A stretch of 64,000 nt of DNA, taken from Mobula hypostoma. Lineage: Eukaryota. The stretch is from positions 64,792,001-64,856,000 of the forward strand of contig NC_086097.1 in NCBI RefSeq assembly GCF_963921235.1. The letters run 5' to 3'. The notes under the pieces were generated by a model. It searched no databases, was not told where the DNA came from, and worked only from the letters and a program-made list of their open reading frames with translations. Numbering within the stretch: the first letter of the stretch is position 1; every line of letters begins with the position of its first letter. Made by a program: the position numbers and the translations under genes. Below, in pieces: positions 1 to 64,000 of the stretch.

Positions 1-193
1 GAAAAAGAACCCAAAAGTAAAAGACCTGTAGTAATCTCTTGAACCTCACCCCAACTGTGGAGCATGGTGGTAGAAGAAGCATCATGGTTTGGGGCTACTT
101 TGCTGCCTCAGGGACTGGACAGCTTACAATCGTTAGGGGAACAATGAATTCAAAATTGTATCAAGATATTATACAGGAGAATGTCAGGGTAGC
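1..193 (+). mobile_element. Tc1/mariner transposase fragment with internal deletion
   Basis: Translation PTVEHGGRRSIMVWGYFAASGTGQL...MNSKLYQDIIQEN matches the Tc1 copy at 46740-46880 in this window. Bases 1-45 match about 46400-46447, so roughly 290 bp are deleted between the two matches. Confidence 0.85.
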
Positions 194-465
194 ATTCCGC
201 CCCATTCTCCTGCTTTCTCCTGGAACCTATTAATCTGTGCTTTAAATATACTCAATGACTTGGTCTCCACAGGTGTCCATAGCAATGATTTCCACAGATT
301 CACCATCCTCTGACTAAAGAAGTTCCTCTTTACCTCTGATCTAAAAGGACGTCCTTCTATTCTGAGACTGTGCCCCACTGGTCATAGACTCACTACTATA
401 GGAAGCATCCTCTCCGTGCCCACTCTACCTGGATATTTCAGTATTAATTTCAGTTTTAATGAGAT

Positions 466-1270
466 TCAGAATCAGATTTAATATCACCAGCAAATGTCGC
501 GAAATATGTTAACTTTACAGCAGCAGTACAATGAAATACATGATAAATATGGAGAAAAAAAACTGAATTAACACAGAACATAGAAATCTACAGCACATTA
601 TAGGCCCTTCGGCCCACAATGTTGTGCCGACCATGTACTTACTCTAGAAGCTGCCTAGAATTTCCCTAGTGCATAAACCTTTATTTTTCTAAGCTTCATA
701 TATCCAAGAGGCTCTTAAAAGACCTTATTGTACTCGCTTCCACCACTGCCGCCAGCAGTGCATTCCACGCACCCGTGTGAAAAACTTACCCGACATCCCC
801 TCAGTACCTATTTCCAAGCACTATACCCCCTCATGTTAGCCATTTCAGCCCTGGGAAAGCACCTCTGGCTATCCACACGATCAATGCCCCTCATCATCTT
901 ATACACCACTATCAGGCCACCACTCATCCTCTGTCGCTCCAAGGAGAAAAGGCCAAGTTCACTCAACCTATTCCCATAAGGTACACCCTCCAATCCAGGC
1001 AACATCCTTGTAAATCTCCCCTGCACTCTCTCTACAGTATCCACATCCTTCCTGTAGTGAGGTGACCAGAACTGAACGCAGTACTCCAAGGTCTTATAGA
1101 AGTACATACATGTCTGTTAGATTAAGTTAAAATAAATAGTGCAAAAAACGGTAAATAAAAAAGTAGTGAGGTAGTGTTCATGGATTCAGTGTCCATTTAG
1201 AAATCAGATCGCGAAGGGGAAGAAGATGTTCCTGAATCGCTGAGTGTGTGCCTTCATGCTTCTGTACCTT
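466..1270 (-). mobile_element. Rex1/Babar-type LINE 3' fragment (466-570 and about 1100-1270), split by a second CR1
   Basis: Tail cagaatcagatttaatatcacc...gcagcagtacaatg resembles the other Rex tails in the window (41608, 26585). The C-terminal KAHTQRFRNIFFPFAI matches the TNRFRDSFFHQAI-type end of the Rex ORF near 41040. Confidence 0.7.
571..1092 (-). mobile_element. CR1 LINE 3' fragment (same subfamily as 5800-9430)
   Basis: LEYCVQFWSPHYRKDVDTVERVQGRFTRMLPGL; the 3' UTR acagcacattataggcccttcggcccacaatg is the reverse complement of about 9375-9410. Confidence 0.88.
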
Positions 1271-1834
1271 CTTCTAAACTCCAGTGAGTACAGGATCAGA
1301 GCCATCAAACATTCCATATACTTCAACTCCTTCATTCCCAGAATCATTCTCGTGAACCCCTTCTGGACCCTCTCCAATGCCGGCCTTCCTTTCCTTAGAT
1401 AAGGGGCCCAAAACTGCTCACCATATTCCAAGTGTGGTTTGACCAATGCCTTATAAACATTCAGCATTACATTCATGCTTTTATATTCTAGTCCTCTCTA
1501 AATGAATGCAAACATTGCATTTGCCTTCTTTACTACCAACTCAACCTGCAAGTTAATCTTTAGGGAATCCTACACAAGGACTCCCAAATCCCTTTGTACC
1601 TCTGATTTTTGAACTTGCTTCCCATTTATTAAACAGTGTATGCTTTATTCCTTCTACTAAGCACTTCCCTACACTGTATTCCATCTGCCAATTCCTTGCC
1701 CATTTTCCTAATCTGCTCAAGTCCTTCTGCAGATTCCCTGCTTCCTCAACAATACACGCCCCTCCACCTATCTTTGCATCATCCGCAAACTTGGTCACAA
1801 AGCCGTCAATTCTGACATCCTGATTATTGACATA

Positions 1835-2401
1835 GACTCACTGGCCACTTCATTCCCTACTAACCTTGTGTAACCTTTGTTCCTACTAAAGTAGCTGCTC
1901 TGTGTACATTTGAGGTCCTCTGCTGCTGTATCCCATTCATTTAAGGTCACACACATTGTGAGTTCAGAGATACTCTTCTACACACCAATTTGTAGTGCAT
2001 GGTAAATGAGTTACTGTAGCCAACCTATCAGCTTGAACCAGTCTGGCCATTCTCCACTGACCTCTTTCACTAACAAGGCATCTTCACACTCAGAACTGCT
2101 GCACACTATGTTTAATTCTTTGCATCATTCTCTGTGAACACTAGAGATTGTTATGTGTAAAAATCCCAGCTCAGAAGATTCTGAAATGCTCAAATCACCC
2201 TATCTTACATCAACAATCATTCCATGGTCAAAGCCACGTAGTCACATTTCTTCCCCATTCTGATGTTTGGTCTAAACAACAAATGAACCTCTTCACCATG
2301 TCTGCAGGCTTTTATGCGCTGAGTTGCAGCCATATCATTGGCTGATTAGATATTTGCATTAATGAGATTACAAGTGTACCTAATAAAGTGGCCACTGAGG
2401 A
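1835..2401. mobile_element. Non-autonomous Tc1-like element (about 570 bp) inserted at a TA inside CR1
   Basis: Terminal inverted repeats actcactggccacttcatt and taataaagtggccactgag, with TA on both sides. The CR1 sequence rejoins across the insertion. Confidence 0.75.
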
Positions 2402-3835
2402 TATAATATGTAAAGAAGTGGTCCCAACACCAACACCTGCGGAACACCACTGGACACTGGCAGTCAAACAGAAAAGACCCCCTTTATTCTCCTGCCAGCC
2501 AATCTTCTAACCATGCAAGTATCTTTCCCATAGTATCACAGGCTATTTTCTTGTTATGCATGTGCATCACCTTGTCAAAGGCCTTTTGAAAATCCACACA
2601 AGCAACGTCTACTGACTTTCACTTGTTTATCCTACCTGTTATTTCCTCAAAGAATTCCAACAGATTTGTCAGCAAAATTTCCCCTTAAGGACACATTGCT
2701 GACTTCGGCCTATTTTATATTGGGCCTCCATGTACATTGACCCCTCATCCTTAATAATGGAATTGAACACCTTCCTTGATTTTTGCCTCCCCCTCCATCT
2801 TAAAGAGCAGAGCGACATTGCCAATTTCTCAGTCCTCTGGAACCATTAAAAGATTACTGCTAATGTCTTCAGCTACCTCTTTTAGAATCCTGGGGTGTAG
2901 ACCATATGGTCCAGATGACTTATCTACCTTCAGACTTTTCAGCATCCCAAGCACCTTCATCTTTATAATAGCGACTAATCACATCTGCCCAACATTCTCG
3001 AATTTCTGGCATGTTGCTGGTGTCATCCACAGGGAATACTAATGCAAAATGTGTATTCATTCATTGCCATTTCTCCCTCTCCAGTGTCATTTTTCAGTAG
3101 TCAAATGCCCACTTGCCTCTTTTACTCTTTGTATATCTGAATAAAATCTTTCTGTACCCTCTTACATTATTAACTAACTTACCTTCATATTTCATTTTTT
3201 CTCTCTTTATTGCTTTATTAGTTGCCCTCTGTTGGTTGGCAAAAGTTTTCCAATCCTCTAGCTTCCCATTAATTTTTGCTATATTGTATGCTTTTGCTCT
3301 TATGCTCTTTTAGACTTGCCTTGTCAGCCAGTTGCCTCATCCTCCCTTGAGAACGCTTTTTTTATTGTGACGAACTGATCCTGTGTCATCCGAATTTATT
3401 TCAGATGTCTAGTATCTGGAGTTTGTTCTAGTTGCAATGTTGCAAATGAAGCAATTAATTTCTATACAAGGTTTCAACAGGAGAAAATTCACCAGCTAAT
3501 CTGAAAGTTATTGACACATACTACTAACTCAATGTTACTAATCTATACTTCTAATAAATACTGTCTTAAATTAACAAACACTATCCAGGTCATCAGAAAC
3601 TCCCAGCTAGTAAGAAGCTGTGCCAAATTTGCACATCCACCGGAATGTATCCTTCAGTTTTACCTACATAAAATGGCATTATTTGGCAATCAGTATTTCT
3701 TGAAAACTGAACCAGAGACATTATCAAGAACAATTTCATCAAATTACAAGTGATTTTTAAATGTGGATAATTTTGGATCAACATTACTTGATATTATTTT
3801 CTAAAAACAAGTGGAACGTGTACCACACATACAAA

Positions 3836-3935
3836 ACAACACACACAAAATGCTGCAGGAACTCAGCAGGTCAGACAGCATCTATGGAAATGAATAAACT
3901 GTTGATGGTCATGCCGAGACCCTTCTTGGAACTCA
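3836..3935 (-). repeat. Penelope-like element 3' tail fragment with degraded hammerhead motif
   Basis: acacacaaaatgctgcaggaactcagcaggtcagacagcatctatgg...ccgagacccttc is homologous to 11800-11895. Confidence 0.75.
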
Positions 3936-4339
3936 ACTAAGTCAAGTGGCATCTGCTGAATCTCTTGCGTCTATCAAGTGGAACATGAAGAAGGATTTAC
4001 CTGTATTTAAAAAAATTGTTGAAACTACTTACAGTATATGAAATGCTGCAAACTTGTATTGGTGAATGAGCATTGAAAACTCATCGTTTTAAAATGATAA
4101 ATATTTCTTTCTCCAGGAAATGCAACCAGACACAGAATACTTCTAGAAATAACCTACACCTCATTATATTTATAAAACATTTTAATGCTTAAAAAAAGCA
4201 GGAAAGAGAAAATTGGAAACGAGAGCATAGCTTCATAGATAAGACCTTATTTTCATTTTAGATTCCAGCACTCACGTCGTGTTGTTCAATCTAACCCAGA
4301 GCAAATGTATGCTTTGGACACTTCACTAACCGTAAATTA

Positions 4340-4557
4340 GGAACAAAGAAAAACAAGCTACTAGAGGTACTCAGCAGGTAAAGTAGCATCTGTGGGGATA
4401 GAAGGATGCTTGATATTTCGGATTGAGACCCTGCATTAGGATGAGTGTCTCGATGCAAGCTCTACACCTGAAACATCAATGGATCTTTTGCTGCCACATA
4501 TGCTGCCTGACCAGCTGAGGTGGACCAGAAATATTGTTTTAATTTGCTCCAGATTTT
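4340..4557. mobile_element. Small foldback element made of two opposed Penelope tails
   Basis: Left arm ctcagcaggtaaagtagcatctgtgg...tttcggattgagaccctgcattagg. Right arm ctcgatgcaagctctacacctgaaacatcaa...ccacatatgctgcctgaccagctgag is its degraded reverse complement. Confidence 0.65.
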
Positions 4558-4639
4558 GTACACTCCGTTAGTAATCAAGAAGTTTAAGACTATTTTTAAA
4601 AAAAAACATCAATGAACACTTAACAGCAGGGCTACGGTA

Positions 4640-5110
4640 AATACGCCTGAAATCATTTCTCCACAGCCAGCAGACTTTCTCTACAGATGGCTGAATGCAC
4701 AAATCTCGAAAACCTCGGACTCGGGAATTTAATTCCCGTTCTACCTAATTCAGAGGATCGTTTTCAGGCCCATTTTCAAACCGCGACATTTCTTGCTATC
4801 CCAACGGACAGTGAGTGCCTGGGAAGCGCCGTTACCCCACACGCAGGCTCGTCCCTGGCCCACATAACCGAAACTTCAGCCGGCTTCTCAATTCAGAGAC
4901 GGAGAAAACAAGGTGCCGGCCACAGACCTGCTCGTGAAATCGGACGAGCGAACTGAACACGGCGCGCACACTCTCGCCCACCTCACCGACCGCCCGAAGA
5001 AGCGCGCACTGCCTCCCCGCCGGCGCCGCCATGACACAGGGTGAACAGCCCCATAATGCGCCACTGCAGCGGGTCAGCCCCACATTGAGCAGCAGAGGCT
5101 CTGTCACACC
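4640..5110 (-). promoter_or_regulatory. CpG-rich island over a promoter/first exon
   Basis: Local high GC and many CpGs (ggcgcgcaca, agcgcgcact, cgccggcgccgcc) in non-repeat sequence, in a window where CpG is otherwise depleted outside young TEs. Confidence 0.7.
4928..5032 (-). CDS. First coding exon of a host gene, 35 aa MAAPAGRQCALLRAVGEVGESVRAVFSSLVRFHEQ; tentatively MBIP-like
   Basis: ATG in gtcATGG context inside the CpG island, an MAA start, 105 nt, then a phase-0 donor CAG|gtctgt. Weak resemblance, from memory and unsearched, to the human MBIP N-terminus ...EVLYEIFRSLHTLVGQ. Confidence 0.55.
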
Positions 5111-5799
5111 TCTTTGCAGACTAAGGGAAAAATGTCATTTAACCCAGAATGATTAATATATAACCACCGTTACTTCAGTTCAATACGTAACACCTTTTGA
5201 TTCAGACACGGCATTTCTAACAGACAGTTCGCTTGGGCAAAACGTTGGAGCTCGTACCAAGAGAAACGTTACCACAAAGGCTGTGCAGCACCGCCTTGTT
5301 ATCAACAATTAAATGCTTATCTGACCAAAATCCAACAGTGTCGACTATAGCCTGTGATACATTGTTGATACATGACTTCCACTTGGTGCCACTGCCTCCG
5401 GGAACAAATGTCCTGTTTATAAATAAATTTCTTGCTTACGGAAGCGACAGCAACACGAATGAGGTGTTACGGGGTTCATTATATCGCTGCTTTGAGGGGG
5501 CAGCAAAACAGGGATCTTGTTGGAAGAATACAAGTATGACTGATGTGATGACAGTGGGCAGTGAATTGTTTTAGGCTTCCTGAATTTGAAACAGAGTAAA
5601 ATTAGTCAAGTAGAAAAAAGGAAAATTATGTTATAATCAATCATCAAAAATCTGGGACATGAGCATGGCCTATCAGTGGTGTCAATGGAGTTTTACCAAG
5701 AGCGATTTCTTGCAGGTCTGCGGTGGTTATTTAAAAAAGGGAGCTTTGAGAACGTTTGACCATTGTACATGGCCTAACAGCGGCTATAACCGGAGCACC

Positions 5800-8700
5800 A
5801 GTCGTGAGTTAGATAGCAGGGAAAAATTCAGGCATAAAAGAGAGACACTGCCTGGGGGCAGCAAGAGTGGTCGTGCCTCTGGCAGGGAGTCTGGCCCTAT
5901 GACTCAGAAGGGTAGGGAAAGGAAGAAGGCAGCAGTACCCTATAGTTAGGGGGTCAGACAGGTGATTCTGTGGACGCAGGAAAGAAACATGGATGATAGA
6001 TTACCTCCCAGGTGCCAGGTCCAGGATGTCTCTGATCGCATCCACGATATCCTGAAGTGGAAAGTTGAACAGCTAGAGGTCATGGTAGATATTGGTATCA
6101 ACGACAAAGGTAGGAAAAGGAAGGAGGTCCTGAAAACAGACTACAGGGAGTTAGGAAGGAAGTTGAGAAGCAGGACCTCAAAGGTAGTAATCTTGGGATT
6201 GCTGCCTGTGCCACACAACAATGAGCATAGGAATAGAGTGAGGTGGAGGATAAATGTGTGGCTGAAGGATTAGAGCAGGACGCAGGGATTCAGATTTCTG
6301 GATCATTGGGACCTCTTTTGGGACAACTGTGACCTGTACAAAAAGGATGGGTTGCACTTGAATCTGGGAGGGACCAATATCCTGGTAGGGAGGTTTGCAA
6401 AGGCTATCGGGGAGAGTTTAAATTAGAATTGCTGGGGAGTGGGATCCGAACTGAAGAGACAGAGAAAGGGGGGGTTGGCTCACAAATAGAGAAAGCAAGT
6501 AGACAGTGCGAGAGGGAGGATAGGCAGCTGATAGAGAAGGGATACGCTCAAACCGATGGTTTGAGATGTGTCTATTTTAATGCAAGGAGTATTATGAACA
6601 AAGCGGATGAGCTGAGAGCATGGATCAGTACTTGGAGCTATGATGTTGTAGCCATTACAGAGACTTGGATGGCTCAGGGGCAGGAATGGTTACTTCGAGT
6701 GCCAGGTTTTAGATGTTTCAGGAAGGACAGGGAGGGAGGCAAAAGAGGTGGGGGCATGGCACTGCTGATCAGAGATAATGTCATGGCTTCAGAAAAGGAG
6801 GAAGTCATGGAGGGATTGTCTACTGAGTCTTTGTGGGTGGATATTAGAAACAGGAAGGGGTCAATAACTCTACTGGGTGTTTTTTTATAGACCACCCAAT
6901 AGTAACAGGGACATCGAGGAGCAGATAGGGATACAGATTCTGGAAAGGTGTAAAAATAACAGGGTTGTCGTGGTGGCAGATATTAATTTCCCAAATATTG
7001 ATTGGCATCTTCCTGGAGCAAGGGGTTTAGATGGGGTGGAGTTTGTAAGGTGTGTTCAGGAAGGCTTTCCGACACAATATGTAGACAGGCCAACAAGAGG
7101 AGAAGCTGTACTTGATCTCGTATTGGGAAATGAACCTGGTTAGGTGCCAGGTCTCACAGTGGGCGAGCATTTTGAAGATAATGATCACAATTCTATCTCC
7201 TTTACCATAGCATTGGATGGGGATAGGAACAGACAAGTTAGAAAAGCGTTTAATTGGGGTAAAGGGAAATATGAAGCTATCAGGCAGGAACTTGGAAGTA
7301 TAAATTGGGTCAGATGTTCTCACGGAAACGTGTGGCAGAAATGTGGCAAATGTTCAGGGAATATTTGTGTGGTGTTCTGCATAGGTATGCTTCAATGAGA
7401 CAGGGAAAGGATGGTAGGGTACAGGAACCGTGATGTACAAAGGCTGTTGAAAATCAAGTCAAGAAGAAAAGAAAAGCTTATGAAAGGTTCAAAAGACTAG
7501 ATAATGATAGAGATCTAGAAGATTATAAGGCTAGCAGGAAGGAGCTTAAGAATGAAATTAGGAGAGCCAGAAGGGGCCATGAGAAGGCCTTTGGCGAGCA
7601 GGATTAAAGAAGAACCCAAGGCATTCTACAAGTATGTGAAGAGCAAGAGGATAAGGTGTGAGAGAATAGGACCAATCAGATATGTCAGTGGAAAAATGTG
7701 TATGGAACCAGAGGAGATAGCAGAGGTACTTAATGAATACTAGCTTCAGTATTCACTACGGAAAAGGATCTTGGTGATTGTAGGGATGACTTACAGTGAG
7801 TTGAAAAGCTTGAGCATATAGGCATTAAGCAAGAGGATGTGCTGGAGCTTTTGGAATGCATCAAGTTGGATAAGTCTCTGGGACCAGATGAGAGGTGCGC
7901 CAAGCTACTGTGGGAGGCGAGGGAGGAGATTGCTGAGCCTCTGGCAATGATCTTTGCATCATCAACGGGGAAGGGAGAGGTTCCGGAGGATTGGAGGATT
8001 GCAGTTGTTGTTCCCTTATTCAAGAAAGGGAGTAGAGATAGCCCAGGAAGTTATAGACCAGTGAGTCTTACTTCAGTGGTTGGTAAGTTGATGGAAAAGA
8101 TCCTGAGAGGCAGGATTTATGAACATTTGGAGAGGCATAATATGATTAGGAAGTCAGCATGGCTTTGTCAAAGGCAGGTCGTGCCTCACAAGCCTGATTG
8201 AATTTTTTGAGGATGTGACTAAACACATTGATGAAGGTAGAGCAGTAGATGTAGTGTATATGGATTTCAGCAAGGCATTTGATAAGGTACCCTATGCAAG
8301 GCTTATTGAGAAAGTACAGAGGCATGGGATCCAAGAGAACCTTGCTTTGTGGATCCAGAATTGGCTTGCCCACAGAAGGCAAAGAGTGGTTGAAGACGGG
8401 TCATATTCTGCATGGAGGTCGGTGACCAGTGGTGTGCCTCAAGGATCTGTTCTGGGACCCCTTCTCTTCGTGATTTTTATAAATGACCTGGATGAGGAAG
8501 TGGAGGGATGAGTTAGTAAATTTGCTGGTGACACAAAGTTTGGGGGTGTTGTGGATAGTGTGGAGGGTTGTCAGAGGTTACAGTGGGACATCGATAGGAT
8601 ACAAAACTGGGCTGAGAAGTGGTAGATGGAGTTCAACCCATATAAGTGTGAAGTGGTTTATTTTGGTAGGTCAAATATGATGGCAGAATATATTATTAAT

Positions 8701-9430
8701 GGTAAGACTGTTGGCAGTGTGGAGGATCAGAGGAATCTTGGGGTCTGAGTCCATAGGACACTCAAAGCTGCTGAGCAGGTTGACTCCGTGGTTTAAGGCG
8801 GCATAAGGTGCATTGGTCTTCATCAACCATGGGATTCAGTTTAAGAGCCGAGAGGTAATGTTACAGCTATATAGCACCCTGGTCAGACCCCACGAGGAAT
8901 ACTGTGCCCAGTTTTGTCACCTCACTGCATGAAGGATGTGGAAACTATAGAAAGGGTGCAGAGGAGATTTACAAGGATGATGCCTGGATTGGGGAACATG
9001 CCTTATGAGAATAGGTTGAGTGAACTCGGCCTTTTCTCCTTGGAGTGACGGAGGATGAGAGGTGACCTGATAGAGGTGTATAAGATGATGAGAGTCGTTG
9101 ATCGTGTGGATAGTCAGAGGCTTTTTCCCAGGGCTGAAATGGTTAACACAAGAGGGCACAGTTTTAAGGTGCTTGGAAGTAGGTACAGAGAAGATGTCAG
9201 CGTTAAGTTTTTTATGCAGAGAGTGGTGAGTGTATGGAATGGACTGCCGGCAATGATGGTGGAGGCAGATACGATAGGGTCTTCTAAGAGACTCCTGGAT
9301 AGGTACATGGAGCTTAGAAAAGTAGAGGGCTATGGGTAAGCCTAGGTAATTTCTAAAGTAAGTACATGTTCAGCACAGCATTGTGGGCCAAAGGGCCTGT
9401 ATTGTGCTGTAGGTTTTCTAAGTTTCTATC
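5800..9430 (+). mobile_element. Near full-length CR1 LINE (ORF1 esterase region, ORF2 APE-RT, 3' UTR)
   Basis: ORF1 has SGNH-esterase-like motifs (DIGINDKG, DLYKKDGLHLN). ORF2 has [52 protein letters not shown] and [13 protein letters not shown]. The tail is ttttctaagtttcta. Confidence 0.95.
6550..9339 (+). pseudogene. CR1 ORF2 (AP endonuclease + reverse transcriptase), disrupted
   Basis: A colinear series of ORF fragments from 6429 to 9339 with several stops and frameshifts. The catalytic FADD has changed to FAGD at about 8521. Confidence 0.9.
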
Positions 9431-9825
9431 ATTACAGGAGATACTTAGAACAGTGTCCTAGGTCCTGCTGTCTCTGGCTTCTTCATTAATGATCTTCCTT
9501 TGATAACAAGTTGTAAAGATTGTAATGACTACACAATTTTGGTTACAAAACTTCAACAACTGTAAGCAGCAAGAACTGGATAAAAATTCAGGTATGGACA
9601 GATAAAAGGTAAGTAATGTTTGTGCCAGACGGTAGCAAAAAAGAGTGTAATGACATTGAGTGGTATTCCACTCTCAGTATTCTGGGGATACACCATTAAT
9701 CAGATATTCGGCTAAACCAGACTTTAGCTGAGTCCAAATTAGAGGGCAGCTCTGCAGACGCTGAACAAAGATAAAGGAGCCTGATTCTTGGTACCCCATC
9801 CACCCAAAACATTCATTCTCTTCAC

Positions 9826-10170
9826 CAACACAAAATGCTAGATGAAGTCAGCAAATCAGGCAGCATTTATGGAAGGGAGTAAACAGTCAACATTCCGGGC
9901 TGGGGGGGTGAGTGTAGAGGTGACAGAGTACAAGCTGGCAAGTGATAGGAGAATCCAGGAGAGAGGGAAGGTAGGGGAGGGGGGAATGAAGTGAGGATAT
10001 TGGGAAAAGGCTGAAGAAGAAGGAATCTAGTAATAGAGGACAGTGCACCATGGGAGAAAGGAAAGGAGGAATGGCAACAGAGGTGATGGGTGTGTGAGGA
10101 GAAAGAAGAAGTGAAAGGGAAGCCAGAATAGGGAGTGGAAAAATAGAGAAGAGGAGTAGACTGAGGGCAT
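9826..10170 (-). repeat. Penelope-like 3' region fragment
   Basis: aacacaaaatgctagatgaagtcagc...gcagcatttatgg followed by a purine-rich tract homologous to 11800-12190. Confidence 0.65.
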
Positions 10171-10435
10171 AGTGGACATAAATAGGCATACAGTTATTCC
10201 TCTGTGGGTTCCACATATTCCACATGTGAACTGTCCATGGTATGTTAGCAATGTATCAGGATGAAGGCACTGTAAAAGCAGAGGATATAAGACGGAAGAA
10301 CCTTTATTCAAAGTGGATATCATACAACTGAGTGCATGGTATCTGGTAATGTATCAAATATAATTAGATGACAAGTTACTGCTGTTAGAAGAGTTATAAA
10401 TCCCCATGTTAAGTGTACACAAATGGTCCAGAATA

Positions 10436-10925
10436 AGTCAAAGTCTAAGTAAATTTATTATCAAAGTACCTACATGTCACCATATACTACTCTGAGGCTT
10501 GTTTTCTTGCAGTTATTCACAGTAGAACAAAGAAATACAATAAATGAAAAGCTACACACATAGAGACTGACAAACAATCAATGTGCAAAGGAAGATAAAC
10601 TGAAAGGACAAAAATAATTCTAATAATCAATGAATAAGTAAATAAATAATGCTAACATGAGATGCGGAGTCCTTGAAAGTGAGGCTGTAAGTTGTGGAAT
10701 AAGTTAGGTGTTGAGGTGAATGAAGTTATCTATGCTGGTTCAGGAGCCTGATGGTTGAAGGGTAATAACTGTTCCTGAACCTGGTGATGAGGAACCTCCC
10801 TGATACTGGCAGGAAGAAGAGAGCATGGCTTGGATGGTGGGGGTCCTTGATGATGAAGCCTACTTTTTTGTGGCTGCACTCCTTACAGATGAGCTCAGTG
10901 GTGGAAAGGGTTTTTCTTGTGGTAA
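10436..10925 (-). mobile_element. Rex1/Babar LINE 3' part; continues after the Gypsy at 17351-17392 and 17825-18150
   Basis: IIKDPHHPSHALFFLPVSGR...TRFRNSYYPSTIRLLN. Colinear with the Rex copy at 31620-32790. Confidence 0.8.
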
Positions 10926-11863
10926 ACCACTTTTTGTATGCTTTTCCATTCTTGGGTATTTCAGTAATGTTATAAATATGTTGTTTGATTATGCGGTCTT
11001 TGTTTAAATAATTCATTACAGGTTGTATGTAAAGGTACATGAGTAGCATATATCATTACACCACCACATCATAAGTGCATGCCTCACTAAAGTTAAAAAA
11101 TGAAACTGCACGTTATTCCTCGGTCCATGTTATTCTTTCAAATAGTTTTAGGTTCTGGAATTAGAAAACATGACAGTGGTAATGAGAAAGTTTTAAATGA
11201 ACCCGAGACAACTACCTACCTGTTTAAGCACAGTGAGACATTTGATCTTTTTAAAAATAGCAGAATGTATTCTTGGAAGGGAAGAGACGATCAAGTTAAA
11301 AAAGTCAGAAAACAGATGAAAATCACGGGTTCATAAACAGTGCATACCAGGTGATAATAAATAAATAAATAAGCAGAAATGCCTGGCTATGTCAGAAAGA
11401 TAGACATATTTGATTGCACAAGAAATAACTGGTTAAGGTATACTGAATGAATTCAGCCGTACTTTGTAGCAAATGAAATAGTCACTGCAAAGCAAATGCC
11501 AATTTTGCTGAGTGTAATAGGTGGAAGAGCATGTAGTTTGCTTGGAAGTTTAACTGCTTCAACCAAACCAGCCGAAATGAGCTTTTCTGATATCATGAAA
11601 GTAACGCTGGAACATTTAGAACCAAAACCATTGTTGATTGCACAACACTTTAGGCGTCATAACCAGAATCAAAATGAAGGGGAGTCCATTTCACTGTACG
11701 TGGCTGAATTGAAGACTTTGCCTGAGCATTGTCAGTTCAATGATGGGCTTAATGATGCACTGAGAGATCAACAGGAATTCTGCAGATGCTGGAAATTCAA
11801 GCAACACACATCAAAGTTGCTGGTGAACGCAGCAGGCCAGGCAGCATCTGTAGGAAGAGCTGC

Positions 11864-11899
11864 AGTCGACGTTTCAGGCCGAGACCCTTTGTCAGGACT
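11864..11899 (-). ncRNA. Hammerhead motif, left arm, core mutated (CUGACAA)
   Basis: Reverse complement is agtc-CTGACAA-agggtctcggcct-GAAA-c-GTC-gact. Position 11890 changes the conserved G8 to A. Confidence 0.7.
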
Positions 11900-12195
11900 A
11901 ACTGAAGGAAGAGTGAGTAAGGGATTTGAAAGTTGGAGGGGGAGGGGGAGATCCAAAATGATAGGAGAAGACAGGAGGGGGAGGGATAGAGCCAAGAGCT
12001 GGACAGGTGATTGGCAAAAGGGATACGAGAGGATCATGGGACAGGAGGTCCGGGAAGAAAGACAAGGAGGTGGGGGGGACCTAGAGGATGGGCAAGAGGT
12101 ATATTCGGAGGGACAGAGGGAGAAAAAGGAGAGTGAGAGAAAGAATGTGTGCATAAAAATAAGTAACAGATGGGGTACGAGGGGGAGGTGGGGCC

Positions 12196-12504
12196 TTAGC
12201 GGAAGTTAGAGAAGTCAATGTTCATGCCATCAGGTTGGAGGCTACCCAGATGGAATATAAGGTGTTGTTCCTCCAACCTGAGTGTGGCTTCATCTTTACA
12301 GTAGAGGAGGCCGTGGATAAACATGTCAGAATGGGATGTGGAATTAAAATGTGTGGCCACTGGGAGATCCTGCTTTCTCTGGCGGATAGAGCGTAGATGT
12401 TCAGCAAAGCGGTCTCCCAGTCTGCGTCGGGTCTCGCCAATATATAAAAGGCCACATCGGGAGCACCGGACGCAGTATATCACCCCAGTCAACTCAAAGG
12501 TGAA
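12196..12504 (-). pseudogene. Penelope GIY-YIG endonuclease domain, left arm
   Basis: Mirror copy VIYCVRCSRCGLLYIGETRRRL... with a 6-nt in-frame deletion relative to the right arm. Confidence 0.9.
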
Positions 12505-12510
12505 CAACAC

Positions 12511-12825
12511 TTCACCTGTGAGTCGACTGGGGTGATATACTGCGTCCGGTGCTCCGGATGTGGCCTTTTATATATTGGCGAGACCCGACGCAGACTGGGA
12601 GACCGCTTTGCTGAACATCTACGCTCTATCCGCCAGAGAAAGCAGGATCTCCCAGTGGCCACACATTTTAATGCCACATCCCATTCCCATTCTGACATGT
12701 CTATCCACGGCCTCCTCTACTGTAAAGATGAAGCCACACTCAGGTTGGAGGAACAACACCTTATATTCCGTCTGGGTAGCCTCCAACCTGATGGCATGAA
12801 CATCGACTTCTCTAACTTCCACTAA
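12511..12825 (+). pseudogene. Penelope GIY-YIG endonuclease domain (5'-truncated), right arm
   Basis: FTCESTGVIYCVRCSGCGLLYIGETRRRLGDRFAEHLRSI...VATHFN...LGSLQPDGMN shows the IY-CxxC-YIGET pattern of PLE endonucleases. The frame is open to the stop at 12825. Confidence 0.9.
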
Positions 12826-13120
12826 GGCCCCACCTCCCCCTCGTACCCCATCTGTTACTTATTTTTATGCACACATTCTTTCTCTCACTCTCCTTTTTCT
12901 CCCTCTGTCCCTCTGAATATACCTCTTGCCCATCCTCTGGGTTCCCCCCCACCCCTGTCTTTCTTCCCGGACCTCCTGTCCCATGATCCTCTCGTATCCC
13001 TTTTGCCAATCACCTGTCCAGCTCTTGGCTCTATCCCTCCCCCTCCTGTCTTCTCCTATCATTTTGGATCTACCCCTCCCCCTCCAACTTTCAAATCCCT
13101 TACTCACTCTTCCTTCAGTT

Positions 13121-13156
13121 AGTCCTGACGAAGGGTCTCGGCCTGAAACGTCGACT
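13121..13156 (+). ncRNA. Minimal type I hammerhead ribozyme motif (intact core)
   Basis: agtc-CTGACGA-agggtctcggcct-GAAA-c-GTC-gact: stem I agtc/gact, CUGANGA box, stem II agg/cct, GAAA box, vestigial stem III and a GUC cleavage triplet. This is the architecture known from Penelope-like element hammerheads. Confidence 0.8.
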
Positions 13157-16100
13157 GCACCTCTTCCTACAGATGCTGCCTGGCCTGCTGCGTTCACCAG
13201 CAACTTTGATGAGTGTTCACTGAGAGATCATTTAGTTTGTGGAATCTTACAAGAAAGCATTCAAAAATGGCTCCTAACTGAAGCACAACTCACCTTTAAA
13301 AGAGCAGTTGAAGTCATTGTATCAACGGAAACAGCAGAGAAAGACACAATTGAGTTGCAGTCAGGAATGAAAGAGAGCTTGAACAAAACTACAAATGTTG
13401 TATATCCAAACAGAAACCGGCCTGGCCAAACAAAATGTGTTACTGTCGGGCCTCACATACAGTATATCAGACCATTGTAGGTTTAATGGTGAGCTTGCAG
13501 AAAATGCAATAAAGTAGGACACATACAAAAAACATGTCAGGCAGACAAAAATAAATGGATTGCACAGGGAAGAGAAAAAGACAAAAAGTCAAGTTGCAGT
13601 TGCAAAAATAGAACTAATCTTCATGCTGTTGATGAAAAAATCTGATGAGAATGACACAGGACTGAATAGCCTTGAGATTTAAAATGTGAAAGCTAACAAC
13701 AGATGAGCAAAATGGCTTGCCCCAGAAGTGAACAGCAAATTAATTAAAATACAATTGGACACTGGCTCAGCTGCTTCAGTTATTCAACATAATGAATTTG
13801 AATGGCATTTCAAAGATACTGAACTAAAACCTGCCGATATCCAACTAAGAACTTGCTGTGTACTGGAGAAAAACTAACTGTTGTGGGAACGACAGTTGTA
13901 ACAGTGAAATACAATTCCAACAAGCCAAATTGGGTGTTTATGTGGTAAATACTAAAGGACCAGCATTATGGGGCTGTGATTGGCTGAGACAACTACAACT
14001 TGATTTAAGATCCATCCACTATTTGCATACCACATGCCCTGCAAAGGAGTCAACTGAAAGTGAATTAAGAAAGGTACTAGATAATACCACAGTAGTGTTC
14101 AAGGATATCATTGGTAAACTTGAACTTATTGAAGGTAAAACAGTGTTAAATGAAAATGCCACACCCAAGTTTTACAAAGCCCACCTGGTTCCTTATACAA
14201 TCTGTAATAAAGCAGCTGGTGAGCTAGATCACATGGAGCTGAAGGCATTCTTTCCGATGTTGAGTGGAGCCCATGGGCCATGCCAGTGGTCCCAGTAGCT
14301 AAGAAGAATGGGTCTGTCAGCATCTGTGGTAATTTTAAGGTTACCATCAACCCAGTACGAGGACACCTTCTCAAACCTTTCTGGAGGAATCACTTCAGCA
14401 AAATAGACTTAGCTGAAGCCTACCTACAAATGAAGGTGGAAGAAGATGCTGCAGAGAAAAGTTTTTTGTATTTCTCACAATAAGTACTCACAAATAGCTT
14501 TATCACTATAATAGGCTTATTTTTGGAATAGCATCTACATCTGCACTCTGGCAGAAAGCTATAAACCAGGTGCTGCAAGGCTGCCCAGGCACTCAGTTCT
14601 ACCTGGATGGCACAATTGTTACTAGTAAGGATGACAAGGAACATCTCCAAAATCTCAAAACTGTGTTGAAAAGATTAGGAGATTATGGGTTTGGAGCACA
14701 ACCCGACAAATGTGAATTCTTTAAAACAAACATTACTCACTGTGGTCACACCATTGACACACAAGCATTACACAAGTGTGTTGAGAAAAGTTAAATAGTA
14801 GTGTATACCCCAAGGCCAAAGGATGTGTTACAGTTGCAATCCTTTTTAGGATTTGTCAATTGCTATAACAGCTTCCTGCCAAACCTGGCTACTGTGCTTC
14901 ACCCCTTGAACTCATTACTACAGGGAAGAGATGGCAATAGACAAAAAAGTGTGAGGTGGCTTTCCAAGAGGTAAAGGAAATGGTGACATCAGACACTGTA
15001 CTCTCACATTATGATCCATATCGTCCAGTGAAGCTTGCCTGAGATGCCTCGCTTATGGAATAGATGTCATGTCACGTGTTCTGAGTGTGGAAGTATTCCA
15101 TAGCTATTGCATCTCGTTCCCTTACTACTGCAGAGAAAAATTACACACAAATTGACAGAGAGGATTTGTGCCTGGTTTGATGTAAGAAATGTTTCAATCA
15201 GTACTTGTATGGGACAGAGTTTACCCTCATTACTGATCATCATTCAATATTGTCCATTTTCAATCCACAGAAGGGTGTTCCACTATCAGCAGCAGAACAA
15301 ATGCAGAGAGGGGCTTGCTTCCTTGGGAGGACATAAGTAGAAGATTGAATTCAAGAAGACAACTAATCATGGAAATGCTGATGGATTGTCCCATTTACCC
15401 TTGGAAACGGAAATACCTGAAAAAATTACAAAAGAGGGCATTCCTCTTGATGTATTCTCCCTAATGCAAATTGAAAGTCTCCCTATTATGGCAGAGATGA
15501 TCCAAGGGAAACCAGAAAAGATCCCACTCTGTCTCTGGTCTAAATGGCAGCCCAAAATGGCTTGAATGTGCAGCTGAAATCCCAGTTGCTCCATTTTTAC
15601 CAGTGCCGGGATGAACTTGCCCTTGACAGAGGTTGTCTTATGTGGGGATTGACAGTTGTTGCACATTCCAAGCTGAGAGCTAAAGTGCTGGAGGAGCTGC
15701 ATGCCTGTCATCTAGGCTTGGTCAAAATGAAAGCATTGGCTCAAATCATTGCCTGATGGCCTGCGTAGATCAACAGATCGAAGAGCTTGCCATGTTCTGT
15801 TCACCATGCCAACATGTCCAGAAGATGCCAAGAGCAGCACTTCTCCATCCCTGGCAGAGGATTCATGTGGATTTTGCCGATACAGGCACATATTTCTTGC
15901 TAGTAGTGGATGCAGCTACAACATGGCCAAAAGTGTTCACAATAGCCTCCACTACAGCCTGGCACACTGTTGATGGGTTGAGAAGCCTTCTCTCAAGGAC
16001 TGGTGTCCCAGAACACTTAGTCAGTGACAGTGGACCACAGTCTGTTGCGATCATTCCTGAACAGTTTCAGTCATTCCTGAAAATGAATGGAATAAGACAT

Positions 16101-16488
16101 ATTACATCTGTACTGTTTCACCTAGCTACAAAGAGCTTGGTGGAAAGGTTTGTCCAGAGTACTGCGAGCAATGTCAGCAGAATACACTACGCTGACACTG
16201 AATCAGAAGCTTGCCAATTTCCTCCTTGCAGATCACAATGCAACACAGTCCACAACCAACAATTCACCAGCTATGCTGCTCCTGAGTTGTCCCTTGCACT
16301 CACGCATGGATCTCCTCAAACCCAGAATCTCAGAAGGTGTATACAGGACAAACAGCTAAGAAAAATTGAGGGCTCCTCAAATAAGGAGGTTCGATGCTTC
16401 ACTCCTGGACAAGATGTCCTGGCGAGGGACTACAGAAGTGATCAAAAGTAGGTATTTGGAAAGATTAAGGACAGAACTGGGCCACTCT

Positions 16489-16761
16489 GATATGTGTGGC
16501 ATGTGGACAAGTGGTTAGGGTGTTGGACTAGCAATCTGAAGGCCGTGGGTTCGAGCCTCGGCCGAGGCAGCATGTGTGTCCTGGAGCAAGGCACTCAACC
16601 ACACAATGCTCCAGTCCACCCAGCTGAGAATGGGTACCGGCAAAAATGCTGGGGGTTATCTGGGGGGGTGGGCGGGGAAGTCTCATACTCTCAGTCACTT
16701 CACACCACGGAAACAGGTATAAGCATCGGCCTGTTGGGCCACAAGGCTCGTGACAGACTTT
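16489..16761 (+). mobile_element. tRNA-derived SINE (MetaSINE-like central domain) inserted in the Gypsy
   Basis: A box tggacaagtgg, B box ggttcgagcc, central gtgtcctggagcaaggcactcaacc...ccacccagctgagaatgggtacc. TSD aactgggccactct (16475-16488) / aactggaccattct (16762-16775). Confidence 0.8.
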
Positions 16762-17392
16762 AACTGGACCATTCTCGTAGTGGAGATTGCATCTGATATC
16801 GTCTGGAGACAGACACACTGAGTTGTTCAGAGCTGTCAGAACCACTTCCTGTAGTCCCAGAGTTCCTACAGCCACCATGGAGGAGGCCCCAGAATATGAA
16901 ATTGTTTCACATACCCTTGAACCTGTGATTGCTTACCTGAAAAGCAGTTAGGAAAGACGTTATCCCATAAAAGTAATAAATCAATAAAAGTAATAAATAA
17001 AAGTGATTAAATCTTTAGGCCTGAATAGGACTATATGTGCATATGTATATAAGTTGAAATGCATTCTCAGTTGGAGTTTATAGCTAAGCAGGGAGGAGTA
17101 TTGTGTATCTAATATTTCAGTAATATTTGAGTAATATTATGACTACATTGTTTGATTAACCATTCTTTGGTTGTTTAAATAATCCATTAAAGGCTATATG
17201 TAGAAGTATGTGAATGGCATATGGCATTATGTCACCGCGTCATAAGTGTGTGGCGCACTAAAGTAAAATTTGAAACCAGAATACACATGTTATTTCCAGC
17301 TCTGTGTTTTCTTTCAATTAGTATTATGTTTTGGAGTTGCAAATCAAAACTGAGAGGGCTTTTCTTGTGATGAACTGGGCAGTATCCACCAC

Positions 17393-17824
17393 CATCATCA
17401 TCGAGTGCCGTGCCCAGTTTGAGCTTTGACTGCCATGGCCCACACACTCCTGTTTCGGGTCAGGTGGATCAATCCATCGGTATTCATTTCCAGTTCTCTG
17501 GCTGCTGTCTCCATCATCATTTGTCTTCCCCTTGCTTTCTTCCCTTCAATCTTTCCCATAATTACCGCGCATTCTAACTCCTCTTTCCTAATCACATGTC
17601 CAATGAAGTTTCATTGCCTTTTCATGATCTCATACATTATTTCTCTTCTTATGTTTGCTCTGTTCATGACATCCTTGTTAGATATTCATCTCGTCCATGA
17701 TATTCATTGTATCCTCCTCAAAAACCACATCTCTGCTGCTTCAATTCGTTTCCTCATGTTACTAGATATTGTCCAACATTCTGAGCCATATAACATAACT
17801 GGATAAACGTAACATTTCAGTACT
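17393..17824 (-). mobile_element. RTE-clade LINE 3' fragment
   Basis: C-terminus IRKEELECAVIMGKIEGKKARGRQ...TRNRSVWAMAV and a (gat)n tail. The 18-bp TSD ctgggc(a/t)gtatccaccac is at 17375-17392 and 17825-17842. Confidence 0.85.
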
Positions 17825-18569
17825 CTGGGCTGTATCCACCACATTTATTTAGATCTTTTCATTCATTTTTCATATACCAGATAGTGATACAACTCATCAG
17901 GAGAATCTCCATGGTGCATCTACAGAAGTTTTAGATGACATGCCAAATCTGCGCAAACTTCTAAGAAAGTAGAGGCACTACTGCAACCGACCTTCTCCAC
18001 CTCCAATCCACCAAAGACAACTGGTCATGGACCTCTGGTTTATTCCCCCTGTAGTCTGTAACCAGCTTTTTTGTTTTGTTGATGTTGAGTGGGAGGTTGT
18101 TTTCGTGGCATCATTCAAGCAGAATTTCAACCTCCCTCCTGTATGACGATTTATCACCAACTTAGATTTGGACAACAAAGACAAATTCACAGTAATGAAA
18201 ACAATTATGTTGAAGCAACAATTACTAGAATGTGAAATGTGATAACAAGAGGCCTGTCTGAGGAGGTGCTCTGCTAAAATTACTGATGCCTGGAGTGGAC
18301 ACATTAGAGATATCAAATATTGAAGGCCAGTGTTCTGGACATGGGTCAAAGGACATCCAGAGTTTAGGCCTCCCCTCCATGCTCAAAGGCCAATGGCAGG
18401 GACATGTGACAAAGGACATCCATGGATGTCAGGCTGTCCCAGGTCAGTGGGTCCTGGGACTGGATATCTCTGTGAGCAGGATGCAAGCAGGCCAGCGAGT
18501 CAGCAAGACCAGAGTCTGAGGCCTGGAGTTCGGGGTCCCATCATTGGCTAGTCCAGGGATTGATACCAA

Positions 18570-21343
18570 AGATTAAAGTTATATTTGAACATATGCGGAA
18601 TATGGAGTAAGGTAGATGATCTTGTAAAGCATTTAGAGGTTGTTAGGAATGACATTGGGGATTACTCAGTTGTGGCTGAAAGAAGATCATAGCTGCAGTT
18701 TCATGTTGAAGGATACACATTGTTTTGAAAGGTCAGACATGTAGACAGAGCAGGTGGAGTGGCTCTGTTGGTACAAATTAAAATCAAATCCTTAGAAAGC
18801 AGTGACATAGGATTGGAAGATGTAGAGTCCTTGTGGGTAGAGTTAAGAAACAGTGAGAGTGAAAAGACCCTGATTGGAGTTATATACAGACCTCTAAACA
18901 ATAGCCAGGATGTGGGCAACAAATTACAATGGGAGATAGAAGAGGCATGTCAGTAGGGCAATGTTATGATAGTGATGGGGGATTTCAATATGCAATAGGT
19001 TGGGAAAATCAGGTTGGTGCTGGAATTTGTAGAATGCATACAAGATGACTTTTTAGAGCAGCTTGTGGTTGAGCCACTGAGGAAAGGCTATTCTGGATTG
19101 TGTACTGTGTAATGAACCAGATTTGATTTTGAGGCTTAAGGGAAAGGAACACTTAGGAGACAGTGATCATAATATAATAGACTTCACCCTGCAATTTGAC
19201 TGGGAGGTGCTAAAGTCAAATACATCAGTATTACAGCAGAGTAAAGGGAATTATAGAGGCTTGAAAGAGTAGCTGGCCAAAGTTCACTGGAAGGGGATGC
19301 TAGCAGGGATGATAGCAGAACAGTGATGGCTGGAGTTTCTGGAAGCAATTCAAAAGATGTGGGATAGATACATCCCAAAGTAGAAGAATTACCCTTAAGG
19401 CAAGATGATACAGCCGTGGCTGATAAAGGAAGTGAAAACAACATAAAATTAAAAGGGAGTACATATAAAAGAACAAAAATTAGTGGGAAGTTAGAGAATT
19501 GGGAAGATTTTAAAAACCAACAGAGGGTAACTAAAAAGCCATAAGAAGGGAAGAGATGCAATAAGCTAGCCAAACATTTTTTTCCAGATATGTAAATGGT
19601 AAAAGAGAGGTGAGAGTAGATATTGGACTGCTTGGAAATGATGCTGGAGAGGTGGTAATGGTAGATGAACTAAATAAGCATTTTGCATCTATCTTCACTT
19701 TGGAAAACACTAGCAGTACACTGGAAATTCCAGAGTGCCAGGGGGCAGAAGTGAGTGCAGTTGCTATTAATAAGGTGAAGGTGTTTGGGAAGCTGAAAGG
19801 TTTGAAGCTGGATAAGTCATCTGGACCAGATGGACTACACCCCAGGTTTCGCATAAAGGTGGTCAGGTAGATTGTGGAGGCATTAGTAATGATCTTTCAA
19901 GAATCACTAGAGTCTGTCATGGTTTTAGAGGACTGGAAAATTGCAAATGTCATTCCACTCTTCAAGGAGGGAGGATAGCAGAAGAAAGGAAATTATAGGT
20001 CAATTAGCCTGACCTCAGTGGTTGGGAAAATGTTGGAGTCCATTATTAAAAATGAGGTTTTGGGGTTCTAGAAGGCACGTGCTAAGATAGGCCAACGTAA
20101 GCATGGATTCCTTGAGGGAAAATCTTGCATGATAAACATGTTGAAATTCTTTAAGGAAATAACAGGCCATATAAACAAAAGAATGTCAGTGGATGTTGTG
20201 TGCTTTGATTTTCAGAGGGCCTTTGACAAGGCGCCGTTCATGAGTCTGTTTAACAAACTAAGAGCCCATGGTATTATAGGAAAGATACTAGCATGTATAG
20301 TATATTGGCTGATTGGCAGGAGGCAAGGAGTGGGAGTAAGGGGAGCCTTTTCTGGTTGTCTGCCTGTGACTAGTGGTGTTGTACAGGGGTTTATATTAGA
20401 ACTGCTTTTGATGTTGTGTGTCAATAATTTGGATGATGGAATTGACGGCTTAGAGGCCAAGTTTGTGGATGATACGAAGATAGGTGAAGGGGCAGGTAGT
20501 GTTGAAGAAACAGGGAGGCTGCAGAGGACTTACACATATTAGGAGAGTGGACAAAGAAGTGTCAGATGGAATTCAGTGTCAGGAAGTGTATGGTCATGCA
20601 TTTTGACAAAAGAAAGAAAAATATAGGCTATTTTCTAAATGGGAGAGAACATTCAAAAATCAGAGGTGCAATGGGACTTGTGAGTCCTTGGCAGGCTTCC
20701 TTAAGGTTAATTTGCAGGTTGAATCTGTGGTGAGGATGGCAAATGCAATATTAGCATTCATTTCAAGAGGACTACAACATAAAAGCAAAGATGTAATTTT
20801 GAGATTTTTATAAGACATCGGTAAGGCATCTGTAAGCTGTTATGTGCCCCTTATTTACGAAAGGATGTGCTGGAGAGGGTTCATAGGGGTTTCACAAGAA
20901 TGGTTGCAGGAATGAGAAGATTACCACGTTAGGACTGATTGATGGCTTCGGGCCTGTACTCATGGAATTCAGAAGAATGATGGGAGAGCCTCATTGAAGT
21001 CTATCAAATGTTGAAAGGCCTCCATAGAGTGGATGGTGGGAGAATCTAGAACCAGAGGCCACAGCCTCAGAATATAGGGATATCCATTTGGAACAGAGAT
21101 GAGGAAAAATTTATTTAGCCAGAGAATGGTGAATCTGTGGAATTCTTTGCTGTGGAGGCCAAGTCATTGGGTATATTTAAGGCAGAGGTTGATATATTCT
21201 TGATTACTCAGGGTATGAAGAATTACAGGGAGAAGGCAGGAGATTGGGGCTGAAAGGGAAATGGATCAGTCAGAATAAAATGGTGTAACAGACTCAATAG
21301 ACCAAATAACCTAATACTGCTCCCATATCTTATGGTCTTATGG
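18570..21343 (+). mobile_element. CR1 LINE ORF2 and 3' end, decayed
   Basis: ESLWVELRN, GVIYRP, KSSGPDGLHPR, FDFQRAFDK, KFVDDTKIG; tail cttatggtcttatgg. Confidence 0.9.
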
Positions 21344-21344
21344 A

Positions 21345-21555
21345 ATCAGGTGGGAGTAATCCCTGCAGAAAGTGGAGAGTGGGTGGAGGGGGGGTAAAGA
21401 TATGTCTGGTGGAATGATCCCATTGAATATGGCAAAAGTTGCGGAAAATGATGTGCTGGATGTGGAGGCTCAAGGGATGATAAGTGAGGACAAGGGGAAC
21501 TCTATCCCTGTTAAGGCAGTGGGAAGATGGCATGATCACAGATGTCCAGGAAATG
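21345..21555 (-). mobile_element. Penelope-like RT C-terminal/linker fragment
   Basis: NRDRVPLVLTYHP...IQHIIFRNFCHIQWD...TRHIF is the PLVLTYHP motif found upstream of the GIY-YIG domain in PLEs. Confidence 0.7.
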
Positions 21556-21569
21556 AATGAGAATGGAAA

Positions 21570-21835
21570 CAGACCCTTTGGCTCACCAAGCTAATGACCA
21601 AGCACTAATTTTTACATTAAATATTACCCTATCCATTTTATTCCTCCAAGTTTCTACCACTCATCTATGTACCAAGTGCATTTTACAATGGCCAGTTAAC
21701 CTAGCAACCGCAAATTTTTTTAGCACTGTCGGAGGCAACTGCAGCACCCGGGGAAACGCACACGGTAACAGACGCCAAGCACCCAGTTCACTGCAAGCTG
21801 TGGGACAGCAGTTGTATTAGCTGTGCCATTGCGCT
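21570..21835 (-). mobile_element. Degraded V/HE1-type SINE
   Basis: gcacccggggaaacgcacacgg and tggccagttaaccta resemble the reverse strand of the SINE at 25752-26015. Confidence 0.45.
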
Positions 21836-22939
21836 GCCAGTGTTTTGGAGTTCAGTGAAAAAGCTTTCCACAAGTGTTAACATCATCCTTGATCACTATC
21901 TACTGGTTACGTCCTCTCTATCTGAAAATCACTTAATTCAATAAGAGAAGATTATCAATCAGAAGTTCTATATTCAATCTTACAAAAGGAAGAATGTGAT
22001 ATTTGGCAGCACTAGTTTTCTAAGGTAAATTATTCATGGATTAGCTTTGGACTCAGTTACACAAGTGCTGCTATAATAGTGAACTATGGTCTGTGATGTA
22101 TTGGTGCCAAATTACTCCGACTGGGAGAACTGTAATTTTTTTCATACCGGTGATGACGATCCATCCTCATGACATATGGAACAATTTATATTGCAGGTCT
22201 GTGAACTGAATAGGAGGCAGAGTGGGGGAAAGCTTTGATATACAACAATAGTGTCCAGTGGCAAACAGAATGAGGGTATCTTTGGATTTCAGGAATGAAC
22301 TAAACCCTAACAATATATGTAAAATGTTTGACGGTTCAGACAGGATGCCTTGGTGGTACAGCTAGCCATTGCCTACAGCACCAGAGACCCAAGTTAAATG
22401 CTGATACTGGGTCTTGACTAAATGGATTTTGCTTGTGTGTGAATGTGTGGATTTTCTCTCTTTTCTTTCACCTCCATTTCTACTAGGACTACATCTGAAA
22501 ATGAAAGCAGAACTCTCCATGTCGTTGTTCAGGTCAAATATCTAGTGAAACCTAAGGTTTCTCTTGTTAGCGTTGTTTATTTACTTACTTTACAAATTAT
22601 CAACGTGATTTGTCTTCTTTTGCACATTGCAGTATCTCAAACAAAATGCCCTTGATGTTTTGATGGAAAAACATACATCTTTTATTCCCATTTTTTTACT
22701 GCTTTGTTTATGCACATCTATTAAGAATGTATATTGGTAATAGTTTTCTTCTCCACCAGCTCTCCAGAATGTTCTGAGAGTGCTATGAGTTAATAGTACA
22801 ATAGGCACCATATACAATATAAGTCTGCAGACAATAATTTAGAAAGGACAATAGAATGAGCGTGGAATGAAAGAAAAGTATAGAGAAGGTATTTGAATTT
22901 AAAACGTGTACTTAATTGTCTCTAATATTGTGCTGACAT

Positions 22940-23628
22940 TAGAGTGGGTTCAGTGGAGGTTCATGCAAAGGGTTCTGGGAATGAAAATGTTATCATCTGA
23001 GGAGCATTTGATGGCTCTCGGTCTGTACTCACATGCATTGAAATCTATACATTGAAAAGAGATAGAATGGATGTGGAGAGAATATTGCCTATAGTGGGAT
23101 TTTCTAGGACCAGAGGGCACAGCCTCAGAATAGTGGGTCATCCATTTAGAATGGAGATGAGGAGGAATTTATTTAGCTGAAGGTTGGTGAATATGTGGAA
23201 TTCATTGCCTGATTATTATCTATTGTATAATCAGCAGATTTGCATTTGTTGCCTCAGCCTTCTCATTTTCAGATATTAATATAAATTGTGAATAACTAAG
23301 AGCTCTGTATTGATGCCTGTGTCACTTAACAAGCCCATCAAATTAAAAATTACCTGTCTATACCTTCAATGTACAAAGCTTAGCTATGATGTTAGTTCTG
23401 CTTTTATATCACCAGTTTTATATTGTCTGTGGGTGCCAGGTCATTGGGTGTACTTAAAGTGGGGGTTGATAGGTTCTTGATTAGTCAGGGCGCGAATGGT
23501 TATGAGGAGAAGGCAGGAGAATGGGGTTGAGAGGGAAATTCGATCAGCCATGGTGAAATGAAATGGTGGAGCAGACCCGATGGACCAATTGGTCCAATTC
23601 TGCTATTATCTCTTATGGTCTGATGGTA
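22940..23628 (+). mobile_element. CR1 3' fragment interrupted by a foreign segment of about 215 bp
   Basis: CR1 3' sequence runs to ggaattcattgcc (about 23209), resumes at tgtgggtgccaggtcattggg (about 23429) and ends in cttatggtctgatgg. Confidence 0.8.
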
Positions 23629-23629
23629 T

Positions 23630-23925
23630 TTGTACTAGATTCTACCACTTCCTCAGAGAGCTTATTCCACATACCCACTTGTCTACGTGTGATCTTGCCC
23701 CTCGCCTTTCCTCTAAGTATTTCCCCTGTAACCTATGCCCTCTAGTTTGAGACTCTCCTACCCTAGGAAAAAAGACAGTAACCATTCACCTTATCTATGC
23801 TCCTCATGATTTTATGTACCTCAGTAAATTCACCTTTCAACCTGCTACACCGCAGGAAAAATGGCCACAGGTTATCAGATCTCTCCTTATAACTCAGGCT
23901 GTCTTGGCCTGGCAACATCCATAGG
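23630..23925 (-). mobile_element. CR1 3' fragment
   Basis: MLPGQDSLSYKERSDNLWPFFLRCSRLKGEFTEVHKIMRSIDKV. Confidence 0.75.
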
Positions 23926-25751
23926 AATATTTGAATTTGGTGCTCAGCTATCATTTTGTTGAATGGTGGAGCAGGCTTTAAAAGTAAGAGATCCACTCCT
24001 ATTTCCATTTCTAATGTTCTTATGTAAGAGGAACTTTAAGAACAAAGTGTGCCATGTGATATGTTGTTGGTATTTTTGTTATACTCAACCTTGTTGTTTC
24101 GTTGAGTGTTACTGTTTTCAATATATCTCTATGCATGTTTTTCATGCAACAACAATGGGGGAAACCCATAGATACTACACAAAGCGATGTTCCAGAACAG
24201 AAAAATCAATCATGAGCTTCAAACTTACACAAAGAGCACACTATCTGTAGTCTGATAAAAGGTTGCATAATTATAAATTTAACAGATCCTAGTTCCAAAA
24301 ATCTTCCCTAACCATTTCCTGTTATTATTTCAGTATATTTAACTCTACTGCTCCATACCAGGAAAAGCTTTAGTGTGATAAAATATCCTGGGGTACTTCA
24401 TAGGAGTATCACTGGACAGAAAATCATTTTAGAAAAAGGTGATAAAGGCTGGGTCAAAGAGCTAAAGTTCATGGGAAAGTTTTATATTAGAATAAACCTA
24501 GCAATGTGGAAGTTTGTATCTACTGACTATAGGCAGCACTACTAATTATGGATGGAAGAAAGGAGACAAAGGTGAGATTGTTGAGATGTCAGAATTGTTG
24601 GAGGGCTATAACGTTTTAGAAAGTATTAATGAGAGAAACCACAGATAAAATGAACAAAAGAATTAGAAATTTAAAATGTTATTGTAAGTTAGTAGGCAAA
24701 GGGTAAAAAAACCAGTGCAAGTTGGCAGTAGAGTTTTGGATTAACTGAAGGTTGTGAAGATGGGATGCCAGCCAAAAGACTATGGCAGTTATCAAGAGAG
24801 TGAACAAAGACATGAACGAGTGTTTCATTGAAGCTACTGGCGGGTTAAGGTAGAGATCATTATTTTTTAATATTTGGTGGGATCTAGGCATCATGAATAA
24901 GTGCAGGGCATTGCTTGCACATCCTAAGTGCCCTTGAGAAAATGGTGTCTAGCCACCTTCTTGAAACGCTACAGTCAATCTGACGAAGGTACTCCTGTAA
25001 TACCATTATGGAGAAAGTTCCGAGAATTACATAATGAACAACCAGCAACATTTCCAAATTTTGAATTTTGAAACATTCCGAATTTGCTTATTTTTTTTCC
25101 AATTTCTACTCCCTCTGCCCCTATCTTATATACTTATTTAATCTATTCATATTGTTTTGCAGATTCTTTATAATCTTCTTACACCCTCAATATTTAGTGA
25201 ATTATCAGCAGACTTGGATTTGTTGCCTCAACCTTTTAATCTTGAGATATTAATATAAATTGTGAATAATTGAGAGCTTTGCATTGATGCCCAAGTCATT
25301 TAACAACGCTGTCAAATTTTTAAATAACCTGTGTATAACTTCTATGTACAAAGCTTAGCATATTAGTTCTATTTTTATATCAACATTAAGCAATGAAACA
25401 ATTCTCATAAGAATTTAATATTTATACAGTTGCCTACAGTTTGAAGAATTATGATTCTATAAATGAAATTGTTTAAAAAACTCTACGATTTTCTTAATAA
25501 TTGGAATGTATAATGTTCAAAACATGGTCTTCAGTAATGCTAAATCTTAGGTTTCCACAAAAAAAAACAATTTATCTACTGATTATCTATTTTCAAAGCT
25601 TTTACTTACAGATTTCAGCCTGGAGTGAATGAAAAATCTATGAAGAGAAAATGTTAGACATTGCTTGTCTCCATCCGTGCATTCTGAACAAGAGAAATGT
25701 GTTTAGGCAGTGTCAATACATTAACTAAGGTCATGAGCTTAAACCTCAAAA

Positions 25752-26015
25752 CAGGGCGCCACTGTAAAGTAGCAGTTAGTACGACTCTATGACAGCTTGG
25801 GTTGTAGGAGTGTGGAGTTCAATTCTGGTGCTATATGCAAGGAGTGTGCACGTTTTCCCCATGAACATATAGGTTTCCTTCGACATTCCAAAGACATACC
25901 GATTAACAGATTAATTGGTCATTGTAGATTATCCTCTGATTAGGCTAGGATTAAATAGGTGGATTGCTGGGTGGTGTGGCTCGTTGGTCCAGTTCTGCTC
26001 TGTCTCTCTAAATCA
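25752..26015 (+). mobile_element. HE1/V-type tRNA-derived SINE
   Basis: tRNA-like head (gtagcagttag, gagttcaattc), V-domain-like ggagtgtgcacgttttcccc...ggtttcc...tccaaagac, and an A-rich end. Confidence 0.7.
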
Positions 26016-26584
26016 AAAAAAAATTAATTCATCACTATTGACAACCTCATTCAGAATGGCTGTATATTACCCTGCCTGGACTGAAGCATGGAAATGTACT
26101 ACCTTTAAACTGGTTGTTTTAAAATTTTCCATTCCAGAGAATTAAAATTCCTCACCTCAGTAGGTGTTATTCAATCAATCTAATTCCCAAATGTGAGTCC
26201 CTCATTTTACAATTTCAATGACTCTGTGTGATTCAAATTTTCCATTGCTGTCCATGTCTTCATAGGTTGATTTTCATTTTATTAATCAAAGTATACATGT
26301 ACAATACAACTCTGATATTTGTTATACAACTCCAGATAGCCAATAAATACAGTTGATGAAAGGCATCAATGAAAAAGGAAATAAACAGGCAAAAAATGCA
26401 GAATGGATCAGTTAATTGCTTTCCCATCTGCTTGTAAACTGGGAAAATTAAGAGCATTTCCTATCAGTCAACAAACCAAAGCTCTCCAGTTATTGATCTA
26501 CTTTTTCTACCTCATCAACCCATGAATCAATGAACCCATGAATGCTAACTCACTATTCCTCTTTTGCACTGTTATTTATTGAAT

Positions 26585-26890
26585 GAGAGTCAAAATCAGG
26601 TTTCTCATCACTGACGTATGTCTTGAAATTTGTTGTTTTGTGGCAGCAGCACAATGCAAGACATAAAACTACACCTGAGTTACAAAAATAAATAAATAGT
26701 GAAAAAGAGGAATAAGGAGGTAGTATTCGTGAACCATTCAAAAATCTGATGTTAGAAGGGAAGGAGCTATTGCTAAAACATTGATTGTGGATCTTCAGGT
26801 TCCTATGCCTCCTCTCTGATGGTAGTAATGAGAAGATTGTATGTTCCAGGTGGTGGGGGTCCTTAATGATGGGTGCCCCCTTCTTGAGTC
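26585..26890 (-). mobile_element. Rex1/Babar 3' fragment
   Basis: Tail aatcaggtttctcatcactgac...gcagcacaatgc plus ggtggggtccttaatgat, matching the other Rex copies. Confidence 0.7.
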
Positions 26891-29800
26891 CTGGTCTTTT
26901 GTAACTTGATTAACCTGATTCTGATTATGGTTCTGGTTTGGACATCCATAGAGAATAGTATCCTCCATTAAATTCTCCACTTGCCAGCCTCATTGTCCAC
27001 CAGTAGCCCATGATCTTTCCTTGCTCCATAATTGCTTTGGTTTCTTCTTTGATCATTGCACATGCTCCCATGATCCCTCCACAATTCTCAACAATTGTCC
27101 TTTGATCTCTGTGACCTGAGATACTCATCAATTGCAGCTGAAGAAGGAGGCCAGCTTATTTGACCAGCAGTCAAACTCAGTTTCATTCCCTACGATTAGG
27201 AAACAGACTTGATCAACATAATTATTAAATGCAGCAGTGTCTAAGAAAAAAACCCTGCTCTTTTGAGTTTTCAGCTGGAAAATATTGTGGGCTGTAAATC
27301 TGCATTAAGTATCACATTGTAGTGATAACCTTGGAGTAGCTCAGTTTAAAACTATCTGTACTGCATAAAAACAATAGCCTGAAAAGCAGAATCGAGAGAG
27401 TTGATTCTCTGTATGTAAATTATACTCAACAGGAAATTTTGAGCATGTTCTATAGTGTTTCCTAGGGAAGTACTAGCTGTTGAGAAATTGGTATAAATAT
27501 TTTCTGTTATGATTCATCCTTATGCTGGAGTAATTTCCCCCTTTTTTTTAAGCACATAATGATGTCATCAATAAGTATTATTTACTCAGCAGAAACTGGC
27601 TTTTAACGGTCATACAACTCAGCAAGAGTACACCGCATTTTCAGTGTATGATTTAAATTGACTTGATGGAATATAATGCTATCTGCTTAAAATCATCCCC
27701 TCTTTTTCTTATTTCTATAAATAACTCTTGCTGGCAGCCCTCCATATAGATTGAGGATTCTGTGAACAGAAAACCATTGCTTACACAATCTGTGATCCAT
27801 TGGGTTACTACAACCCATGGGGAATTTAGGAACAGCCATGGTAATTGGGTACACCATACTTAGTTTGATGGATGCATCAGTTAATATGCACCTATTGCAC
27901 CCCACCCCCCACCTGGGACTGCCATAGAGATAATAACTTTAACAGGCTGATCTATTTTCCATGTACCGCGTACAGTGTGCAAACAACATCCGTTGTTGCA
28001 TGTCCAGAAAGCCACTGTGTGTGTGTGTGTGTGAAGTACACAGGTTGGATTCTAACAAATATTAGCAACAGTAAATCACAATACTACTTCCTTAAGGTAA
28101 GAATTCCTCACTTTTTATTAACTCTGATTTGACATGTAGCACACCAAACCCAATTTTGGCTTAGCCAAATAAAACAGCCCATGTTTCAAGTTTTTTGTTG
28201 TTTTTATATTTCTTTACAATGAGTAGGAACCTGATATATTTGGGTTGCCTCCTCTCCAAAAAGGCAGTATTCCTTGTTACAGTGTTTAAAACTTCCCAAA
28301 TTATTGAACTATTTTTTTGTTTATTATTGTCTTGGTTTTTGTATTCTACTCTTTTGAAATAAAACCTTAAATTTCCCAAGTTAATTTTACAACTTAAACA
28401 ACCTGAGACAATGACATAACAATTCATGCTCAGTGGTATATGCTGAATTCACAGAAGAGGATCCATTTTGTATTCTGCAGAGCACAATAATTTTTCATAT
28501 TACAGATTTGGCACAATAGACCAAAATATATTTCTAGTCTGCTCTATTTAATATCCTTTGAACTTGTATCTTATCTTCCACAGCACTTAAGCCTGCTTCC
28601 ATTCATAATAGAACATTTGCCGTGTTTTAAACAACATCTTAAACAGCACCTTATACCTACTTACTGAAATACGTCAGTCTTTTTTTGGATTTTGCTCTAT
28701 TTTATATTTACATTAATCCTTGAAAGAATTAACTATATCACCTTTGTTAGGTTTCATTGGAAATTTAAAAATCATGTTGTCTTGGGCACTGTATTTCAAA
28801 TGGTAAATACTGTACAGTATAAAGATGTAGACTCTGGGCTGAACCCTACAGAAGGCTTACCTCATAAGCATTTTGAAAAACAACCGAGCTCCTATATACT
28901 CTCATCTTTATGATCCACTTCTTTAACAGTATAGACATTTGTCTAATAAATGTTCCTTGAATATTCTGCAATTGTTTTTCTCTTTTTGCAGATATTTTCC
29001 AATTTTAAGAACTTTATTAGCATGTTTGCTAAATAGATATTCATTGCATAATTTCCTCAACAAATGTTTTACTCATTAGTAACAATGTGATTGCTTGTGG
29101 CATTATACCATATATTCTTCAGGTGAAACAGCAGCAACAATGACTGTTGCCATGGAATCAACTTTCTTGATGACTATATCTCACTACTTTCCCTTCTTCC
29201 TTTGAAGCTGTCTTTAAGTTCTACCTCTAATCAATTTTTAACTGCTCTTCTAGGTATATTCTGGTTCAGCACAAAGGCATTGGACTCTTCTTGTAGAACC
29301 CCACCATTAGACTCTAGTGACAATATAATTCCACTTTCATTAGCTATCACTTAGTATACTGGCTTATGTTTTGGCAAATTAGTGTGAAGTATAAAATTCC
29401 ATTCTGCACATCTCTGTAAAATTATCTTCCTTGTATGCCTTATTACATGGAGTACAGCAGCTCTATAAACTCCACTCATGCTCTCAGCTTAATGACTACA
29501 ACAAAATACATTGGGGCAGATGGAAGGATGTTGTTGTCACTTTCAATTTAGCCATCTATGTGGTAAACCAGTTATACAAAAAGTTTGATTTTATTCCATT
29601 GAAATCATTGGTTCAGATGAAGAAGGGGAAATGTTTAGCATGTTAAATTATTCCCATTATCACATGTATTTTAGGCTAGATATTCTCCAAAACTATAAAA
29701 TTACAAGAGCATGAACTCTTTATTATCTTAAGCTGATGAAATGGATATTATGTCATAGTCAGTGGAATTCATTATTAAATAATTTATATTATATGGGAAT

Positions 29801-30279
29801 TTATCATAATTAATTTAAAATGTAAAGGTAAATGTATAGATATCTTGCCTAAAATATCTTCTTATCCATAACCATTATGTGTTATGAAAACATAATTAAC
29901 TTTATCTATGTATTAACCTAACAAAATTATTTTTCACCAATTTCTTAACAGGATAAAAACAGAATCAAAAAAAGTGTCCATATTATTCAAGGAATAAATT
30001 AATACAACCTGTTACATCTGTGAATTTGGCTACCAATGCTACTCCAATCCCCAAAGAGTTAACAACATTATAATTGAAAAGCTGCTTTCTTTTCCCTTTG
30101 TCTTCCAGCCAATCTCTTCTAGCCAATTATAGGGAATACTTGTTCATTTTTTTCTGCATGAAACATTGTTCAATGTCTTTCCCACTGCCCTCTTCCAAAT
30201 CCCACATAAATATTGGGTCTAGAATATGGAAGTTTGACAGGTTGTAATAAACTGTTTTTTCAGGTATCCTGTGCTTTTT

Positions 30280-30570
30280 GGCTTTTATGTGTGAATGGGA
30301 AATGGCTGAAGGCACCTGTGTTGATTGCAGGTCCCATAGGCAGCTGCTCAACTAATGAATGGCTGATTATGTGCTAACATGCTTTGTCAGATATTGGCAG
30401 AGTTCATTCTGTTCTCTTTTTTGCCTTTTCAGTAAGGGGTGCCATTGACAGACGGGTTACCATTTATAAAAATGTTGTCCATCAAGCTGAGGAAAGACAA
30501 TGCTGTTTTCTGTAGCCAGTGACTGTGGGAAACTTTCTTTTGGCTATTCAAGCAATTTTAGTTGCTTACA
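30280..30570. promoter_or_regulatory. Candidate conserved non-coding enhancer
   Basis: Non-repeat sequence with clustered CACCTG/CAGCTG E-boxes, TGACAG, ATTTATAA, ACAATG and TGTGGGAA motifs. Conservation has not been tested. Confidence 0.3.
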
Positions 30571-31619
30571 TAGGTTAAAGCTGAACGATGAGTACAAAAA
30601 AAACTATAATTAGGAAAAACGTATGCTGATAATTATAACCGAGTCAGTGTGTTGGTCTAATTTTATGCAATTGCAAAAGGCCTGTTTTATAAAGCAGCAA
30701 TAGAATTCAACAGGATAGTTAAATCAATAGGGCTGTACCCATATCTTATAATGTGTGCAATTTTTGTTTTAAATTAACTTTGTTAAGCAGCACTGGGGGA
30801 GAAATCTAACTTGTCCTGCTCTATTTGTACCTGTAAAATAGGAAGTCAGCAGTGAAAATGGAGCCACACCACTATTAAGCAAGTACCACCTGAGGCCACA
30901 TTCAAGAGAGCATATTAATGGAAGAACAGACCGCCCGCTTACAACAGGAGCATGGCTGCCAATACCAATTTAGGGCCCTCTAATAATTATAGGACCATCA
31001 ATACAATATCCTGGCACAAATGGATGTCAGTTGATTGATTCACACTTTGAGCAATCAAACAGATAGCTGGTAAAATAACTGTTGGGAACTGTTTTAAAGA
31101 GTTCCAGAAAATTCACACATCTTAATTTTGCAGAATGTGGAAAGCGGGAGTTCTCCCCTGGGTCCCAGAAATATACTCCATGTATTGTCATCCAAAACTC
31201 AACCTGCTGGTTGCTTCAGCATCAGAACTGGTAATTTCTTACAATCTCTGACAGGTCAATTACAGCAGACCAGGCGCAGTTAAGTAAGATCCAAATCAAT
31301 GCTTTGTCCTGGGGGTCAGTACAATGTTTTTGGCACAAACTGAATGGCTGCATTATGTGCACTAGGATTCACCATCAATGGATCCTGCTGCAATTCCCTG
31401 CCTAACAGTTTTGCCTGGTATGTTCACATCTGCAGTGCTTCAGAAAGGCAGCTCACTTATCTACCTTCTCAATGGCAATTCGGCATAGGCAACTAAATGC
31501 TGGCTGAACCTGCAAAGTCCATATTCCTTGAATGATCTAAAAAGATCGCCCTGTCTCATCATCCTTACTCCCCAGGTTCACCTCAAGCCTACAATGGCCT
31601 GGTATAAGTGCTTGTTGAT

Positions 31620-32790
31620 GTCAAAGTCTAAGTAAGTTTATTACCAAAGTACATGTAATATATGTTACCATATACGATCTTGAGATCCATTTTATTGCAG
31701 GCATTCACAAGGAAATAAAGAAATACAATAAAATTTATGAACACCTATACAAAATAACAAAGACTGACAAACAACCAATGTGCAAAAGAAGGCCGATCAT
31801 ATAAAAGAATAAATAATACTGAGAACATGGCTATAAGAGTCCTTGAAAGTGAGTCTGTAGGTTGTGGAATCAGTGTAGCATTGTAATGAGTGAAGTTGTC
31901 CATGCTAGTTCAGGAGCCTGATAGTTGTAGGATAATAGCTGTTCCTGAACTTGGTGTTGTGGGAACTGAGGCTTCTGTACCTCCTACCCGATGGCAATGA
32001 CAAGAAGAGAGCATAGCCTGGATGGTGGGGATCCTTGATTATGGACAGTACTTTCTTGTGCAATGCTCCATGTAACTGTGCTCATTGGCGGGGAGGGCTT
32101 TGGCTGTGATGGACCGAACTGCATCAATCATTCTCTGTACATTTTCCTGTTCCTTGACATTGGTGTTTCCCTACCAGGCCATGATGCTGCCAGTTAGGAC
32201 ATTCTCCACTGTGCATCTATACAAGTTTGTTATAGGTAACATGCCAAATTTATGCAAACTTCTAAGAAAGTAGAGGCACTGTTATGCTTTCTTTGTGCTG
32301 TCACTTATGTACTGATCACAGGACAGATCCTCTGACGTGATCTTGCCAAGGAATTTAAAGTTACAGACACTTTCTATCTCCGATCACTAATGAGGGCTGG
32401 TTCACGGACTTGGGGCTTCTTCCTCCTGTAGTCAATAATCATCTCTTTGGTTTTGCTGACTTTGAGAGAGAAGTTGTTGTTGTGGCACTACTCAACTAGA
32501 TTTTCAATCTCTCTCCTGTATGCAGATTCATTGCCACCTTTGATTCCACCAACAACAGTAGTGTCATCAGCAAACTTAAATATAGCATTGGGGCTGTACT
32601 TAGTGACACAGACATAGGTACAAAGTGAGTAGAGCAAGGGGCTAAAGTGAGTAGACCCTATGGTGCACCTGTACTGATGGTGATCATGGAGGATATGTGC
32701 TGTCAATTTATACTGACTGGGGTAAGTGAAGAAGTCGAGAATCCAGTTGCACAGGAAGGTATCGAGGTCCAGGCTCTAGAGCTTAGTAAT
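31620..32790 (-). mobile_element. Rex1/Babar LINE RT and 3' end
   Basis: SPLLYSLCT...IFKFADDTTVVGGIKGGNESAYRREIENLVE; the tail is shared with 10436-10925. Confidence 0.88.
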
Positions 32791-33339
32791 GCATTCAACC
32801 ATCCAGAGCTTCTCATTCTCAGAGTCGGGTAACAATATAGAGTAAGGGCACACCTAGACTTGGGCTTCTTAAGTGATTGGCAGGGATGTTTAAAAAGAGT
32901 TCAATATTTTTTTTAAATACTGTACAAAATTGTAACACCTTAAAATATGCTCACCAGTGGGAGGTGGTGCTTTAGCACTGCTGGCCCACCACCTCGAGGG
33001 AGTCTTGACCATAAGCGGGCTGAAACTCCTGAAGACAGGTGGCAGATCAACTGATGATCCCACTGGTGATAGCACAGGACAGTTAACATCTTAGTCCACG
33101 TGTATTTTTAACTCTGAGTAAATAATTAACACTAAAACAAATAATAAAATTTAATGTTCATGATTTACTCAACAAAAAACAAACTTGCCTTTCTCTTCTT
33201 AATCTTTGGGTCAGGAATCCCCATTCGGATAAATGGTTTCGCTGATTCTGGTTGGCATATGACAGGAGAGGCAGATTCAGCAGTGTGGTGCAGCTCTAGC
33301 ACAGTCGGACTTTGTATTGCATGCCATACAGAGTGAATT

Positions 33340-33945
33340 TAGGGGTAAGAGGGGAGCCGGAATGGGAAATGGAAAAAGAAAGGATTGGAGGGCGGAAATT
33401 ACCAGGTTAGAGAAAGTTTGAGTCCTGACAAGGGATTCCAGCCCGAAACGTTAACTGATCATTTCCATGGATGCTGCCCGACCTGTTGAGTTCCTCCAGC
33501 GTGTTGTGAGTGTTACTTAGAGAAAGTGATGTTCATACCATCAGGTTGGAGGCTTAGCCAATTGCTTTTACCCCTTCCCATTTACCCTTTCTCTTCACCT
33601 CACCTGCCTTTCACCTCCCTCTGTTGGCCCACTTCCTTCCCTTTCTCCCGTGGTCCACTCTTCTCTCCTATCAGAATCCTTCTTCAGCCCTTTACCTTTT
33701 CCACCTAACACCTCCCAGCTTCTCACTTCCTACCCCTTCCCTGAGCCACCTATCTTCCCCCTCAGCTGGCTTCACCTATTACCTTTCTTGTTTGTACTCC
33801 TTCCCTTCCCCCACCTTCTTATTCTGGCTTGTTCCGGCTTCTTTTCCAGTCTTGATGAAGGGTCTCAGCCTGAAATGTTGACCCTTTATCCCTTTCCATA
33901 GATGTTGCCTGAACTGCTGAGCTTCTCCAGTATTTTGTGTACATG
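33340..33945. mobile_element. Older head-to-head Penelope 3' fragments with a nested 99-bp hammerhead unit
   Basis: Minus arm about 33340-33556 (gatgttcataccatcaggttggaggct, as at 12218-12245). Plus arm about 33557-33945 ends in agtcttgatgaagggtctcagcctgaaatgttgac...tattttgtgt. Confidence 0.75.
33418..33516 (+). mobile_element. 99-bp hammerhead-plus-tail insertion with 11-bp TSD
   Basis: ttagagaaagt occurs at 33407-33417 and 33517-33527. The insert begins ttg-agtc-CTGACAA-gggattccagccc-GAAA-c-GTT-aact. Confidence 0.8.
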
Positions 33946-35147
33946 CGTTCAGTTATTTCTCTTTTTGATAATTTTAACTTGTATTGATGTAATGCTAAGT
34001 ATTAACTGTTATTACAATTTTATGAGCATTCTGCATACTAGTCCTTAATTTTATCCCTTGCAGATGTGACACAAAGAATTGGCTTTGTTTTGGTTTAATT
34101 TATTAGAAATTAACATTGGGAATAGTAATGGTGTGAATTGTTGAGTAAATCGTGGCACTATTTACTGGAATAGATAAATTGACGACAAGTAAAAGTATTG
34201 TGTTTGATAAGTTAAGCATACCAATGATGCATTAATTGAGAGAAGCTTCACTTTACTCAAGCTGTCAGGGAGCTGTACTAATTTATTCAAACTAGGAAAA
34301 GCAACACTGACTAGAGAGAAAATAAATCAGTGAATTAATTGTTCTCACATATTTCCTAATGAATGCCTGGAGTGTCATTAGTGAACTTTCGATAGGAAAA
34401 CAATTTCTATTACATGGAAATCAAAAGAGAAAATTTTGCAGTGATGTTTACTTACAATTATGATGGGTAATTGTTTAAAAAAACACATACAAAGCACATT
34501 TGAAGATGCAAGGTTACAGTGTTCCATGACATTGCAAAAGATAGCTATTGTAACAACTATCAACTTAAGAGTATTAAAAGTTACGTCAGCTCTTAAGCAA
34601 TTACCTGCTAGGGCTCATGATTAAGAGGAGCATTGCAATGACACTATGGAAAGAATGAGACAATCAGCCTTATAGACTAAATGATAAGGAGGGATGTAAA
34701 TTTCTTACGAGGGAAAAAATAAATCCTACCTAATGTAATATTAAAGACTCTTAGGGACAACATATTAATTGAATAGCAGCTCTTAAGTCTCCCAGTTTTT
34801 GACTTACTCTTATCATTTTTGAATATCATGTTAATGATGTGTTTTAGTGGTTGTTGCTGATACAATGTATCGGCAGGGTGCTGAACCTGTTAAGCTTTAA
34901 ATGGTAACAGATGTTTGTACATGCTACAGGAGAATAGAAAACAGTTCAGCTCAGTGATCTCTGAGGAACTGCCTGTGAAAAAGCAAAGGAAATGCGTTTT
35001 TCCTTTCTTTCTAAATTCTACCTGATTCAAAGCTTAACAAGGGAAGATTTGAAATATCAGGTCATCTTCATTCGAAAATGGTAGAGATTCAATAGAAATA
35101 GTTACTCTACTTAAGAAATCAGTGTTGAGAAGGTCATCACTCTGAAA

Positions 35148-37196
35148 ATAAGACCATAAGACATAGGAGCAGAAATAGGCCATTTGGCCCATCGAGTCTG
35201 CTCCACCATCCAATCATGGTTGATACTTTTTCCCCCTCCTCAGCCCCATTCCCTAGCCTTCTGCCCGTAACCTTTGATGCCGTGGCCAATCAAGAACCTA
35301 TCAATCTCTGCCTTAAATACACCCAACGACCTGACCTCCACAGCTGCCTGTGGTAACAAATTCCACAAATTCACCATTCATTGGCTAAAGAGATTTCTCC
35401 ACATCTCTGTTTTAATTGGACACCCCTCTATCCTGAGGTTGTGCCCTCTTGTCCGGGACTCCCCCACCATGAGAAACATCCTTTCCACATCTACTCTGTG
35501 CAGGCCTTTCAAAATTCAAAAGGTTTCAATGAGATCTCCTCCTCATCCTTCTAAATTCCAGTGAGTACAGACCCAGAGCCATTAAACGTTCCTCAAATAA
35601 GTCTTTCATTCCCAGAATCATCTTTGTGAACCTCCTCTGAGCACTCTCCAGCGTTATCTTTTCTTAGATAAAGAGCCCAAACTGTTCACAATACTCAAGG
35701 TGAGGCCTCACCAGTGCCTTATAAAGCCTCAGCATCACATCTCTGCTCTTAAGTTTTAGACCTCTTGAAATGAATGCTAACATTGCATTTGCTTTCCTCA
35801 CCACTGACTCAACCTGCAAGTTAACCTTCAGGATGTTCTGCACAAGGACTCTCAAATCCCTTTGCACCTCAGATTTTTAGATTTTTCTCCCCATTTAGAA
35901 AATAGTCTGCACATTTATTTCTTCTACCAAAGAGCATAGCATTGCATTTTCCAACATTGTATTTCATTTGCCACTTTCTTGCCCATTCTCCCAATCTGTC
36001 TAAGTCCTTCTGCAGCCTACCTGTTTCCTCAACTTTACCTGCCCCTCCACCAATCTTCGTATCATCTGCAAACTTGGCAACAAAGTCATCTATTTCATCA
36101 TTGAAATCATTGATAGACAGCATAAACAGAAGTGGTCCCAACACCAACCCCTGCGGAACATGAATAGTCACTGGCAGCTAACCAGAAAAGGATCCTTTTA
36201 TTTCCGCACGCTGCCTCCTACCAATCAGCCAATGCTCTAACCATGCTATTAACTTTCCTGTAATACCATGAGCTCTTTACTTGGTAAGCAGCCTCATGTG
36301 TGGCACCTTATCAAAGGCCTTCCAAAAATACAAATATTCAACATGCACTGCATTCCCTTCATCTATCCTACTGTAATCTCCTCAAAGAATTCCAAAAGGT
36401 TCATCCGACACGATTTTCCCTTAAGGAGACCAAGCTGACTTTGTCCTATCTCGACCTGTGTCACCAAGTACTCCATAACCTCATCCTTAACAATTGACTC
36501 TAACAGCTTCCCAACTACTGAGGTCAGGCTAAGTGATCTATAATTTCCTTTTTGCCACCTCCCTTCTTTCTGGAAGAGTGAAGTGACCTTTTCAATTTTT
36601 CATTTCTCTGGAATCATTCCAGCCCAATGATCATTACTAATGAAAGATCATTACTAATGCCTCTACAACCTCTCCTGATATCTCTTTCAGAACTCTAGGG
36701 TGCAGTTCATCTGATCGGAGTGACTTATGCACCTTTAGGTCTTTCATCTTTTTGAGCACTTCTCCCTTGCAATAGTAACTACACTCACTTTTCTTCTCTC
36801 ACACCTTCCAATACCTGGCACACTGCTAGAGTCTTTCACAGTGAAGAATAATGCAAAAATACTCATTCAGTTCACTGGCCATCTCCTTGTCCCCCATTAT
36901 TATTTCTCCTGCCTCATTTTAGCGGTCCTATATAGATTCTCATGTCACTCTTACTTTTTTATATACTTGGAAAAGCTTTTTCTATCCATCTTGATATTAT
37001 TTGCTAGCTTGCTTTCATATTTCATCTTTTCCCTCCTAATGATTCTTTTAGTTGCTTTCTGTAGGATTTTAAAAGCTTCCCAGTCCTCTAACTTCCCACT
37101 ATCTTTTGCTTTGTTGTATGCCCTGTTTTTCACTTTTACATTAGCTTTGACTTCCCTTGTCAGCCACCATTGTACGATTTTGCCATTTGAGAATAC
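35148..37196 (-). mobile_element. CR1 LINE RT and 3' end
   Basis: VPQGLVLGPLLF...KFADDTKIGG and LYKALVRPHLEYCEQF; tail ataagaccataagacatagg. Confidence 0.92.
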
Positions 37197-37231
37197 ATAC
37201 TGAATTATTTAAATTACATCAAGTAAATAAT

Positions 37232-37439
37232 TTTTGTTGTTGTTCCTGTCTGCAACTTGTGGTGCATCGGGCAGCAACCTTGATGTTTCTCCAGCATTTG
37301 TCTGTTTTTTATGAGGCTGAGTTGCCAGCTCGATGCTCAACCCAGCACAGATGGAAGGAGCACAAGGAGCCAGCTGCATTTGAACCTGGGACCACCCGCC
37401 TCGAAGTCCGGTGCAGATGTCACTACATAACCTGCCGGC
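37232..37439 (-). mobile_element. tRNA-derived SINE with (caa)n tail
   Basis: Reverse strand reads gccggcaggttatgtagtgac...ggttcaaatgc (A/B boxes)...ttgagcatcgagctggcaactcagcctc...aacaacaacaa. Confidence 0.7.
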
Positions 37440-37460
37440 TGAGTAATAACTAATGTTGAT

Positions 37461-37602
37461 AAAATACATTAAATGCAATGCACAATGTCATGTTGGACAG
37501 AGATGGAGTGCTGCAACTGTAGGACATTGGAAAATACATTAAATGCAATGCACAATGTCGTGTTGGACAGAGATGGAGTGCTGCAACTGTAGGACATTGG
37601 AA
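37461..37602. repeat. 70-bp tandem duplication
   Basis: 37461-37530 and 37531-37600 are identical except a/g at 37490/37560. Confidence 0.95.
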
Positions 37603-38299
37603 CAAGCTGATAGCTTTGTCATTCTGGTTGACCAGTTCCAGAGTAAGCTGAATGAACTTGAACTCAAGAGTTGTTTGGATAGAGTGTAACAGGATGTTGG
37701 ACATCCTAATATTTCCAGAGTACTTTGAATCAAAGACATTATACAAGTTGGGTAATATCAGAATTAGATAGATACCCAATGTATCTATTTTCTGTCTGTT
37801 GGAGCCATGTATCTATTTTCTGTCTGTGTTGTATTTTGTAGCACGTTTATTATGGTAATTTGTCACATGGGTTGGGGCGCAGTAGAAGCAAATGATTATA
37901 GTTACGTATTCACACTTAGTTGTCTAGTTGAGAGGCAGGCAGGAATGATATTTGTTTTGTAGACCACTAATTGAGACATTATTGTAATGCTAACTAGATC
38001 ATTAACTTTACTTAGTGATGCTAATACTGTATAACTATTAGATTGTTATTACTAATTTAGTTTCATTAGTTTTTTTAAAATCGCTATAAGATTATTCGTC
38101 TTTGCTGGTTTTGTAATGAAAGATGAAGTGTACTTTTATTGATTTGGAAATTCATTATTTGGAAGTATGTCATACTGTGTTGAATATCCTGGCTTAGTCT
38201 CTCTGCAGTTTTGGTTTGTTTTCAAGTAAACATTACAATGTGGATGAGAAAAGAGTCTGTAAAGGAATAAATGTGTTGTACAAATACAAGAGGCCAGTT

Positions 38300-38760
38300 A
38301 AGCAGGGGGAGTAAAAATGAAAGTGGTACTGAAAAGGAACATTTAGTCAATGGGTAGAAACTGTTCTCTGCAGTCCCTCCCAAGAGTTCTGTCAGCTCTG
38401 CTTCATCTCAATGCAGGAATTAAATGATTTCTTTACAAATGGGAGGAAACTTGGAGAGGGAGGGGCTGATTCAGTTTTGATCTGTTTAGGAATCAGTGAT
38501 AAAGGCAGAATTAGGAGTAAGAGACTGGTGAGAACGTTTGTGGAGCTAAGGCTGAAATCAGATTGTTCCCTGAGATACATACATTTTCGAAAAGGTATGG
38601 ATTAGAACTTCAAATATGTCAATGAAAGAATAGAGGTTTTAATTCAAGGGCCCCTGGCGATAGAGAAGCTATTCTATTGGGACAGGACTCATTTAAACTA
38701 AATTTCCCAGAGAAGAGTATAACTAGGACAGCAGAAGAGGCTTTATTAAAGCTGACCAGG
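38300..38760 (+). pseudogene. Ancient CR1 ORF1 esterase relic
   Basis: ICLGISDKGRIRSKRLVRTFVELRLK parallels VDIGINDKGRKRKEVLKTDYRELGRK at about 6085-6165; ggactcatttaaac corresponds to GLHLN. Confidence 0.55.
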
Positions 38761-39059
38761 AGGATTCAGGGAAGATATTTTCAAAACAATAAAGGAAAGC
38801 TCAAGGACTAAGACCCAAGGACTAAGAATAAAGTAACGACTTGTGTAAAGGTAAATACTATTGATTACTTAGAGAAGCATACACCATTTCAGGACAGCAT
38901 GCAATAGCAGATGCAAACCTATAGATCTTACAGGGAAGATTCTCTGTATATGCAACTGAAAAGGAAGTCATTTTGCACGTGATACAATATGGGCAAAGTG
39001 TTGCACAGGAGTCTTTAGTGGATGGGGTGGAGATGATGGCATTGAGAGATTTTCAGGGT

Positions 39060-41515
39060 GGGATAGATTGGCTAGTGATTGGTGAGTGGCAAATGGCCTT
39101 ATACTCAGTGTCAGCAAAACCATGGAAATGATTGTGAACCTCAGAGAAGGGAGGTCAGAAAACATACAATAGTCTTCATTGCAAAGTCAGTGTTGGGAAG
39201 GATGACCAGCTTAAAGTTCCTGTGCATCAAGGTCTCAGAGGATCTATCCTGGGACTAACACATTGTTGCAATCACAAAGGCGGCACATCAGTGCCTCTTA
39301 TTTATTTGGAGCTTAAGGAGATTAGGTATTCTCCAAAGATTCTTACAAATTTCTGTAAATGTACAGTGGAGTGCAGTCTCACTGGATACACCACAGCCTA
39401 ATATGGAGCCTCCAGTGCACAGGAACACAAGAAGCTGCAGAGGGTTATAGACTCAGCGAGCTCCATCACAGGCACAACCCTCTTTACTATTGAGGGCATC
39501 TTGAGGAGACAGTGCTTCTAGAAGGCAGCATCCAACAATATAGGGAGAAGACCGAGTCAAGATACACAGCAAATAGCACACGTGACTTGTGGCGAGGGCT
39601 GCATACCAGATCAGACTTCAAAGCCAAACGTTGTGGTGCTGCCAACATCGCGGCCTCTCTCCCAGATGAGCTCAATCGCTTTTATGCTCAGTTCGATGTT
39701 GCTAACTCTGAGCCTCCGAGGAAAGCCACTGCTACAACCTGCAACCCGGTCATCTCTGAGGCTGGGGTATGCATATGTTTCCAGCGAGTGGACAGTCGCA
39801 AGGCTGCGGGACTGGATGTGCGCAGCACAATTTGCAGGTGTGTTTACTGACATTTTTAATCTCTTTCCCTCCCAGTGTAGAGTGCCCTACTGGTTCAAGT
39901 TATCCACCATTGTCCCTGTACCTAAAAAGACCAAGGTAACATGCATGAGTGACTGGTGTCCTGTTGCACTCACCTCAATAATAAGCAAATGCTTTGAGAG
40001 GCGGGTCAAGGATTACATCTGCAGCATGCTACCACCCACACTGGACCCCTACAATTCACCTACTGACACAACCGATTGACAGGTGACGCAATAGCCACTA
40101 CTCTACATACTGTCCTTACATATTTGGAAAAGAAAGATGCTTATGTGAGAATGCTGTTCTTGGACTACAGTTCAGCATTCAACACCATAATTCCCTCCAG
40201 GCCCAACAAGAAGCTCAGAGACCTCGGCCTTCACCCTGCCTTGTGCAGCTGGATCCTGGACTTCCTGTCAGATCGCCAACAGGTGTTAAGAGTGGGCTCC
40301 CTCACCTCCAACCCTCTGACTCTCAATACAGGAGCCCCTTAGGGCTGTGTACTGAGTCCCCTACTTTACTCCCTGTATACCCACGATTGTATCGCTACAC
40401 ACAGCTCCAATCTGCTAATTAAATTTGCCAACGACACTACATTGATTGGTCTAATCTCAAACAATAACGAAGTGGCCTGCAGGGAAGAAGTCATCTCTCT
40501 GACTCAGTGGTGTCAAGAAAACAACCTCTCCCTCAATGTTGCAAAAACAAAGGAGCTGGTTGTGGATTACAGGAGGAATGGAGACGGGCTAACCCCTATT
40601 GACATCAATGGATCTGGGGTTGAGAGGGTAAACAGCTTCAAGTTCCTCGGCATCCACATCACTGAGGACCTCGTGGTCTGTACATACCAACTGTGTGGTG
40701 AAAAAGGCAGAACAGTGCCTCTTTCACCTCAGACGGTTGAGGAAGTTTGGTATGGGCCCCCAAATCCTAAGAACTTTTTACAGGGGCACAGATGAGAGCA
40801 TCCTGACTGGCTGTATCACTGCCTGGTATGGGAACTGTACCTCCCTTCATCGCAGGACTCTGCAGAGAGTGGTGCGGACAGCCCAGCGGATCTGTAGTTG
40901 TGAACTTCCCATGATTCCAGACATTTACAAGGACAGGTGTGTAAAAAGGGCCCGAAGGATCATTGGGGACCCCAAGCCATCCCAACCACAATCTATTCCA
41001 GCTGTTACCATTCTGGAAGCGGTACCACAGCATAAAAGCCAGGACCAACAGGTTCCGGGACAGCTTCTTCCACCAGGCCATCAGACTGATGAACTCACGC
41101 TGACTTGAGTGTGCTCTATATTACGTTGACTGTTCTATTTATTATAAATTACTATGATTGCACATTTAGACGGAGACGTAACGTAAAGATTTTTACACCT
41201 CATGTATGTGAAGGATGCAAGAAATAAAGTCAATTCAATAAAGACCATACCATTTAGGACATGCCATCTTCTTGGTACTATCATCAGGGAGCCTGAGGAC
41301 CCACACTCAACAGTTTAGAACAGCTTCTTCCTCTCCATCTTCAGATTTCTGAATGGTCCGTGAACCCATGAACACTACTTTCTCATTCCTTTTCTCTTGC
41401 ACAATTTATTTATTTTTGTAATTTATTGATTTTTATGTATTGCACTGTACTGCTGCCTCAAAACAACAAATTTCATGTACTATGTCAGTGATAATAAATC
41501 TAATTCTGATACTAA
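39060..41515 (+). mobile_element. Older Rex1/Babar 3' part (39060-39540 and 41241-41515) hosting a younger Rex copy
   Basis: The host sequence gcagcatccaacaata resumes at aagaccataccattt...cagcttcttccc and ends in the Rex tail aataaatctaattctgat. Confidence 0.75.
39541..41240 (+). mobile_element. Rex1/Babar LINE, 5'-truncated, RT region largely readable
   Basis: LPDELNRFYAQF, PVALTSIISKCFER, VRMLFLDYSSAFNTIIP, WILDFL, TGAP and FANDT; tail aataaagtcaattcaata. Confidence 0.92.
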
Positions 41516-41694
41516 CTCTATAGGTGAGAGATGTTCCTTTCCTGTTGTAAAGAAGTCTTAATGCTATAATGTTGTAACATCATTGTCTCACACCACAGCA
41601 CCACCAATGAATCAGAACCAGATTCAGGTTTAATATCACTGGTATATTGTATGTCATTAAATTTATTGTTTTGCAGAGGCAGTACATTGCAATA

Positions 41695-43344
41695 CAGGTT
41701 TCCCCCACCATCTGAAGGTAGAGCGTTCCCATGAAATGGTTCGTAAACCGGAATGTCGTAAAGTGAAGAATCAATTACCATTTATTTATATGGGCAAAAT
41801 TTGTGAGCATTCGCAGACCCAGAAAATAACCTGCCAAATAACACATAAAACCTAAAATAACAGTAACATATAGTAAAAGCGGGAACGGTATGATAAAATA
41901 CACAGCCTATATAAAGTAGAAATACTTTTCTATAATCATTGCCGCACTGTTCTCCGTAGCGAAAATCTCACGCAAGCACTCTCAGCAGGAACACAGCGCA
42001 AGCCTCTCGGCAAAAACACTCTCTTCAATAACCTTTAAGCTATGAAGCTGTCAAATCATACCAAATAACACATAAAAATACACAGCCTATATAAAGTAGA
42101 AATAATGTATGTACAGTGTAGTATCACTTACCAGAGTTGTGAAGACAGCGCCATGCACACTGATGATGGTGTGTTAGGCTGAGTCGTCGGAGGTTGGGGT
42201 GGTGCAGTGGACCCCAACCTCTGGGCAGAGAACCGATACCAATCCGCGAAGAATGCAGTAGTGCAGCAGTAGCCGGGACGCACCCAGCACATCTTTAGGA
42301 AAAAAGCCTAAATAAACAAGCTAATTAATTAGGTGCCGCCCGGCACGTAAATGTCAGCACAGATCAGAGGCTACACAATCAGCAATCGCCTCTGATCTGG
42401 GCCGACATTTGCGTGCCAGCAGCACCTAATTAATTAGCTTGTTTATTTCGGCTTTTTTCTTAAAGATGAGCTGGGTGCATCCCGGCTTCCGCTGCATTTT
42501 CTGCAGCAATGTATTGGTCCGCGGCCCAGGGGTTGGGGTGGTGGGACACTGGGGTGTAATCTCATCGTCGTCTGTTTCCATCAGGGCAGGCAGGTCATCT
42601 TCTTCTACGTCTGCCTGCCTCGATGTCGAAGGTCAAGGTTCCTCGTCTGCTGTGGCTGATGTGGAAGGCTTGAAAGATGACAGTATGCTTGACTGCTTAG
42701 CCTCGCACATTTTTCTATCATACAGTTCTTTGTAAGCACTCAAACCATCCTGCAAATATGCCCTAAACCTACGTAACCTTTCAAAATTAAAGCCGTACTT
42801 TTCTGCAATCATTGTTGTCAATTGCAGCGAAAATCTCATGCAGTTGCTTCACGTTCAGTTCCTGGACGACTTCACTTTCGGTCTGTTCGTTACTGCATTT
42901 GGTTTCGATTGTTATCCTTTCCTCTTCCAATTGCATCAGCTCTTCATCTATCAGTTCTTGATCATGGGATGCCAAAAGCTCTTCAACATCACCTTCGTCA
43001 ACTTCCACAAGCCAAACTCACTTTGTCCTTACTTAGTTCACCACGATCAAAATGCTTAATTATGTCTAGTTCTACGCTAAGTGTAACACCCTTACGAGCT
43101 CTTTCAGGCTTTTCCAATACCTTTGAACTCATCTTGCTAACGGTTGCTCACAGGCACGTGTTTAAGCAATGCCGGCGAGAGTGCAGTTCCGAATCCGGGG
43201 GAGGAGCTTGGCTGCTCGGGGCGTGTGCTGCCTTTTTTCATAACAGTGAAAACACCTTCTGTTAGCGAAAACAGGTAACTAATGTAGGTCTTTCATAACA
43301 GCAAGGTTTCGTAAAGCGAACGTTCGAAAAACGGGGGACACCTG
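41695..43344 (-). mobile_element. Tigger/pogo DNA transposon, internally deleted
   Basis: TIRs caggtttccccc and gggggacacctg with TA flanks. The minus strand has an N-terminal HTH-like segment (RARKGVTLSVELDIIKHFDRGE) fused to the acidic C-terminus EVDEGDVEELLASHDQELIDEELMQLEEE; no DDE core is visible. Confidence 0.85.
42205..42538. repeat. About 330-bp imperfect palindrome (hAT-MITE-like) inside the Tigger
   Basis: The arms pair across a loop at about 42372-42387 (cagatcagaggc / gcctctgatctg; aaataaacaagctaattaattaggtgc / gcacctaattaattagcttgtttattt). The ends are cagtggaccccaacc / ggttgggg. Confidence 0.85.
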
Positions 43345-43937
43345 TACATAATTACAATAAGAAATATGTATTTAAAAAATTAAGTTAAATAAGTATTGCA
43401 AAAAGGCAGTGTACATCGGTTCATGATCCATTCAGAAATCCAATGGTGGAGGGGAAAAAGCTGTTCCTAAAGCATTGAGTGTGTCTATTCAGGCTCCTCT
43501 ACCTTTTTCTTGATGGTAGGGCATGCCCTGGGTGATGGAGATCCTTAATGATGGATGCAACCTTTTTGAGGCAAAACCTTTTGAAGGTAACCACGACGCT
43601 GGGGAGGCTGGTTCCCATGATGGAGCTGGCTGAGTTTGCAACCTTCTACAGCTTTATCAGATCCTGTGCAGTGGCCCCTCTATACCAGATGGTGATGCAA
43701 CTTGTCCATTTGCGAGAGTCTTTGGTTACATACCAAGTCTCCTCAAACTCCTGATGAAATATAAGCACTGTCTTGCTATTATTGTGCTATAGTATTGTGA
43801 GACAATTGTCAGCATGTGAAATGAGATTGTCTGTTGATGAATGGCTGGAGACAGAACTTAAAAATTAACCCATCCCACCAGCAACAGTAATGGAATCGGG
43901 TTAGTCAACATTGTTTAGTGTGTGGGAAATAATTTTC

Positions 43938-44735
43938 ATGACTGTGTGGCTAAGCACAGCTCCAATGCCATATATAAGTTTGCTGATGGCACTTCTGTCG
44001 TAGGCTGAATCAAAGGTGGTTATGAATCGGCTTATAGGAGGGAGATTGAAAATTTGGCCGAGTGGTGCCACAACAACCACCTCTTACTCAGTGTCACCAA
44101 GACCAAGGAGCTGATTATTTCCTTCAGCAGGAGGAAATCAGAAGCCCACCAGCCAGGTCTCATTGGGGGATCAGAGGTGGAGAGGGTCAGCAACATCAAA
44201 TTCATCAGTGTTATCATTTCAGAGGATCTGTCCTGCACCCAGCACACAAGTGCAATTACAAAGAAAGCACAGCAGCACCTCTACTTCCTGAGAAGTTTGC
44301 AAAGATTCAGCATGACATCTAAAACTTTGATAAACTTCTGTAGATGTAGAGTGGAGAGCATATTGACTGGCTGCATCACAGCCTGTAGTGAAAATACTGA
44401 AACCCTTGAATGGAAAATCCTACAAAAATTAATGGATATGGACCAGTCCATACCAGGTAACACCCTCCCCTCCATCAAGCACATCTACATGGAGTGTTGT
44501 CACTGGAAAGCAGCATCCATAGTCAGGGACCCCCACCATCCAGATCATATTCACTTCTCTATGCTGCCATCAGGAAGGACGTACAGGAGCCTCAGGACTC
44601 TCCCACCTGGTTCAGGAATAGTAAGGCTCTTCACTCAACTTCATTTGCCCCATCACTGAACTGTTCCCATAACCTGTGAACTCACTTTCAAGGATACATC
44701 ATCTCATGTTCTCAATACTTATTGCTCATTTATTT
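43938..44735 (+). mobile_element. Rex1/Babar RT C-terminal fragment
   Basis: KFADG...EWCHNNHLLLSVTKTKELI...KKAQQHLYFLRSLQRF...ESILTGCITA. Confidence 0.88.
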
Positions 44736-45808
44736 TCTTCCCTCAGCTCAGGCTCATAAAACCTGAGGTACAGGCACAGCCACACAATGATTTCTCAATT
44801 GCTAGGACCAAAAGGAGTGGAAACATTTGCATAATTCACAACTGACATTAAGTTGGGGTTCACTTTAAGATGCTGGTCTGACGTGTTGATGTAATGATGT
44901 GAAGTTTTTTTTACTGCGCTTTATGTTCTGTGTTTGGTTAACAATAGAGTGAGTTGTTACTGTTTCCCTTAAACTTAAAATGCCTCTGCTGTTTTATTTA
45001 CGAAAACCTACAGATGCATCAGATAGATATCTGGATGGTGTGTTTCAGGAGGCAGCCACATCCGTTACTTCAAGTTCGATCCGTGGCCAGGAACAAGAAG
45101 TTGTGACTGTGAGTAAGGCAGGTGGGGGGATCCAAAAGGTAAATGTCTGCTGTAAGGATTGAGAGTCTCAAAGGCTGTGTTGTCTGCCTGGTGCCTGAGT
45201 TCGGGACATTTGACCTGCAGAGGAATTTGGAGATTCAGTCATCATGGTCCAACAGCATTGGGGAAAACAAGGAAAAAGGTTCTGCTGAGGGAATTTGTGC
45301 AGCTAGGGACTAAAATATGAATCTTGGGCTTCATAATAATCTTGGGATTGTTACCCGAGCCACAAGCAAAATGGTACAGAGTTAATAAGATCAGAGAGTT
45401 TAATGCATAGTTCAAAGATTGGTGTGAGACAATTTGTGGGACATTAGTACCAGTACTGGGGAAAGGGAAAGCTGTTCCAGTGGAATGAGCTCCACTTGAA
45501 TCATTCTGGAACCAACTTACTGGTGAATTGCAAAAAACTAGGGCTATGGATGAGGCTTTCAGCTAAATTGTTAGGGGGAGTGGTGAGTGTGCATGGGTTC
45601 AACGGTTTGGAAAAGTATGGATAAATTTAAAAGGAAGAAGTGTGCAAGAGATGTTATTGAAGTCTCCAGAATAAAGAATAAGACAAAATGTTTAGAAAGG
45701 ATTGAGAATTTATCTTTAGGAAATATGGAGACAAAATTGAAAAGTAGGGTAGTGAATGCAAGACTGGAGGTGTTATATTTGAATGCATGGAATATACTAA
45801 GTAAGCTA

Positions 45809-47436
45809 CAGTGGTGCTAGAAAGTTTGTGAATCCCGTAGAATTTCTCTATTTCTGCATAAATATGACCTAAAATGTGATCAGATCTTCACACAAGTCCT
45901 AAAACTAGATCAAGAGAACCCAATTAAATAATAAGATAAAATACTATGTTGTTCATTTACTTATTGAGAAAAATGATCCAATATTACATGTATTTGTTGC
46001 AAAATGTATGTGAACCTCTGGGGTAATGCCTTCCACGAAAGCTATTTGCAGTCAGACGTCCCAATCAATGAGATGAGATTGGAGGCGTGGGTTGCAGAGG
46101 TGCCCTGCCCTATTAAAAAAGTCACACAGTCAGCCTGCTGTTCTCAAGAAAGATCTCTTTATGTGCACCATGCCTCAACTAAAACAACTTTCAGAGCACC
46201 TTAGAAGAAGAATTGTAGAGATGCATGAAGCTGGAAAAAGCTACAAAAGCATTTCTAAAGACCCGAGGGTTCATCAGTCCACAGTAAGAGAAATTGACTA
46301 CAAATGGAGGAAATTTAGTACTGTTGCTACTTTTCCTAGGAGTGGGCATCCTGCAAAGATTACACCAAGAGTACAATGTGCAATGCTGAAGGAGGTGAAA
46401 GAGAACCCAAGGGTACCAACAAAAGACTTGCAGAAATCTCTAGAACTTGAAATTTTGAGATTCTCTAGAAATCTCTGAAGTCTCTATTCATGTGTCCACT
46501 ATAAGAAAAACACTGAACAAGAATGATAAGAATGATATTCATGGAAGGACACCACAGAGGAAACCACTGCTCTTCAAAAAAAAATGTTGCTGCAAGTTTG
46601 CAAAAGACCACCTGGATGTTCAACAATGCTCTGGGACAATATTCTGAGGAGACATGAGACAAAAGTTGAACCTTTTGGCAGAAATTCACATCATTATGTT
46701 TGGAAGAAAAAGGGCACTGCACACCTACACCAAAACTTCATCCCAACTGTGAAGCATGGAGGAAGTAGCATCATGGTTTGGGGCTACTTTGCCGCCTCGG
46801 GGCCTGGACAGCTTGCAATCATTAAGGGAGCAATGAATTCAAAATCGTATCAAGACATTTTACAGGAGAATATCAGGGTGGCAGTTTGTCAGCTGAAGCT
46901 TAATAGAAGTTGGATAATGCAACAAGACAATGATCTGAAAGACAAGAGTAAATCAACAACAGAATGGTTTAAAAAGAAGAAAATTTTTGTTTTGGAATGG
47001 CAGAGTTAAAGAACTAACCTTAATCATAAAGAAATGTTATGGAAGGACCTGAAGCAAACAGTTCATGCAAGGAAGCCCACCAACATCCAAGAGTTGAAGC
47101 AGTTTTTTGAGGAAGGATGGCCTAAAATTCCTCTAAGCTGATGTGCAGGTCTGATCAACAGTTACTGGAAATGTTTGGTTGAAGTTATTGCTCTTCAAGA
47201 GGGTCACACCAGTTACTGAAAGCAAAGGTTCTCAACTTCTTCCAATAAATACATGTAATATTGGATCATTTTTCTCAATTAACAAATGAACAAGTATAAT
47301 GTTTTGTGTTATTTATTTAATGGGGTTCTCTTTATCTAGTTTTAGGACTTGTGTGAAGATCTGATCACAGTTTAGATCATATTTATGCAGAAATACAGAA
47401 AATACTACAGGTTTCACAAACTTTCTAGCACAACTG
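45809..47436 (+). mobile_element. Full-length Tc1 transposon (1628 bp) with long TIRs
   Basis: TIRs of about 210 bp beginning cagtggtgctagaaagtttgtgaa and ending ttcacaaactttctagcacaactg, with TA duplicated on both sides. Confidence 0.95.
46170..47219 (+). pseudogene. Tc1 DD34E-type transposase, frameshifted
   Basis: MPQLKQLSEHLRRRIVEMHEAGKSYKSISK...PRSGHPAKI, ETKVEPFG, TVKHGGSSIMVWG and QQDND; stops and frameshifts are present. Confidence 0.9.
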
Positions 47437-48360
47437 TAGATGACATTGTAGTGCAGTTAGAAATTTGCAGGTATGACGTTGAGGGCATCACAGTGTCATT
47501 GTTGAAAGAAGATCACAGCTAAGAGCTTAACATCCAAGGATACACATCATATCAAAAGAACAGATAGGTGAACAGAGGAGGGTGGACTGGCTTTGTTGCT
47601 TTAAAAAAAAATAAACCTTTAAAGGAGTGATAGACGATCAGAAGATTTGGAATCCTTGCAATAGAATTATGAAACTCCAAAATGTATCAAGACCCTGAGT
47701 TATACACAAACCTCTAAACAGTAGCCAGTATGTGGGTTACCATGGGAGATAGAAAATGCACGCAAAAAGGGAAATGTTACAATGGTCATGAGAGATTTCA
47801 ATATGCAGATAAATTGGGAAAAATCATGCTGGATCCCAAGAGTAAAATTTTGTAGAATGCCTACAAGCTGGCTTTTTGAAGCAGCTTGTCAAGCCCACTA
47901 GGGAAAACTCATTTCTGGATTGGGTGTTGTGCACTGAACCAGATTTTATTAAGGAGCTTAAGGTAAATGAATCCTTATGAAGCAGTGATTATAATATGAT
48001 AGAATTCACCATGCAGTTTGAGAGGGAGAGAAGCTAAAATCGAATGTATCGGCAATACAGTTGAGTAAAGGTAACTACAGAGGCATGAAAGAGGGGCAAA
48101 CCAAAATTGTTTGGAATTGGACACTAGCAGGGTTGACAGTAGAACAGCAAAGGCCAGAATTTCTGGGAGTAACTTGGAAGATACAGGATTGGTTTGTTTC
48201 AAAGAAGAAGTATCTTATGGGGTGGATGAAGCAACCATGGCAAGGAAAGTTAAAGACAGCATAAAAGCAAACGAGAGGGCATTTAGTAGAGCAAAAATGA
48301 GTGGGAGTCTAGAGGATTGGGAAGCTTTTACAAACCAACAGAAGGAAACTGAAAAATCAA

Positions 48361-49018
48361 TGTAGGGTTCTCAGTAATACTAGGTGGACTGTTAACTGTT
48401 AATCGCTTATTACCAAAATGGCTTCTCTGTAAGTGTTATATTAAAATGGCTTCTCGTAATGTTAACTGCTGAGCAAGGGGTTCTCTGTAACAGCAATGTT
48501 TGGGTTATACTATGTGATATTGGAAATTTTGTATTCATTTTGCTAGCCAATGGAAGTCATGTTATGTTATCTTGTATGTGTGCGCTGAGTTGAGCAGTGT
48601 GGGCTTTTCCAGGAGGCGAGCGGAGAGGACGGACATGTGGAGAACGGACAGCGGTTCCAGGGCGGCGGACACCGGACCTCGGGGGTTCGGATGCTGGCCA
48701 GAGTCTCGGAAGGATGCTGTGGATGGAATCGGAGGCGTGAGCTCCAACGTATTAAAGTATTATGTGCACAAGACTGATAAGTTACTTATGTGGCGCCTTT
48801 TCTTTTTGTTGTTGCTACTAACCCATCACCAAAATTTGCTATAAAGTATAATTCTTTACTCGCACTTGGTATATTGTTTGATATTTGTGTCGTGGCTCAC
48901 ACCGTATCCGCATTGGGCGCCTCACACCATATCTGCATCAAAGCATTTGCACTGTTTGGCAGGGTCGACGGCTATTCACCCTAGGCGACAGGAGTCAGTT
49001 GGGGCAAAGGCTGTTACA
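48361..49018 (+). mobile_element. Solo LTR (658 bp)
   Basis: tgta...taca termini and flanks tcaa/tcag (4-bp TSD, 1 mismatch). The CR1 is continuous across it. Orientation is inferred only from the attaaa/ataaa signals. Confidence 0.75.
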
Positions 49019-50899
49019 TCAGTAAGGATATAAACGATTAAATATGATGGTAAGCTAGCCAATAATATAAAAGAGGATACCGAAACTTTCTTTAGAACTG
49101 TATATAAAGAGTAAAATGAAGCAAGACTGTACATCAGACTGCTAGAAAATGATGCTGGAGAGGTAGAAATGGGAAACAAAGAAATAGCCGACAAACTGGA
49201 TAAATATTTTGCATCAGTTTTCATTGTGGAGGATCCAACAGTATGCTAGAAATTTGAGAGAGTCAGGGGTAGAAGTGAATGAGTTCACTATTCCTAAGGA
49301 GAGGGTGCTTGGGAAACTGAAAGATCTGAAGTAGACGAGTCTCCTGTACAGTTGGACTATAGCCCAAGGTTCTGAAAGAGGTAGCTGAAGAGATTGTTGG
49401 GGTAATAGTAATAATCTCTCAAGAATCAGTATATTCAGGAATAGTTCTGAAAGACTGGAAAATTGCAAATGTCACTCAAATTATAGGCCAGTTAGCCTGA
49501 CTTCAGAGGTTGGTAGGATGTTAGTGTGTATTAATAAGGGTGAGGTTTCAAGGCACTCAGAGGCACTTGTTAAAATAGGCCAAAGTCAATATGGTTTCCT
49601 GAGGGGAAGTCTGACAAATCTGTTGGAATTTTTTGAGTAAGTTACAGGCAGGATAGACAAAGGAGTGTCAGTGGATGCTATTTACTTGGGTTTTCAGAAG
49701 GCCTTTGAAAAGGTGCTTCACATGAGGCTGCTAAACAAGAACTCGTGATATTGCAGGAAAAACACTAGCAGAGATGGAAGATTGTCTGGTTGCCAGAAGG
49801 CAAAGAGAGAAACTAAAAGAGGCCTTTTCTGGTAGACTGCTGGTGGCTGGTACTGTTACGATGGGTCCACTACTTTTCACATTTTATATTAATGCTCTGA
49901 ATGATAGAATTGCTGGCTTTGTTGTCAAGTGCAGAGTAATCAGAGCTGCAAAGGGACTTGGGAGATCCATGCAGGTTGAGTTGACAGTAAAGAAGGCAAA
50001 TGCAATGTTAACATTCATTTCAAGAGGACTAGAATATAAAAGATAGGATGAAATGTTGAACTTTATAAGGCATTTGGAGTATTCTGAGCAGTTTGGACAC
50101 CATATCTAAGAAAGGATGCGCTGGCATAGGAGACTCCAGATGAGATTTACTAGAATTATGCCAGGAATGAAAGTGTTAATCTATGAGGAGCATTTGTTTG
50201 CTTTGGGCCTGTACTCATCTGAGTTTAGAAGAATTATGGGGCATCTCATCGAAACCTACTGATTATTGTAAAACCTAGATAGAGTGGACATAGAGAAGAT
50301 GTCTGTTCTGCTTGTTATTTCCTCAAATCATTGCAGATCAAGACCCTGCGTCAGGACTGAGACTGTAAAGGTGAGATAGCCAGAATAAAGAGCATCAAGG
50401 GAGAGGCTGACGGGTGACAGCTAGAACAAGGTGAGAAGGGAGAGAATGGGAAAATGGAACCTGTCAGGGGACAGTCAGAGCCAGATAAGGAAAGGTTCAA
50501 AGGAAGACCTACGTGGACAGGTGGGGGATTGGAGATGGAGGTTGAGACTCAAAGGTAATAAAGTGTGAAAAGGTTACAGAGTCTGGGATCTGATGAGCAA
50601 GTAAGCTGATAAGCAGGGCAAGACAAGGGTGGGATGGAGATGGAAAACGTTGGGAGAGGATACAAATATCTCTGACCAACTACCACCAGCAGATCACCTT
50701 TGGAACCAGAGGAGCCGACATACTCAATCACTGTTACTCCACCATCAAGTACACTTACAATGCCATCCCATGCATGCACTTTCCAAATTTGATCACCTGG
50801 CTGTACTTCTACTCCCTCCATACAAGCAGAGTCTGTGGACTGCAGCACTAGTGGTGAGGATGGCAAAGTAAATATGAAGAGCATTGATAGGACTGCTTT

Positions 50900-52110
50900 A
50901 AATCATTGGATTGGACCATATTCAAGGATTCATCTTTGAGTCTGAATGAAAGTGCCACAGCTGTCACTGACTTCTTCAAGACCAGCATGGATGAGTGTGT
51001 GCCTTCCCAAGCCAGAAGCCCTGGATGAACCAGGACAGTCTACTGAGGGTTATATTTGTGGCATTTGAAACCAATTATCCAAAACCCAGCAAGAAGTCCA
51101 GGTATGACCTACAGAAAACCATTGCAAAAGTAGAAAGGGAATTCCATATGAAATTAGAGACCCTATGACAGCTGTGGCAGGTTTCTTATCTGTGAAACCT
51201 AACAGCATAAATGGTAGTGATGCTTCACTCTCCAATGAGATCACCACATTTTATGCATGCTTTGAAAGGGAGAATAACACTATGTCTGTGCAAATCCCTA
51301 CAGCATTTGGCAACCCAGTATTCTCTGTCTCAGAAGCTGATGTCAGTACATTCTTCAAGAGGGTGACCCCTCGCAAAGCATTAGGCCCCAATAGTGTATC
51401 TGGCATAGTACTGAAAATCTGTTTAAGCAGCCTGTTGAAATATTGAAGGATATCTGCAATCTCTCTCTGCTGCACACTGAGAGTCAAAAGGGCATCAAGC
51501 ATACCAATGCCCAAGAAGAGGAGGGTAAGCTGCCTTAACAACTATCACCCAGTAGCACTCACCTCTACCATGATAAAATGCTTTGAGAGGTTTGTCTTGG
51601 CTAGAATTAAATCCTGTCTGAGCAAGAACCTAGACCCAAGGCAATTTGCCTACCACTACAATAGGTCTACAGTGGACAGAATCTCACTGGCTCTCCACTT
51701 GGCTTTGTATACACCAAATTGCTGATGGTCCAATACAGCTTAGTGTTCAACACCATCATCCCCACAGTACAAATCAATAAACTTCAAAACCTGGTCCTCA
51801 GTGTATCTCCTTCTGAAACTGGATCCTCAACTTCATTAGCGGGAGACCATGGTCAGTGTGGATCAGTAATATCATCTCCTCACGGCACCTCAGTGATATT
51901 GCTGAGCCCAATGCACTACTTTCTCTACACCCCTGAGAGCGTGGCTGTGCATAGCTGAGATGCCATCCATAAATTGCCAATGATTCCACTGTTGGCAGAA
52001 CTTCAGATGGTGACAGGGTGTACAGGAATGAGATAGTTCAGCTGGTTGAGTGGTGTTGCAAGAGCGGCCTCACACTCAACATCAGCATGTCAAAGGAATT
52101 GATTGTGGAT
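50900..52110 (+). mobile_element. Rex1/Babar RT fragment, decayed
   Basis: SLSNEITTFYACFE, RKALGPNSV, LNNYHPVALTSTMIKCFERFV and LDPRQFAY. Confidence 0.85.
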
Positions 52111-52124
52111 TCACATCAGTCCTC

Positions 52125-52397
52125 ATAAACCCAAGAGATTCCACAGATGCTGGAAATCCAGAGCAACACACTCAAATTGCAGAAGGAACTCAGCAGGTCA
52201 AGCAGCATCTATAGAGGGGAATAAGGAGTCGACGCTTCGGGCCAAGACTGTCTATCAGGACTCGCTTCATCAGGAATTGCCCCAAATCATTGAGTATTTA
52301 TTCCCTGTCATAGATGCTGACTGACTTGCTGAATTCTTCCAATATTTTGTGTGTGTTGTTCAAGATTTCCATCATCTGCAGATTCTCTTGTGTTTAG
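52125..52397. mobile_element. About 270-bp foldback of two opposed Penelope tails
   Basis: The left end aaacccaagagattccacagatgctggaaatc pairs with the right end gatttccatcatctgcagattctcttgtgttt. Degraded hammerhead motifs meet at the centre, about 52262. Confidence 0.8.
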
Positions 52398-55094
52398 AAT
52401 GTTGCACCCGTTGCATTTAATTGCTCTATTTATTTTGATTAATATGCCCTTTAATAGTTCAAAATGTTATTGATGGTTGCTCCTTTTACTTAATTTTAAT
52501 TAAATATTTGATTTATAACCATTTGTTAGCTGGCTGTAAGTTATCTTTTTTGGTACCTTGGTCTCTTCTTGATTTTGTCCATAAATTTAGATTTCATCAC
52601 AAGACTACTTATTTGCAATCAGTGCTGCAACCAGGGAAATGAAAAGGAACACTTTCTCCCAGTCCATCAAGCACGCATTATTCTTCCTGGTTATCCTACT
52701 TCATATTAACAAGAATATGGCTTGGTTAACATTGCCAAAAACATCCCATGGAAAATTTTCCCTCTCTCTGTGACCTCTTCATAGAGCCACTTTTGTACTG
52801 ACACGTCTGTCCTCAGCTACCTTAACTTTCAAGTCTCTCAACAACTTATCCTTGATTTTATGCTCCATCCTCTCAGCCTTATTGCTTATTGCTATTTATT
52901 TTCGAATTACCTTGTCTATCCTGCCTGGACCTGAATTTTTATCCCATAATATTTTTGTTAATATCTTAATGATACTAATACTTGTTTAAAGCTCGTCTTC
53001 TGTTGAAGTGTTAACTTTAATAAAAAGAAATACTAAGACAAAGTAACAATCTTGATTGCATCTATGATTATTCTGCTCATCATTTGTTGGCCCTATTTTT
53101 CTTATTTATGTATATATCAAGCTCATAATTATTTTTGTATATCTTGGGATATGCTTCTGTTAGTTCTCTTAACCTATGGACCATTTTATTTTTAACTTAC
53201 TTGTGCTCACATTATTTCCATTAGTTTTATTACCTTCACTTGTGATTCACTTTGTTATCCATAGTGTAGTATAGTGAGCTTGTTTTCAACTTTCATTGAA
53301 CTAACTTTCTCAGATTTTAATCACAGTAAAATTTTCGGTTTCTCTGCCTTCACCTTTTGCTGAGTTTCCTTCTACCCTCGTTTCCCATCAATGTTCTTCT
53401 CATTTTAAAATGTTCTTTACCTCAATCTTTGCTCTATAAATGCTATTCTTGACTTTAATTTTGAATGTACTGAAGTACCATGTGACTTGTTTAAATGTAC
53501 ACCTCAGATAAAATGTGCATCTGTAAGATGGCATATACAATAATGCAGTTTCAATATATGTTGTTCAAATAGACTTGGTCACATTTTACAACTTTTATCC
53601 AATTCTTATTGGATAGCCACAGAACCACAACAACATCGGCAGGAGGCAGAAATCATACAGCTTCCCTAATCTGCTTGGTATAGAGTAAGGAAGGGTAGGT
53701 CGGGAAGGCTAATATAGATTGTAGAGCCCATGATTTATTGTCATGAGTTTTAGTCACAAGGAAAGCATGGGTTCTCTATCTGTCCATGAGCTGCTCCTTG
53801 AGAATGCAGTTCCTGTTGGTATCACGGGAGCCTAGAATCAACCTTAGTAAGAAGCAAAGCAATAGAAAGACAGCAGTAATGTTCAATTCAAATAAATCGG
53901 ATTTTATTCAATGCATAGCTAATTGCAATTATTGTAATCTTTTTGTCATCACAGGTACTGTTTTCTGCTGATCTTGGTAATGGTAACACTGCTTTAAATT
54001 GATCTTCTCAGATGAAGCGAAGGTCATCTGCTGCTATGAGAATCTGTTAATGGAACAGGCTGTGCACAGCAGGAAATCTTTGAAGGGCAGAAAGAGAATG
54101 TTTGCCCCACCATGTTAGCAGATTTAAGATCCAATTAGGGAGTCCATTGTGAATCCAAATGCTATTTTCATGCAATTATGTGATCAGAGAAGCATTAATT
54201 ACTTTAGTAGGAAGAGTATATTGTGCTTTTGTTATATCGTCTTAACAAGCATATATTGATATAATTGAGTTCTCTGTGAAAACAAACATTAGAATAGTAA
54301 TTAACAATGTGAGGAATTAATGAATTAAATAAAACTTTGCTTATTCATGCAAGAGATTTTCATAAACCTTGATTAGAAATAAATGCTTCAGTCAGATTAT
54401 GTCCTGTTACACGTATACCATTAACAACAAATGCTTTCTAAAATAGATTAACATACACAGCCACAACATAAGAGTAGAAATAAAAACAGAGCTAAATATG
54501 ATTATAGATATACTTAATATGAACCTTTAGGTGCAAATGGAGCCTTTGGATTATGAGTAGTTTATTTTTGGTGAGTTATGCAGAGTCCAAAAAATAAACC
54601 TAAACTAATTCATTGTTAAAATACTTCGATAGTCGCATTCAAGAGGCTTTTAGACAGACCCACGAATATACAGATAATAGAGGGATATGGATCATATGCA
54701 GGCAGAGGAAATTTGTTTAATTTATCTTCTTGCTTAACAGGGACATCATGGGCCAAAGGGCCTTTTCCTGTTCGGTACTGTGCTGTGTTCTATTATCATT
54801 TTTAGGTAGTTATTTATTAAATATCATGTCTGTAGTTGTCTATCTGTAGTTACTGTCACAGTAGTTTAAATTCTTGCTTAAATTAATTATTTTTGTGAAA
54901 TTTAATTACAATAACATTTGTATATTATTGTAGTTGTATATCTACAATTATATACAAAATATTATTGCAATCAAATTCCACAAGAACAACTAATTTAAAA
55001 GAAAACATATACTATTGTGATATTAAATTCATATTTAACACATCATAAATGAAATCTGAATTGGGCAGTAGAGTGAAATGAGTTATGTATCACC

Positions 55095-55528
55095 TGTCTG
55101 TTATGGATGAAATGCTGTGGTTGAAGTCATTGGTCAGACCGCCCTTAGGAGTATTGAAGACAGTTTTGGGCCCCTTATCTGAGAAAGGATTGTGGGGAGG
55201 ATGTTTCTTATAATAGTCTAGGACCAGAGGGCACAGCCTCAGAATACGAGGGTGTTCCTTTAGAACAGAGAGGAGGAGAAATTTCTTTACCCAGAGGGTG
55301 GTGAATCTGTGGAATTCATTGCAACGGACGGCTGTGGAGGCCAAGTCAGTGGGTATACTCAAGGAAAAGGTTGACAGGTTCTGGATTAGTAAGGGTGTCA
55401 AAGGTTACCGGGAGAAGCAGGAGAATGGGGTTTAGAGGGATGATAATTCAGACATGATGGAATGGTGGGGCAGACTCGATGGGCTGACTGGCCTAACTCT
55501 ACTCCTATATCTAATGGTCTTATGGTTA
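55095..55528 (+). mobile_element. CR1 3' fragment
   Basis: ctaggaccagagggcacagcctcagaata...gtgaatctgtggaattc...ctaatggtcttatgg. Confidence 0.85.
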
Positions 55529-56977
55529 TACAGACTTCTATTCATGTCTCCAGTGACTTAAAACAGTGGTAAAACATCTGGGCATCTCTGTTTCACTTAC
55601 AATTGTGTTTCTACTTTTGTTGCATCCTATACAATTTGTCTGAGAACTTCAGTTCAACAGCCAAGATAAGGGCCTTATCATACAAAGCAAATCTCATGAT
55701 GTCAATAGACCACCAATGTCATTTTTATGTAGCAGTGCATGGAATGCACGCAAAGTGTAAGATAGGTCAAGGTTTTGTTTAATAGTTTTTGTGGAACCAA
55801 AATAAGCATTGCAATGCAAACAATGCTCAGACTTCTGTAGATTATCACTAACATGTACCCCTTACTTAAACCTGCTTAATTTTGTGAAGCAGTGAGGCGA
55901 GCAACCAGCATCCCAAAAATGAATGGTTAGATATTTATTTTTTATGGTTTTATTTTGGTATTAAAACTATTAATCAAATCATAGAGTTAATTCTCAATTT
56001 ACACAAGAGTTTCAATCCTAGAAAACATGTATTAATCCAGGTTTTGCAAATCATAAAGGCTGAGTAAAATGTACAATGGGTATTTCGGTACAGTGCATTA
56101 CTATGGGTAGAGAGTCATACATTTTTCATTATAACAGAAAAAATAAATTTATAAATAGATGGTACATTCTATAATGAGTCAATGTAGTCATAGAATATTC
56201 ATAAAATGAGGAATATCTTTGCTTCTATTTTAGTGCCATTTTGCATTTTGCAGGTTTTTCCCATTATATCTGTTCAGGACTAACTGCAATAATTATTACA
56301 CAATTATTTTGATCAGCACTGACACTGTGGGCTGAAAAACCTATTCCTCTATTGTACTGTTATACATTCTACATTCATTGCTAACTAATACTGAATTAGG
56401 TCTTATTTTGGTTTTTGATGTAAAGCTTTAGGAATGGGAATATAACTTCCCAAACTATCTTTATTTTTGATGTCTCTGGCTGTCAAATTCAAAAAATCGT
56501 TAGTGTGGTAAAATTAAGCAAGAGAATACAAAGGACCTGATGCCTGTTTTGATGCAGTCTATAAAGATATCCTTGCGAGCAAACTGTACAAAGCAGAAAG
56601 TTCCTTCAACTAAATATTGGAGTCTACCGAGTTCAATCTCAGGCTATTCCAAAGACTGCTTATTTCCACTGCCATAATATTGCCTGACCCTACCTCTGCT
56701 TCAGTTGTCTATTCTTGAACCATCTGAAAGGAGTTTTCCAATGCACTCATAACTGGCCTTCTGTCTTCTACCTTCCATAAACTTAAGATCCTAATGCAAA
56801 CTGTTCCGGTCATCCATCACTCTCCTGGTTTTCATCCTAATTTTCTTAAATTTCCTCCATGTCCTTGATACTAGTGAATTCTGGTTTGTTGTACATCCCT
56901 AATTTTATAAGCTTTGCTATTAGTGATTATGCCTACCAAGGTTCTAAACTCAGTGTAACTTCCTCCTTAAATCCCCT

Positions 56978-57804
56978 TAGAGTCATAGAGTTCTTGAGCA
57001 GTACAGCACAGAAACAGGTCGAGCAGTCCACCTAGTCCATACCAAACTATTATTCTGCCTTGTTCCATCAACCTACACCTGGACCAAAGCCCTCTATATC
57101 CCTCACATCCATGTACTTATCCAGATTTAGATGTTGAAATCAAACTCCCATCTCACCACTTCTGCTGATAGCTCGTTCTACTCTCACCACTTCACCTTTC
57201 ACCCTTAACCCATGACATCAAGTTTTAGTCTCACCCAACCTCAGTGGAAAAAGCCTGCTTGCAATTACCTTAACTCATAATTTTGTACCCCTCTAGAATT
57301 CTCCTATGCTCTAGGGATTTAAGTCCTAACCTACTCAACCTTCCCCTATAACTCAGGTCCTCAAGTTCTGGCAACATCCTTGTGAATTTTTTCTGCACTC
57401 TTTCAATCTTTTTGATTACTTTCCTGAAGGCAGTTGACCAGAACTGCACACAAAGCTCCAAATTGGGACTCACCGATGTCTTGTATAACTTCAACATAAT
57501 ATCCCAACTCCTGTACTCAGTATTTGGATCTATGAAAGCCAATGTGCCAAAAGCTTTCTTTATGACCCTATCTATCTGTAAGGCTACTTTTAAGGAATTA
57601 TGGATCTGTATTCCCAGATCTATCTCTTCTACTGCACTCAGTGCACTACCATTCACTGTGTAAGTCTTACTTTGGTTTTTCTGCCCAAAGTGCAACACCT
57701 CACCTCATAGTAAATTCCATCTGCTATTTTTCAGCATTTTTTCCAGCTGATCCAGATTCCACTGCAAACTCTGGTAGCCTTCTTCACTGTCCACTACACC
57801 CAAA
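56978..57804 (-). mobile_element. CR1 RT/3' fragment; continues at 62367-62475 after the Gypsy
   Basis: MLHFGQKN...LYKTSVSPNLELCVQFWS...ERVQKKFTRMLP; it resumes cctatcttggtgtcatccacatattt. Confidence 0.88.
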
Positions 57805-60800
57805 TGTTAGGTCTGCTAATGTAGACTCCTCAGAGATTCCACCCAACTAACCAGAATCAGCTACCACTTATTTCCAACTCATCACCTGCAGCCTATTTAA
57901 GCCCAGTTCTCATCCAAAGTCCTTGATCACCCATCGAACTAGCCAGCCAGCAAGCCTCCTAGCCTTCGGTTATCTTGTTGCCTTGTTGTGTTAAATAGTC
58001 GATCTCTCTTATTTTGTGTCCCCTCGTAGCTTGTTATTTTGGAGTTTATTATTAAAGTGATTGGTCACTGCTCAATCATCTCCATTGCTCTGCATTTGGG
58101 TCAAGCCTCATCTACATTCCCTGGCAGGGTGGATAAACCAGCAGCTGACCCAGCAGTGGTTGCTCACATGAAGGATGTGGTCTGCCTTAACCAGTGCATG
58201 GTCCAGAAGCAGCAGGAAACCTTTGACCGTCACTCACCACCCTCAACCAACTCCTCTTCTCATTGCTGCATACCAATGGCGGTCAACCTCCTCCCTTGTA
58301 GCCTCGAGTTGACGGATCCCAACGCAATGCCACAACTTCCTGTTCTGATGTGTCCCTGCGTTTTGAGCTGCAGCTATCTCTGTATTCTATGGACTGAAGC
58401 AAGAGTGCCTTCAACATCTTCCTCTTCATTGGGCAAGTAATGAATTGGGCTGCCACTAACTGTTAGCCCATTACAATCACGGCCTCTCGGAGCATTTGAA
58501 AGATGAGCTCTCTACCCACAAGTTGCCCACCAGCCTTGAAAGCCTCCTCACCCTGGCCTTCCATGTTGATAAGCATCTTATGGAACGACCCTCCAGATCA
58601 CCAACCAGAACCCCAGTTTCATTCCTGGAATCATTTCCGGCTGCAGTAACCTCATCAGCAATGCCTCCAGAACCCACGCAGTTAAGGAGAGCTCCATTAA
58701 CTCACCCCTACCCCACCCCAAAGAGCGTGAGAATTGGTGGAGAAACAATTTCTGCGCTTACTGTGGAGCAGTCAATCACCAATGCATCAAATGCCCACTG
58801 CATCCAGGAAGATGGCACCACCAGGTAGAGATGAGAAGCCTACTATCTAGTAAACTCTCCCCAGCCCCTCGTTTCAACACCATAACCCAACTCGCTCTTC
58901 CCCTCCTTCTCCACACCCTGAAGGTTCTGCACGCCCAGGAGGCTCTGGTGAAATCTGGCGCAGATCTAGCACCTTCCTGAACCAGATTCTGTGTGTGCAG
59001 CTTGGGCTTCCTACCATCTCACACCTTCTGCATCATAGCCACTGACTGGTGTCCCTTGGGGTCTGGGATGGTCAGAGCATGCACACGGCCTGTGCACAAG
59101 AGCAACACAGAGCACTGTGAGTCCATCCCATTCTGCCTTATCGACTCACCCAACATTCCTCACATCTTGGGTTACCCCAGAATCTCCACTCACAAACTTC
59201 ACTTCACCTGATTATCCAGTTCACTACTGAGTTGGGGACCCACCTGCCTGTAACCTTAGGTGAATTCACCCCGTAAATTCGTGAGATGGAGGAAGCCCTT
59301 GACCTCACCAAACTCCGACAGGAACAACACAATTTGCCCGTTGCCTTCAGTAAAAGGGGAAGCCAGCACCCTGACACCTCACAGACCACATGACTGTGCA
59401 AATGACCTTCTCCCAAGGTTGTCTGTTCTCCCTCTCCCCTCCTGAGACCCAAGCCTTGGATGACTACATGCCAAAGCACTACAGAACGGCTTCATTCAAC
59501 TATCCCATTCCCCAATCGGTGCAAGATTCTTCATTGTCAAAAAGAAATATGGGCTCTCCATTCCTGCATCGACTACTGTGGCCTCAACAATATCACCATT
59601 AAAGACCGCTACCTTCTCTCCTAGAAGAATAGCACATTCATAACACTCCACGGGGCCCAGATCTTCACCAGACTGGATCTACGATGTGCATACAACCTGA
59701 TCTGCATCCACCAGGGAATGAGTGAAAGATAACATTCGTAATACCCACTCCATTTCAGACTTTCCAGCAGTTTAGCCATTTTCCAAGCCTTTCTTCATGA
59801 GATCTTCCGAGGCATGCTACAGAGGTATGTGCTCATTTACGCAACAGCATCCTCAGTTTCTCCAAGAACTCCCAGGACCACATCTACCGTGTTCATTCAG
59901 TCCTTCAGTGTTTCCTCAAAACCAATTGTTCTGCAAGTTAGTAAAACTCCAATTGCACATCCCAGTCATTTTCTTCCTGGGTTATGTCCTTTCATGCCAA
60001 GGCATTACCATGGATTTAGAGAAAGTGCATGCCATTGTTGAATGACCCTGACTGCACTCCCTCAAACTGTTACAGTGCTTCCTCACCTTCTCCAACTTCT
60101 AAACTGCCTTTTCATCAGGAACTACAGCTAAATCACTGCTCCTCTCACCTCCCTCCACAAAATCCTTCCTCACAGATAAGCTGCTCTGCTGCTGCTGGCC
60201 ACATTTAGGAGGAGCTCCGGAGACGCTTCACCACCACTCCCATTCTCCACCTTCTGAACCTCTTTGCACCTTTTGTGGTAGAGGTGGACACATTTGATGT
60301 AGACACCAGGGCCTTCCTCTCCCAGCGAGGACCAGACAGGGAGATACATCTTTGTGCCTTCAACTCGTGCAACCTCAGCTCTGCACATTGCCATGATGGA
60401 GTAGGAGACTGGGAGTTACTCGCCATTAAATGGGCCTTGGAGGAATGGAGATATTGTCTGATGGGGAACACTGAGCCCTTCCTGATCTGGACTGACCACC
60501 AGGACCACCTATCCATTCAGCATTCCAGCCAATTCAACCCACATCAGGCTCGCTGAGCCCTCTTCATCAAGCAATTCAGCTGCACCACCTCTGCACAACC
60601 CAGCTCCAAGAACCCTAAGGTAGACACCCTGTCACAACAGTTTGACCTGGTGGAAATAGAGATCAAATCTCAGCCATTCATTCCATCCTCCCGGATTCTC
60701 ACCCTAATAGTCTGGGACCTTGGGAACCTGACCGACCAGGCCCTATAGCACGAGTCTGCTTCAGCCGATGCACATGGCAGTGACCACGTGTTCTGAGGCA

Positions 60801-62366
60801 TTCCAGTAGGCCCACACCCCACCCTTCTCCAGCCATTCACGTGCATGATTGACTCGGGATTTTCAGCAGTGCCGGTTCTGGTGGCACACCACGATCACAG
60901 ATGTACGTCAGTTTGTCACTGCCTGCCCTCAGTGTGCTCAGTTCCTTCAATCAATAGTTAATTCCTCCAACCAGTGGCCTTCTGGACTCCTGCAGTCCCT
61001 GCCAAGCCCTCGACACCATTGGTCCCGCATCACCAAGAATTTCTTCATGGATTTGCCACCTTCCAATAGGGCCATAATGATCATGAAAGTGGTGGACCGG
61101 TTCTCCAAAGTGGCCCACTTCATTGCCCTCCCCAAACTTCCGTCAGCATCTGAGAGGGTGGACCTGGTTCTCCAACACGGAGTTCATCTCCATGGATATT
61201 GTTTTGGACCGGAGTCCGCAGTTCCTTTCCCACTTCTGGCAAGCCTTCTGCTCCCTGCTCCACACCTCGGTGAGTTTGTTCTCTGACTATCATCCGCAGA
61301 CCAATGGTCAGTCAGAAAGAGCCAGTCAACAAGTGGAGAAGTTTCTGCAAAACTTCACTGCCTCTAACCTTTCCACATGGACGAAGCAGCTGCCCTGAGC
61401 CGAGCTGTCCCACAACCTGCACACCTCCTCTGCCACAGTATGTCATTCTTCGGAGTTCTTCATGGCTACTAACCTTCATTGTTCCCCGCAGAGGACCCAA
61501 TGGAAGAGGTACCATCCACCAGGTCCCTGTTTGCTGCTGCTGAAATGCTTGGAAGAGGGCACCGAGAGCTATCCTATCTGTCAACCACCCCTGCTGCTGC
61601 CAGGCCAACCACCTGCAGCGCCCACCTGGGAACCGTGTCTGGCTGTTCACCTGAGATCTGCCCCTGCACACCGACTCCTGCAACCTCTCACCTGGCTTTG
61701 TAGATCCCTTTAAGATTATCCATCACGTCAGTCCAGTCACTTCCTGTCTCCAGCTATCCCCACCCTTCAGGATCACGCCTACCTTCCAGGTGTCCTACCT
61801 CAAGCCCATTGCCACCTCCAGAACCCGGGATGGTAGGAAGTAGTTCAGTGTACACAGTTCATTGGTTGATGGATCCACATTGTTGTGGACAGGGTATGCA
61901 GAACCTGGTCAACTGGGTAGGGTACAGCCTGGACAAGAGGTCATGAGTGCTGTCCACTTCTACCTTGGATCCATCGTTCATTGAGGAATCCACTAGACCC
62001 ATCTGGATCATCCTGGGCTGTCACATGCCAGCCATAGGCGGTGGGTTCCTGTCAGGCTTGCACAGACAGGCATCTCCCAGTCTCCACCCAGCTAACAGGA
62101 GGCCCCTGCCACTCATTTCCAACTCGTCACCTGCAGCCTATTTAGACCCAGCACTCATCCACAACCTTGTTCACCCATTTAACCAGCCAGCCTCAACTAA
62201 TTGCTCCTAGCCTTCAGTTACCTTGTTGCCTTGTCATATTAAATATCTTTTCTCTCTTGTTTTGTGGCCCTCGCTTGTTATTTTGCAGTATATTAAAGTT
62301 ATTGCTCACCAGTAGATCGTCCTTGCTGCTCTGCGTTTAGGTCAAGCCTCTATATTTCCTGATACA
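57805..62366 (+). mobile_element. Gypsy chromovirus-like (sushi-type) LTR retrotransposon, decayed
   Basis: LTRs at 57805-58126 and 62050-62366. Gag (IKDEL-like, LESLLTLA, MPPEPTQL, CAYCG), RT (PHRPHDCA, IDY, LDLRCAYNLI), RNase H (ELLAIKWALEEWRY, WTDH), integrase (VVDRFSKVAHFI, YHPQTNGQSERA) and a chromodomain-like end near 61850-61995. Probable 5-bp TSD ccaaa/cctat. Confidence 0.92.
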
Positions 62367-62619
62367 CCTATCTTGGTGTCATCCACATATTTGCTGATCT
62401 ACTTTACCTTAATATCATCCAGATAATTGAAGAAGATGGCAAATAACAATGTACCTGGCATTATTCCCTGTGGCCTATATCTTTCATTCCTTCTTTATTA
62501 TTCTCTTCAAAACCTGCCATCTTGTCGCATTTGATCACCTGTCCTAATTTGGCTTGGTGTCACTTTTGATTAGATATAATGCTCCTGTGAAGTTCCACAG
62601 GGGCTGTGTTCCAGTAAAG

Positions 62620-62698
62620 TGGGGTTTCCATACTGGGGTCCATGGACCTCTTGGTTAATGGTAGGGATCCATGGCATGATAAAGTTTGGGAACTCCTG
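62620..62698. mobile_element. About 80-bp hAT (Charlie-like) MITE
   Basis: Ends tggggtttcca / tgggaactcctg; 8-bp flanks cagtaaag / gaataaag (6 of 8 match). Confidence 0.6.
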
Positions 62699-63059
62699 GA
62701 ATAAAGCGTCTACACAGAAGGAAATTATTGATGAAATGCAGTTCTTTTAGTTTGTCCTTGCCCTGGAATTTGGTTCACTTTGAGCTAGAAAAAAATTATA
62801 CTATACCTCCCTGCCATTTTAAGGCATACAGTTGGAATCCAATCTCTCATGTCTGAATCACAATGTATAATTTGTTATCAAATCCATATTTGCATGTTTC
62901 TCCGGACTACAAATTTTAGTTGCCAATCTTGTTCTACACGAGAAGTGTAACTACTAGTCCACTCAGAAAGACATTTCTAAATAGCATAATGTTTATTAGT
63001 TTTGAAGAACCGTAAGTTCAGTTCATACTTTCTCAGCTAAGGGCAGATAATGTGGGTGT

Positions 63060-64000
63060 AATGTTGAAAGCTTTTAGTAGCAGGTTAGTTAATGAGCATC
63101 CTACTGTCACAAATAAATGATAGAGAACTTGAATTCCAACCTACTCTAATCCATCTTCTCTGGAGTTAGTACGTTGGAAAAGTTGTTTCTTTAATTTTAT
63201 TAAGGAGCAATGGAACAATATAAGCAGAAAAGCAATGCAATAAAAAGTGCATTGGATAGTACTCTAACCTTGTCAGCGACCGATAATCTTTGGATAGGCC
63301 TTTTACTTATAGAGATCAGCAATGGTTTTCTTTGGAAATCTTAGTAGATGATGCAACATTTATTTTTGGTTTAGTAAATATCAAAGTTCTACTAAGAAGT
63401 ATTTTGAACTGAATCCCAGCCTACATCTCACCAGGTTTTGTATCAGTTTCATTGACATGAAGACTTGTAGTTGTAGATAACAAAAAAGTTATCCAAAGAA
63501 ACGGCAGACATAAATCAGTTGGACAGCTGGGTGGTGTAGTGGCAAATGAAGTTTCATCCAGACAAATGCAAGGTCATACGCTTTAGGTGGTCAAATTCTA
63601 GTAGCGCATATAGATGAAATGGCAGGGTCTTAGGAATACTGATGAACGGAGAATCTTTGGGTTCAGGTCCATAGCTCTCTGAATGTGGTGACACGGGTGA
63701 ATGGGGTACTGAAAAAGGCATTAAGTCTGCTTGCTTTCATAAACTGAGGCATGAGTATAAAAAATGTGGTGTCAAGTTACAGTGATACAAGACCACACTT
63801 AGATGAATCTTGGGTGCAATAGAGTGTAGAAGAGATTCACCAGGATGCTGCTCAGAGTGGGGGTCCGCATTTATAAGGATAGGCTGTGTTTCTTCCCGCT
63901 GGAATGTAGGAGGCTGAGGGATGAATTTATGAAGGGTATAGATAGAATAAATAACCCGAGTCCTTTTTCCTGAGGAGGAGGGCGTAGAACTAGAGAGTTT
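63060..64000 (+). mobile_element. Old CR1 RT fragment running off the window
   Basis: tggcaaatgaagtttcatccagacaaatgcaaggtcatacgcttt and agagattcaccaggatgctg match CR1 ORF2. Confidence 0.75.

What the first reader, a model, noticed from the sequence alone, without database searches (positions are those of the whole stretch)
11758..13230. 1.45 kb Penelope palindrome inserted as a single unit with a 13-bp TSD
Seen: two arms of about 710-730 bp, each a GIY-YIG domain plus 3' tail, diverge from a 6-nt spacer (ggtgaa-caacac-ttcacc, 12499-12516). The arms differ only by scattered substitutions and small indels. cactgagagatca flanks both ends and the Gypsy gag frame is restored on removal, so this is one integration event with two outward-facing 3' ends and no RT. 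Known: PLEs often insert with inverted 5'-truncated copies. Inference: the cDNA folded back at a short internal inverted repeat at the start of the endonuclease domain and was copied through. A palindrome this long with a 6-nt spacer is normally unstable, and transcription would give a dsRNA hairpin of about 700 bp.
Basis: partly seen in the sequence, partly recalled or inferred. Interest (0 to 1): 0.8.

Follow-up and report, generated by a model that had tools for sequence, protein, structure and literature searches.

The report
Head-to-head Penelope insertion in a ray
This 1.45-kb mirror-image stretch is a real but ordinary dead insertion of a very abundant Penelope-type jumping gene, likely in a ray: two shortened copies sit head to head inside one 13-base target duplication, and they were likely started from the two cut DNA ends and joined at a tiny hairpin built into the element.

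Summary
Observation confirmed. A 1,447-bp insert lies between exact 13-bp repeats. The arms are 734 and 707 bp, with 18 substitutions in 701 columns, and each carries a GIY-YIG end and a minimal hammerhead motif. Inverted truncated copy, one-sided tail, TSD and junction palindrome are the published layout of endonuclease-bearing Penelope-like elements (PMC3846280, PMC8557442). siRNA from such inverted copies is also published (PMC3681739). The scan noted this layout many times before, in this genome and others (unchecked notes). The junction is not the clean fold-back product: two native G are replaced by one A. The one-sided tail fits priming from both target nicks better than fold-back. Best model: twin priming joined at the hairpin (0.5); fold-back 0.3. 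CpG-biased arm divergence argues against an artefact and for long persistence. Recurrence of this centre is untested. Already known; interest 0.2.

The parts
11758..11770 (+). Left copy of the 13-bp target-site duplication
   Evidence: Exact repeat, only 2 occurrences in the window
11771..11802 (-). 32-nt one-sided 'tail', present on the left arm only
   Evidence: Unaligned overhang in the arm alignment; family contigs continue past the right arm's end with the first letters of this sequence (loose ends behind 13217)
11771..12504 (-). Left arm: 5'-truncated Penelope-like copy (GIY-YIG domain, 3' UTR, hammerhead motif, tail)
11864..11899 (-). Minimal type I hammerhead-like motif, left arm; core has a CpG-type change (CTGACAA for CTGACGA), likely inactive
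   Evidence: Motif scan; not an Rfam hit; activity untested
12196..12504 (-). GIY-YIG coding end, left arm (102 aa, 2-codon deletion, no start of its own before the catalytic motifs)
   Evidence: Pfam PF01541 25.2 bits; translation
12505..12510 (+). 6-nt spacer: the extra 5' bases of the right copy, lying in the loop of a native 7-bp hairpin of the family
   Evidence: Loose-end consensus before 12505 and 12507 in 4 runs; relative P0001 reads QSFQVRQHFTCES
12511..13217 (+). Right arm: 5'-truncated Penelope-like copy without tail
12511..12825 (+). GIY-YIG coding end, right arm (104 aa; first Met at residue 63, behind the GIY-YIG motifs)
   Evidence: Pfam PF01541 24.1 bits; 92% identical to a Mobula hypostoma protein
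13121..13156 (+). Minimal type I hammerhead-like motif, right arm (CTGACGA...GAAA core, no proper helix III)
   Evidence: Motif scan; type described in PMC6155905 (passages); not an Rfam hit; activity untested
13218..13230 (+). Right copy of the 13-bp target-site duplication
11451..16451 (+). Decayed Ty3/Gypsy-like LTR retroelement that hosts the insertion (outer limits not mapped)
   Evidence: Integrase rve E=3.6e-7 (just under the cut-off), protease E=0.065, no Pfam hit for the gag piece; zinc-knuckle pattern and many stops in translation; multi-copy in 4 runs

Best explanation
The insert is one integration of an endonuclease-bearing Penelope-like retroelement, likely of the Neptune type, in which both 3' ends of a 13-nt staggered cut likely primed reverse transcription on the same source RNA, and the two cDNAs were likely joined through the element's own 7-bp inverted repeat. 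Shown: one TSD, two outward-facing 3' ends, a 32-nt tail on one arm, a rare allele shared by both arms, inner ends 6 nt apart inside the loop of a native hairpin. Inferred: the top-strand end started at the far end of the tail and the bottom-strand end 32 nt further in; both cDNAs reached the start of the GIY-YIG domain; there TCACCTG on one cDNA paired with CAGGTGA on the other; imperfect fill-in left one A in place of the native GG. The product is dead (no RT, no promoter or start seen) and has since decayed arm by arm.
For: Geometry: each arm's 3' end abuts a TSD copy, so on each strand the target's 3' end runs directly into minus-strand element sequence. The tail is 32 nt and on one arm. 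In vitro, an anole PLE cleaves and extends both target strands and starts RT at two sites that bound the tail (PMC11167929, parts 1-2 of 4 read). One source: at 12628 both arms read A where 99% of summed depth in X1 and 98-99% in the other 3 runs reads G; both also share minority alleles in X1 at 12826, 12924 and 13032. Native repeat: contigs with loose ends before 12505 give a consensus ending CAGGTGAGG (77 in X1, 69 in X5, 16 in X14) and before 12507 CAGGTGAGGCG (43, 54, 22, 40 in the 4 runs). Only 0.7% of the other 62.6 kb of the window lie in the loop of a perfect stem of 7 bp or more with a 3-12 nt loop, and the 707-bp arm has none. Later decay in place: 7 of 47 CpG columns differ against 11 of 654 others (p=7e-5, inflated because a column counts as CpG if either arm has it).
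Against: One locus cannot separate pairing between two cDNAs from pairing within one: both use the same 7 bp. The junction has no exact microhomology (GG replaced by A), so one extra slip must be assumed. The hairpin coincidence is a single after-the-fact test, and the native stem was read by eye, not folded. The two-start result comes from a Poseidon element, not this family, and I could not show that 13217 is a preferred start in this family. 2 of the 7 arm differences with listed family frequencies (12804, 12955) are about 50:50 in the family, which leaves room for two sister RNAs. A shared rare allele could also come from arm-to-arm conversion. Arkhipova et al. 2013 read junction palindromes as self-priming.
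Confidence: 0.5

Rival explanations
1. Fold-back: one cDNA, primed at the left nick, folds on the native 7-bp repeat and copies itself. The copy is cut or stops 32 nt short of the first start and is joined to the other target end. The centre is then altered from GG to A.
For: The native repeat is real and sits at the centre. Arms share rare alleles, as a self-copy must. The inner ends are only 6 nt apart. Self-priming is the published reading of junction palindromes (PMC3846280, section 11). Repeats of 5-9 bp with 3-12 bp spacers can drive snap-back palindromes in repair-deficient yeast (PMC7999016, passage).
Against: A clean fold-back keeps the native GG; the locus does not. The copy must stop exactly one tail length (32 nt) before the first start and be joined to a target end without homology. 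Two RT starts and two-strand priming are shown in vitro for a PLE.
Confidence: 0.3
2. Both target ends prime, both cDNAs run off an RNA whose 5' end lay in this loop (broken or cleaved there), and the ends are joined bluntly. Pairing in the repeat is not used.
For: The junction has zero exact microhomology, and both inner ends (12505 and the equivalent of 12511) fall in the single-stranded loop, where an RNA would be easiest to cut. It explains the GG-to-A difference with no extra step.
Against: No RNA end data (no run on record as RNA; contigs cannot show ends). It needs the loop to be cut or a 0.7% coincidence.
Confidence: 0.13
3. One ordinary copy inserted, and the mirror arm arose later by a repair- or replication-driven inverted duplication, or by a second insertion.
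For: Short inverted repeats seed palindromic duplications in general.
Against: The duplication stops at the element's end, includes no flank, and both arms lie inside one exact TSD. The left arm holds 32 nt of element sequence that the right arm lacks, while the right copy holds 6 nt that the left lacks.
Confidence: 0.04
4. Assembly or amplification chimera.
Against: A laboratory fold-back gives identical arms and no TSD. Here the arms differ at 18 sites with CpG bias, derived changes lie on both arms, and an exact 13-bp TSD closes the unit.
Confidence: 0.03

Closest known systems
Insertion unit of endonuclease-bearing Penelope-like elements, e.g. Pen2a_Av of Adineta vaga (PMC3846280: passages and section 11 read) and Fig. 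2 of Craig et al. 2021 (PMC8557442: passages and legend read)
   Same: 5'-truncated inverted copy adjoining head to head, one TSD round the unit, a 30-40 bp tail on one end (31 bp in Pen2a_Av, 32 here), palindrome at the inverted junction, hammerhead motif near the 3' end.
   Different: Both copies are cut to about the same point, so the whole insert is a near-symmetric 700-bp-arm palindrome with no RT. TSD is 13 bp (8-10 bp in the rotifer cases). The arms include coding sequence, not only the pLTR.
Neptune / Nematis clades of PLEs (PMC8557442, passages)
   Same: The nearest proteins (Mobula, Hypanus; 92% and 85%) have a C-terminal GIY-YIG preceded by a CX4CxxC linker motif.
   Different: The linker and RT are not in this insert; clade placement by RT phylogeny was not done.
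Poseidon PAc of Anolis carolinensis, in vitro (PMC11167929, parts 1-2 of 4 read)
   Same: Tail bounded by two RT start sites; both target strands cut and extended. This supplies the chemistry of the best model.
   Different: Different clade; the parts read show no joining of two cDNAs and no head-to-head products.
Inverted-repeat Penelope copies in transgenic Drosophila melanogaster (PMC3681739, passages)
   Same: Long inverted repeats made by Penelope rearrangement, proposed to give dsRNA; siRNAs mapped to the inverted regions.
   Different: No expression evidence at this locus; arms here are old and diverged.
L1 twin priming (recalled; one search gave only a search listing)
   Same: Both target nicks prime on element RNA and the products are joined by microhomology.
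   Different: In L1 the second primer anneals internally, so the inverted part is a non-overlapping upstream piece. Here both arms are copies of the same 3' part.

Membership tests
EN+ Penelope-like element insertion | [quoted passage not shown] | tested here: met
   Pfam PF01541 above cut-off in 2 of 2 arms; CxxC between the motifs and downstream His residues read by eye in the translation
EN+ Penelope-like element insertion | PLE-type RT in the same ORF upstream of the endonuclease | tested here: inconclusive
   Absent from the insert by truncation; the nearest relative P0001 has a YIDD motif upstream in the same protein; RT clade not tested
EN+ Penelope-like element insertion | Adjoining inverted 5'-truncated copy, head to head | tested here: met
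   feature described in PMC8557442
EN+ Penelope-like element insertion | 30-40 bp tail on one end only | tested here: met
   32 nt at 11771-11802
EN+ Penelope-like element insertion | Short target-site duplication round the whole unit | tested here: met
   13 bp exact; empty state seen in other copies of the host family
EN+ Penelope-like element insertion | Minimal hammerhead motif in the terminal repeat | tested here: inconclusive
   Core motif found in 2 of 2 arms by a recalled pattern; no Rfam hammerhead hit at E<=5; simple folding did not give the hammerhead fold; cleavage untested
Neptune/Nematis clade | CX2-5CxxC linker between RT and EN | tested here: inconclusive
   Lost from the insert; present in P0001 and P0002, 92% and 85% identical over the EN
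Neptune/Nematis clade | Placement by RT phylogeny | not tested
   No reference RT set fetched
L1-type twin-priming inversion | Inverted part is a non-overlapping upstream piece of the same RNA (recalled) | tested here: not met
   Both arms cover the same 3' region
Non-LTR retrozyme | At least two consecutive tandem units with hammerhead motifs (10.64898/2026.07.22.740005, passages) | tested here: not met
   Two units, inverted not tandem, each with coding sequence
MITE or TIR DNA transposon | Terminal inverted repeats reaching both ends, not made of retroelement coding sequence | tested here: not met
   Ends differ by 32 nt; arms are retroelement 3' ends

The most novel reading that the evidence does not exclude
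Penelope-like elements of rays integrate by two-ended priming, and small hairpins inside the element's own RNA set where the two cDNAs meet. Symmetric centres would then cluster at a few native inverted repeats, such as this one at the start of the endonuclease domain. That would give a sequence rule for second-strand completion in this class and explain how it seeds vertebrate genomes with long-lived kilobase palindromes.
Probability: 0.25. Interest if true: 0.55.

Novelty: already known. Interest (0 to 1): 0.2.

Why it matters
As a locus it is a dead, ordinary insertion. Its value is as one data point on an open question that the literature itself names (PMC8557442, passages): how PLEs make tandem and inverted structures. 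The junction lies in a native hairpin and the tail is one-sided, which makes fold-back versus two-ended priming testable on the many copies in ray genomes. It also shows that a 700-bp-arm palindrome with a 6-nt spacer can last in a vertebrate genome. Non-CpG divergence of about 0.8% per arm would be on the order of 10^7 generations at a borrowed shark rate (7e-10 per generation, PMC10587355); this is an order of magnitude only, and it concerns a survivor.

Tried and rejected
Centre test in public contigs: 5,545 contigs were laid on 12465-12550 in 4 runs; none of the 32 listed pieces (of 5,553; the longest are kept) reaches left of 12504, so no bridging contig was seen, not even for this locus in X1. 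Contigs drop rare variants, so this shows neither absence of the locus nor non-recurrence; at most it is a weak hint against a very high-copy shared centre; none of the 15 listed joints (of 737) changes strand, but the table was saturated. Expression: no RNA holder listed; this is no evidence either way. DNA pattern scans for family copies: viral contigs 0 hits; 11 metagenome and 7 genome hits match only 18-21 bases and are chance, so no stored locus holds the native junction and the native hairpin was not folded. Rfam: 3 hits at E<=5, all far under gathering scores, two of them microRNA models matching the hairpin shape; rejected. Host gene: 12 of 44 ORFs scanned (44 of 70 listed, plus 5 pieces) hit Pfam; ten are mobile-element domains and two are ALKBH8_N, which I recall as a LINE-tail match. 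No host exon was recognised, but short exons would be missed. Earlier-findings search by sequence and one by words gave nothing. Literature: 8 searches. They listed no paper devoted to head-to-head PLE palindromes in sharks or rays or to twin priming in PLEs, but the library lacks most subscription papers, including the original Penelope structure papers, and I saw no supplements.
Full report
Observation. The feature is as described. An exact 13-mer lies at 11758-11770 and 13218-13230 and nowhere else in the window. Between the copies are 1,447 bp: a minus-strand arm (11771-12504), the 6-nt spacer CAACAC, and a plus-strand arm (12511-13217). The arms differ at 18 of 701 aligned columns, plus a 6-bp and a 1-bp indel. 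Each encodes the last 102-104 residues of a GIY-YIG endonuclease (Pfam above cut-off). In the right arm the first Met lies behind the catalytic motifs, and no RT is present. The insert interrupts a decayed Ty3/Gypsy-like element (integrase E=3.6e-7). Its gag-like frame is in register on both sides and is broken by stops further on. In 4 of 4 public runs, other copies of that host family read from the left-flank sequence straight into the 13-mer, so the TSD is a true duplication of target.

The left arm has 32 extra bases at its outer end (11771-11802). Each arm also has a minimal hammerhead-type motif (13121-13156 plus; 11899-11864 minus, with a CpG-type change in the core). I found the motif with a recalled pattern; Rfam does not report it, and activity is untested.

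Identity. The nearest proteins are from rays: Mobula hypostoma 92% and Hypanus sabinus 85% over the domain. They carry a YIDD motif or a variant and a CX4CxxC linker upstream, which marks the Neptune/Nematis type (PMC8557442, passages). The family is very abundant: 196,435 contigs of run X1 were laid on one arm plus flank, with summed depth about 100-fold higher over the arm than over the flank (this is not a copy number).

Real or artefact. Differences are enriched at CpG (7 of 47 columns against 11 of 654; p=7e-5, somewhat inflated by how CpG columns were defined). Derived changes lie on both arms. At 5 of the 7 differing sites with listed family frequencies, the left arm has the family's majority base (85-99.7% in X1); the other 2 are about 50:50 (40 of 114 rows were shown, 22 of them in the arm). 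The left arm has its own changes, such as a 2-codon deletion relative to the right arm and to P0001. A laboratory chimera would give identical arms and no TSD. Run X1 holds two flank pieces with 0 differences (119 and 184 bp), but it may be the source sample. No contig bridging the centre was listed, which proves nothing. I put an artefact at 0.03.

The centre. In the intact family the sequence before the spacer ends in CAGGTGAGG (loose-end consensus, 77, 69 and 16 contigs in three runs; the CG variant in all four), matching QVRQHF in P0001. So the element has a native stem, CAGGTGA with TCACCTG, and a 9-nt loop; a weaker extension (CAGTC with GACTG) is visible by eye and was not folded. Both inner ends of the insert lie in that loop. 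Only 0.7% of the rest of the window lies in loops of comparable stems, and the retained arm has none. But the locus reads (C)AGGTGAA-CAACAC where the native reads CAGGTGAGG-CAACAC. A clean fold-back, or a clean annealing, would keep GG. One slip or later change is needed under either model; blunt joining needs none.

One source. At 12628 both arms read A where 98-99% of summed depth in the 4 runs reads G, and they share three further minority alleles in X1. The arms therefore came from one template or one source locus, or were homogenised later.

Mechanism. On each strand the target's 3' end runs directly into minus-strand element sequence, which is what two target-primed starts from a 13-nt staggered cut would leave. 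An anole PLE cuts and extends both strands in vitro and starts RT at two sites that bound the tail (PMC11167929, parts 1-2 of 4). That gives a direct reason for a tail on one arm. Under fold-back the copied strand must stop one tail length early and be joined without homology. I therefore rank: two-ended priming joined at the native repeat 0.5; fold-back 0.3; two-ended priming with blunt joining at an RNA end in the loop 0.13; later duplication 0.04; artefact 0.03. My recorded reading before I looked at the scan's notes gave self-priming 55%. The shift rests on the tail geometry and the in vitro paper, and was encouraged by unchecked notes from this genome.

Comparison with what is known. The layout is published: inverted 5'-truncated copy, 30-40 bp one-sided tail, TSD (PMC8557442; PMC3846280). 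Junction palindromes were read there as self-priming, and head-to-head is called the most frequent arrangement. siRNAs matching inverted Penelope regions are reported in Drosophila (PMC3681739). The scan's earlier notes list similar units of 0.15-5.5 kb in sharks and rays, several in this genome. If right, their varied lengths mean centres are not fixed at this one site; I could not check them.

Stability and RNA. Long arms, high identity and a short spacer are risk factors for breakage (PMC7999016, passages). Yet non-CpG divergence is 11 of 654, about 0.8% per arm. At the epaulette shark rate (7e-10 per generation, CI 1.4-14.1e-10; PMC10587355, passages) that is about 10^7 generations (hand calculation, borrowed rate, conversion ignored). 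A read-through transcript is predicted to pair 1,398 of 1,447 bases, but there is no evidence on transcription, and no host gene was recognised in the window.

Verdict. A real, single, dead insertion with the known PLE layout. The one useful detail is a junction inside a native hairpin. Already known; interest 0.2. The bolder reading, that native hairpins set the meeting point of twin-primed cDNAs across the family, has probability about 0.25 and would deserve about 0.55.

Noticed in passing
window 33330-33945: Older, related Penelope-like pieces in alternating orientation, with two hammerhead-like ends (about 33421-33512 and 33850-33945) and endonuclease-end fragments on the minus strand. No TSD was identified by eye.
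   Followed up: partly
window 52138-52262: 3' end of a related Penelope-like element with part of the tail, 77% identical to the left arm's end.
   Followed up: no
window 21375-21554: Minus-strand fragment 62% identical to residues 148-207 of P0001, the region between RT and linker of a Penelope-like ORF.
   Followed up: no
window 45843-47401: 89-bp inverted repeats (94%) 1,381 bp apart around an ORF with a Sleeping Beauty transposase HTH hit (E=8e-14): a Tc1-like DNA transposon.
   Followed up: partly
window 5950-8511: LINE-like element with a weak GDSL esterase hit followed by apurinic endonuclease and RT hits; CR1-type by recall.
   Followed up: no
window 12465-12550 (run X1 and run X5): Two single-contig joints near the native hairpin: in X1 from 12540 back to 12507 with 10 native upstream letters between, possibly a partial tandem starting in the hairpin's 5' arm; in X5 from 12522 to 12467 (table 5c). 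One contig each, anecdotal.
   Followed up: no
window 60209-61286: RNase H and integrase zinc-finger hits of a second LTR retroelement.
   Followed up: no

What the first reader, a model, noticed from the sequence alone, without database searches (positions are those of the whole stretch)
13121..13156. Intact minimal hammerhead ribozyme at the palindrome tip
Seen: agtc CTGACGA agggtctcggcct GAAA c GTC gact. All conserved hammerhead core nucleotides and a GUC triplet are present, with a vestigial self-complementary stem III. Known: minimal type I hammerheads occur in the terminal repeats of Penelope-like elements and are thought to cleave as dimers. Inference: this copy may still be catalytically competent, cutting after 13152, about 65 nt from the element end.
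Basis: partly seen in the sequence, partly recalled or inferred. Interest (0 to 1): 0.7.

Follow-up and report, generated by a model that had tools for sequence, protein, structure and literature searches.

The report
Ray Penelope stub's minimal hammerhead
This is a real copy, with an unbroken core, of the tiny self-cutting RNA motif that Penelope-like jumping genes are already known to carry, but it sits in a cut-short leftover of a very abundant family, likely in a ray genome, and likely does not cut at this site.

Summary
The motif is there as described (13121-13156). It is a minimal type I hammerhead in the end repeat of a Penelope-like element (GIY-YIG remnant upstream; Neptune clade inferred from ray homologs). 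The element is a 1,447-bp head-to-head pair of 5'-truncated ends (11771-13217) with a 13-bp target duplication and a one-sided 32-nt tail, inserted in an LTR-retrotransposon relic. This architecture and this motif class are published (PMC4209133, PMC8557442).

Corrections: the motif lies near the outer end, not the palindrome centre. Stem II is predicted to close with G-U after an extra A, not A-U. The mirror copy has lost G8.

'Intact' is not special: tens of thousands of contigs per run carry the family, most of the depth keeps the core, and core CpGs decay about as fast as loop CpGs. Cutting here is unlikely. There is no same-strand partner, the monomer is predicted to fold into a core-blocking rod, and read-through RNA would bury the motif in a ~700-bp hairpin. 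No usable RNA test was available. The scan has noted this motif class in other shark or ray windows. Ordinary; interest 0.15.

The parts
13121..13156 (+). Minimal type I hammerhead, core complete. Stem I 13121-24/13153-56; CUGACGA 13125-31; extra A 13132; stem II 13133-36/13141-44 (G-U closing pair); GAAA 13145-48; palindromic ACGU 13148-51; predicted cut after C13152
11864..11899 (-). Mirror copy of the hammerhead with G8 changed to A at 11890 (CpG-type change), likely inactive
   Evidence: G8 mutation abolishes cleavage of a PLE hammerhead (PMC11167929, G8C)
12505..13217 (+). Right arm: 3' part of a Penelope-like element (endonuclease C-terminus, pyrimidine-rich region, hammerhead, short end without tail)
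11771..12504 (-). Left arm: inverted copy of the same 3' part, 96.6% identical over 709 columns, with the longer end
11771..11802 (-). 32-nt tail, present at this end only
   Evidence: two end classes family-wide near 11773 and 11799-11800 (table 7)
12505..12825 (+). GIY-YIG endonuclease remnant (no reverse transcriptase left); 92% identical to a Mobula hypostoma protein that carries the Cys linker of Neptune-type elements
   Evidence: (PF01541, 23.4 bits, cutoff 22.6)
11758..11770 (+). Target-site duplication, left copy (13 bp)
13218..13230 (+). Target-site duplication, right copy (13 bp)
   Evidence: 456 contigs run from this place into left-flank-like sequence, i.e. empty-site copies of the host repeat (table 7)
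13218..16451 (+). Decayed LTR retrotransposon (RT then integrase, likely Ty3/Gypsy) into which the palindrome inserted; it continues left of 11770
   Evidence: (RVT_1 in 14498-14791; rve in 15684-16448, below its cutoff)

Best explanation
The 36 bases are a core-complete minimal hammerhead carried passively in the end repeat of a truncated Penelope-like insertion; the motif likely works only in the RNA of an active parent element, paired with a second copy or helped by the element's protein, and this copy is likely silent. Shown: the motif, the flanking endonuclease remnant, the inverted partner arm, the target duplication, the tail, the very high abundance and the CpG-type decay. Inferred from published PLE hammerheads: in tandem transcripts two motifs would swap strands, forming stem I and the ACGU stem III between copies, and cut slowly after GUC. 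Inferred from folding: a lone copy pairs G5-A6-C7-G8 with the CGUC cut-site strand and stays off, and RNA read through both arms forms a ~700-bp hairpin that hides it. The copy is unbroken most likely because the insertion is fairly young (arms about 3% apart), not because the host keeps it.
For: PLE context: GIY-YIG remnant, ray homologs of RT-linker-EN type, inverted partner plus one-sided tail as described in PMC8557442 and PMC3846280. Anatomy fits the min-HHR of PMC4209133: extra base after A9, palindromic 15.2-16.2. Abundance: 78,175 contigs of run X1 lay on 281 bases and 58,409 of X4 on 190 bases. Decay: in X1, G8 is changed in 7.1% of depth, other core or stem CpG letters in 6.5-8.3%, loop CpG letters in 8.3% and 10.9%; about two thirds of depth would keep six decay-prone positions if they vary independently. 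Lineage-level conservation: flanks carry variants at 14-75% (13087-13113, 13158-13170), while inside the motif only N7 (15%) and 11.1 (20%) exceed CpG-like levels, and both are structure-compatible; related sequences part from this one at 13156-57 and resume at the same tail. Folding: core-blocking helix 0.96-0.98; active dimer 10.5 kcal/mol above two monomers; 36 of 36 nt paired with the left arm at probability 1.0 in a read-through RNA. Published: a single S. mansoni min-HHR showed no cleavage and dimers little; the Anolis PLE hammerhead cut only with protein, was dispensable for insertion in vitro, and no RNA reads ended at its cut site.
Against: All catalytic letters are present, and a transcript starting inside the right arm (PLE promoters lie in the end repeat, PMC6765202) would escape the long hairpin and could meet a partner RNA or the protein in trans. 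Nearest-neighbour energies omit tertiary contacts and Mg2+, so they understate active folds. In X9, G8 is changed less often (1.7%) than the other CpG letters (2.1-4.0%). Contig depth is biased towards the reference and is no copy number. No RNA data tested this locus.
Confidence: 0.85

Rival explanations
1. This copy is transcribed outward from a promoter in the right arm and is cut after 13152 in vivo, in trans with another family RNA or on the element's protein.
For: Core complete; the family is abundant enough to supply partners; protein-assisted cleavage is shown for the Anolis element.
Against: No sign of transcription. The one run laid that is on record as RNA held 6 contigs at depth 2-7, and the 3 covering position 11.1 differ from this copy there. 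No loose-end pile at 13152-53 among the 12 best-supported of 590 rows. G-U instead of the conserved G10.1-C11.1 pair; core-blocking fold.
Confidence: 0.07
2. In this subfamily the motif no longer cuts at all, even in the parent element, and is kept as a promoter, translation or protein-binding sequence.
For: U at 11.1 dominates depth in all 5 genomic-type runs with coverage (C in 19.7, 20.8, 11.1, 2.6 and 2.6%). Hammerhead mutants transpose normally in vitro. Naiad PLEs thrive without canonical hammerheads.
Against: All catalytic letters remain the family majority while the flanks vary; the two lineage-level variants are at tolerant positions.
Confidence: 0.06
3. A chance look-alike of the hammerhead core, or an assembly artefact of the palindrome.
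For: The core letters alone occur at chance level; no Rfam match; covariation among window copies not above shuffles; no contig spans the whole stretch laid.
Against: The full descriptor is rare by chance. The position matches the known place in PLE end repeats. The arms differ by 14 substitutions plus indels, and the insert has a clean 13-bp duplication.
Confidence: 0.02

Closest known systems
Minimal type I hammerheads (min-HHR) of metazoan Penelope-like elements (Cervera and De la Pena 2014, PMC4209133; parts 1-2 of 4 read, covering results and discussion)
   Same: Type I topology, full core, 4-5 bp stem I, extra nucleotide between 9 and 10.1, palindromic 15.2-16.2 without loop 3, location in the PLE end repeat. 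Opposite-strand pairs and scattered single copies from truncated PLEs are described there; fish Xena, Poseidon and Neptune elements are named.
   Different: Stem II is 4 bp (7-8 bp in Schistosoma, 6 bp in D. virilis) and closes with G-U, not the highly conserved G10.1-C11.1. No shark or ray term was found in the 2 supplement files searched; a third file could not be searched.
PAc (Poseidon of Anolis carolinensis) hammerhead and tail (Frangieh et al. 2024, PMC11167929; parts 1-2 of 4 read)
   Same: Hammerhead shortly before two alternative ends separated by a 30-40 nt tail; both DNA strands are cut and extended, which would give outward-facing arms.
   Different: PAc is Penelope/Poseidon clade and full length; this one is a truncated stub, likely Neptune clade, with no protein of its own.
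Complex EN+ PLE insertions with inverted 5'-truncated copy and optional tail (PMC8557442, PMC3846280; passages read)
   Same: Head-to-head inverted copy, tail at one end only (32 nt here; 31 in Pen2a_Av), short target duplication.
   Different: Both arms are truncated at nearly the same point inside the endonuclease region; the duplication is 13 bp (8-10 bp in the rotifer examples).
Non-LTR retrozymes (bioRxiv 10.64898/2026.07.22.740005; part 1 of 5 and passages read)
   Same: Type I hammerheads derived from PLE end repeats; found in the one chondrichthyan sampled.
   Different: Defined by tandem same-strand units, each with a hammerhead; this locus is an inverted pair with one broken copy.

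Membership tests
min-HHR of PLEs | Core CUGANGA ... GAAA ... UH complete | tested here: met
min-HHR of PLEs | Type I topology with short stem I (4-5 bp) | tested here: met
   4 Watson-Crick pairs plus a possible U-G; pair probabilities 0.65-0.89
min-HHR of PLEs | [quoted passage not shown] | tested here: met
   Register with unpaired A13132 is favoured 0.94 to 0.02; the natural C/U variation at 13144 pairs only with G13133
min-HHR of PLEs | Highly conserved G10.1-C11.1 pair (a consensus trend, not a strict rule) | tested here: inconclusive
   This copy and most family depth have G-U; G-C in 2.6-20.8% of depth in 5 runs and in 2 of 10 window copies
min-HHR of PLEs | Palindromic 15.2-16.2 with no stable helix III | tested here: met
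   ACGU at 13148-51
min-HHR of PLEs | Located in a PLE end repeat downstream of a GIY-YIG domain | tested here: met
min-HHR of PLEs | Compensatory changes in stems among copies | tested here: inconclusive
   2 of 8 pairs with a two-sided change among 10 decayed window copies; 353 of 500 shuffles reach this. Family tables show one one-sided change in stem II
min-HHR of PLEs | Self-cleavage as a dimer | not testable with these tools
   Needs a bench assay; energies are only a guide
EN+ Penelope-like element | C-terminal GIY-YIG endonuclease | tested here: met
   PF01541 above cutoff
EN+ Penelope-like element | Telomerase-like RT in the same ORF | tested here: inconclusive
   Absent from this truncated copy; an RT-like C-terminal part precedes the domain in the 92% homolog P0001, judged by eye, with no RVT_1 hit
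EN+ Penelope-like element | Inverted truncated partner, one-sided 30-40 nt tail, target duplication | tested here: met
Neptune clade | CX2-5CxxC linker between RT and EN | tested here: inconclusive
   Present in homologs P0001, P0002, P0004 and P0012, outside the part kept in the window. Nematis shares such a linker; no tree was built
Non-LTR retrozyme | At least two tandem same-strand units with complete hammerheads | tested here: not met
   One complete motif in the window; the partner is inverted and broken
Rfam hammerhead families | Score at or near the gathering threshold | tested here: not met

The most novel reading that the evidence does not exclude
This ray subfamily spread to very high copy number with a weakened stem II (G-U for G-C) and a built-in off fold in which the catalytic core pairs with its own cut site. 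Its hammerhead would be a protein-gated switch, opened only on the dimeric element protein, and solo copies such as this one, transcribed outward from the end repeat, would be cut in trans and so trim host RNAs at many loci.
Probability: 0.06. Interest if true: 0.5.

Novelty: new member of a known kind. Interest (0 to 1): 0.15.

Why it matters
Little by itself: it is one of a very large number of near-identical copies of a published motif class. What PLE hammerheads do in vivo is still open (PMC8557442), and this abundant family, with natural G-U and G-C forms of stem II, would be usable material for that question. A full-length tandem member would be a better test object than this stub.

Tried and rejected
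Rfam: no hammerhead family at either threshold; the miRNA hits at 12465-12550 are just the palindrome centre. No whole genome is held, so no genome-wide copy count or alignment was possible. Exact-pattern scans of metagenome and viral contigs: 0 matches each. Raw-read runs X21 and X22 laid 0 reads, so they test nothing. X9 is only guessed to be RNA and X18 had 6 low-depth contigs; contigs cannot show RNA ends, so neither is used as evidence of expression. My first idea that U11.1 is a private mutation of this insertion was rejected: it is the majority state by depth. The A-U closed stem II register was rejected. The fold of the 36-mer is no more stable than shuffles (z -0.37), so stability is no evidence. 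Lunse et al. (dimer cleavage of PLE hammerheads) is not held; I saw only its citation and the account in the review PMC6765202. Passages of PMC2837043 and PMC544870 gave no measurement of a G10.1-U11.1 pair, so its effect on rate is unquantified here. Searches listed no paper devoted to shark or ray PLE hammerheads; the library lacks most subscription journals and Repbase, so this is no proof of absence. No target duplication of 7 bp or more was found around the two smaller head-to-head relics.

Full report
Observation. They form a type I hammerhead without a real helix III: stem I AGUC/GACU, core CUGACGA, a stem II hairpin, GAAA, one CG step and the GUC triplet, with the predicted cut after 13152. 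The core letters alone are at chance level in this window (10 matches, 6.77 expected). With stems required, my descriptor finds this one place, against 0.024 per shuffled window (500 shuffles; the descriptor was written after seeing the motif). Rfam does not recognise it.

Context. The motif lies near the outer end of the right arm of a long inverted repeat centred at 12505-12510. The arms are 96.6% identical over 709 columns. They differ by 14 counted substitutions, 6 of them CpG transitions, plus a 6-nt indel and a small ragged patch. Each arm reads outward: the C-terminal part of a GIY-YIG endonuclease (PF01541, 23.4 bits, right arm scanned), a pyrimidine-rich stretch, the hammerhead and a short end. 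The insert spans 11771-13217 between 13-bp duplications at 11758-11770 and 13218-13230. The left end carries 32 more bases than the right. The flanks belong to a decayed LTR retrotransposon with RT before integrase; 456 contigs of run X1 continue from 13218 into sequence like the left flank, as empty-site copies would.

Identity. The endonuclease piece found 19 homologs among 82 candidates. The best are from Mobula hypostoma (92%) and Hypanus sabinus (85%), so the host is likely a ray. These homologs carry a Cys linker before the endonuclease, the mark of Neptune (and Nematis) elements. An inverted truncated partner with a 30-40 bp tail at one end is the described PLE insertion form (PMC8557442, PMC3846280; passages). 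Across the family two end classes appear, at 11773 (404 contigs in X4) and 11799-11800 (310 contigs). They fit the two reverse-transcription start sites shown for an Anolis PLE (PMC11167929).

Match to the known class. Cervera and De la Pena 2014 (PMC4209133, results and discussion read) define minimal PLE hammerheads by an extra base after A9, a G10.1-C11.1 pair and a palindromic 15.2-16.2. They report them in fish Xena, Poseidon and Neptune elements, as scattered singles and as opposite-strand pairs. This motif has the extra base and the palindrome. Folding favours stem II as G13133-U13144, G-C, G-C, U-G (0.94) over an A-U closed register (0.02), so the closing pair is G-U, a departure from the consensus. 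It is not a private change: C stands at 13144 in only 19.7% (X1), 20.8% (X9), 11.1% (X4), 2.6% (X11) and 2.6% (X17) of depth (from; depth is biased towards the reference).

Is 'intact' special? No. 78,175 contigs of X1 and 6,546 of X9 lay on 13020-13300 (the other two runs laid none), and 58,409, 3,751, 3,142 and 6 contigs of four more runs on the left-arm end. Within the motif, the differences above 3% are all at CpG sites or the 13144-13145 step. In X1, G8 is changed in 7.1% of depth, C15.2, G16.2, C17 and G1.1 in 6.5-8.3%, and the loop CpG in 8.3% and 10.9%. About 0.67 of depth would keep six decay-prone positions if independent (0.86 in X9). Genomic copies therefore decay about neutrally, and most still look intact.

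Conservation is seen only at the level of parent lineages. The flanks carry variants at 14-75%, related sequences part at 13156-57 and rejoin at the same tail, and the two larger variants inside the motif (N7, 11.1) are compatible with the fold. The loose ends at 13121-22 are mixed, and part may be copies that simply begin there. Against this reading, covariation among the 10 window copies does not exceed shuffles (2 of 8 pairs, 353 of 500 shuffles), though 9 of the 10 have a broken core.

Could this copy cut? Published minimal PLE hammerheads did not cut as monomers and cut poorly as dimers. The Anolis one needed the element's protein, was dispensable for insertion in vitro, and left no RNA ends at its site. 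Here the only close partner is on the other strand and lacks G8. The monomer is predicted to pair G5-A6-C7-G8 with the CGUC strand (0.96-0.98). The strand-swapped active dimer lies 10.5 kcal/mol above two monomers for the 36-mer and 18.5 for the 128-nt end. A read-through RNA pairs all 36 bases with the left arm. These energies omit tertiary contacts, so they rank folds only roughly. An RNA that starts inside the right arm would escape the hairpin, which leaves a small chance of cutting in trans. No loose-end pile at 13152-53 is among the 12 best-supported of 590 rows. The available RNA data are contigs and cannot test ends or strand.

Mechanism, committed. In the parent element the motif likely cuts slowly after GUC, in tandem transcripts or on the protein (inferred). 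The insertion likely arose by priming at both target nicks, or by fold-back of one cDNA; this locus cannot tell these apart (inferred). The copy has since decayed neutrally and is likely silent (0.85).

Novelty. A new member of a known kind. I found no paper devoted to ray PLE hammerheads, nor shark terms in 2 of 3 supplement files of PMC4209133; the unseen file, bioRxiv supplements, Repbase and Lunse et al. may cover it. The scan has reported the same motif class in several other shark or ray windows; these are unchecked notes and not independent support. The hammerhead numbering and the roles of core positions are partly recalled and partly from PMC6155905 (passages). Interest 0.15.

Noticed in passing
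window 12497-12518: The palindrome centre may fall on a short natural inverted repeat of the element: the homolog's QVRQHFTC stretch could encode a 7-bp self-complementary pair around the six unpaired bases. This would offer microhomology for joining or fold-back. Inferred from protein only.
   Followed up: partly
window 13172-13217 and 11771-11802: The end region lists no variant above 3%, so it appears at least as conserved as the hammerhead (local alignments thin out near the end). With the tail it folds into a hairpin (z -1.85), a candidate start region for reverse transcription.
   Followed up: partly
window 3836-3933, 4357-4550, 9826-9904, 33420-33518, 33847-33932, 52135-52386: Eight older, decayed hammerhead-tail copies; two pairs (about 4340-4560 and 52130-52395) are short head-to-head palindromes centred at or near the motif.
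   Followed up: partly
runs X1 and X9 laid on window 13020-13300: A few contigs show short direct duplications of the motif (13155 back to 13121: 2 contigs in X1, 1 in X9; also 13199 back to 13123). Such loci would be natural cis dimers and better test objects.
   Followed up: no
window 13150-13155: GUCGAC across the cut site is a second palindrome that could pair between molecules and compete with the active dimer.
   Followed up: partly
proteins: The endonuclease remnant of this family turns up inside several predicted ray proteins named as host genes (for example mucin-2, ABHD14A and neuromedin-U receptor isoforms), either exonised repeats or annotation errors.
   Followed up: no
window 6333-8511, 19184-20542 and others: Many LINE remnants (AP endonuclease, RT) fill the window.
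   Followed up: no

What the first reader, a model, noticed from the sequence alone, without database searches (positions are those of the whole stretch)
33407..33527. 99-bp hammerhead-only mobile unit with a perfect 11-bp TSD
Seen: an insert consisting only of the hammerhead motif plus the ~60-nt PLE tail, flanked by ttagagaaagt on both sides. It starts 3 nt before stem I and sits antisense inside another Penelope relic. Inference: this is either an extreme 5' truncation where reverse transcription stalled at the ribozyme structure, or a minimal non-autonomous, retrozyme-like RNA mobilised by the PLE protein.
Basis: partly seen in the sequence, partly recalled or inferred. Interest (0 to 1): 0.7.

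Follow-up and report, generated by a model that had tools for sequence, protein, structure and literature searches.

The report
Penelope front-end stub with decayed hammerhead
This 99-base insert is a real, separately landed piece of a Penelope-type jumping gene with a decayed ribozyme motif; it is likely a DNA copy of just the capped front tip of the element's RNA rather than a self-spreading mini-element, which would give a testable clue to how these poorly understood elements copy themselves.

Summary
Observation confirmed. A 99-bp insert (33418-33516) lies between exact 11-bp repeats, antisense inside the last codons of an older Penelope-like element (PLE) in ray-like DNA. Removing it restores the host. 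Neither proposed reading holds up well. The hammerhead is decayed (G8 lost, stem I cut to 3 bp). The 'diagnostic' stem II looks private: the locus contig runs unbroken at single-copy depth, and relatives read GAAGGG there. Many relatives carry more pLTR upstream. Reverse transcription copied the whole ribozyme, so it did not stall at it. Still, 5' ends do cluster here: 6 of 10 arms in the window, 54-74% alike, start at or inside the hammerhead. Best reading (0.55): reverse transcription, primed at the internal PLE start site, ran off the capped 5' end of an RNA beginning at A33421, leaving G33420. Rival: ordinary truncation (0.25). No RNA data or genome-wide count was obtainable. This scan has noted the same pattern many times on other DNA, including this genome; those unchecked notes gave me the cap idea.

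The parts
33407..33417 (.). Left copy of the 11-bp target-site duplication; host DNA (codons T-F-S-N of the host ORF end on the minus strand)
33418..33516 (+). 99-bp insert: 3' end of a PLE pseudo-LTR from 3 nt before hammerhead stem I to the short 3' end (no 30-40-nt tail)
33418..33420 (+). 5' junction TTG. G33420 stands where listed relatives with upstream pLTR have C: candidate cap-templated G (inferred) or a later substitution
33420..33457 (+). Decayed minimal type I hammerhead: stem I 33420-24/33453-57 (3 of 5 pairs), core CTGACAA 33425-31 (G8 lost), stem II 33432-35/33441-44 (3 of 4 pairs), GAAAC-GTT 33445-52
33458..33516 (+). pLTR segment downstream of the hammerhead, ending at the shorter of the two family 3' ends; the first two letters (TT) of the right repeat also fit the element
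33517..33527 (.). Right copy of the 11-bp target-site duplication
33341..33562 (-). Host: inverted segment of an older PLE (end of the GIY-YIG ORF and start of the pLTR), interrupted by the insert; limits approximate
33568..33942 (+). Host: sense continuation of the same pLTR with its own decayed hammerhead (33848-33885). The 8-mer TTACCCCT stands at both inversion breakpoints; limits approximate

Best explanation
The insert is a separately integrated 99-bp copy of the end of a Penelope-like element's pseudo-LTR, likely made when the element's protein cut the target, primed reverse transcription at its internal start site about 85 nt downstream of hammerhead stem II, copied the uncut ribozyme and ran off the capped 5' end of an RNA that likely begins at A33421. 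SHOWN: insertion with an 11-bp duplication into a PLE ORF end; descent from an abundant PLE subfamily that has pLTR sequence upstream; two family 3' ends about 32 nt apart; clustering of 5' ends at the hammerhead in unrelated copies; decay of the ribozyme. INFERRED: priming by the PLE protein at an internal site (from the Anolis element in vitro); a transcription start at A33421 (TC-A-GTCC fits the initiator consensus YYANWYY, recalled); G33420 as the footprint of the cap. The ribozyme would be a passenger: the unit is a strong-stop-like by-product of a full element, not a replicon of its own.
For: (1) 3' geometry matches the one PLE studied in vitro. In Anolis PAc the ORF starts at stem II, RT starts 111-118 nt further on and at a second site one 30-40-nt tail away, product length is set by the template's 5' end, and uncut RNA is the main substrate (PMC11167929). 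Here, stem II to 3' end is 85 nt in the insert, 87 in the 13.1k arm and 119 in the tailed 11.8k arm. (2) 6 of 10 arms (4 of 7 events) have 5' limits 82-99 nt from the short 3' end, none between 100 and about 290. Without the focal copy it is 3 of 6 events, P 0.002-0.012 under a log-uniform length model (bins chosen after seeing the data). (3) These short arms are 54-74% alike (mean 63.5%, against 66.0% short-to-long), so the stop point recurs across families. (4) G stands directly before the AGT start in 4 of 5 short arms that keep it (33.4k and 52.2k clean, 3.9k and 4.5k ambiguous) and in 0 of 3 long arms. An extra G from the cap marks most full-length L1-driven insertions (PMC11702581, passage). 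(5) In public contigs 6 of 31 listed paralogous pieces extend to 33420 or further. Agreement of the loose ends before 33421 is only 0.48-0.61, which a rough simulation puts at a quarter to a half sharing one upstream sequence. (6) The same machinery left 13-bp and 10-bp duplications at two other copies.
Against: No transcript end was observed. TT at 33418-19 equals the pLTR's own letters at -3 and -2 in two of four runs (loose ends end in TTC in X5, X10; also X13; TAC in X1). The junction can therefore be a plain truncation at -3 with a later C-to-G change; a cap G alone does not explain the two T's. 23 of 31 listed paralogous pieces start at 33421 without the G, and none of the 7 from the window's own species extends to 33420. 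The window sample is small (7 events), 8 of the 10 arms were in the search model, and the 9.9k arm, counted as long, has an internal deletion ending inside the hammerhead. The same letters (pyrimidine tract + CAG) also fit a splice acceptor. Contigs cannot give a true 5'-end histogram.
Confidence: 0.55

Rival explanations
1. Ordinary 5' truncation of a long PLE transcript: reverse transcription started at the usual 3' site and was ended, by drop-off or repair, at the edge of the pyrimidine-rich pLTR; G33420 is a later substitution.
For: Frequent 5' truncation is a known PLE trait (PMC8557442 passages), and solo minimal hammerheads were already ascribed to truncated PLEs (PMC4209133). Relatives carry a pLTR upstream (...CCCCTTCCCTCT(T/A)C in 3 of 4 runs) and the insert's first two letters fit it. 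The insert differs from its relatives at about 9 of 99 places (pieced; closest listed pieces differ at 5-6 of 56), so one more change is not remarkable.
Against: Does not predict the cluster of 5' ends in unrelated copies or the recurring G at -1.
Confidence: 0.25
2. An independent non-autonomous mini-element (retrozyme- or SINE-like) made of hammerhead plus pLTR end, copied from short master loci by the PLE protein.
For: It has its own TSD and discrete ends; non-autonomous PLE derivatives exist (Chlamys derivatives; vertebrate non-LTR retrozymes including one chondrichthyan, bioRxiv 10.64898/2026.07.22.740005).
Against: Monomer, not tandem; core G8 lost; the locus contig runs unbroken through the whole hammerhead to 33465 at single-copy depth 24.5, so no other locus in that run shares these 31-letter words; relatives read GAAGGG before 33436; short arms in the window form no supported clade (1 of 7 inner branches supported).
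Confidence: 0.08
3. The 5' limit marks a splice acceptor: stem I begins at the end of a 5'-UTR intron, as in Drosophila virilis Penelope, and copies end there through splicing intermediates or a very short first exon ending in GAG.
For: In D. virilis the intron end maps to the 5' end of helix I (PMC4209133) and lies close to the start site (PMC2377424 passages). All long arms and relatives show a pyrimidine tract + YAG at this place.
Against: Short arms share no first-exon sequence beyond G-AG (TTG, GCG, ATG, TTG upstream). No splicing data.
Confidence: 0.07
4. Reverse transcription stalled at the folded ribozyme.
For: The 5' end is next to a structured motif.
Against: The whole ribozyme was copied, whereas a stall would end the cDNA at the 3' foot of stem I (about 33457). 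The minimal hammerhead is weakly structured even in the near-intact 13.1k copy (z -0.18). No arm in the window starts at the 3' foot or at the cleavage site (three weak hits at decoy level were set aside).
Confidence: 0.05

Closest known systems
Endonuclease-positive Penelope-like elements, Neptune/Nematis type (PMC8557442 passages; PMC3846280 passages)
   Same: GIY-YIG with CxxC between GIY and YIG in the window's young copy; CX4CxxC linker in its 93% relative P0002; hammerhead in the pLTR, optional 30-40-nt tail, head-to-head arms, 10-13-bp TSDs.
   Different: The insert holds no ORF and only 99 bp of pLTR. A preferred 5' stop at the hammerhead's front edge was not found in the papers read. 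The ORF of the insert's own subfamily was not seen, so its clade is inferred.
Poseidon of Anolis carolinensis, PAc (Frangieh et al. 2024, PMC11167929; parts 1-2 of 4 read)
   Same: Two 3' ends one tail apart, the outer about 111-119 nt from stem II; uncut RNA as template; G8 needed for cleavage.
   Different: Different clade. The paper maps RT start sites, not natural 5' ends or the transcription start; no short genomic run-off copies are described in the parts read.
Minimal type I hammerheads of metazoan PLEs (Cervera and De la Pena 2014, PMC4209133; parts 1-2 of 4 read)
   Same: Short stem I, no real stem III (palindromic ACGT), mostly found as single motifs ascribed to truncated PLEs.
   Different: This copy has lost G8 and two stem I pairs; stem II is 4 bp in relatives, not 7-8.
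Non-LTR retrozymes (PMC7229834 passages; bioRxiv 10.64898/2026.07.22.740005, parts 1-3 of 5 read)
   Same: Non-coding, hammerhead-bearing, related to PLE pLTRs; TSDs longer than 4 bp when present; monomers occur.
   Different: Retrozymes are tandem repeats (mostly 150-450 bp) with complete hammerheads that yield circular RNA. This is a single 99-bp unit with a broken core, and its ends are not at the cleavage site.
Full-length L1-driven insertions with a cap-derived extra G (PMC11702581, passage)
   Same: Proposed origin of G33420.
   Different: There RT starts at the RNA's 3' poly(A); here it would start about 100 nt from the 5' end, so the complete cDNA is tiny.

Membership tests
EN+ Penelope-like element (fragment) | pLTR with hammerhead lying downstream of a GIY-YIG ORF on the same strand | tested here: met
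   Insert aligns to the pLTR ends of the 13.1k/11.8k arms (65-66%) and of the host (70%); the 13.1k arm follows a GIY-YIG frame (PF01541, E 3.8e-5).
EN+ Penelope-like element (fragment) | Optional 30-40-nt tail: two 3' ends in the family | tested here: met
   Short ends at 85-87 nt and a long end at 119 nt from stem II; relatives of the insert run on behind 33518.
EN+ Penelope-like element (fragment) | Target-site duplication from endonuclease cleavage | tested here: met
   11 bp here; 13 and 10 bp at two other copies; none over 5 bp at four others.
EN+ Penelope-like element (fragment) | RT + GIY-YIG ORF in the insert's own subfamily; Neptune-type linker | tested here: inconclusive
   Linker CX4CxxC seen only in P0002, a relative of the 13.1k family; only about 20 nt upstream of stem I were seen for the insert's subfamily.
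Non-LTR retrozyme | Tandem units, each with a complete type I hammerhead | tested here: not met
   Single unit; no second copy over 74% alike in the window; core CTGACAA.
Non-LTR retrozyme | Unit RNA defined by cleavage sites; linear and circular RNA expressed | not testable with these tools
   No raw RNA reads; the insert's ends do not coincide with the cleavage site (33452/33453).
Independent non-autonomous PLE derivative (mini-element) | Short copies share diagnostic variants and form a clade | tested here: not met
   Stem II variant in a single-copy unbroken contig, relatives read GAAGGG; short arms 54-74% alike, no supported clade. Tested on 10 arms and on contig tables, not on a whole assembly.
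Independent non-autonomous PLE derivative (mini-element) | Sharp common 5' end | tested here: inconclusive
   Cluster in 6 of 10 arms, but across unrelated families; no genome-wide histogram possible.
Active minimal type I hammerhead | Core CUGANGA / GAAA / NUH with intact C3-G8 pair and stems I and II | tested here: not met
   G8 is A; stem I 3 of 5, stem II 3 of 4 pairs. The same G8-to-A change separates the 11.8k arm from its 97% twin at 13.1k, as expected of CpG decay. G8C abolishes PAc cleavage; this copy was not assayed.

The most novel reading that the evidence does not exclude
PLEs in this ray lineage start transcription at the first base of hammerhead stem I and prime reverse transcription only 85-120 nt downstream. 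Their first product is then a strong-stop-like cDNA of the capped leader, which either jumps template to build partial tandems and fold-backs or is integrated as it stands. This insert would be such an intermediate frozen in the genome, with the cap recorded as G33420.
Probability: 0.45. Interest if true: 0.7.

Novelty: new variant of a known kind. Interest (0 to 1): 0.4.

Why it matters
As an object it is ordinary: one dead stub among very many PLE pLTR ends. What could matter is where it starts. How PLEs make pseudo-LTRs, tails and inverted arms is still open, and the only in vitro study shows internal priming without saying what happens at the RNA's 5' end. If stubs like this are run-off copies to the cap, they map the PLE transcription start from DNA alone and imply a retrovirus-like strong-stop step in a target-primed element. 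They would also explain many solo minimal hammerheads in animal genomes without invoking self-replicating ribozyme units. One locus and a 64-kb window support this only moderately.

Tried and rejected
Searches for stray copies with tail motifs found 0 matches in metagenome contigs, viral contigs and prokaryote genomes. Rfam gave no hammerhead hit at E up to 1 in the window; its 3 hits were miRNA models on a hairpin at 42.3k. A strict CTGANGA..GAAA pattern gave 7 matches against 5.6 expected and misses the insert. Age and empty site in related species: contigs of organisms B and D cover the left flank to 33370, and B, C and D cover the right flank. No listed contig of B, D or F covered 33385-33412, and no joint skipping the insert was among the 15 of 835 joints shown. 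A hole proves nothing, so presence or absence in relatives is unresolved. No RNA holder was listed; this is no evidence on expression. Depth profiles were not used as copy numbers or as a truncation profile, because divergence of the reference and contig breaks shape them. Three weak profile hits (E 0.09-0.14, no better than shuffled decoys) were dropped before counting 10 arms. The tree of 10 arms was unresolved. Microhomology at the 5' junction: none beyond chance (host AAAGT versus pLTR letters ending CTC). A downstream promoter element at canonical spacing was looked for by eye and not seen. A look-up of earlier findings by sequence gave nothing. PMC10018344 (one passage) was not relevant.

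Full report
THE OBSERVATION. The insert spans 33418-33516 (99 bp), with TTAGAGAAAGT on both sides. Exact repeats of 11 bp or more at this spacing occur 3 times in the 64-kb window, this one included, and 1 of 1500 random 99-bp intervals had one at both ends (not traced). The decisive check is the empty site. Without the insert and one repeat, the minus strand reads WLSLQPDGMNITFSNL. This matches the end of a GIY-YIG frame at 12526-12825, whose best protein relatives are from Mobula, Hypanus and Leucoraja. Host-family contigs join the two sides in the same way (loose ends before 33520 in two runs). So the window is ray-like DNA, the host is a PLE relic, and the repeat is a true target-site duplication. 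The host itself is an inverted piece (about 33341-33562) plus a sense piece (about 33568-33942), with TTACCCCT at both breakpoints. The insert is antisense to the first piece.

THE RIBOZYME IS DECAYED. The core reads CTGACAA, not CTGANGA. Stem I keeps 3 of 5 pairs and stem II 3 of 4. The predicted fold is not a hammerhead and is no more stable than shuffles (z 0.41), whereas the 13.1k copy folds stems I and II. The same G8-to-A change separates the 11.8k arm from its 97% twin at 13.1k, as CpG decay would. In Anolis PAc a G8 change abolishes cleavage, and cleavage is not needed for insertion in vitro.

THE INSERT BELONGS TO AN ABUNDANT SUBFAMILY WITH LONGER FORMS. Laying public contigs on 33385-33476 gave 627, 538, 540 and 280 records in four runs of four organisms. 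Of 31 listed paralogous pieces (32 of 1986 pieces shown), 30 align without gaps, with 5-11 differences in 54-60 letters. Loose ends before 33436 read ...GATGAAGGG in the two runs where that row was shown, so relatives have GAAGGG where the insert has AAGGGA. The locus's own contig runs unbroken for 377 bases to 33465 at depth 24.5, like the unique flanks, and is the only record of 627 at 99% or more. Caveat: each 31-letter word carries several changes, so single changes may be shared. Loose ends before 33421 end in a pyrimidine-rich CCCCTTCCCTCT(T/A)C in 3 of 4 runs. By eye the X10 consensus matches the host pLTR at 20 of 30 places once the family letters are applied, so many relatives continue into a pLTR. 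On the 3' side relatives continue TT-TGACCCCAGCATCTGCAGAG: the insert ends at the shorter family end, with two letters shared with the target.

BUT 5' ENDS DO CLUSTER. A profile search found 10 arms with E below 1e-8 (8 were in the model, 3 weak hits at decoy level dropped). Four are long (11.8k, 13.1k, 33.9k, and 9.9k with an internal deletion). Six start at or within the hammerhead (3.9k, 4.4k, 4.5k, 33.4k, 52.2k, 52.3k), four of them as head-to-head pairs with no room for more pLTR. As events this is 4 of 7, or 3 of 6 without the focal copy; P is 0.002-0.012 under a log-uniform length model with bins chosen afterwards. The short arms are 54-74% alike, no closer to each other than to long arms, and form no supported clade. 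So the stop point recurs across families: it points to a property of the RNA or the reaction, not to one mini-element. Agreement of the loose ends before 33421 (0.60, 0.54, 0.61, 0.48 for 17, 16, 27, 12 records) is well below what one shared upstream sequence would give (0.91 in a rough simulation; 0.56-0.59 for half). That fits a mixture of long copies and copies ending here, but also a mixture of pLTR families, and the tool's formula is unknown.

MECHANISM. A stall at the ribozyme does not fit, because the enzyme would meet the 3' strand of stem I first and the insert contains the whole motif. Self-cleavage does not fit, because the cut lies at 33452/33453. The in vitro PAc work offers another route: RT starts inside the RNA, 111-118 nt from stem II and at a second site one tail away, and product length follows the template's 5' end. 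The distances here are 85-87 and 119 nt. If the transcript starts just before stem I, the complete cDNA from the front copy of the priming site is about 100 nt (130 with the tail). The pLTR reads TC-A-GTCC there, which fits the initiator consensus (recalled). G precedes AGT in 4 of 5 short arms that keep the start (two clean, two ambiguous) and in 0 of 3 long arms. An extra G is the cap footprint of full-length L1-driven insertions. In contigs, 6 of 31 listed pieces extend to 33420 or beyond, and a 5-record loose-end consensus in one relative reads TTTTG-AGTCC. Against this: 23 of 31 pieces start at 33421, none of the 7 from the window's own species reaches 33420, the insert's TT also fits the pLTR, the same letters fit a splice acceptor as in D. 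virilis, and no RNA end was seen. I give run-off to a capped start 0.55, plain truncation 0.25, mini-element 0.08, splice-related end 0.07, stall 0.05.

COMPARISON WITH WHAT IS KNOWN. It works like an EN+ PLE insertion and is a fragment of one. The neighbouring young family is Neptune/Nematis type by its linker motif. It fails the tests for a non-LTR retrozyme (no tandem, no complete core) and for an active hammerhead. Solo minimal hammerheads from truncated PLEs, inverted arms, tails and TSDs of this size are in print. A preferred 5' end at the front of the hammerhead, with a cap G, was not found in five literature searches or in the texts read: PMC11167929 and PMC4209133 parts 1-2 of 4; bioRxiv 10.64898/2026.07.22.740005 parts 1-3 of 5; passages only of PMC8557442, PMC3846280, PMC2377424, PMC7229834, PMC11702581. 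No supplements were seen. Fig. S2 of PMC11167929 (genomic coverage of the pLTR-ORF junction) could bear on this, and the library lacks most subscription papers.

EARLIER NOTES OF THIS SCAN. My recorded reading was plain truncation (65%). They are leads, not support; their genome-wide counts were not verified here.

VERDICT. Real insertion, ordinary family, dead ribozyme, no sign of an independent unit. Its start point is moderately good evidence for an undescribed step of PLE copying. Interest 0.4; 0.7 if the strong-stop reading is shown.

Noticed in passing
window 11758-13230: Young head-to-head PLE palindrome (arms 95.6% alike, centre near 12510) with a 13-bp TSD; one arm has the tail, the other not; an open GIY-YIG C-terminal frame at 12526-12825.
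   Followed up: partly
window 52118-52394: Short head-to-head pair of hammerhead-bounded arms (72% alike), both tailed, with an extra inverted fragment of the hammerhead 5' core at the centre; no TSD over 5 bp found.
   Followed up: partly
window 4335-4565: Old head-to-head pair of hammerhead-bounded arms (61% alike) meeting at about 4443-4446.
   Followed up: partly
window 3808-3984: About 157-bp PLE insertion with a 10-bp TSD: an inverted tail piece and a rearranged stretch in front of a hammerhead-bounded arm.
   Followed up: partly
window 33341-33942: The host relic has a 5' inversion with an 8-bp duplication at the breakpoints, like twin priming in L1; no TSD found.
   Followed up: partly
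window 9825-10170: PLE pLTR on the minus strand with an internal deletion that removes stem I and the 5' core of the hammerhead.
   Followed up: no
window 42211-42539: About 330-bp imperfect hairpin (arms of 48, 78 and 30 nt, 73-91% complementary), MITE-like; it gives weak miRNA-model hits below the gathering score.
   Followed up: no
window 26122-26246: Exact 12-bp direct repeat 113 bp apart in AT-rich DNA; no element recognised between the copies.
   Followed up: no
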